From Clostridia bacterium (GTDB taxonomy: Bacteria > Bacillota > Clostridia > Monoglobales > Firm-18): DNA of 33,843 nucleotides. The translations under genes and the position numbers were made by a program. Under the pieces are notes generated by a model. It saw only the letters and a program-made list of their open reading frames with translations, made no database searches and was not told the DNA's origin. Numbering within the stretch: position 1 is the first letter of the stretch; each line of letters starts with the position of its first letter. This document shows positions 1-33,843 of this stretch, piece by piece. The stretch covers positions 1 through 33,843 of the forward strand of contig JAGCLT010000079.1 in NCBI GenBank assembly GCA_017646825.1, written 5' to 3'.

Positions 1-1
1 A

Positions 2-784
2 ACTATAAGTTACGGAAAAATCACATATACAAAGGACAATGGCAGACTTGATTATAAAATCACCGTTAATTATACGGTGTCATCTTATCAGGAAGGAGAA
101 CAGGTTACTATGCTAGTGCTTTCGGGCACTGACACAATAGTTTTTGACTCGGTTGAAACTGACAAGCCTGTAAACATTGCGTACATAGATCAGAAACCTA
201 TTGAAAACGCAAATGATTCCTTTACATTTCTTCTTGAAAAAAGTTTTGTGCAGAATAATAAACTGTATATAAAACTTGGCGCTTCAAGCATGCTTCAGCC
301 TTCTGACAAAGTATATACATTTTTGTCAGGAAATGAAACAGTTCAGGTTAATGCTGTTTCAGAAGTAACCAATGCCTTTGGATTGTCAGGCAAAACACTT
401 TTGATTGTTACAACGGAAAACACATTGCCGGACGAAGCCGTTGTAAAGATTAAAGGACAGCAGATGTACAAAGTTGCAAACGACGGAGCAGTTAATAAAT
501 ATATTGCTGTTGTAGATAATTATGATAGCGCAAACCGTGAATTTATTACTGCAAACGGAGAAAATCAGGAATTGATTATCGGGGATTCAAACGGCGACAG
601 TGCCATTACCTCTTCTGATATATCAAATATTATCAGCAAAATTATAAGCGGCTCTGCATTTACTGAAATTGTTAATATGTGTTCTGACTTCAATGGAGAC
701 GGACTGATTAATATTACTGATATAACATTTTTGTACGATTATATTAACGGAAACATAACAGATATACCGGCGCTTAACAGATAA
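2..784 (+). CDS. Dockerin-containing cell-surface protein (5'-truncated by the window edge): N-terminal beta-rich module, probable X-module, C-terminal dockerin
   Basis: Frame is open from nt 2 (TISYGKITYTKDNGRLDYKITVNYTV...), so the GTG at 77 is probably not the true start. The C-terminus has two Ca-binding dockerin repeats, GDSNGDSAITSSDISNII and SDFNGDGLINITDITFLY (~581-750). Confidence 0.85.
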   Translation, partial: TISYGKITYTKDNGRLDYKITVNYTVSSYQEGEQVTMLVLSGTDTIVFDSVETDKPVNIAYIDQKPIENANDSFTFLLEKSFVQNNKLYIKLGASSMLQPSDKVYTFLSGNETVQVNAVSEVTNAFGLSGKTLLIVTTENTLPDEAVVKIKGQQMYKVANDGAVNKYIAVVDNYDSANREFITANGENQELIIGDSNGDSAITSSDISNIISKIISGSAFTEIVNMCSDFNGDGLINITDITFLYDYINGNITDIPALNR

Positions 785-798
785 GGAGAAAAATAATT

Positions 799-3099
799 AT
801 GATGAAAAGAATTTTAGCACTGATACTTGCAATTGCAGTTTCCGTAATTGGTTTATCTTTTTGCGTAAGCGCTGCGGCAGTTGTTACAGTTACAACAGGT
901 CCAATTAATGCAACAAATGTTGCTGCAAACGGAGAAATTTCTGTTCCGTTGACTATTTCCAATATAGTTGACACAGCAATAAAAGGCGTACAGATTGATT
1001 TCTCTTTTGATAAAACAAAACTGGAATTTGTAGATGCAAAAAGAGCAATGAAGTTATATAAAACAGATACAGGTACGCTCGCAAATGCTACATGGAATAA
1101 AAATGTAACCGCTATCAACCAAAATGGTGGCGGAAGCGTGATTTTTACTGATTCTTCTTCAGGTGGCCGTTCTTTCAGACAACAGTCATTTGACGCAAAT
1201 CCAACACTTGTAACACTGATATTTAAAAGAAAATCAGGAGTTACCGAAAATTCCGAAGTTACATTTGATGAAATAATATTAAACGGCTTGTCAAATACTG
1301 AATATAAAGTTTCAAAAGGACATATCGATTGCGAAGATGCGCAAATCAAATTTGTAAAGAATACAGATGCATCTTTAAGTTCGTTAACAGCATCTCCTGC
1401 AGTTTTGTCACCTGCATTTGATTCCGGAGTGTATTCTTATACGGCAACCGTTCCTTATGAAACACAGTCTGTGACACTTGCGGCAACTGCAACAGACGCT
1501 TATGCATCAGTTGTATCATCGACTGTAGGTGTTAAGACACTTTCAACAGGGGAAAACACATTTGTAGTTAAAAGTCGTGCGGAGGATGGCGTAACAACCA
1601 AAGATTATACAGTGGTTATTACTAAAGAAGCACCTCCTGCATATCATGGAGATAATACATTAAGCGCACTGTCTATAGAGGGACTTACATTATCACCTGT
1701 ATTCTCAGCAGGAACACTTACATATACAACAACAACAGAGTCTGATACCGTACCTGTAATTACTGCTACACCGACAGTTGACGGTGCAACTGTTAATGTC
1801 GTAAAACCTGCACAGTTTGCAGTAGGTGAGAACACAATTACAATTACTGTTACAGCACTCAACGGTTCAACAAGCACTTATACTGTAACAGTTACATATA
1901 ATCTTCCTTTGGATTTAACCTCAAATACACTTAGTGCATTGTCAATAGGCACAATTCCTCTGACACCTACATTTTCAAGTGATGTAGTTTCATATACAGG
2001 AACAACGGATTCGGCAACAGTACCTGAGATAATCGCTACACCTACAGTTGACGGTGCAACTGTTAATATTCAAAAACCGGAAACATTCAGTCCCGGAAGA
2101 AACGAAATATTAATTACAGTTACTGCAGTTAACGGTACACCAAAACGTTATCTGGTGGCGATTACATATGATTCACCTGATTTGTACGGGGACAATACCT
2201 TAAAAGAACTTCGCATAAAGGACAACAAAATTCCTTTGTCTCCTGCATTTTCAAGTGAGATTACAACTTATACAGGTGCAACAAGAGTTACGGCAATACC
2301 TGAAATTGTTGCAACACCTAATGACAGACATGCAACTGTTACAATTTCAGCACCGCCAAAACTTATCAAAGGTGAAAATACAATTACGATTACGGTTACA
2401 GCATTAAATGGTGCTACCAAAAACTATTACCTGAAAATCACCTGCAATCCCGCCGATGGTGGCGGTGGTGGAGGCGGCACCGGTGGTGGAGGTGGAGCCG
2501 GTGGCGGAGCACAGACAGAGCCAACCACACCTACAACACCTACAAGACCAAGCGGTAAATTCAACGACTTAAAAGGTTATGACTGGGCACTTGATGCTAT
2601 AGACAAATTAGTTACAAAAGGCATTGTAAGCGGTACAAGTGCAACAACATTTGAGCCCGAAAAGAGTGTGACAAGAGCAGAATTTGCAAAACTGGTTGTG
2701 GCATCTTTTGGATTAACTTTAAATAGCGACAAATTAACATCATTTAATGATGTTAATTCGGCAGAATGGTACAAACAATATGTTGATATTGCAGTATCTA
2801 ACGGAATCGTAACAGGTTATGAAAACAACACATTCAGACCGAACAATACTATTACCAGAGAAGAAATGTGCGTAATGCTTGCAAGAGCACTTAGGTCTTA
2901 TGAACTGGAAGATAAAGAAAGCACAACTTTTGCGGATGCAAATAAAGTAAGTGGCTGGGCAATAGAAGCAGTAGCGCTTCTGTCATCACACGGTATTATA
3001 AACGGCAAAGGCAATGATATGTTTGCACCCCTTGATAATGCAAGCCGTGCGGAAAGCGCAGTAACAATAGGCCGAATTTTAACCTTAATAGGTAAATAA
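799..3099 (+). CDS. Secreted SLH-anchored cohesin protein: signal peptide, cohesin-like domain, 4 cadherin-like beta-sandwich repeats, Gly and Pro/Thr linker, 3 SLH domains
   Basis: RBS AAGGAG; signal peptide MMKRILALILAIAVSVIG...AAA; cohesin-like pattern ISVPLTISN...IKGVQIDFSFDKTKLEFV; four repeats of the form L-S-x-L...LSPxF...Y...GENxxxxxVxA..G.T..Y; SLH motifs FNDLKGYDWA...VTRAEF, FNDVNSAEWY...ITREEM and FADANKVSGWA...ASRAES. Confidence 0.85.
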   Translation: MMKRILALILAIAVSVIGLSFCVSAAAVVTVTTGPINATNVAANGEISVPLTISNIVDTAIKGVQIDFSFDKTKLEFVDAKRAMKLYKTDTGTLANATWNKNVTAINQNGGGSVIFTDSSSGGRSFRQQSFDANPTLVTLIFKRKSGVTENSEVTFDEIILNGLSNTEYKVSKGHIDCEDAQIKFVKNTDASLSSLTASPAVLSPAFDSGVYSYTATVPYETQSVTLAATATDAYASVVSSTVGVKTLSTGENTFVVKSRAEDGVTTKDYTVVITKEAPPAYHGDNTLSALSIEGLTLSPVFSAGTLTYTTTTESDTVPVITATPTVDGATVNVVKPAQFAVGENTITITVTALNGSTSTYTVTVTYNLPLDLTSNTLSALSIGTIPLTPTFSSDVVSYTGTTDSATVPEIIATPTVDGATVNIQKPETFSPGRNEILITVTAVNGTPKRYLVAITYDSPDLYGDNTLKELRIKDNKIPLSPAFSSEITTYTGATRVTAIPEIVATPNDRHATVTISAPPKLIKGENTITITVTALNGATKNYYLKITCNPADGGGGGGGTGGGGGAGGGAQTEPTTPTTPTRPSGKFNDLKGYDWALDAIDKLVTKGIVSGTSATTFEPEKSVTRAEFAKLVVASFGLTLNSDKLTSFNDVNSAEWYKQYVDIAVSNGIVTGYENNTFRPNNTITREEMCVMLARALRSYELEDKESTTFADANKVSGWAIEAVALLSSHGIINGKGNDMFAPLDNASRAESAVTIGRILTLIGK
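1360..2448 (+). repeat. Four tandem ~90-aa cadherin-like beta-sandwich coding repeats
   Basis: Repeats start at about 1360, 1648, 1921 and 2188. An identical 24-mer ACAGTTGACGGTGCAACTGTTAAT occurs at 1774-1797 and 2044-2067 (270 nt apart). Confidence 0.85.
2458..2553 (+). repeat. Low-complexity poly-Gly and Pro/Thr linker preceding the SLH domains
   Basis: Translation GGGGGGGTGGGGGAGGGAQTEPTTPTTPTRPS; GGN codon run. Confidence 0.9.
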
Positions 3100-3111
3100 G
3101 GAGACAACAAA

Positions 3112-6100
3112 ATGAATAAAAAACTATCAAAAATACTATCTTTATTTATTGCAATGTCCATTGCTCTTTCAATGGTCACAATCTCTGTATCGTCAACGGA
3201 AACCCTATTGTCTGACGAAAATTCTGAAGGACTTTTAGAGGCTCCGTCTGGTGATTTATTGTTGGAGCAAGAGACTTTTACAGGCATAGACAGCACAAAT
3301 AATAATAATGCCGAACCGGGCACAATGGATTTTAACAGTTTTACGTTAACTTCATCTGATGAAGAACCAGCAGTTGAGCCCGATATTCCGCAGATTCGTT
3401 CAACAACAATAGTTGATACAGGAATGGGTTTAACAGAATCTTTTAAGATTTTGTTTGATACACCTATGAACTTTGAATCTCTTTCTAATGTTAAGTTGTA
3501 TAAGGATAGTTTGGGAGGAACACAGGTTCAATTAACTCCTTCTTTGTCAACAGACAGACTTGCGGCGTATTTCTCACATGTACCGCTTGAATATAATACA
3601 ACTTATGTGCTCAGCATACCTGACACTGTTTTGTCTTCAACATACGGTGCTTTCGAGGGCGCTACATACACATTTACAACTATCAGTAAAACAGCACAGC
3701 ACGAAAACGTTGTGTGGTTTGAAGATTTTGACACAAGAACAGGCTGGGACGAAACGGAGAGAAGAGCCGGCTGGGGCATGGCCATCAAAGAAACGATTGA
3801 TGGTGTGTTGTGCGATATTGGCGGAGCGTCAAATTTAGGCGATCGTGATAATATTGCCGGGCAAAAGGCGGAATTTCGTGAAGGTGGAATTATGTTTACG
3901 AAACCGCTGACTTACGGCACATCAAACTTTGTTCATTTGACATTGCCGTTTACAGGTTACACGCTAAACGAAACTGCGGATTATGTAGCAGTTGAATTCG
4001 ATTATTATCAGGAAGGAGAATACGGGGACAAATATTCATCAGACGTAAGAATTCAAAATGAAGCCGAAAATACTATTTTCGCATTAAACTTTGGTAGTCC
4101 GTCTTACGGTTTTCAGTATCATACTCTTTACGGATTGTATGCAAAAGATTTTGAAGAATATCCTGATTTTCAAAACAAACTTTTGGCGCTTGCTCCGGAC
4201 GGTGTAATGAATGCAGAGGATGTAGCGGCGAACAGTATATCTAATAATAAATCACACTGGATAGGAACAGACGTAAAAATTCAAATTTTATTTGATGTTA
4301 AAAACAGTAAATATATAGTGAATTATTTTATTGACAATGAAAGATACGAGGCATTAAACGGATGGGAAGATATGGTTCCTGCATGGGATTTTAACTTAAA
4401 CAAAATCACATTTACAGCACAAAGCGAGGCGGCTCCAACCAAGCCCGACGTAATTGTTAAATATGATAATGTTGCAATTGTTGAATATTCATCACCTGAA
4501 GTTGCCTTTACTTCAGTAGATGCACAATCCAACATTGAAACTGACGAGCCTGTAACAATTACATTTACAGAGCCTATGATGGAAGAAACATTAAAAGGTA
4601 TTACTTTGAAGAAAGGCTCTGCAGATGTTGAAAATTTAGATTTTGAGTTGTCGCCTGACGGAAAAACTGTAACATTGATTTGCGATGAACTCGATAACGG
4701 AGCAGACTATACTCTTACAGTTCCTGAAACTGTAATGTCAGAAGATTATTTTGCAATGGCAGAAGAATATACCAAAATATTTACAACAATGGCGGCGGAA
4801 AAAGCATATACATTTACAACAAAAACTGCACCTACACCACCTATTATTGTATCTGCATCAATAACAGACGGCGAAACAGGTGTGCCTGTTACAAGTGAAT
4901 TTACATTTACTTTTGACAAAGCGATGAATACATCAACATTTGACAATATAACATTAGTGAAGGTTGAAGGAGAGGAAGAAACTTCGGTTTCACTTTATCC
5001 TTCTGCTTCAAACGGTGATAAAACAGTAAGACTTGGTCACCCGAAACTTGATAATGGTAAAGATTACATCTTGACTATTCCCACAAGCGTAAAAGCAGTA
5101 AACAACCTTGCGCTTTCGAATGAAGTAAAATATACGTTTACAACTGCAAATGTTGCAGAGGGCGAAACTTTGTTATATGGTCAGTACTTTGATACTGCTA
5201 TAGGCGGCGTAACTGAAACACAAGCCAGGTATCAGGACGGTAACTGGAATATTTATTCAAAGGTTGAAAACGAGACTGCTTGTTCTGATACAAACAAAGT
5301 AGAATTCAAAGACGGTAAAATGGTAATTACCAAGGAACAGAGAATAACAGGCGCAGAAGCACAAAACGCTATTTATGCTAAACTTGATTTGTCTAAGGCG
5401 GCAAATATGCCTGAAACAGGCGTTGTTGCTATTGAATATGACATTAATTACAGTAAAAAACCCCGGGATACATGGTACACAGATGCTGCTGTAAGCAGCA
5501 ATGCTGAAATCACAAGACTTTGTTTCGCAAGCGGAAGTTTCGGCTGGATTGATAAGAGTGTTACCGATGATATAAGAACTGGTACAAAAATAACAACACC
5601 TTCAGACTGGCTGGAAGGCAAAGATATTCATGTGAAACTTGTGTATAACTTAGACGATAAAACTTATACTATGTTCTATACAGTTGATGGTGTAACATAC
5701 CAGAGTCCTGTAGGAGTTGCTCCTTTCAGAAACGGTATTACAAGCACAAAAATTACTAAATTGAAATTTTCATATATTTACAGGTATTATGACGATGACC
5801 CGATTATAATCACACTGGACAATGTGGAAGTTAAAAAACTTACTAAACCTGTAGTTGACACAAATGCTTCATCAGTTGTTAACGGTCAGTCAGGGGTAAG
5901 CGCAACAGGAAAAATTACATTGAAATTTAATGCTGATATGAACACTAACTATTTTAAAGATATTAAGATTTACGAAGGCGAAGTAGCACCACAGAATGTT
6001 GTTCCCACAACTTCTGTTTTTGAAGATTCAAAAACCTGTTTTGTATATCTTGATAAGGGCTTGAAATACAGCACGCGTTACGTAATTGATATTCCTACGT

Positions 6101-6504
6101 CTGTTGTAAGTAAAAACTTGATTCCGGTTGCTGCAAAACAGATTAATTTTTATACAGAAGCGCCACAGATTGGATACGATGTAGAATTTGTTTCTGTTAA
6201 AAACGAAAGGGGCACTACGGTAACAGATATCAGGGGACTGAAATCTGTTAAAGCAGAAGTACTGTTTACAAACGAAATGTGTGCATGTTTAAAAGCACCA
6301 AAACTTATAGTTGCACTTTGTGACAGCGAAGGCAATATAAAGAGCATTTCTTACCGTGAAACTCCGGTGTATGTAGGTTCACCTCAGACTGTTGTTGCAA
6401 GTTTTACATCTACTATTCCTTTTGAATCGGGCGACTGCTTAAAAGCCTATGTATTAGACGGCACAACAGGAAGTATAATGTCACGGGAAGTTATATATAA
6501 TTAA
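3112..6504 (+). CDS. Large secreted protein: signal peptide, 4 Ig-like (Big_5/SbsA-type) domains, 2 predicted beta-sandwich (lectin/LamG-like) domains and a C-terminal ~110-aa module
   Basis: RBS AGGGAG; signal peptide; Big_5-like units (FxxPM/FDKAM/FNADM...L.Y/NG..Y.L.IP..V...FTT) at about 3388-3681, 4495-4788, 4837-5145 and 5848-6159; intervening domains open with WFEDFD/YGQYFD and close with YDNVAI/LDNVEV. Confidence 0.75.
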   Translation: MNKKLSKILSLFIAMSIALSMVTISVSSTETLLSDENSEGLLEAPSGDLLLEQETFTGIDSTNNNNAEPGTMDFNSFTLTSSDEEPAVEPDIPQIRSTTIVDTGMGLTESFKILFDTPMNFESLSNVKLYKDSLGGTQVQLTPSLSTDRLAAYFSHVPLEYNTTYVLSIPDTVLSSTYGAFEGATYTFTTISKTAQHENVVWFEDFDTRTGWDETERRAGWGMAIKETIDGVLCDIGGASNLGDRDNIAGQKAEFREGGIMFTKPLTYGTSNFVHLTLPFTGYTLNETADYVAVEFDYYQEGEYGDKYSSDVRIQNEAENTIFALNFGSPSYGFQYHTLYGLYAKDFEEYPDFQNKLLALAPDGVMNAEDVAANSISNNKSHWIGTDVKIQILFDVKNSKYIVNYFIDNERYEALNGWEDMVPAWDFNLNKITFTAQSEAAPTKPDVIVKYDNVAIVEYSSPEVAFTSVDAQSNIETDEPVTITFTEPMMEETLKGITLKKGSADVENLDFELSPDGKTVTLICDELDNGADYTLTVPETVMSEDYFAMAEEYTKIFTTMAAEKAYTFTTKTAPTPPIIVSASITDGETGVPVTSEFTFTFDKAMNTSTFDNITLVKVEGEEETSVSLYPSASNGDKTVRLGHPKLDNGKDYILTIPTSVKAVNNLALSNEVKYTFTTANVAEGETLLYGQYFDTAIGGVTETQARYQDGNWNIYSKVENETACSDTNKVEFKDGKMVITKEQRITGAEAQNAIYAKLDLSKAANMPETGVVAIEYDINYSKKPRDTWYTDAAVSSNAEITRLCFASGSFGWIDKSVTDDIRTGTKITTPSDWLEGKDIHVKLVYNLDDKTYTMFYTVDGVTYQSPVGVAPFRNGITSTKITKLKFSYIYRYYDDDPIIITLDNVEVKKLTKPVVDTNASSVVNGQSGVSATGKITLKFNADMNTNYFKDIKIYEGEVAPQNVVPTTSVFEDSKTCFVYLDKGLKYSTRYVIDIPTSVVSKNLIPVAAKQINFYTEAPQIGYDVEFVSVKNERGTTVTDIRGLKSVKAEVLFTNEMCACLKAPKLIVALCDSEGNIKSISYRETPVYVGSPQTVVASFTSTIPFESGDCLKAYVLDGTTGSIMSREVIYN

Positions 6505-6514
6505 TAAGATAATA

Positions 6515-6546
6515 AAAAGTCATTAGTCTTCGGACTAATGACTTTT
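6515..6546. terminator. Bidirectional intrinsic terminator with a UUCG tetraloop
   Basis: Perfect 14-bp inverted repeat AAAAGTCATTAGTC-TTCG-GACTAATGACTTTT between convergent genes. Confidence 0.9.
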
Positions 6547-6911
6547 GTATTTTGACGGTACAGTTCCGTAACATTTCTTAAAAACTTTTGTGAAGTATGA
6601 GATGTTGGTAAATCCGCATCTTTCTGCACTTTCGCTTACAGGTACGTTGTCTTTTAAAAGTTCGGTAACTTTAAGACATCTGTATCTGTTTATATATTCC
6701 ACCACCGTGTTGGATGTGATTTTTTTGAACTCGCGGGACAAAGTGTATTTGTCAATGGCAGAAAATCGCGCGACATTTTTTTGTTATAGTTTTCTCTGAT
6801 ATATTTTATGCTTTTTTTTATTGTATCAAATTTGTTTTGTTCATATATAGCAGTAACGCTTTGCAAGTGATTTTCAAAAAGTTCTATAAGTATATTCAAT
6901 AAACATACTTT
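6535..6911 (-). pseudogene. AraC-family regulator remnant (5'-truncated, internally frameshifted)
   Basis: One frame reads KVCLLNILIELFENH...IKKSIKYIRENYNKKMS. A second frame continues SAIDKYTLSREFKKITSNTVVEYINRYR...SESAERCGFTNISYFTKVFKKCYGTVPSKYK, the AraC C-terminal HTH signature. No N-terminal sensor domain or RBS is present. Confidence 0.8.
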
Positions 6912-7562
6912 TTATTTTGCAAAGACATGTTTGCCTATTGTGGTAATTACAGGTCTTGAATATATCCAGTTGTTTGTGGTTTTAGCAGGGTTGTAATAAT
7001 ATATTGCACCACCTGTTGGGTCCCAGCCGTTTAAAGCATCCTTTGCGGCTTTGTAAGGCGTGTCATACATTTCCGCGTTCCATTGTCCGTCCTGTAGTGC
7101 CGTAAATGCTCCCGGCTGATAAATTACGCCTGCAATAGTATTAGGAAAGGAGGAATGCTCAACTCTGTTTAACACAACTGCACCAACAGCAACTTGTCCT
7201 GTATAACTTTCTCCTCTTGCCTCTGCATTTATAATTCTTGCAAGGAGTCTTGCGTTGGTTTCGGCAGACCCTGATGCGGAATTTGAAGAGATGCCCATTT
7301 TTTCAAGAGTATTTTTTCCTGCTATTCCGTCCTGCTTAAGTCCGTTGTTTTTCTGGAACTGTGTAACCGCTTTTTTTGTGTTGCTTCCGAATATGCCGTC
7401 AACTTTTTTTATGTCATATCCCCATTTCTGAAGGCGTGACTGTATTTCTCTTACTTCGTCCCCTCTGGAGCCGTACTTTGATAATGTAGAAACACTAATT
7501 AGCGTTGCGGACAAAGACACTATCACAATAGAAAGGGTAATAAAAAGTATTGATTTTTTCAT
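6912..7562 (-). CDS. sleB: Spore cortex-lytic enzyme (signal peptide, PG-binding domain, Hydrolase_2)
   Basis: GSRGDEVREIQSRL...DGIFG...DGIAGKNTL PG-binding domain; LLARIINAEARGESYTGQVAVGAVVLNRV and GWDPTGGAIYYYNP catalytic motifs; RBS AGGAG. Confidence 0.9.
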   Translation of the reverse strand: MKKSILFITLSIVIVSLSATLISVSTLSKYGSRGDEVREIQSRLQKWGYDIKKVDGIFGSNTKKAVTQFQKNNGLKQDGIAGKNTLEKMGISSNSASGSAETNARLLARIINAEARGESYTGQVAVGAVVLNRVEHSSFPNTIAGVIYQPGAFTALQDGQWNAEMYDTPYKAAKDALNGWDPTGGAIYYYNPAKTTNNWIYSRPVITTIGKHVFAK

Positions 7563-7592
7563 TGTTTTTCAACTCCTAACGTCTTTTACCGT

Positions 7593-7622
7593 TAGTGTTG
7601 CCAGAATAATATGATATTATGA
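7593..7622 (-). promoter_or_regulatory. Putative sigmaF/sigmaG-type promoter for sleB
   Basis: Minus strand reads TCATA-15 nt-GGCAACACTA, close to the forespore consensus GyATA-N15-GGnnAnAhTR. Confidence 0.55.
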
Positions 7623-8324
7623 CAGTTTTTCCCGCATTTGCAAAAGCACCCGCTTTTCTATCCGCGACACCTGAACCTGGGATATTCCGATTTTTTTTGC
7701 AATTTCACTTTGAGTCTTGTCCATAAAATATCTCATAAAAATTATTTGTCTTTCCCTTTTGGGAAAAGTAGAAAGAACAGACTTAAGAGCAAGCCTGTCA
7801 ATGCTTTCTGTTTCTAAATCGGTGTCTGCGGACAACTGTTGCTCTAAAGGTTGTTCGCCGTCTCCTGCATAGTTTAATGATGCGGGGCGGGTGTACGCTT
7901 CCATAGCCACAATAATATCTTCCGTGTTTACCCCTACCTCTTTGGCAATTTCCGAAACGGTGGGCTCGCGGTTTAAGGTTTTGGACAGTTTTTCTCTTAC
8001 TGCCATTGCCTTTATACCTGTTTCCTTAATACTTCTGCTGATTTTTATTATGCCGTCATCTCTTATAAATCTTTTTATTTCTCCCGTTATCATAGGAACT
8101 GCATAGGTGGAAAACTGAAGACCTAAAGAGGTGTCGAATTTGTCAATGGCTTTAATAAGACCTATGCACCCCACCTGAAATAGGTCCTCTGCCTCGTGCC
8201 CTCTGTTCGAAAATCTTTTTACTATGCTCCACACCAGTTTACTGTTATTTTCCACTAAAAAGGAACGGCTGTCCTTGTCTCCGCTTTTTGCCTTGTTAAT
8301 GGCAAGATAAATGTCAGGTTGCAT
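7617..8324 (-). CDS. sigF: Sporulation sigma factor sigmaF (SpoIIAC)
   Basis: LVWSIVKRF, DLFQVGCIGLIKAIDKFD, FSTYAVPMITGEIKRFIRDDG, TQSEIAKKIGISQVQVSRIEK; third gene of the spoIIA operon. Confidence 0.95.
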   Translation of the reverse strand: MQPDIYLAINKAKSGDKDSRSFLVENNSKLVWSIVKRFSNRGHEAEDLFQVGCIGLIKAIDKFDTSLGLQFSTYAVPMITGEIKRFIRDDGIIKISRSIKETGIKAMAVREKLSKTLNREPTVSEIAKEVGVNTEDIIVAMEAYTRPASLNYAGDGEQPLEQQLSADTDLETESIDRLALKSVLSTFPKRERQIIFMRYFMDKTQSEIAKKIGISQVQVSRIEKRVLLQMREKLS

Positions 8325-8327
8325 AGT

Positions 8328-8753
8328 TTACACCTGCACTTTTTTTCGCATTATAACAGTAGTACCCATGCCTACGCTGGACTTTATTTCAAGGGAGTCC
8401 ATAAATGTTTCCATAACAGTAAAGCCCATGCCTGAACGTTCTTCGTCAGGGCTGGATGTAAAAAGAGGACGTCTTGCTTCTGCTATGTCTTCTATTCCCC
8501 GTCCGTAGTCAGAAACGGTAATTTCAATTTCGTTTAAGTTATATACACAGCACACGGTAACAAAGCCTGACATATTTTCGTATCCGTGGACAATAGCATT
8601 TGTAACCGCCTCAGATACTGCGGTTTTTATGTCTGCTATGGTTTCTACGGTTAAGTCCAGTTGAGCACAAAAAGATGCAATGGCAACACGGGCAAGTCCC
8701 TCGTTAACAGACTTGTTTAAAAACTGTATTTTCATTTCGTTTATGTAATTCAA
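8328..8753 (-). CDS. spoIIAB: Anti-sigmaF factor / serine kinase
   Basis: NE..AR, DIKTAVSEAVTNAIVHGY, ERSGMGFTVMETFMD. Confidence 0.95.
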   Translation of the reverse strand: MNYINEMKIQFLNKSVNEGLARVAIASFCAQLDLTVETIADIKTAVSEAVTNAIVHGYENMSGFVTVCCVYNLNEIEITVSDYGRGIEDIAEARRPLFTSSPDEERSGMGFTVMETFMDSLEIKSSVGMGTTVIMRKKVQV

Positions 8754-9083
8754 TTATTTCACCTCCAAGGCTTTTTGTTGGTTGGGATATATGGTAATAA
8801 GTCTTGACAGTCCAGACATTTTTACCAAGTCTTTAATTCTCTGATTGGTACCAAAGGCGCAGACAGAACCTTTTATTGCCTCCATAAGTCTGTACCGCCC
8901 CATTATTACGCCTATTCCGGAACTGTCCATAAAATGTACCTTTGTAAAGTCAAAAACAACTTTCCTGATTTCGCCTTTTAAAATAATACGGTCTGCTTTT
9001 TCTCTGATTTCTGAAGCGTAGTGATGGTCAAGTTCCCCTTCGGGTCTTATTATCATTGCATCGCCCATAATATCTATTGTCAT
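8754..9083 (-). CDS. spoIIAA: Anti-anti-sigmaF factor (STAS domain)
   Basis: GELDHH, FMDSSGIGVIMGRY. ATG at 9083 follows the RBS GGGGTG and is preferred over the GTG at 9092. Confidence 0.93.
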   Translation of the reverse strand: MTIDIMGDAMIIRPEGELDHHYASEIREKADRIILKGEIRKVVFDFTKVHFMDSSGIGVIMGRYRLMEAIKGSVCAFGTNQRIKDLVKMSGLSRLITIYPNQQKALEVK

Positions 9084-9203
9084 ATTTATCACCCCGTTTT
9101 TTGTTATTATATGGAGATTATATTATATCTATTCTGTAAAAAAAGTCGTTTTTTGTATAACAATCCAAACTTTATGAAAAAATATTACAAGAGGTGAAAA
9201 CAA

Positions 9204-9710
9204 TTGATAATTACTTTTATAAGAACGATTATTCTTTATCTTCTGGTTGTTTTCAGTATGAGAATAATGGGAAAAAGGACAATAGGAGAGTTGCAACCTT
9301 ATGAACTTGTAATAGATATTATGATTTCAGATTTGGCGTCTGTGCCTATGCAAAGCACAGACTTTCCTCTTTTGTCGGGCATAATCCCTATTTTAACACT
9401 TATTACTCTGGAGATTTTTATGTCTTACGCATCTTTGAAATCACGGAAAATCAGAAAGTTCCTTTGCGGAGAGCCTACCACGGTAATTAAGGATGGGGAA
9501 ATCAACTATAAAAATTTAAAAAGTTTAAGATTTGCTCATACTGACCTTTTGGAAGAACTCCGCCAGGGTGGGTGCGATGACGTAAAAGAAGTAAAAAGGG
9601 CGGTGGTGGAAACCAACGGCAAGTTAAGTATATTGCTCAAAAAGGAGAACAGCCCCCTTACAAAAGAAGATGCAATAAAAATTATTTCTAAACAGCGAGG
9701 GAAAAAATGA
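9204..9710 (+). CDS. DUF421 (YcaP/YetF-like) membrane protein
   Basis: RIMGKRTIGELQPYELV, GEPTTVIKDGEI, AVVETNGKLSIL; RBS GAGGTG with TTG start. Confidence 0.85.
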   Translation: MIITFIRTIILYLLVVFSMRIMGKRTIGELQPYELVIDIMISDLASVPMQSTDFPLLSGIIPILTLITLEIFMSYASLKSRKIRKFLCGEPTTVIKDGEINYKNLKSLRFAHTDLLEELRQGGCDDVKEVKRAVVETNGKLSILLKKENSPLTKEDAIKIISKQRGKK

Positions 9711-10087
9711 AGGACGTAATTATAGCAACAGTAATACTTGTACTGATTATTTCCGTTTGTGTAACCTTTTATTGCCTTTCTATGGATTTTAGCCATGATA
9801 TGTCAGAAAACCTTGAGCTTGCAAAGGAGGCAGTAAAGGAAGAAAATTACGATTTGGCAGCAATTTACTCCAAAAACTGTATAGATATTCTTGAAAAAAG
9901 CAATGTATGGCTGTCGGCGATGGCAAACCACGAAGAACTTAACGCCATGAAAACTGGGCTTTTAAGGGTACAGCAGTTTATCGCTTATTCCCACGATGAA
10001 GAGGCTATGGCGGAACTGGGAGAAGTGTCAGGCCTTATAAATCATTTCAACAACAGCGAGAAGGTGTCTGTTGAAAATATATTTTAA
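9707..10087 (+). CDS. DUF4363-like small membrane-anchored protein
   Basis: ATGA overlap with DUF421; N-terminal TM helix; ...NHEEL... and C-terminal ENIF, typical of the DUF421 partner in Clostridia. Confidence 0.7.
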   Translation: MKDVIIATVILVLIISVCVTFYCLSMDFSHDMSENLELAKEAVKEENYDLAAIYSKNCIDILEKSNVWLSAMANHEELNAMKTGLLRVQQFIAYSHDEEAMAELGEVSGLINHFNNSEKVSVENIF

Positions 10088-10100
10088 CAAATTATGAATT

Positions 10101-10117
10101 TTTACAGAATTGTTACA
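10101..10117 (-). promoter_or_regulatory. WalR-type binding box
   Basis: Minus strand TGTAAC-AATTC-TGTAAA is an exact match to TGTWAH-N5-TGTWAH and lies 6 nt upstream of a -35 element. Confidence 0.65.
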
Positions 10118-10123
10118 AAAAAC

Positions 10124-10152
10124 TTGATTTTATGTAATATATATAGTATAAT
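10124..10152 (+). promoter_or_regulatory. sigmaA promoter of the M23 peptidase-walR operon
   Basis: TTGATT-17 nt-TATAAT. Confidence 0.7.
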
Positions 10153-10228
10153 GGACACAATGGAAATTGTGTGTCTATAATAAATAGACGCATCTTGTTT
10201 AAAAAAGGTAGTAAATCGAGGTGATTAT

Positions 10229-11767
10229 TTGCGTTATAATCTACGCACGGGGCGTCTTGGATTTAAGGTAGGAAAACTTATGTTTTTTAAAAAATCAGTA
10301 AAGGTGCAAAAGACATTTCTGATAGCGCCAAAACTTACTGTAAGACGCTTTGGGATGAAGAAAATAGGCAATATAATTGAAAAATGCAAGATACTTTTTA
10401 ATAAAAAGTCTCAATTAACAAGAATTAAACCTGTGGCTGATGCCGTTAAAATATTCAACCTTGTAAAACACGTAGCTCTTTATACTACTGCTTTGGCAGT
10501 AATGTGCTTTATAGTATATGGTTCTTTTATGTCTCTTAATTTGACTGTTGCAAAAAATGTACTTATTGACGGTAAATCTGTAGGTGCAGTAACAGATATA
10601 GAACAGTTTAAAACATACTACAGCCAGTTACACGAAGAATTAAAAGACAACCTTGGGGACAGCAAAATCCGTAAGGTATCATATCTGCCCTGTATTACAT
10701 TTAATGACAGTGTAGATGACCAGTATACATTAAAGCAGAACATTATGTCATTGTATGACGGTGTTATAAATGCTTATTCTGTTTATGCAGACGGTGAATT
10801 TGTATGTGCAGCCCTTGAAAAAACAGATTTGGAAGGGGCTCTTGAAACCATAAGAACGTCTTACGGTAACGTTGATACCGCAACGTTTGTTCAAAACATT
10901 GAAATCAAAAACGAACTGGTGACAAATAACAGTATCAGATTTGGTAAAAATATAAACAAAGAACTGTTGTCAAATAAAAAAGCAGAAGGTGTTTATGTAG
11001 CAACTAAAAAACAGTCAATGTGGGAAATAGCATCAATGTTCGGTATGTCTATTGATAAACTGGAAACAATGAATCCCGGACTTTTAAGTTCAGTTGACGA
11101 AGGAACACAAATTAACGTAATAAAATCAGTTCCCGTTTTGTCAGTACAGACTTCTGCCCACGTTGAAGGTGAGTTTGACATTGCCTGTGCCTCGGAAGTT
11201 GTTTATGACAAAACCATGGCAAAAGGCAAACAAAAGGTTACCGTTGCTGGCGAAAATGGTAAACAGTTTGTTAAAAAAGATGTTGTATTTATAAACGGCG
11301 AAGAAGTTACAGAAACAATTCATGAGAAAACTGTAATAAAAGAGCCTGTGGCAAAAGTGACGGTTGTGGGGACAAAGTTAAGCGGTGTAGGTACGGGAAG
11401 TTTCATAAGACCTACTTACGGCTCGCTAAGTTCACGTTATGGCACAAGATGGAACAGACAACATCAGGGAATAGATATTGCTGCTTCTACAGGTACAGAT
11501 ATAGTTGCCGCTGATGACGGAGTAGTTGAGTTTTCCGGTTGGGAAGGCGGCTACGGCAATCTTGTAAAACTAAGTCATGGTAACGGCTATACCACATACT
11601 ACGGACACTGCAGTAAGTTGTTGGTAAAAAAAGGTCAGGTAGTTGAAAAAGGTCAGGTTATTGCAAAGGTCGGCTCAACAGGAAGAAGTACAGGTCCTCA
11701 TTTGCATTTTGAAGTAAGACTTAACAACGTGCCTCAAAACCCACTCCAGTTTATCAGTTCAAATTAA
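10229..11767 (+). CDS. Membrane-anchored M23 peptidoglycan endopeptidase with LysM and G5 domains
   Basis: RBS GAGGTG with TTG start; TM segment; LysM (SMWEIASMFGMSIDKLETMNP); G5 (KQKVTVAGENG...KEPVAKVTVVGTK); M23 motifs HQGIDIA, YGHCS and STGPHLHFEV. Confidence 0.9.
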   Translation: MRYNLRTGRLGFKVGKLMFFKKSVKVQKTFLIAPKLTVRRFGMKKIGNIIEKCKILFNKKSQLTRIKPVADAVKIFNLVKHVALYTTALAVMCFIVYGSFMSLNLTVAKNVLIDGKSVGAVTDIEQFKTYYSQLHEELKDNLGDSKIRKVSYLPCITFNDSVDDQYTLKQNIMSLYDGVINAYSVYADGEFVCAALEKTDLEGALETIRTSYGNVDTATFVQNIEIKNELVTNNSIRFGKNINKELLSNKKAEGVYVATKKQSMWEIASMFGMSIDKLETMNPGLLSSVDEGTQINVIKSVPVLSVQTSAHVEGEFDIACASEVVYDKTMAKGKQKVTVAGENGKQFVKKDVVFINGEEVTETIHEKTVIKEPVAKVTVVGTKLSGVGTGSFIRPTYGSLSSRYGTRWNRQHQGIDIAASTGTDIVAADDGVVEFSGWEGGYGNLVKLSHGNGYTTYYGHCSKLLVKKGQVVEKGQVIAKVGSTGRSTGPHLHFEVRLNNVPQNPLQFISSN

Positions 11768-11779
11768 GAAAGGGTAATT

Positions 11780-12487
11780 ATGATGGAAAAAACAATTTTA
11801 ATTGTAGATGACGAAGCGCCTATAGTTGATATATTAAGAATTAATTTAAAGAAAAACGGTTACAAGGTTTTAGAAGCCTATGACGGCGAAGCGGCGGTAA
11901 AAATAGCATTGGAGGAAGACCCCGACCTTATTCTCCTTGACGTAATGCTTCCTAAAATGGACGGTTTTACCGTTTGCAGAAAATTAAGAGAAAGAATTAA
12001 CACTCCTATAGTTATGATTACTGCAAGAGAAGCGGAGGAGGACAAAGTTTTAGGTCTTGCAATCGGTGCAGATGACTATATAACAAAGCCTTTCTCAATT
12101 AAAGAACTTCTTGCAAGAGTTCAGGCTAACTTACGCCGCGGTGCAAAGGAATATACATACATTGACGGCGATGAAAACGACACCTCTATAAAACAGGGAG
12201 ATTTAACATTAAACATTGAACGTTTTGAAGTTAAAAAAGGCGGAAAGTTAATAGACCTTACAATCCGTGAATTTGAACTGCTGAAGTTTTTGGCACTGCA
12301 GCCCGAGAAGATTTATTCCCGTGAAACTCTGATGGAAAAGGTATGGGGTTACGATTATCTTGGTGATTTAAGAACTGTTGACGTTACTGTAAGACGTCTT
12401 CGTGAAAAAATTGAGGATAACCCGTCAGAGCCCACTTACGTTATTACAAAAAGAAGTATGGGATATTACTTTGCAAAACAAAAATAA
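11780..12487 (+). CDS. walR: OmpR-family response regulator, WalR/YycF-like
   Basis: ILIVDDE, LLDVMLPKMDG, GADDYITKPFS, LTIREFELL, VWGYDYLGDLRTVDVTVRRLREKIEDNPSEP (YycF-type C-terminus). Confidence 0.8.
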   Translation: MMEKTILIVDDEAPIVDILRINLKKNGYKVLEAYDGEAAVKIALEEDPDLILLDVMLPKMDGFTVCRKLRERINTPIVMITAREAEEDKVLGLAIGADDYITKPFSIKELLARVQANLRRGAKEYTYIDGDENDTSIKQGDLTLNIERFEVKKGGKLIDLTIREFELLKFLALQPEKIYSRETLMEKVWGYDYLGDLRTVDVTVRRLREKIEDNPSEPTYVITKRSMGYYFAKQK

Positions 12488-12491
12488 TGTT

Positions 12492-12524
12492 ACGGCGTCT
12501 TCTTTAAACGAAGACGCCGTTTTT
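12492..12524 (+). terminator. Intrinsic terminator after walR
   Basis: ACGGCGTCTTC-7 nt-GAAGACGCCGT followed by TTTT. Confidence 0.85.
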
Positions 12525-12540
12525 AACGGAGAGTACAGTT

Positions 12541-13755
12541 ATGACAAAAATTAAAGAAAATATAATTACATTTTTAAAATGGAGTGCTGTGGCGGTAATA
12601 ATTGGCATAATACTTGGGCTTTTGGGGTATCTGTTCCATGTTACTCTGGAGTTTGCAACAGAAGTCCGTATGAGCAAAATGTATCTGGTGTGGTTGTTGC
12701 CCCTTTCAGGTGTTATTATCGTGGCTCTTTACAAAATATGCGGTATGGAAAAGAACAAAGGTACAAACTGCGTGATTATGTCTGTTCGCAAAGAGGATAA
12801 GCCGCCTCTTATATTAGCCCCTCTTATTTTTATTTCAACTGCAATTACTCACCTGTTCGGCGGCTCTGCCGGTCGTGAGGGTGCCGCTTTGCAGATGGGC
12901 GGAAGCGTGGGCTATTTTGTAGGTGACAAACTGAAACTTGACGAAAAAGACAAGGCAACTGCAACTATGTGCGGTATGAGTGGCGCTTTTTCTGCCCTTT
13001 TCGGAACTCCTGTCACTGCCTCGGTTTTTGCTATGGAAATAACTGATGTTGGCGTTATGCAGTACTGTGCCATTGTGCCCTGCGTGCTTTGCGCAGTTGT
13101 AGGGCGTTTTATAGTGCAGTGTTTTGGCGTTTTACCTACTGCTTACACTGTGACAGATGTTCCAACTCTGTCAGCGGTGTCGGTTCTTCAGACTGTTGCT
13201 CTTGGAATACTTTGTGCCGTAGTAAGCAAAGTTTTCTGTATGGCACTCCACAAAACTCATACACTTTATGAAAAGTACATACCAAATAAATTTCTTTCGG
13301 CTGTTGTGGGCGGATTAATTGTTGCGGTTCTGACTTTTGTGTTGGGTACAGGGGATTACAACGGAGCAGGGACTCACATAATTGAAAAAGCAATTTCGGG
13401 TAAAGCCGAAATTTATGCTTTTGCTGTTAAAATACTGTTTACCGCAATTACCTTAGGCGCAGGTTTTAAGGGCGGAGAGATAGTACCCACCTTGTTTATC
13501 GGTGCAACTTTTGGTTGTGCAGTATCCCCTCTTTTGGGATTAGCCCCGTCTTTTGGTGCATCTTTAGGAATGATTGCTCTTTTCTGCGGTGTTACAAACT
13601 GCCCGTTAAGTGCGCTTGTTATGTCTGTTGAACTTTTTGGCGGTCAGGGTTTTGTGCTTTATATGGTTGCGGTGGCTGTAAGTTATATGTTGTCAGGCTA
13701 TCAGGGACTTTACAGTTCGCAAAAAATAATATATTCAAAAACAAAAATGGAATAG
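12541..13755 (+). CDS. CLC/EriC-family chloride or fluoride channel/antiporter
   Basis: GGSAGREGAALQMG, FGTP and GFKGGEIVP CLC motifs; many TM helices. Confidence 0.9.
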   Translation: MTKIKENIITFLKWSAVAVIIGIILGLLGYLFHVTLEFATEVRMSKMYLVWLLPLSGVIIVALYKICGMEKNKGTNCVIMSVRKEDKPPLILAPLIFISTAITHLFGGSAGREGAALQMGGSVGYFVGDKLKLDEKDKATATMCGMSGAFSALFGTPVTASVFAMEITDVGVMQYCAIVPCVLCAVVGRFIVQCFGVLPTAYTVTDVPTLSAVSVLQTVALGILCAVVSKVFCMALHKTHTLYEKYIPNKFLSAVVGGLIVAVLTFVLGTGDYNGAGTHIIEKAISGKAEIYAFAVKILFTAITLGAGFKGGEIVPTLFIGATFGCAVSPLLGLAPSFGASLGMIALFCGVTNCPLSALVMSVELFGGQGFVLYMVAVAVSYMLSGYQGLYSSQKIIYSKTKME

Positions 13756-13796
13756 GGAAATGCCCTCTGCTAATACAATGTTAGCAGGGGGTATTT
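13752..13796 (+). promoter_or_regulatory. sigmaE-like promoter overlapping a 16-bp hairpin that covers the sigK RBS (possible terminator or insulator)
   Basis: ATA(13752)-17 nt-AATACAAT(13772-79); stem AAATGCCCTCTGCTAA / TTAGCAGGGGGTATTT with 2 G-U pairs, followed by T-rich sequence. Confidence 0.55.
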
Positions 13797-13798
13797 TT

Positions 13799-14491
13799 AT
13801 GTTTTTTATGATGCTTTTAAAACAGTTGTTTGCATTTATTTCCTACGTCTCTTCTTATAATTCTTTCCCCAAGCCGTTAAGCGTTAAAGAAGAACAAAGA
13901 CTTTTGGAACTTTATGCAAACGGCGATATTGATGCAAAAAACAAACTTATTGAACATAATTTAAGGCTTGTTGCTCATATTGCGAAAAAGTATTCAGGCG
14001 CCGGCAAAGATGCAGATGACTATATTTCCATTGGTACTATAGGTCTTATTAAAGGAATTAACAGTTTTAACACGAAAAAAGGAGCAAAACTTTCTACATA
14101 TATTTCCCGTTGTATTGATAACGAGATACTTATGTTTATACGCTCCAATAAGAAAATACAAAACGAAGTGTCTATAGATGAACCTATAGGTGTGGATTTT
14201 GAGGGAAATCAGATTACCTTTAACAGCATTTTGTGCAGTAACGATGACGAAGTCTGCGATGCAATAAACAATAAAATGCTGGTGAATAAACTGTACGATG
14301 CGGTGGAAACATCCTTGTCCCCAAGGGAAAGGGATATTATAATTATGCGATACGGACTTAATGGTACAAGAGAAATGACACAAAAGGAAGTGGCAAAAAA
14401 ACTAAACATTTCAAGGTCTTATATTTCAAGAATCGAGAAAAAGGCAATAGAAATACTAAAAGAAAAGATGTTCAAAACTGAACATCTTTAA
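13799..14491 (+). CDS. sigK: Pro-sigmaK mother-cell sporulation sigma factor, uninterrupted
   Basis: Hydrophobic pro-sequence followed by SYV..NSFPKPLS; LIEHNLRLVAHIAKKY, ISIGTIGLIKGI, TQKEVAKKLNISRSYISRIEK. ATG at 13799 follows the RBS AGGGGG. Confidence 0.9.
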   Translation: MFFMMLLKQLFAFISYVSSYNSFPKPLSVKEEQRLLELYANGDIDAKNKLIEHNLRLVAHIAKKYSGAGKDADDYISIGTIGLIKGINSFNTKKGAKLSTYISRCIDNEILMFIRSNKKIQNEVSIDEPIGVDFEGNQITFNSILCSNDDEVCDAINNKMLVNKLYDAVETSLSPRERDIIIMRYGLNGTREMTQKEVAKKLNISRSYISRIEKKAIEILKEKMFKTEHL

Positions 14492-14492
14492 A

Positions 14493-16235
14493 CTATTCTG
14501 TTTTATTGACAGGAAGTTTTATTATAACTTCTGTACCCTGTCCTACATCGCTGTCGATGTAAATTGTGCCGTTATGCAGTTTTATAATTTCGTAAGCAAT
14601 GGAAAGTCCAAGACCTGTGCCGCCCTGTTCACGGGAACGGTGCTTGTCAACTCTGTAAAACCTTTCGAAGATTTTGGGCAGAGACTCTTTCGGAATACCT
14701 ATGCCGTTGTCTTTAATTTTGATGTATGCCTCGTTATATAAAAATCCTGCATAGACGTTTATTACGCCGTCATCGCCTGTATATTTTACTGAGTTGGAAA
14801 TTATGTTTGTTATAACCTGCTCTATTCTGTCACGGTCTGCAGAAACTGGAGGTATTTCGCTTGACAAAGTATAATTAATAACTTTACCGTTGTTTTTTGC
14901 ATCTACCGACAGTTTGGTAACTACCTCGTAAAGGAGTTTGTCTAAAGAAAATTTGGTTTTTACAATTGACAGTTTTCTGTGGTCAAGACTGCTTAATGTA
15001 AGCAAATCTTTAACAAGTCTTGTCATTCTGTCAACTTCGTTACCGATTACGTTTAAGTAGTACTTGTCCTCTTCGTTTTCCGTGTTGTCAATCATTGTTT
15101 CTGAATATGTTTTAATTGTGGTAAGAGGAGTACGGAGTTCGTGGGATACGTTTGCCACAAATTCACGGCGTGAAAGTTCAAGTCTTTGAATTTCTGTAAT
15201 ATCGTGAAGCACTACAACTACGCCGTTACTTAATCTTTCGTTATCTGACTTAAATGTAGCAAAGTAGGCTTTTAAGTATTTGTTGTTTACATCTATGTCT
15301 TTTTCTACCAGATTTTTCTTTAAGTATAACATTTCTTCCATCGAAACATTAAGTCCCAAAGAATTAAAGTATTCGTCAAAAGTGATTTTCTTGTTTTTGC
15401 GAAGACCTAATAATGAGTAGGCTGTAGCGTTTATAAGCACCAGTTTCTGATTGGAGTCAAAAGCAAGTACGCCGTCGTTCATGTGCTGAAGAATTGTTTC
15501 CAGTTTGTTTTTCTCCTGGGATATTTCGTCCATTGAATTTTTAATCATTACTGCCATATCGTTAAAGGTGGAAGCAAGTTTGCCTAACTCGTCATCTGAT
15601 TTAACGTCAATTTTTTGCAGGTAGTTACCGCCTGCGATGTTTTCTGCTTTGTTGGTAATGTTGATAATAGGTCTTGTAAGAGTCTTTGACATAAAAAAGC
15701 CTAAAAGCATGGAAATAAGCACACCGAAAAGCAAAGCCTGTGCAATAATTAAGATTACATTGTGATTAATGTCAAGTAGTTCCGCTTTTGTGTCTCTTAC
15801 ATAGATAATATGATTGTTTAAGGGATAAGCATAGTCAATATAATCTGTATTTACATTTGTGGTACTGCCGATGTTTCCTGCCATTGCTGCAATAATGTTG
15901 TCTGTAATTCCTCCCTGGTAGTAATCCTTTGAACCTGAAATGATTTCGGCACTTGTTTTGTCAAGAATGAAATAATCTCTGTTGGAGTTAAGACCAAGAC
16001 GACCTGAATAAGCATCAAGTATTGTTTTTAATGCATTGGCAGGTTGGTCATTGTTTTCTGCGTCCTGAAGCTGGTCTGTAAGTTCAGGTAAAAAACTAAG
16101 GGACATTTCCTGGGCAAAGGAACGGTGGTAAAAGTCTGTGATGCGTTCCTGCATAAATGTACCGAATGCAACGAGAATTGCCACAACCAGTATTACAAAC
16201 ATTGTTACAAGTTTCCATTGAATAGATTTAAACAA
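14493..16235 (-). CDS. Sensor histidine kinase, WalK/YycG-like (2 TM, HAMP, PAS, HisKA, HATPase)
   Basis: DELGKLASTFNDM (HAMP); MNDGVLAFD (PAS); RREFVANVSHELRTPLT; IFERFYRVDKHRSREQGGTGLGLSIA. Confidence 0.85.
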   Translation of the reverse strand: MFKSIQWKLVTMFVILVVAILVAFGTFMQERITDFYHRSFAQEMSLSFLPELTDQLQDAENNDQPANALKTILDAYSGRLGLNSNRDYFILDKTSAEIISGSKDYYQGGITDNIIAAMAGNIGSTTNVNTDYIDYAYPLNNHIIYVRDTKAELLDINHNVILIIAQALLFGVLISMLLGFFMSKTLTRPIINITNKAENIAGGNYLQKIDVKSDDELGKLASTFNDMAVMIKNSMDEISQEKNKLETILQHMNDGVLAFDSNQKLVLINATAYSLLGLRKNKKITFDEYFNSLGLNVSMEEMLYLKKNLVEKDIDVNNKYLKAYFATFKSDNERLSNGVVVVLHDITEIQRLELSRREFVANVSHELRTPLTTIKTYSETMIDNTENEEDKYYLNVIGNEVDRMTRLVKDLLTLSSLDHRKLSIVKTKFSLDKLLYEVVTKLSVDAKNNGKVINYTLSSEIPPVSADRDRIEQVITNIISNSVKYTGDDGVINVYAGFLYNEAYIKIKDNGIGIPKESLPKIFERFYRVDKHRSREQGGTGLGLSIAYEIIKLHNGTIYIDSDVGQGTEVIIKLPVNKTE

Positions 16236-16239
16236 TAGA

Positions 16240-16821
16240 TTACACTTCCTTTAATTTCTCTTTTATTCCCTTTAGTGCCATAGCCCTGTGGCTTATACTG
16301 TTTTTCTGCTCTGCAGTTATTTCTGCAGAAGTTTTACCGTACTCGGGAAGATAGAAAAGACAGTCGTACCCAAATCCCCCTGTGCCTTTCATTTCAAAAT
16401 CTATAGTGCCGTGAAACTGACCTTCGTGGGAAATGATTTTGCCGTCGGGAAATACCACTACCATAGCGCAGGTAAAGTGGGCGTTTCTGTTTTTTATACC
16501 CTCCATATTTTTAAGAAGCAACAAGTTGTTGTCAAGGTCGTTGCCTGTATTACTGTAACGTGCAGAATATATTCCGGGAGCACCGTTTAACGCATCTACA
16601 CAAAGACCGCTGTCGTCTGCCATGGTAATTTCACCGCAAAGTTTCATGATTTCCGTTGCTTTTTTTGTGGCGTTACCTAAAAATGTATCTGCATCTTCGT
16701 CAACTTCTATGTCTATGCCCATCTCTTCCATAGACACGAAATTGTACGGCATATCTTTAAAAATATCTTTTATTTCTTTTAATTTACCTTTGTTTTTTGT
16801 TGCAACTACAATTGTTTTCAT
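16240..16821 (-). CDS. rdgB: Non-canonical purine NTP (XTP/dITP) pyrophosphatase, Ham1 family
   Basis: ATKNKGKLKE, ADDSGLCVDALNGAPGIYSARY, GFGYD, KNSISHR. Confidence 0.93.
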   Translation of the reverse strand: MKTIVVATKNKGKLKEIKDIFKDMPYNFVSMEEMGIDIEVDEDADTFLGNATKKATEIMKLCGEITMADDSGLCVDALNGAPGIYSARYSNTGNDLDNNLLLLKNMEGIKNRNAHFTCAMVVVFPDGKIISHEGQFHGTIDFEMKGTGGFGYDCLFYLPEYGKTSAEITAEQKNSISHRAMALKGIKEKLKEV

Positions 16822-16845
16822 AAACTAAACTCCTTTGCTGATAAA

Positions 16846-16874
16846 ATTATATCACAAAAGTTGAGGCATTTAAA
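16846..16874 (-). promoter_or_regulatory. sigmaA promoter for rdgB-kinase
   Basis: Minus strand TTTAAA-17 nt-TATAAT with extended -10 (TGTGATATAAT). Confidence 0.6.
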
Positions 16875-16892
16875 GTATTTTTTAAAAATATA

Positions 16893-16922
16893 TTGATTTA
16901 TTAAGATGTGATGTGATATAAT
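16893..16922 (+). promoter_or_regulatory. sigmaA promoter for the sugar kinase gene
   Basis: TTGATT-18 nt-TATAAT with extended -10 (TGTGATATAAT). Confidence 0.65.
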
Positions 16923-16955
16923 GAACGGGATTAAAAGGAAAGAGGTGGTACGTAA

Positions 16956-18026
16956 ATGAATTATAACTTGACTGAAGTTTTAGCAAGGTTCGGAATTTCG
17001 GGCAGTGCATCAAGATACGGTAACGGCCACATAAACGATACATATTTAACTGATGACGGGAAATACATTTTGCAGCGTATTAACGCAAATGTGTTTAAAA
17101 ATCCCGATGATGTTATGAATAATATTTTAGCGGTAACCAAACACATGAGAGAGTCTCTTAAAAAGTTGGGCAGAGACTATGAACGTGAAACCATGACGGT
17201 TATAAATACTGTTGGCGGCAAACCCTATTATCTTACAGAAGAGGGCGACTTTTTCAGAGTATATTTGTTTATCAGTGACACAATTACATATCAGATGGTT
17301 GAAGACCCTGAGATTTTCTATAATGCAGCAAAAGCGTTTGGTGACTTTCAGAAGATGATAGCAGATTTCCCTGCAGATAAATTAAACGAAACTATAAAAG
17401 ATTTCCATAACACAAAAGTAAGATATGAGAACTTTAAAAATTCTGTGGCACAGAACAAATCAGGCAGAGCAGAGGAAGTAGAAGAAGAAATCAAATTTGT
17501 TACAGACAGAGAGCATTACTGCGATGTGGTAAATCAGGCTATAAAGGATAAAACTGTTCCTCTTCGTGTAACTCATAACGATACAAAATTAAATAACGTA
17601 CTTATGGATAAAGAAACAGGCAAAGGTGTTTGTGTAATTGACCTTGATACTGTAATGCCCGGCTCACTTTTATACGACTGCGGCGATTCATTAAGATTTG
17701 GTACAAATACTGCAAAGGAAGACGAGGCCGATTTGTCAAAAGTTTCCTGCAGTCTGGAGTATTTTGAAGCATTTACAAAAGGCTTTATGGAAGTAATGTC
17801 AGACACTATGACAGAAAAAGAAATTGAGTTGTTGCCGTTCTCTGCAATTCTTATGACCTTTGAATGTGGTATGAGATTTTTGGCAGACCACATTGACGGC
17901 GATACATACTTCAGAATTTCAAGACCTAATCATAATCTTGACAGAGCAAGAAACCAGTTCAAACTTGTTTATGATATGGAACAGAAACTACCCCAGATGA
18001 AAGAGATTGTAAATAAATACAGATAA
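16956..18026 (+). CDS. APH-fold phosphotransferase, N-acetylhexosamine 1-kinase (NahK)-like
   Basis: GNGHINDTY, YILQRIN, ETIKDFHNT, LRVTHNDTKLNN, VIDLDTVMPG, RFLADHIDGDTYF, HNLDRARNQ. Confidence 0.8.
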   Translation: MNYNLTEVLARFGISGSASRYGNGHINDTYLTDDGKYILQRINANVFKNPDDVMNNILAVTKHMRESLKKLGRDYERETMTVINTVGGKPYYLTEEGDFFRVYLFISDTITYQMVEDPEIFYNAAKAFGDFQKMIADFPADKLNETIKDFHNTKVRYENFKNSVAQNKSGRAEEVEEEIKFVTDREHYCDVVNQAIKDKTVPLRVTHNDTKLNNVLMDKETGKGVCVIDLDTVMPGSLLYDCGDSLRFGTNTAKEDEADLSKVSCSLEYFEAFTKGFMEVMSDTMTEKEIELLPFSAILMTFECGMRFLADHIDGDTYFRISRPNHNLDRARNQFKLVYDMEQKLPQMKEIVNKYR

Positions 18027-18031
18027 TTTGT

Positions 18032-18059
18032 AAAAGACTATTCATTAAAATAGTCTTTT
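18032..18059 (+). terminator. AT-rich hairpin, probable weak terminator
   Basis: AAAAGACTATT-6 nt-AATAGTCTTTT. Confidence 0.55.
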
Positions 18060-18076
18060 GTGCAAGGGAGATATAT

Positions 18077-18622
18077 ATGAAGAAAATTTTACAGTTGTTC
18101 TGGGCATTTTTCAAAATCGGTGCATTTACTTTTGGGGGCGGGTACGCTATGATACCCCTTATTCAGGGAGAAATTGCCGAAAACAAAAAATGGATTACTG
18201 ATGAAGAAATACTTGAAATAATAGCTATAGCAGAGTCAACTCCCGGACCTATTGCTATAAATTCGGCGACATTTGTGGGCTACCGTGTGGCAGGTTTCTT
18301 TGGAGCTATGTTTGCAACTTTGGGAGTAGTTCTTCCGTCCTTTATAATTATCCTTATAGTTTCTTTCTTTTTAAACCAGTTTAAAGAGAACAAGTATGTA
18401 AATTATGCGTTTTTTGGTATAAGAGCAGGGGTGCTTGCACTTATAATAAAGGCTCTTGTATCTATGTATAAAAAAGCACCTAAGGGAATTGTGCCTTATA
18501 TTATTATGGGCGTTTCCTTTATCCTTGCAGGTATAGTTAAAATAAATGTTATAATTGTAATAATTATAAGCGGTGTCACAGGGTTTGTTACTTATACTTT
18601 AAAAAGGAGGAAAGAACAGTGA
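18077..18622 (+). CDS. Short-chain CHR (chromate ion transporter family) subunit 1
   Basis: FFKIGAFTFGGGYAM, AESTPGPIAINSATFVG, GVVLPSF. Confidence 0.9.
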   Translation: MKKILQLFWAFFKIGAFTFGGGYAMIPLIQGEIAENKKWITDEEILEIIAIAESTPGPIAINSATFVGYRVAGFFGAMFATLGVVLPSFIIILIVSFFLNQFKENKYVNYAFFGIRAGVLALIIKALVSMYKKAPKGIVPYIIMGVSFILAGIVKINVIIVIIISGVTGFVTYTLKRRKEQ

Positions 18623-19155
18623 TTTTTCTGGAACTTTTTCTTACCTTCTTTAAAATAGGGGCATTTACCTTTGGGGGCGGATATGCAATGCTCCCTTTAA
18701 TTCAGGAGGCGGTTTTACAAAAAAACTGGCTTGGTCTTGAAGAAGTAATAAACTTTATTGCTGTGAGCGAAAGCACTCCGGGCCCTTTTGCAATCAATAT
18801 GGCCACTTATGTAGGAAATGTTATGGGAGGGGTTTTCGGTGCCTTTTGTGCTACCCTCGGCGTGGTGCTTCCGTCGTTTATTATAATACTGAGTGTGGCA
18901 AAGTGCTTTGACAAATTTAAAAACAGCTACAGTGTAAAAGGTATTATGTCAGGACTAAAGCCTGCGGTTGTGGGTCTTATCGGCTCTGCAGTTTTGTCTA
19001 TAGGAAAAACTGCACTTGTAACATCTGCAGTTTATTTCTCTTTAGCAATATTTTTAGTATCTCTGGTGATGGCTTTTAAGAAAGTTCACCCCATTGTGAT
19101 TATTTTAATTACTGCAGTTTTAGGTATAATATTTGGTATTGCGTTTGGGATTTAA
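18619..19155 (+). CDS. Short-chain CHR (chromate ion transporter family) subunit 2
   Basis: FFKIGAFTFGGGYAM, SESTPGPFAINMATYVG, GLKPAVVGLI; GTGA overlap with subunit 1. Confidence 0.9.
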   Translation: MIFLELFLTFFKIGAFTFGGGYAMLPLIQEAVLQKNWLGLEEVINFIAVSESTPGPFAINMATYVGNVMGGVFGAFCATLGVVLPSFIIILSVAKCFDKFKNSYSVKGIMSGLKPAVVGLIGSAVLSIGKTALVTSAVYFSLAIFLVSLVMAFKKVHPIVIILITAVLGIIFGIAFGI

Positions 19156-19168
19156 GGAGGATATTAAA

Positions 19169-20104
19169 ATGAACAAAAAAGCGTATTTTTACATTGACGA
19201 TGTTATCTGGCCTTTTCGCGACATCGCAAATGAACGACCAAAGTCAATTTTTGACCAGAGACTTCTTAAAATACTGAAAGAAGCCCACGACAGGTACGGA
19301 CTTACTGTAACGCTTAACTGTTTTTACCGCACAGACTATTCATATACCGATGTGGAATTTGATTTAAGTATGATGCCTGATGACTATAAGGCAGAGTGGG
19401 AAGCAAACTCACACTGGCTTAAACTTGGCTATCACTCAAAACAGGAATTCCCCGATTACCCGTTGATTAATGTATCTTACGAAGATATGAAAAACGAGTA
19501 CACACGTTTTGCCAATGAGGTTAAACGATTTGCCGGGGAAAATGTTTTAATGGAGTCAATTAACCCTCACTGGTGGCCAGTAAGTAAAGACGGTTGCAGA
19601 GCCTTAAGAGACTGCGGAATAAAACTTTTCAGTTGTACTTACGGTGAAACAAGAGAATACAACGGAGATCCCGCAAGCCTGCCTTACGGTCACGCTTTCC
19701 GATTGCTTCAAAACAGAAAACCCGAATCAAAATTATTCTATAGACCTGGTCGTGACCAGTCAGTTGCAAATTCTCTTTGCGGGTATAATCACTTATATAC
19801 AGAAGAGGGCGAAACAACTTTCGGTACATTCAAGACTGTGTATAAAGAGGAACTTGGAATACATTTCAAAAGATTTGGTAACGGTGTTTGCTTAAATACC
19901 TGTCCCCTTGATGAAATTGAAGGTGATCTGTTGCCGAAAACAGATAAAGAGTATATATGCTTTGCTACTCACGAACAGTACGCATATCCCGAATACTATG
20001 CATATCAGCCGGAAACAAAAGAAAAATTATTCAAGACTTGCGACGTGCTGGAAAAAGCGGGATATGAATATTTCTTTGTGGATGAATGTCTTGATATTGA
20101 ATAA
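19169..20104 (+). CDS. Hypothetical protein, possibly NodB/polysaccharide-deacetylase-like fold
   Basis: ATG at 19169 follows the RBS AAGGAGG; motifs YFYIDD, LKLGYHS, INPHWW and FATHEQY, plus a C-terminal GYEYFF reminiscent of CE4-like barrels. Confidence 0.5.
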   Translation: MNKKAYFYIDDVIWPFRDIANERPKSIFDQRLLKILKEAHDRYGLTVTLNCFYRTDYSYTDVEFDLSMMPDDYKAEWEANSHWLKLGYHSKQEFPDYPLINVSYEDMKNEYTRFANEVKRFAGENVLMESINPHWWPVSKDGCRALRDCGIKLFSCTYGETREYNGDPASLPYGHAFRLLQNRKPESKLFYRPGRDQSVANSLCGYNHLYTEEGETTFGTFKTVYKEELGIHFKRFGNGVCLNTCPLDEIEGDLLPKTDKEYICFATHEQYAYPEYYAYQPETKEKLFKTCDVLEKAGYEYFFVDECLDIE

Positions 20105-20120
20105 TGGAGAGTGATGTTTT

Positions 20121-20987
20121 ATGAAGTTAGCAGTAAACACAAGTCAATTGTACAGAATAGGAGGTATGGACAAAGCGATCGACTATCTTATAGGCGCAGG
20201 ATTTGATGCGTTGGATTTTTCGTTTTCGGAAGACTTTTTTGAACAGTTACCAAAAGACAAAGAGTATTACACTGAACTCCGAAAAAAAGTCGAGGCAAGG
20301 GGTGTTGTTTTTAATCAGGCACACGCGCCTGCACCTTCCAGTTTTGTTGACCCCGAGCAGAACAAAAAAATGTTTGATGATATTGTATCATCTATGAAAA
20401 GAGCGTCTTATTTAGGTGTAAAAAATATTGTTGTTCATCCTTGTCAGCACTTTAGTTATGATAATAAAGGAGTGCCGGAAGCTCTGTTTGAGTACAATAT
20501 GGATTTTTATAAAAGCCTGATACCTTATGCAGAAGAGTACGGCATCCGTGTTGCTATTGAAAATATGTGGCAGTACCCCGGAATGATCAGCCACTCCACA
20601 TGCTCCCGTCCTGATGAGATGATTCGATATTTTGATTCTCTTAACAACGACAGTTTTGTATGTTGTCTGGATATAGGTCACGCAGTATTGGTTCGAGAAA
20701 ACCCTGATGATTTTATCCGCAAACTGGGAAACAAGCGTCTTGGTTGCTTACATGTGCATGATGTTGACGGAACTCGCGATACTCATACACTTCCGTATTT
20801 TGGCGTAACCCGCTGGGACGATGTTATGGAAGCACTTGCAGAAATTGATTACAAAGGCGACCTTACATACGAAGTGGTATCAGGTTACTATGTTAGAAAG
20901 CCCGAAGCATTGATGGAACATTATGTAAAACTTATGGAACAAACAGGAAGATACTTGATTGATATATTTGAAAAAGCCAAGAAATAA
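20121..20987 (+). CDS. Sugar-phosphate isomerase/epimerase (xylose isomerase-like TIM barrel)
   Basis: AGFDALD, QAHAP, IVVHP, VAIENM, CLDIGHA, LHVHD...DTHTLPYFG, YKGDLTYE. Confidence 0.85.
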   Translation: MKLAVNTSQLYRIGGMDKAIDYLIGAGFDALDFSFSEDFFEQLPKDKEYYTELRKKVEARGVVFNQAHAPAPSSFVDPEQNKKMFDDIVSSMKRASYLGVKNIVVHPCQHFSYDNKGVPEALFEYNMDFYKSLIPYAEEYGIRVAIENMWQYPGMISHSTCSRPDEMIRYFDSLNNDSFVCCLDIGHAVLVRENPDDFIRKLGNKRLGCLHVHDVDGTRDTHTLPYFGVTRWDDVMEALAEIDYKGDLTYEVVSGYYVRKPEALMEHYVKLMEQTGRYLIDIFEKAKK

Positions 20988-20994
20988 AAAAATG

Positions 20995-21018
20995 GCCCAT
21001 ATCCTGATGGATATGGGC
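20995..21018. terminator. Bidirectional terminator between convergent genes
   Basis: GCCCATATCC-TGAT-GGATATGGGC, with an A-run on the left and T-rich sequence on the right. Confidence 0.85.
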
Positions 21019-21023
21019 TTATT

Positions 21024-22214
21024 TTATTGTTCTATACTTTTTGCAATCTCCTGTGCCATATTTTCAATTTCGTTTTTGTCATACATTGCGGATTTAATTG
21101 TAACATTGTTTTCCAGAATAGTTATGTCTTTCATTGAACTCAAAATTTCCGTTGCAAGTTTTGTGAAAGCAGGCGCCCAACTTCCGTTTTGTATAAGTCC
21201 TACTGTTCTGTTTTGAACATTAAGGGCTTTTAAGTCATGCAAAAATGTTTCTGTGGGCGGATATATGCCGTTGTTGTATGTGGGTGATGCAATTACAATA
21301 TGACTGCATCTGAAACATTCCGAGACAAGGTAAGAAAAATGTGTGGTGGAAATATCATATACCACAATTTTTTTAACGCCGTTTTTCGCCAGTTCCGAAG
21401 CCAGAGCGTTTGCAACAGACTGCGTGTTGCCGTACATAGATGCGTATGCAATCATTACCGCCTTTTCTTCAGGCTGGTAACTGCTCCACTTCTGATACTT
21501 GTCTATAATTACATTTAAATCTTTACGCCATACTGGACCGTGCAAAGGACAAATTGTTTCTATTTCAAGTGCGGAGGCTTTGTTAAGAAGCGCCTGCACC
21601 TGGGGACCGTATTTGCCTACTATGTTTGAGTAGTAGCGTCTGGCTTCGCTCATATCAAAGTGCGCTTCGTCGCAGAATATATTACCGTTTAATGCTCCGA
21701 AAGTACCGAAAGCGTCTGCAGAATATAATGTTTTGTCGTAACTGTCATAAGTTACCATTGCTTCTGGCCAGTGTACCATTGGTGCCATAACAAAGTTAAG
21801 AGTGTGTTTGCCAAGTGATAAGGTGTCTCCCTCTTTTACAGTTAAGTAAGAAACGTCAGAAAGTGACGGGAAAAATTGTGAAATCAACTTAACTGTTTTG
21901 TCATTTGCAACTACCTGCACTCCCTGGTATTTGTCGACAAGGTCTTTTAGCATAGCACAGTGGTCAGGCTCCATATGGTTTACTATAATGTAGTCAGGTC
22001 TTTTTCCTTCTAATACATATTCGATATTTTCCATAAACTGTCTTCCGCAGCTCTGGTCAACTGTATCTAAAATTGCAATTTTTTCGTCTTTGATTACGTA
22101 TGAATTGTAGGAGACCCCGTTTGTAAGGGGGAATATGTTTTCAAACAGATTTATACGTCTGTCGTTTGCACCTACCCAGAAACAATCATTGTTTATCATT
22201 TGTGTAGAATTCAT
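21024..22214 (-). CDS. fprA: Flavodiiron protein (metallo-beta-lactamase plus flavodoxin domains)
   Basis: GVSYNSY, NHMEPDH, PMVHWPE, SADAFG, ICPLHG, YASMYGNT. ATG at 22214 follows the RBS AAAGGA. Confidence 0.9.
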   Translation of the reverse strand: MNSTQMINNDCFWVGANDRRINLFENIFPLTNGVSYNSYVIKDEKIAILDTVDQSCGRQFMENIEYVLEGKRPDYIIVNHMEPDHCAMLKDLVDKYQGVQVVANDKTVKLISQFFPSLSDVSYLTVKEGDTLSLGKHTLNFVMAPMVHWPEAMVTYDSYDKTLYSADAFGTFGALNGNIFCDEAHFDMSEARRYYSNIVGKYGPQVQALLNKASALEIETICPLHGPVWRKDLNVIIDKYQKWSSYQPEEKAVMIAYASMYGNTQSVANALASELAKNGVKKIVVYDISTTHFSYLVSECFRCSHIVIASPTYNNGIYPPTETFLHDLKALNVQNRTVGLIQNGSWAPAFTKLATEILSSMKDITILENNVTIKSAMYDKNEIENMAQEIAKSIEQ

Positions 22215-22249
22215 ATCTATCATTCCTTTCGGATTATATTGTACCATAA

Positions 22250-22279
22250 ATTATAACAATATGCAAAATATTTTTTGAA
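22250..22279 (-). promoter_or_regulatory. Putative sigmaA promoter of fprA
   Basis: Minus strand TTCAAA-18 nt-TATAAT with TG extension. Confidence 0.45.
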
Positions 22280-22285
22280 ATAGTA

Positions 22286-22314
22286 TTGACAGTTGGAATT
22301 TTATGTGATATTAT
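22286..22314 (+). promoter_or_regulatory. sigmaA promoter of rpoBC
   Basis: TTGACA-17 nt-TATTAT with TG extension. Confidence 0.75.
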
Positions 22315-22393
22315 ATATAATCTAGTATGATGGGTATTATGCCTTTTTATGTAAAAATGTCAAAAATAAGGATTAAGTATAAATTTTAACGAG

Positions 22394-25300
22394 GTGATTG
22401 TATTGCTCACAAAGGAACAACTTGTGCATCCAGTGCGCTACGGCAAAAATACTAGAATGAGTTATTCAAGAATAGGTGAATGTTTGGACATGCCAAACTT
22501 AATCGAAATTCAGAAGAACTCTTATGAGTGGTTTTTGACCGAGGGACTAAAGGAAGTGTTTCACGACATTTCTCACATCACAGACTTTTCAGGTAATCTT
22601 GTTCTTGAATTTGTTGATTTTTCATTGGACAGTACACCGAAATATTCTGTTGAGGAAAGCAAGGAAAGAGATGCAACTTACGCTACCGCTTTGCGTGTGA
22701 AAGTGCATTTAATCAACAAGGAAACAGGGGAAGTAAAAGAGCAGGAAATCTTTATGGGTGACTTCCCGCTAATGACAGACCAAGGCACATTTATCATCAA
22801 CGGCGCCGAGCGTGCCATCGTTAGTCAGCTTGTTCGTTCACCTGGTATTTATTATGCTATGCAACATGACAAAACAGGTAAAGAACTGTTTTCAAATACT
22901 GTAATTCCTAACCGTGGTGCTTGGCTTGAATATGAAACAGAGCCAAACGATGTAGTTAATGTAAGAATAGACAGAACAAGAAAAATTCCTGTTACTGTTT
23001 TAATCCGTGCTTTGGGACTTGGTACTGATGGTGAGATTATCGAATTTTTCGGTGACGACCAGCAGATTTTGGCAACCCTTGAAAAAGACGGAACCAAATC
23101 TTACGACGAAGGTTTACTTGAAATTTACAGAAAACTTCGTCCGGGCGAACCTCCCACGGTTGAAAGTGCAGAAACACTTATTAATTCTTTGTTCTTTGAC
23201 TGCAGACGTTACGACCTTGCAAAAGTAGGCAGATATAAATTCAACAAAAAGCTTGCCATGGGACCAAGACTTACAGGTCTTACTGTTGCGGAAGACGTAA
23301 TTTCTCCCGTAACAGGCGAAGTTCTTGCAAAAGCAGGGGAGAAATTGACTGAAGAACACGCTATGATTATTGAGTCAAACGACGTTAACAGAGTTTTGGT
23401 TGATGTTGAAGGTACAAAAGTGTTCGTTATCGGCAACAACATGGTTAACCTTGAAAACTATGTTGACTTTGATGTAAAAGAACTTGGCATAAAAGAAAAG
23501 GTATATTTACCTGTTCTTAAGAAGATATTAGAAGACAACAAAACAGAAGAAGAAATCAAAGAAGCAATCACAGACGAGATTGATGAACTTATTCCTAAAT
23601 ATATAAGACCTGACGATATTTTAGCGTCAGTTAACTATCATCTTGATTTGGCATACAAAATCGGCGACACAGATGATATCGACCATTTGGGCAACAGAAG
23701 ATTAAGATGCGTAGGTGAACTTTTGCAAAATCAGTTCAGAATCGGTTTGTCAAGAATGGAAAGAGTAGTAAGAGAAAGAATGACTATCCAGGATCTGGAT
23801 GTTGTTACACCTCAGTCTCTTATCAACATAAGACCTGTTGCATCTGCAATCAAAGAATTCTTTGGTTCATCACAGTTGTCACAGTTTATGGACCAGACCA
23901 ACCCTCTTGCTGAGTTAACTCATAAGAGAAGACTTTCAGCGTTAGGTCCGGGCGGTTTGTCAAGAGAAAGAGCAGGTTTCGAAGTTCGAGACGTTCACCA
24001 TACTCACTACGGAAGAATGTGTCCTATCGAATCTCCTGAAGGTCCTAACATCGGTCTTATTTCTTCATTGTCAACTTTTGCACGTATCAACGAATACGGC
24101 TTTATTGAAACGCCTTACAGAAAGGTTGATAAAGAAACAGGCTGTGTTACTGACGAAACAATTTATATGACCGCAGATATCGAGGACAGATATGTTGTTG
24201 CACAGGCTAATGAGCCATTAGACGAAAACAACAAATTTGTAAAGAAAAACGTTACTGCAAGATATAAAGATAAAATTATGGAAGTTGACTCTAAAGACGT
24301 TGACTTTATGGACGTATCACCAAAGCAGATAGTATCAGTTGCTACTGCTATGATTCCGTTCCTTGAAAACGATGACGCTAACCGTGCTCTAATGGGTTCT
24401 AACATGCAGCGTCAGGCAGTACCGCTATTAAAAACTGATTCACCTATCGTTGGTACAGGTATGGAATACCGTGCTGCAAAGGACTCGGGCGCAGTAGTAC
24501 TAGCAAAAGCAACAGGTGTTGTTTCAAAAGTTTCTGCTGACGAAATTATTATTACAGGTGATGACGGTGAAACTTACAAACACAAATTAATGAAGTTCTG
24601 CCGTTCAAACCAGGGTACATGTATTAACCAAAGACCAATAGTTGAAGTTGGAGAAAAAGTTGAAAAAGAAGATATTATTGCAGACGGTCCTTCAACAGAC
24701 AACGGTGAAATCGCTCTGGGCAGAAACATCCTTATCGGCTTCCTTACATGGGAAGGTTACAACTACGAGGATGCTATCCTTATTAATGAAAAGTTAGTTA
24801 AAGAAGATACATTTACTTCAATTCACGTTGAAAAATACGAATGTGAAGCAAGAGACACAAAACTTGGTGCAGAAGAAATTACAAGAGATATTCCTAACGT
24901 AAGCGAAGATGCTCTTCGTGATTTGGACGAGTTTGGTATTGTAAGAGTGGGTGCCGAAGTAAGACCGGGAGATATTTTAGTAGGTAAAGTTACACCAAAA
25001 GGCGAAACAGAACTTACAAGCGAGGAAAAATTACTTCGTGCAATCTTCGGTGAAAAAGCAAGAGAAATAAGAGATACATCATTAAAAGTACCTCACGGTG
25101 AAGCAGGTATCATTGTTGACGTTAAAATCTTTACAAGACAAAACGGCGACGAACTACCACCGGGAGTTAACCAACTTGTAAGAGTATATATTGCACAGCG
25201 CAGAAAAATCAGCGTTGGTGATAAAATGGCAGGTCGTCACGGTAACAAAGGTGTTATTTCAAGAATATTGCCTGAAGAGGATATGCCGTTCTTACCTGAC

Positions 25301-26194
25301 GGTACACCACTTGAAATCGTGCTTAACCCTCTTGGCGTACCTTCCCGTATGAACATCGGACAGGTTTTGGAAGTTCACTTGGGTTATGCTGCAAAAGCAC
25401 TGGGCTGGAAAATAGCAACTCCTGTATTTGACGGCGCAAGTGAAACAGACATTATGGATACTCTTGAAATGGCAGGATACAACAGAGACGGTAAAACTGT
25501 TCTTTATGACGGTAGAACAGGTGAGCCCTTTGATAACAGAGTAACAGTAGGTTATATGCACTACTTAAAACTGCATCACTTGGTTGACGATAAGATTCAC
25601 GCAAGGTCAACTGGACCTTACTCGCTGGTAACACAACAGCCTCTTGGCGGTAAAGCACAATTCGGCGGACAACGTTTCGGTGAGATGGAAGTTTGGGCAC
25701 TTGAAGCATACGGTGCTTCATACACCTTGCAGGAAATACTTACAGTTAAGTCTGACGATGTTGTGGGACGTGTTAAAACTTACGAAAGTATTGTAAAAGG
25801 TGAGAACATACCTACTCCCGGCGTACCTGAATCATTCAAGGTATTAATCAAGGAATTACAGAGCTTGATGCTTGACGTTAAGGTTCTTGACGAAGAGGGC
25901 GAAGAGATTCCGATTCTGGAAAGCGTTGACGAAGAAGATATCTACGAGGCAAGAAGAGTTGTTGCAGACTCAGATGACGAATCACCAATCATTGATTTGG
26001 CAGGACAGATTGCTGACGAAGATGATATCATTGACAGTATTTCAGATGACGATGAAGACCTTGATGATATGGATTATGATGACATTGAAACAGAAGAATC
26101 GGAAACAGAAGACAGTGATGAAATTTCCGTTGAAGATTTGCTTGAAGAAGTAGCAAAAGAAGTGTTCAGCACAGACGAAAAAAATGAAGAATAA
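22394..26194 (+). CDS. rpoB: RNA polymerase beta subunit
   Basis: [54 protein letters not shown]. The true start may be TTG 22403 or GTG 22424 (MHPVRYGK). Confidence 0.98.
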
Positions 26195-26226
26195 TTCGAT
26201 GGAAATTTTAGAAGGAGTTGAGATTT

Positions 26227-29200
26227 TTGCTTGAATTCAATAATTTTGATGCTATACAAATAGGACTTGCATCACCGGATAAAATCAGAGAATGGTCTCA
26301 CGGTGAAGTTAAAAAGCCCGAAACTATAAATTACAGAACTTTAAAACCGGAAAAAGACGGTTTGTTCTGCGAACGTATTTTCGGACCGCAAAAAGACTGG
26401 GAATGTCACTGCGGTAAATACAAAAGAATCAGATACAAGGGTATTATCTGCGACAAGTGCGGAGTTGAAATTACCAAAGCAAAAGTAAGAAGAGAAAGAA
26501 TGGGACACATTGAACTTGCTGCTCCCGTTTCTCACATCTGGTACTTTAAAGGTATCCCCAGCAGAATGGGACTTATCCTTGATATTTCTCCCAGAATACT
26601 TGAAAAAGTATTGTACTTTGCTTCTTATATAGTAACTAACCCCGGTAAGACACCTCTTTCAAAATACAGTGTTCTTTCAGAAAAAGAATACAAAGAGGCA
26701 GTTGAACGTTACGGTGACAAATTTGAAGCAGGTATGGGAGCAGAATCGGTTAAGAAACTTTTGGCTGAACTTGACTTGGAATCACTTTCAAGAGAGTTAA
26801 GAGAAGAGTTAAAAGATTCTGTAGGCCAGAAAAAAATCCGTATTGCTAAACGTCTTGACGTTGTTGAGTCATTCTTGCAAAGCGGTAACAAACCTGAATG
26901 GATGATTATGGATGTAATTCCTGTTATTCCGCCCGAAATCAGACCTATGGTGCAACTTGACGGCGGCAGATTTGCTACAAGTGATTTAAACGACCTTTAC
27001 AGACGTGTTATTAACAGAAACAACAGATTAAAACGTCTTCTTGAACTTGGTGCTCCAGACATTATCGTAAGAAATGAAAAGAGAATGCTTCAGGAAGCTG
27101 TTGACTCATTAATAGATAACGGCAGAAGAGGAAGACCTGTTACAGGCCCCGGAAACAGACCGCTAAAATCTCTTTCCGATATGCTTAAAGGTAAGCAGGG
27201 TCGTTTCAGACAGAACTTGCTTGGTAAACGTGTTGACTATTCAGGACGTTCCGTTATCGTTGTAGGTCCCGAACTTAAAATTTACCAGTGCGGTTTGCCA
27301 AAAGAAATGGCTATCGAATTGTTTAAGCCATTCGTTATGAAACGCCTTGTAAATGATGGTACTGCTCACAATATTAAATCTGCAAAGAGAATGGTTGAGC
27401 GTGTTCAAAACGAGGTATGGGACGTACTTGAAGATGTAATTAAAGAGCATCCGGTGTTACTGAACCGTGCTCCTACACTTCACAGACTTGGTATCCAGGC
27501 ATTTGAGCCGGTACTTGTAGAGGGTAGAGCGTTAAAACTTCATCCTCTTGTATGTACTGCGTACAACGCCGACTTTGACGGTGACCAAATGGCTGTTCAC
27601 GTACCTTTGTCATCAGAGGCTCAGGCGGAAGCAAGATTCTTAATGCTTTCTGCTAACAACCTTTTAAAACCTCAGGACGGACGCCCCGTTGCTGTTCCTA
27701 CTCAGGATATGGTACTTGGTGCGTACTACCTGACACTTTACAAAGCAGGAGAACCTGGCGAAGGCAAAGTATTCTCTTCATTTGACGAAGTTCTTCTTGC
27801 ATACAACGCAAAAGCAATTACACTTCATTCAGTAATCTTTGTAAAAACAAGCAAAGAGATTGATGGTAAAGTGTATAATGGTATCATCCAGACTACTTGC
27901 GGAAGAATTATCTTCAACGAAGTAATTCCTCAGGATTTGGGCTTTGTTGACAGAAGCAAGAAAGAAAATATCCTTGATTTGGAAATAGATGTTGTTAAAA
28001 CACCTGCTACCAAAAAAGAAATTGACAAACTGTTAAAAGCAGGAGAAATTACTGCAAGAGATATGGTTGTAACAAGAGTTGCTGAGGGCGACGGACCAAT
28101 GAAAGCACACTACTATCTTGTAAAAGACAAGAACGTTGTGGGTAAGAAAATGCTTGGCAAAATCGTTGACAAAGCAATCAGAACTCACGGCACTGCCGTT
28201 ACTGCAGATTTGCTTGATAAATTAAAAGCATTAGGCTTTAAATATTCAACAAGAGGTGCTATTACAATTTCCGTAAGCGATATGGAAATTCCTGAAGAAA
28301 AGAAACAGTTCCTTGCAGAGGCAGAAACAGAAGTTGAAAAAGTTACAAAGCAGTACAGAAGAGGTTTCTTAACAGACGAAGAAAGATACAACAACATTAT
28401 TGATATCTGGAACGATACAAGTAAAAAGGTATCTGAAGCACTTATGAAAAACCTTAATGAATATAATCCTATATTCATGATGGCTGACTCGGGTGCCCGT
28501 GGTAGTATCAATCAGATCAGACAGCTTGCCGCTATGCGTGGTCTTATGGCTGATACAACAGGTCGTCCCGTTGAAATTCCTATTCGTGCTAACTTCCGTG
28601 AAGGTCTTAACGTTTTGGAATATTTCATTTCAACTCACGGTGCAAGAAAAGGTCTTGCGGATACCGCTCTTAGAACTGCGGACTCAGGTTACTTAACAAG
28701 AAGACTTGTTGACGTATCACAGGACGTTATTATAAGAGAACATGACTGCGGTACAGAAGAATATATTGAAGTTTCCGACATCAAAGACGGTAACGAGTTA
28801 ATCGAAGGTTTGTTTGACAGACTTCACGGCAGATACACTGCCGAAGATGTAATTCACCCTGAAACAGGTGAAATAATCGTTCCAAAAGGAACACTTATGT
28901 TTGATAAAGAAGCAAACGCTATTGTAAAAGCCGGAGTTAAGGTTGTTAAAATCCGCTCTGTTCTTAAGTGTAAAGCAAAAGTGGGTGTTTGTGCTAAATG
29001 TTACGGTTCTAACCTTGCTCTTGCAAGTGCTATAAACGTAGGTGAAGCAGTTGGTATTATCGCTGCACAGTCAATCGGTGAGCCTGGTACTCAGTTAACA
29101 ATGAGAACTTTCCACACCGGTGGTGTTGCGGGAGACGATATCACACAAGGTTTGCCCCGTGTAGAAGAATTGTTTGAAGCAAGAAAACCAAAAGGTCTTG

Positions 29201-29901
29201 CAATTATTGCTGAAATAGCAGGACGCGTAAGTGTTTCAGAGAATAAGAAGAAGAAAGAAATCACTGTTCTAAATGACGAAACAGGCGAAGCAATTTCATA
29301 CTTCATTCCTTACGGTTCAAGAATTAAAGTTACTGACGGTCAGATAATCGAAGCAGGTGACGAACTTACAGAAGGTTCAGTAAATCCTCACGACATCTTG
29401 AAAATCAAAGGTGTTACAGCGGTTCAGAATTATTTGATTCAGGAAGTACAGAGAGTTTACAGACTTCAGGGTGTTGATATCAACGACAGACATATTGAAG
29501 TTATAGTAAAACAGATGATGCGTAAAGTTAAAGTTGAAGATGCGGGAGACACAATGCTTCTTGCAGGTTCACACGTTGACATTAATAAATTTGAAGAAGC
29601 AAATGCAGCACTAAAACCGGGACAGACACCGGCAACCTGCTCAAGTGTGTTGCTTGGTATTACAAAGGCTTCACTTGCTACAGATTCATTCCTGTCAGCA
29701 GCATCATTCCAGGAGACAACAAGAGTCCTTACCGAAGCAGCAATTAAAGGTAAGATTGACCCGCTGTTGGGACTTAAAGAAAGCGTTATTATCGGTAAAC
29801 TTATTCCAGCAGGTACAGGTATGCAATGCTACCGTGATGTAGAAGTTGCACAAGCTACTGAAACTGTTGGCGCTGTATCAGATGACGTTATAGTTGACTA
29901 A
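26227..29901 (+). CDS. rpoC: RNA polymerase beta' subunit
   Basis: NADFDGDQM active site; Zn finger CHCGKYK...CDKC; TTG at 26227 follows the RBS AGGAG. Confidence 0.98.
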
Positions 29902-29906
29902 TTATG

Positions 29907-29942
29907 TTTTCTGTCCCTTTTCACAGTAAAAGGGACAGAAAA
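29907..29942. other. Perfect 15-bp inverted repeat after rpoC (stem-loop lacking a 3' U-tract)
   Basis: TTTTCTGTCCCTTTT-CACAGT-AAAAGGGACAGAAAA. Confidence 0.8.
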
Positions 29943-29950
29943 ATAAAATC

Positions 29951-29979
29951 TTGACATCTGTCAGAGATTGTGGTAAAAT
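29951..29979 (+). promoter_or_regulatory. sigmaA promoter of the str operon
   Basis: TTGACA-17 nt-TAAAAT with TG extension. Confidence 0.75.
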
Positions 29980-29999
29980 ACTGGAGGTTTACTTCAATT

Positions 30000-30242
30000 A
30001 TGGTTGAAGAACTTAAAAGTGGCAATGTTTTGGTTGGGTTAAGACAGTTTTTGCGTGCAGCAGAAACAGGCGTAGCCCTAAAAGCATTTGTAGCAAAGGA
30101 CTGTGCGCCACATATTTTCAAAGAAATTACAGATAATTGTAATAAATACGGTATTACCGTGGAGTATATTGAAACTATGTCAGAACTTGGCAAAATATGC
30201 GGTATTGACGTAGGTGCTGCTGTTGCGGTAATCACAAAATAG
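30000..30242 (+). CDS. L7Ae/L30e-family ribosome-associated protein (YbxF-like)
   Basis: VGLRQ..RA, FVAKD, TMSELGKICGIDVGAAVA; canonical position before rpsL; ATG at 30000 follows GGAGG. Confidence 0.88.
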   Translation: MVEELKSGNVLVGLRQFLRAAETGVALKAFVAKDCAPHIFKEITDNCNKYGITVEYIETMSELGKICGIDVGAAVAVITK

Positions 30243-30301
30243 TTAGTGCATACATTTTAAATGTATTCATTATATATATCATAAATAGGAGGTGAAAGTA
30301 A

Positions 30302-30721
30302 TTGCCAACATTTAATCAATTGGTTAGAAAAGGCCGTGAGACTTCTGTTAAAAAGTCAACTGCTCCTGCTTTGTTGAAAGGTTTTAACTCTTTAAAGAAA
30401 AAAACAACTGATAAGAGTTCTCCTCAAAAGCGTGGTGTGTGCACAGTTGTTAAAACTATGACACCTAAAAAACCTAACTCTGCTCTTCGTAAAATTGCCA
30501 GAGTACGTTTAACAAACGGTATCGAGGTTTCTGCATACATTCCCGGTGTAGGACACAACATCCAGGAACATAGCGTTGTTTTAATCAGAGGCGGTAGAGT
30601 AAAAGACCTTCCCGGTGTTAGATATCACATTGTTCGTGGTACATTAGACGCTGCTGGTGTTAATGCTCGTCGTCAGTCAAGAAGTTTATACGGAGCAAAG
30701 AAACCAAAAGAAGGTAAGTAA
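30302..30721 (+). CDS. rpsL: 30S ribosomal protein S12
   Basis: [33 protein letters not shown]; TTG start follows AGGAGG. Confidence 0.98.
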
Positions 30722-30728
30722 GAAAGAT

Positions 30729-30860
30729 TCTGTACCAAGGTGTACGGACAAATTACAAGTAAATTAGTGCGTTTCACCGTGGTATATTTTATATATATTC
30801 GGATTATTACGCACTGACGCAATAGGTGGCTATTGCGAGTACCTTGATAATTTTTTATCA
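30729..30860 (+). ncRNA. Structured rpsL-rpsG intercistronic RNA (candidate cis-regulatory element)
   Basis: Four helices: TCTGTAC/GTACGGA, TTAGTGCGT/ACGCACTGA, CGCAATAG/CTATTGCG and TGATAA/TTATCA. Confidence 0.5.
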
Positions 30861-30878
30861 TTAAAGGAGGGAAGGAAA

Positions 30879-31349
30879 GTGCCAAGAAGAGGTTTTGTAC
30901 CTAAGAGAGATGTGCTTCCAGACCCGTTATACGGAAGCAAAATTGTTACAAGATTGATTAACAATATTATGCTTGACGGTAAAAAGGGTGTTGCACAGAA
31001 AATTGTGTATGATGCATTCGACATCATTAAAGAAAAAACTTCAAAAGACCCTGTAGAGGTTTTTGAAGAAGCAATGAACAACATTATGCCTGTTTTAGAG
31101 GTTAAAGCAAGAAGAGTCGGCGGTGCTAACTATCAGGTTCCAATCGAAGTAAGACCTGAAAGAAGACAAACTCTTGGTCTTAGATGGCTTACAAACTATG
31201 CTCGTCTAAGAAACGAAAGAACTATGTCTGAAAGATTAGCGGCTGAACTTATGGATGCTGTTAACAGTACAGGCGGTGCTGTTAAAAAACGTGAAGATAC
31301 ACACAAGATGGCAGAGGCTAACAAAGCGTTTGCTCACTATCGTTGGTAA
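30879..31349 (+). CDS. rpsG: 30S ribosomal protein S7
   Basis: [31 protein letters not shown]. Confidence 0.98.
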
Positions 31350-31388
31350 TATAGTTACTGACAACGAAGGAAAGGAGGAAACACGATT

Positions 31389-33497
31389 ATGGGTAGAGAG
31401 TATTCACTACAGAATACAAGAAATATCGGTATTATGGCTCACATTGATGCCGGTAAAACTACTACTACTGAAAGAATTTTGTACTATACCGGTATTAACC
31501 ATAAAATCGGTGAAACCCACGAAGGTTCTGCTACAATGGACTGGATGGCACAAGAGCAGGAAAGAGGTATTACAATTACTTCTGCTGCTACAACTTGTTT
31601 CTGGGCTAAAAAAGAAGGCTCAAAAGCAGGCGTAAAACACAGAATTAACATCATCGATACTCCCGGACACGTTGACTTCACAGTTGAGGTACAGCGTTCA
31701 CTAAGAGTATTGGACGGTTCTGTTACAGTTATGTGTGCTAAAGGTGGCGTTGAACCACAGTCTGAAACTGTATGGCGTCAGGCTGATGATTATGGCGTAC
31801 CGCGTATGATTTATGTAAATAAGATGGACATTATGGGTGCAGATTTCTATAATGTTGTATCTATGGTTAAAGACAGATTACACGCAAACGGTGTTCCGAT
31901 TCAGCTTCCTATCGGTGCTGAAGATACATTCAGAGGTATCATCGACCTTATGAAGATGAAAGCGGAAATCTACTACGATGAAATGGGTAAAGAATACGGC
32001 GAGGAAGAAATTCCTGCTGATATGCTTGAAAAAGCAGAAGAATACAGAGCAAATATGATTGAGGCTATTGCTGAAACAGACGAAGATTTGATGATGGCTT
32101 ATTTAGAGGGCGAAGAAATTCCTATGGAAGACCTTAAAAAAGCTCTTAGAAAAGCCACAATCAACAATGAAATCGTTCCTATGCTTTGTGGTACTTCTTA
32201 CAGAAACAAAGGTGTTCAGCTTCTATTGGATGCAGTTATTGATTATATGCCTGCTCCTACAGACGTTGCAAACATCAAAGGTATCAATACAGATACAGAT
32301 GAAGAAGAAGAAAGACCATCTTCTGACGATGCTCCATTTGCGGCTTTGGCATTTAAAATTGCCACAGACCCGTTTGTTGGTAAGATTTGCTACTTCAGAG
32401 TATATTCAGGTAGCATAGAATCAGGTTCATACGTTCTAAATGCTTGCAAAGGCAATAAAGAACGTTTGGGTAGAATTCTACAAATGCACGCTAACCACAG
32501 AGAAGATATCTCTGTAGTATATTCAGGTGATATCGCTGCTGCTGTTGGTCTTAAGAACACAACAACAGGTGATACACTTTGCGATGAAAAACATCCTATT
32601 ATTTTGGAATCTATGGAATTCCCTGAACCCGTTATCAGAGTTGCTATTGAACCAAAAACAAAAGCAGGTCAGGAAAAAATGGGTATCGCTTTATCAAAAC
32701 TTGCAGAAGAAGATCCAACATTCAAAACTTATACAGACGAAGAAACAGGTCAGACAATTATTGCCGGTATGGGTGAGTTACACCTTGAAATCATAGTTGA
32801 CAGACTACTTCGTGAATTTAAAGTTGAAGCTAATGTTGGTGAACCTCAGGTTTCATACAGAGAAGCTATCAGAAAGCCTGTTAAGGTTGATCACAAATAC
32901 GCAAGACAGTCTGGTGGTAAAGGTCAGTACGGTCACGTTGTTATTGAGGTTGAGCCTTCAGAAGCAGGTAAAGGTTACGAATTCGTTAATAAAATTGTGG
33001 GCGGTGCTATTCCTAAGGAATACATTCCTGCTGTTGACGCAGGTATCCAGGGCGCAATGCTAAACGGTGTACTTGCAGGTTACAACGTAGTTGACGTAAA
33101 AGTAACATTGGTTGACGGTTCATACCACGAAGTTGACTCATCAGAAATGGCGTTTAAGATTGCAGCGTCTATGGCATTTAAAGATGCTTGCCGTAAGGCA
33201 GACCCTGTACTAAAAGAACCTATTATGAAAGTTGACGTAATTGTTCCTGAAGAATATATGGGTGATGTTATGGGTGACCTTAACTCACGCCGTGGACAAA
33301 TCCAGGGTATGGAAGCAAGAACAGGTGCTCAGGCAATTTCTGCATTTGTTCCATTGTCAGAAATGTTCGGTTATGCAACTTCACTTCGTTCAAGTACTCA
33401 GGGCCGTGGTCAGTATGTAATGCAACCCAGCCACTATGAAGAAGTTCCGAAGAGCATTCAGGAAGCAATCATTGATTCAAAAAATAAAAATGCATAA
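31389..33497 (+). CDS. fusA: Elongation factor G
   Basis: [39 protein letters not shown]. Confidence 0.98.
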
Positions 33498-33504
33498 AAT
33501 GCAC

Positions 33505-33534
33505 TTGCTTTTTATGTAGTAGATGTAGTATAAT
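33505..33534 (+). promoter_or_regulatory. Internal sigmaA promoter for tuf
   Basis: TTGCTT-18 nt-TATAAT. Confidence 0.6.
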
Positions 33535-33578
33535 ATAAATAATAACAATAATCACTTATAATTAAGGAGGAAAAAACA

Positions 33579-33843
33579 ATGGCAAAGGCTAAATACGAAA
33601 GAAGCAAACCCCACGTTAACATTGGTACCATCGGTCACGTTGACCATGGTAAAACAACTCTTACAGCAGCTATCACAAAGGTATTAGGTATGAAAGGTCA
33701 GGCTGAATTTACTGACTACGCTAATATCGATAAAGCTCCTGAAGAAAGAGAAAGAGGTATTACAATTTCAACATCTCACGTTGAGTACGAAACAGACACA
33801 CGTCACTACGCTCACGTTGACTGCCCGGGCCACGCCGACTACA
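33579..33843 (+). CDS. tuf: Elongation factor Tu (3'-truncated by the window edge; absent from the ORF track)
   Basis: RBS AAGGAGG; [33 protein letters not shown]...ERGITI...[10 protein letters not shown]. Confidence 0.98.

Follow-up and report, generated by a model that had tools for sequence, protein, structure and literature searches.

A predicted cohesin-dockerin surface-display module with an SLH-anchored stalk and a non-catalytic dockerin protein in an uncultured gut Clostridia bacterium

Dockerins are defined by two duplicated Ca-binding loop-helix repeats and cohesins by a nine-stranded jelly roll, and the two bind each other with high affinity in a Ca-dependent manner. In Acetivibrio thermocellus the cohesin partners of dockerins are found on proteins with SLH domains, which bind pyruvylated wall polymer: OlpA and OlpC combine a single type I cohesin with SLH domains, SdbA and OlpB type II cohesins. 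A survey from 2009 reportedly catalogued non-cellulosomal cohesin and dockerin modules, and such pairs, though widely catalogued, have seldom been assigned a role. In Ruminococcus flavefaciens the single cohesin of the wall-anchored ScaE holds the non-catalytic CttA through its C-terminal dockerin; the genes of both belong to one cluster, and CttA is thought to mediate adhesion (PMC5301203). Adjoining cohesin and dockerin genes in Cellulosilyticum lentocellum encode ClcC and ClcD, a heterodimer that enhances cellulase activity (PMC13487519). Cohesin-dockerin systems are also described from 'scaffoldin-containing', presumably non-cellulolytic microbes in which few plant-cell-wall enzymes, or none, bear a dockerin (PMC11557425).

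The locus described here lies at the start of the window, the whole stretch of 33,843 nucleotides that was analysed, from an uncultured, small-genome gut Clostridia bacterium (Table 1). Its three co-oriented genes are separated by gaps of 14 and then 12 nt, AGGAG motifs are located 8-10 nt before the ATG of gene 2 and of gene 3, and the closing hairpin pairs 14 bp around a UUCG loop (free energy -20.6 kcal/mol, z = -5.9; 0 of 200 shuffles fold as well). These features confirm the initial annotation, which had described closely spaced genes with ribosome-binding sites and one strong terminator, and the locus is predicted to be a chromosomal three-gene operon encoding a non-cellulosomal cohesin-dockerin surface-display module.

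Table 1. Features of the locus, with positions in the window.
Feature	Position	Strand	Description
Gene 1	2..784	+	ORF, 5'-open at contig end
Gene 1 N-terminal Ig-like beta-sandwich	2..325	+	aa 1-108 of window frame; AF2 pLDDT ~90
Gene 1 second small beta domain	338..556	+	aa 113-185; AF2 strands 116-185, pLDDT 56-85
Gene 1 dockerin	572..775	+	aa 191-258; two Ca-binding repeats, DSNGDSAITSSD and DFNGDGLINITD
Gene 2	799..3099	+	ORF, 766 aa; predicted SLH-anchored monovalent scaffoldin
Gene 2 predicted cohesin	868..1365	+	aa 24-189, directly after signal peptide (aa 1-26)
Four cadherin-like beta-sandwich repeats (stalk)	1366..2445	+	Pfam Cadherin-like 76.6 bits, 3 stretches
Gly-rich and Pro/Thr-rich linker	2446..2553	+	read from gene 2 translation
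Three SLH domains (wall anchor)	2557..3054	+	genome scan 2557-2688, 2740-2871, 2926-3054
Gene 3	3112..6504	+	ORF, 1130 aa; secreted, no recognised anchor
Big_5 Ig-like domain 1	3379..3681	+	jackhmmer envelopes; Pfam Big_5
Jelly-roll domain A	3682..4488	+	homologous to domain B: phmmer cross-matches, alignment A2
Big_5 domains 2 and 3	4489..5145	+	4489-4788 and 4834-5145; jackhmmer, Pfam
Jelly-roll domain B	5146..5847	+	aa 679-912; concanavalin A-like lectin/glucanase fold
Big_5 domain 4	5842..6156	+	jackhmmer
Gene 3 C-terminal domain	6157..6501	+	~aa 1016-1130
Hairpin terminator	6515..6546	.	closes operon; bidirectional; faces convergent AraC-like remnant

Gene 1 is cut by the contig end, and the initial annotation had proposed that its upstream sequence be retrieved to complete it. 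Contig C115 of the same assembly, which shares a 141-nt exact overlap with the window (the first 60 nt of the window were found on no third contig), completes the gene: its frame opens MFKSK...SAYA followed by A and adds a 28-aa signal peptide. GAGGGG and a promoter-like site lie ahead of this frame. The full product of 288 aa consists of two Ig-like domains and the dockerin and contains no CAZyme module. A database protein of 288 aa (P0002) is identical to gene 1 over the window part and has the same N-terminus as the C115 frame, and the orthologues in the genus are open frames of 288-293 aa. Because C115 adds the signal peptide only and identical 288-aa proteins exist, a hidden CAZyme is rejected. 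Further upstream are genes for an HtrA-like protease and a histidine kinase, the same neighbours as in the relatives.

The C-terminal dockerin noted in the initial annotation was recovered with Pfam PF00404 (Dockerin_1) at 40.8 bits, over the curated cut-off of 22.9, and at 35.1 bits in the genome scan; it has the dockerin fold, its best structural matches are type I dockerins, and the two Ca-binding repeats DSNGDSAITSSD and DFNGDGLINITD are both intact, each followed by a helix. What is conserved among gene 1 proteins is chiefly the N-terminal Ig-like domain, the core of a narrow family that has only 15 matching representative clusters at E <= 1e-3 among 1.84 billion, whereas the second beta domain varies between relatives and some do not have it (L020 and L021 in alignment A1). 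With VIA the N-terminal domain matched generic Ig/FN3-like folds only (Z <=9.7), and Foldseek gave only transglutaminase tandem Ig-like barrels (TM ~0.25), so that identification of the head as a cohesin or a known binding module is unsupported and 'adhesin' would be a presumptive name for gene 1.

Gene 2 was previously read as a cohesin-like domain on four cadherin-like repeats followed by three SLH domains, an architecture that agrees with Pfam matches above the cut-offs for cohesin and SLH (the latter 146.1 bits in 3 stretches) and with four readable repeat units starting at aa 190, 285, 376 and 465, of which Pfam lists 3 stretches. The cohesin matched PF00963 at 29.8 bits (cut-off 24.1; profile positions 5-123 of 139) and, in the genome scan, at 34.6 bits (904-1293). 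By sequence, the N-terminal domain is probably a cohesin, a call that is not strong on its own because the Pfam margin is ~6 bits, the best E value of a single-sequence search was 0.068 (to a solved cohesin) and a profile of four genus sequences found nothing in the PDB at E <= 1. Profile comparisons argue for the same identity. When the genus profile was aligned with the relatives' Pfam-positive cohesins, hhalign gave 94.2% probability (E 1.2e-7). A family profile matched cohesin-type chains in the PDB (best 6kg8_A, 1.1e-9): among the 24 sequences at E <= 0.01, 22 go by the name of scaffoldin, anchoring protein or NagJ and the other two by that of endoglucanase (5nrk and 5nrm), the entry 5nrk being titled as a cohesin-dockerin complex. 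Orthologues of gene 2 have 676, 788 and 873 aa, which points to a variable number of repeats. SLH domains were matched 42 times in the genome, spread over 18 open frames, and contig C46 carries a gene for pyruvylation of the wall polymer (PS_pyruv_trans, CsaB-like, 160.9 bits).

In the genome, exactly two dockerin and two cohesin matches were detected at E <= 0.01, numbers that are lower bounds since the draft assembly, in 116 contigs, has a completeness of 89%. Each dockerin gene is located directly upstream of a cohesin-SLH gene, one pair on C91 and the other on C65. Modelling of the gene 1 dockerin with the gene 2 cohesin, also proposed in the initial annotation, gave a score of 0.90 (median of 0.80, 0.90 and 0.92) against 0.00 for the best of 3 controls; the mark it passes is reached by 116 of 157 solved complexes vs 2 of 215 mismatched pairs, a calibration from which this model differs in its supplied alignments and riding Ca ions. 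The runs share >=96% of contacts, which involve dockerin helices 1 and 3 and cohesin segments 39-42, 77-98 and 137-145, with partner pLDDT >=83 and a cohesin chain pLDDT of 84-92. As cohesin-dockerin complexes have been solved many times, the pass may reflect likeness to a textbook pair rather than binding of this copy; with this qualification, the model supports binding of the gene 1 dockerin to the gene 2 cohesin.

Taken together, the three genes are best explained as a device in which a non-enzymatic protein is mounted on a wall-fixed stalk through a cohesin-dockerin pair, a reading to which we assign a probability of about 0.72. The mature gene 1 protein, 260 aa after export, would comprise two Ig-like domains and a dockerin resembling type I. 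Gene 2 would also be exported, and fixed non-covalently by its three SLH domains to the wall polymer, presumably in pyruvylated form, while the four cadherin-like repeats and the flexible linker would hold the single N-terminal cohesin off the wall. The dockerin is expected to plug into this cohesin in a Ca-dependent manner, so that the Ig-like head of gene 1 would be the outermost tip. The module as a whole may serve adhesion or glycan capture. Gene 3 would be co-transcribed and secreted.

The locus is a neat variation on an established theme, in which a monovalent scaffoldin anchored by SLH domains is combined with a dockerin protein that is non-catalytic. A cellulosome combines a scaffoldin carrying several cohesins with plant-cell-wall glycoside hydrolases that bear dockerins; here each cohesin protein has a single cohesin, the genome has two in all, and no dockerin-borne glycoside hydrolase was found. 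The initial annotation had seen no recognisable glycoside hydrolase, and the absence of dockerin-borne enzymes is supported: Pfam gives no catalytic domain for either dockerin protein, and no GH5, GH9, GH48 or CBM3 was found in the genome, an absence limited by its 89% completeness and, for GH48, by a control that gave no match in control genomes. Compared with the SLH scaffoldins of A. thermocellus, the captured gene 1 protein would be neither an enzyme nor a primary scaffoldin, the stalk of gene 2 is made of four cadherin-like repeats, and the host genome has two dockerins only and none of these enzyme and binding-module families was found in it. In type II/III X-dockerin anchoring, as in SdbA/OlpB with CipA and in ScaE with CttA, an X-module packs against the dockerin. 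The parallel originally drawn with X-dockerin capture by SdbA and OlpB holds only loosely, the best structural matches of the gene 1 dockerin being type I; OlpA and OlpC, whose single cohesin binds type I dockerins, or ScaE and CttA, are closer. As in the ScaE-CttA system (PMC5301203), a non-catalytic dockerin protein would sit on the single cohesin of a wall-anchored protein from the same cluster. ScaE, in contrast, is linked by sortase (LPXTG) and also anchors a whole cellulosome, whereas gene 2 is SLH-anchored, and CttA has CBM-like modules and an X-dockerin with insertions where gene 1 has generic Ig-like domains. With ClcC/ClcD (PMC13487519), the locus shares one cohesin gene beside one dockerin gene; unlike that heterodimer, the gene 1-gene 2 pair is devoid of a catalytic module and its cohesin protein is SLH-anchored. 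Surveys list architectures, and in the accessible part of one (PMC11557425) neither this cassette, nor the narrow gene 1 family, nor the rule that the cohesin gene comes after the dockerin gene was found.

Gene 3 begins with a signal peptide, after which aa 29-89 form an acidic linker of low complexity. Pfam reports Big_5 only (114.4 bits, 4 stretches), and the internal repeats, which self-BLAST did not reveal, were detected with phmmer and jackhmmer. Domains A and B have the beta-jelly-roll fold expected of a concanavalin A-like assignment, and gene 3 is a probable glycan-binding protein with two concanavalin-like jelly rolls between Big_5 spacers. GH16 enzymes have the conserved catalytic strand ExDx(x)E; at this position domain B reads IEYDINY, and only one Asp of the strand (D99) is invariant among 11 domain copies (alignment A2), so that assignment to GH16 is not supported, and a different catalytic arrangement stays conceivable. 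The C-terminal domain matched no Pfam family at E <= 1, has no paralogue in its own genome and reached a best atlas score of 0.77, below lead level. As stated in the initial annotation, the protein appears secreted with no recognisable anchor: the only hydrophobic segment is N-terminal, and no C-terminal LPxTG was found, an LPFTG at aa 278 being internal to a jelly-roll domain. On C65, a jelly-roll domain of the same family as those of gene 3 adjoins the second cohesin-dockerin pair and is convergent to it.

In the tiered assembly originally proposed, gene 1 was an adaptor whose Ig-like domains hold the lectin-like gene 3 as displayed cargo. The part running from the wall through SLH domains, stalk and cohesin to the dockerin protein is retained, on the basis of Pfam, pairing, synteny and the complex model; gene 3 as its cargo is not. 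Tight coupling of the genes, with a 12-nt gap and a single terminator, the missing anchor of gene 3, the jelly-roll domain beside the C65 pair and the gene order would all suit the full assembly; this order, whose comparison among relatives had also been suggested, recurs in each of the 3 other genus genomes. Outside the genus, however, 7 genomes matched gene 1, and in 4 of the 5 loci examined a gene 1-like dockerin protein is followed by a scaffoldin and then by a protein with a cohesin, SLH domains or both. No gene 3 is known outside the genus: in the other genera with gene 1-like proteins the gene 3 query returned no orthologue, only weak Big_5 matches in one genome. Gene 1-like proteins with cohesin partners thus occur in at least 4 other genera in which this query found no gene 3 orthologue, which argues against the adaptor and indicates that the gene 1 head has a role independent of gene 3. 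No sequence relation between gene 1 and gene 3 was found either (BLAST best E 0.39), and the full tiered assembly is considered unlikely.

If the two dockerins and two cohesins were promiscuous or cross-paired, gene 1 could dock on the cohesin-SLH protein of C65, either instead of gene 2 or in addition to it. Promiscuity is described as common among the cellulosomal cohesin-dockerin pairs of one organism (PMC5301203), and the complex model covers one pairing only. Nevertheless, the two cohesins are 13% identical (alignment A3), the genus profile of the gene 2 cohesin aligned with the C65 cohesin at an hhalign probability of 0.7%, the two dockerins, compared by eye, have different residues after their Ca loops, and both pairs keep their own adjacency in the relatives of the genus, all of which makes cross-pairing improbable. 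That the modules are decayed, non-binding relics and the three proteins independent, sharing just an operon, is highly improbable, for in spite of the weak cohesin signal (E 0.068; genus profile empty in the PDB) both Ca-binding repeats are intact, both Pfam scores exceed their cut-offs, the gene 1-gene 2 pair is 65-87% identical across the genus in open frames of equal length, and its adjacency recurs in the family.

Mounting of the gene 1 protein on the gene 2 stalk is close to the simplest testable case of a non-cellulosomal pair, as a single cohesin on a stalk at the wall would receive a small dockerin protein that is non-catalytic, and specificity could be controlled against the divergent pair that the genome has on C65. 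Should gene 1 or gene 3 turn out to bind glycans of the host or its diet, uncultured gut Clostridia would possess in this locus a device for adhesion. A broader hypothesis, for the moment doubtful, is that low-copy orthogonal pairs, each encoded with the dockerin gene first, are a general means of mounting non-enzymatic proteins on SLH anchors throughout this family of small-genome gut Clostridia, and that in this genus the gene 1 head also recruits the anchorless, lectin-like gene 3 to form an enzyme-free, glycan-binding 'adhesosome' on a cadherin-like stalk. The placing of the dockerin gene ahead of the cohesin gene could be used as a rule to predict cognate partners and could yield new orthogonal pairs for protein-assembly engineering: across the family, a same-strand cohesin match begins no more than 1 kb downstream of 25 of the 49 dockerin matches. 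Word-index searches retrieved 8 relatives with gene 1, 5 with the gene 2 cohesin and 4 with a gene 3 domain, and a locus search with a single protein returned 3 loci, all titled as uncultured Clostridia MAGs.

The dockerin protein (gene 1), the cohesin-SLH protein (gene 2) and the secreted protein with Big_5 and jelly-roll domains (gene 3) are encoded on the same strand with gaps of 14 nt (gene 1/gene 2) and 12 nt (gene 2/gene 3), AGGAG lies 8-10 nt ahead of the ATG of both gene 2 and gene 3, and the closing hairpin (-20.6 kcal/mol, z -5.9) was equalled in 0 of 200 shuffles. Coordinates, ribosome-binding sites and shuffle test agree with the operon proposed in the initial annotation, and a Pfam search recovered all the domains named there. 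It can be proposed, with a probability of about 0.7, that gene 2 would be fixed to the wall through its SLH triplet and would present its single cohesin at the end of a ~360-aa stalk, where gene 1 would dock via its dockerin and form the tip; judging from position alone, this tip may have an adhesive or ligand-binding role.

Features of the locus and of corresponding gene sets in four family genomes (positions in the window, or in the protein where aa is given)
Feature	Position	Strand	Description
Gene 1	2-784	+	open frame, 5' end open at contig start
Gene 2	799-3099	+	open frame, 766 aa
Gene 3	3112-6504	+	open frame, 1130 aa
Gene 3 linker	3196-3378		acidic, Asn-rich, low complexity, ~60 aa
Hairpin	6515-6546		14-bp stem, UUCG loop
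AraC-type HTH remnant	6535-6899	-	overlapping frames 6690-6899, 6535-6741
SleB-like cell-wall hydrolase	6912-7562		convergent to operon
Sigma-factor cluster	7617-9092	-	convergent to operon
Gene 1 Ig-like sandwich	aa 1-108		AF2 model
Gene 1 smaller beta domain	aa 113-185		AF2 model
Gene 1 three-helix dockerin	aa 191-258		AF2 model
G001 first gene			291 aa; head + dockerin (19.8 bits, under cut-off)
G001 second gene			877 aa; cohesin (26.6 bits, genome scan), cadherin-like repeats, C-terminal dockerin
G001 third gene			491 aa; cohesin, cadherin-like, 3 SLH
G016 first gene			218 aa; dockerin protein
G016 second gene			953 aa; three cohesin stretches, Flg_new repeats, dockerin
G016 third gene			456 aa; 3 SLH, N-domain without Pfam call
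G013 first gene			251 aa; dockerin protein
G013 second gene			849 aa; two cohesins, dockerin-like tail seen by eye only
G013 third gene			411 aa; cohesin-SLH
G020 first gene			330 aa; dockerin protein
G020 second gene			723 aa; with dockerin
G020 third gene			cohesin protein, cut by contig end

The 141 opening bases of the window, which forms the beginning of contig C91, are the end of the reverse complement of C115, another contig of the same assembly (1.22 Mb, 116 contigs, 89% complete), and the first 60 have no copy on any third contig of that assembly. Extension of gene 1 across the overlap adds only a signal peptide (MFKSK...SAYA/A), preceded on C115 by GAGGGG and a TTGCAA-17-TATAAT site; the missing part, which might have been an ordinary CAZyme, is therefore a signal peptide. 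The join is supported by three independent lines: P0002, a 288-aa database protein identical to gene 1 over the window part and with the same N-terminus as the joined frame; the gene 1 orthologues of the genus, open frames of 288-293 aa; and the HtrA-like protease and histidine kinase genes upstream on C115, which are also found upstream in relatives. The dockerin of gene 1 scored 40.8 bits (Dockerin_1, cut-off 22.9), and an AF2 model (13 aligned sequences, mean pLDDT 84.8) resolved three domains. Structural matches of the head were limited to generic Ig/FN3-like domains (Z <=9.7) and its family is narrow, with 15 representative clusters at E <= 1e-3 and five at E <= 1e-10 among 1.84 billion proteins; Dockerin_1 was matched at E <= 0.01 in seven of the 14 clusters scanned, four of them above the cut-off.

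Gene 2 is composed of a signal peptide, a cohesin (29.8 bits, cut-off 24.1), cadherin-like repeats, a Gly/Pro-Thr linker and three SLH domains (146.1 bits). Pfam lists three Cadherin-like stretches (76.6 bits), and four units, starting at aa 190, 285, 376 and 465, can be read in the sequence. The cohesin is divergent: the single sequence reached at best E 0.068 to a solved cohesin, and a profile of the four gene 2 cohesins of the genus found no match in the PDB. The genus profile matched the Pfam-positive cohesins of relatives (94.2% probability, E 1.2e-7), and the combined profile retrieved 24 PDB sequences (best 6kg8_A, E 1.1e-9), 22 of them labelled as scaffoldin, anchoring protein or NagJ; the remaining two bear the name endoglucanase and come from cohesin-dockerin entries. 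With 42 SLH matches in 18 open frames of the genome and a polysaccharide pyruvyl transferase gene present, SLH is the predicted dominant wall-anchoring device of this organism.

Exactly two dockerins and two cohesins were matched at E <= 0.01 in this 89%-complete draft. The other pair, located on contig C65 (1926-4261, + strand), has the same layout, a dockerin gene then a cohesin-SLH gene with 20 nt between them, encoding a secreted protein of 313 aa with the dockerin at its end (30.4 bits) and a protein of 454 aa with a cohesin (32.3 bits), an Fn3_assoc-like segment, a Pro/Thr linker and three SLH; judged by coordinates, adjacent pairs orthologous to it occur in genus relatives. Of the four cohesin-dockerin pairings conceivable in this genome, one was modelled: residues 24-194 of gene 2 and 183-260 of gene 1, together with two Ca ions, gave a score of 0.90 (runs 0.80, 0.90 and 0.92; best of three controls 0.00). 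The mark for such models is attained for 116 of 157 solved complexes and two of 215 mismatched pairs, a calibration from which this model departs in its custom alignments and riding Ca ions. At least 96% of the contacts, which involve dockerin helices 1 and 3 and three cohesin segments, are common to the runs, with a partner pLDDT of at least 83. The model supports binding of the gene 1 dockerin to the gene 2 cohesin; since many cohesin-dockerin complexes have been solved, it denotes likeness rather than proof of binding by these copies. Convergent to the C65 pair lies a 423-aa frame (4675-5943, - strand) whose N-terminal 240 aa belong to the jelly-roll family of gene 3 domains A and B (phmmer E 9e-5 to 1.6e-7) and are followed by BspA-type leucine-rich repeats; the gene next to it (5933-6583, - strand) contains a short collagen-like Gly-X-Y run.

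Gene 1 was matched in 11 of the 22 family genomes, the window's own included. The synteny that the initial annotation had left to comparison was found in all three other genus genomes, which, as kin, are non-independent samples: histidine kinase, HtrA, gene 1, gene 2 and gene 3 are kept in order, followed by a convergent SleB-like hydrolase and sigF, with gene 3 truncated at a contig end in one genome. The orthologues of gene 2 measure 676, 788 and 873 aa, and thus the repeat number varies. Outside the genus, where seven genomes matched gene 1, loci L018-L021 and L024 were examined (L011 and L013 were left out), and four of these five (in G001, G013, G016 and G020) encode, in this order, a small dockerin protein, a scaffoldin and an anchor. 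Given these separate genes, scaffoldin and anchor appear to have been merged into one protein in the window's genus. Dockerin matches occur in 18 of the 22 family genomes (1-7 per genome) and cohesin matches in 16 (1-8 per genome); for 25 of the 49 dockerin matches, a same-strand cohesin match starts no more than 1 kb downstream, a lower bound, since Pfam misses some partner cohesins and some contigs break off. A third arrangement, with the order reversed, was observed in two genus relatives (L022 660-3888, L023 1182-4446), where an SLH protein of 697 or 717 aa without a Pfam cohesin precedes a protein of 372 or 376 aa that has a gene 1-type head (46-53% identity) and a dockerin, with an additional middle part; searched with gene 1, the window's genome gave no such arrangement. 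In G016 (contig C2, 218010-218546, + strand) dockerin and cohesin matches lie 118 nt apart in one 777-aa open frame, possibly a fused form of the pair.

Gene 3 comprises a signal peptide, an acidic linker, Big_5, jelly roll A, two Big_5, jelly roll B, Big_5 and a C-terminal domain of ~115 aa; Pfam gives Big_5 alone, in four stretches. As initially described, it has no recognisable anchor: the C-terminus has no sorting motif, the hydrophobic segment is at the N-terminus only, and an internal LPFTG at aa 278 falls inside a folded domain. Its orthologues, present in all three other genus genomes, are 1405-1560 aa long with a third, N-terminal jelly roll, seen in five N-terminally complete orthologues and in the contig-cut copy of G019; the linker replaces it in the window. 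A model of jelly roll B, built on 11 domain copies (pLDDT 79.5, pTM 0.83), has a concanavalin A-like fold. A language-model look-up pointed to a cluster with Sialidase-like_CBM in 35% of members. The jelly rolls are read as putative binding modules because the strand expected to hold the GH16-type motif keeps one Asp alone invariant over the 11 copies; that they represent a cryptic enzyme is still conceivable. Gene 3 thus encodes a secreted, probably glycan-binding protein that would be co-expressed with the other two. The further step of the initial annotation, in which gene 1 would be an adaptor holding the anchorless gene 3 product, is unlikely, as the gene 1 family occurs independently of gene 3, whose query yielded, among family genomes outside the genus, no more than weak Big_5 matches in a single genome.

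The proposed arrangement of gene 1 docked on wall-held gene 2 shares the logic of the SLH-anchoring scaffoldins, a class named in PMC11557425, and of the R. flavefaciens system in which ScaE carries CttA, a non-catalytic protein (PMC5301203); in C. lentocellum, an adjacent pair of one-cohesin and one-dockerin genes was shown to bind (PMC13487519). It differs from these systems in its non-enzymatic Ig-like cargo from a narrow unnamed family, its cadherin-like stalk, the scaffoldin fused with the anchor and the family-wide rule of a dockerin gene followed by a cohesin gene. The defining features of cellulosomes, a multi-cohesin scaffoldin and dockerin-borne hydrolases, are absent from the locus; GH5, GH9, GH48 and CBM3 were not found in the 89%-complete genome, the GH48 search matching in no control genome either. 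No description of the cassette was found among the open-access texts searched.

The locus is chromosomal, among housekeeping and sporulation genes (SleB-like hydrolase; sigF, spoIIAB, spoIIAA; rpoB, rpoC; EF-G). The sigma-factor cluster comprises sigF-like, anti-sigma kinase-like and anti-anti-sigma-like genes, the latter two named by eye from translations; this cluster and the SleB-like gene indicate that sporulation genes are kept in a ~1.2 Mb genome. The AraC-type remnant, whose frames adjoin runs of 7-8 A, may be a regulator that is frameshifted and short at its N-terminus, or else a sequencing slip; in the relative locus L016, gene 3 and the SleB-like gene are only ~245 nt apart, with no frame of at least 150 aa between them. 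Three related loci are titled as uncultured Clostridia bacterium MAGs, two of the titles naming goat colon or caecum.
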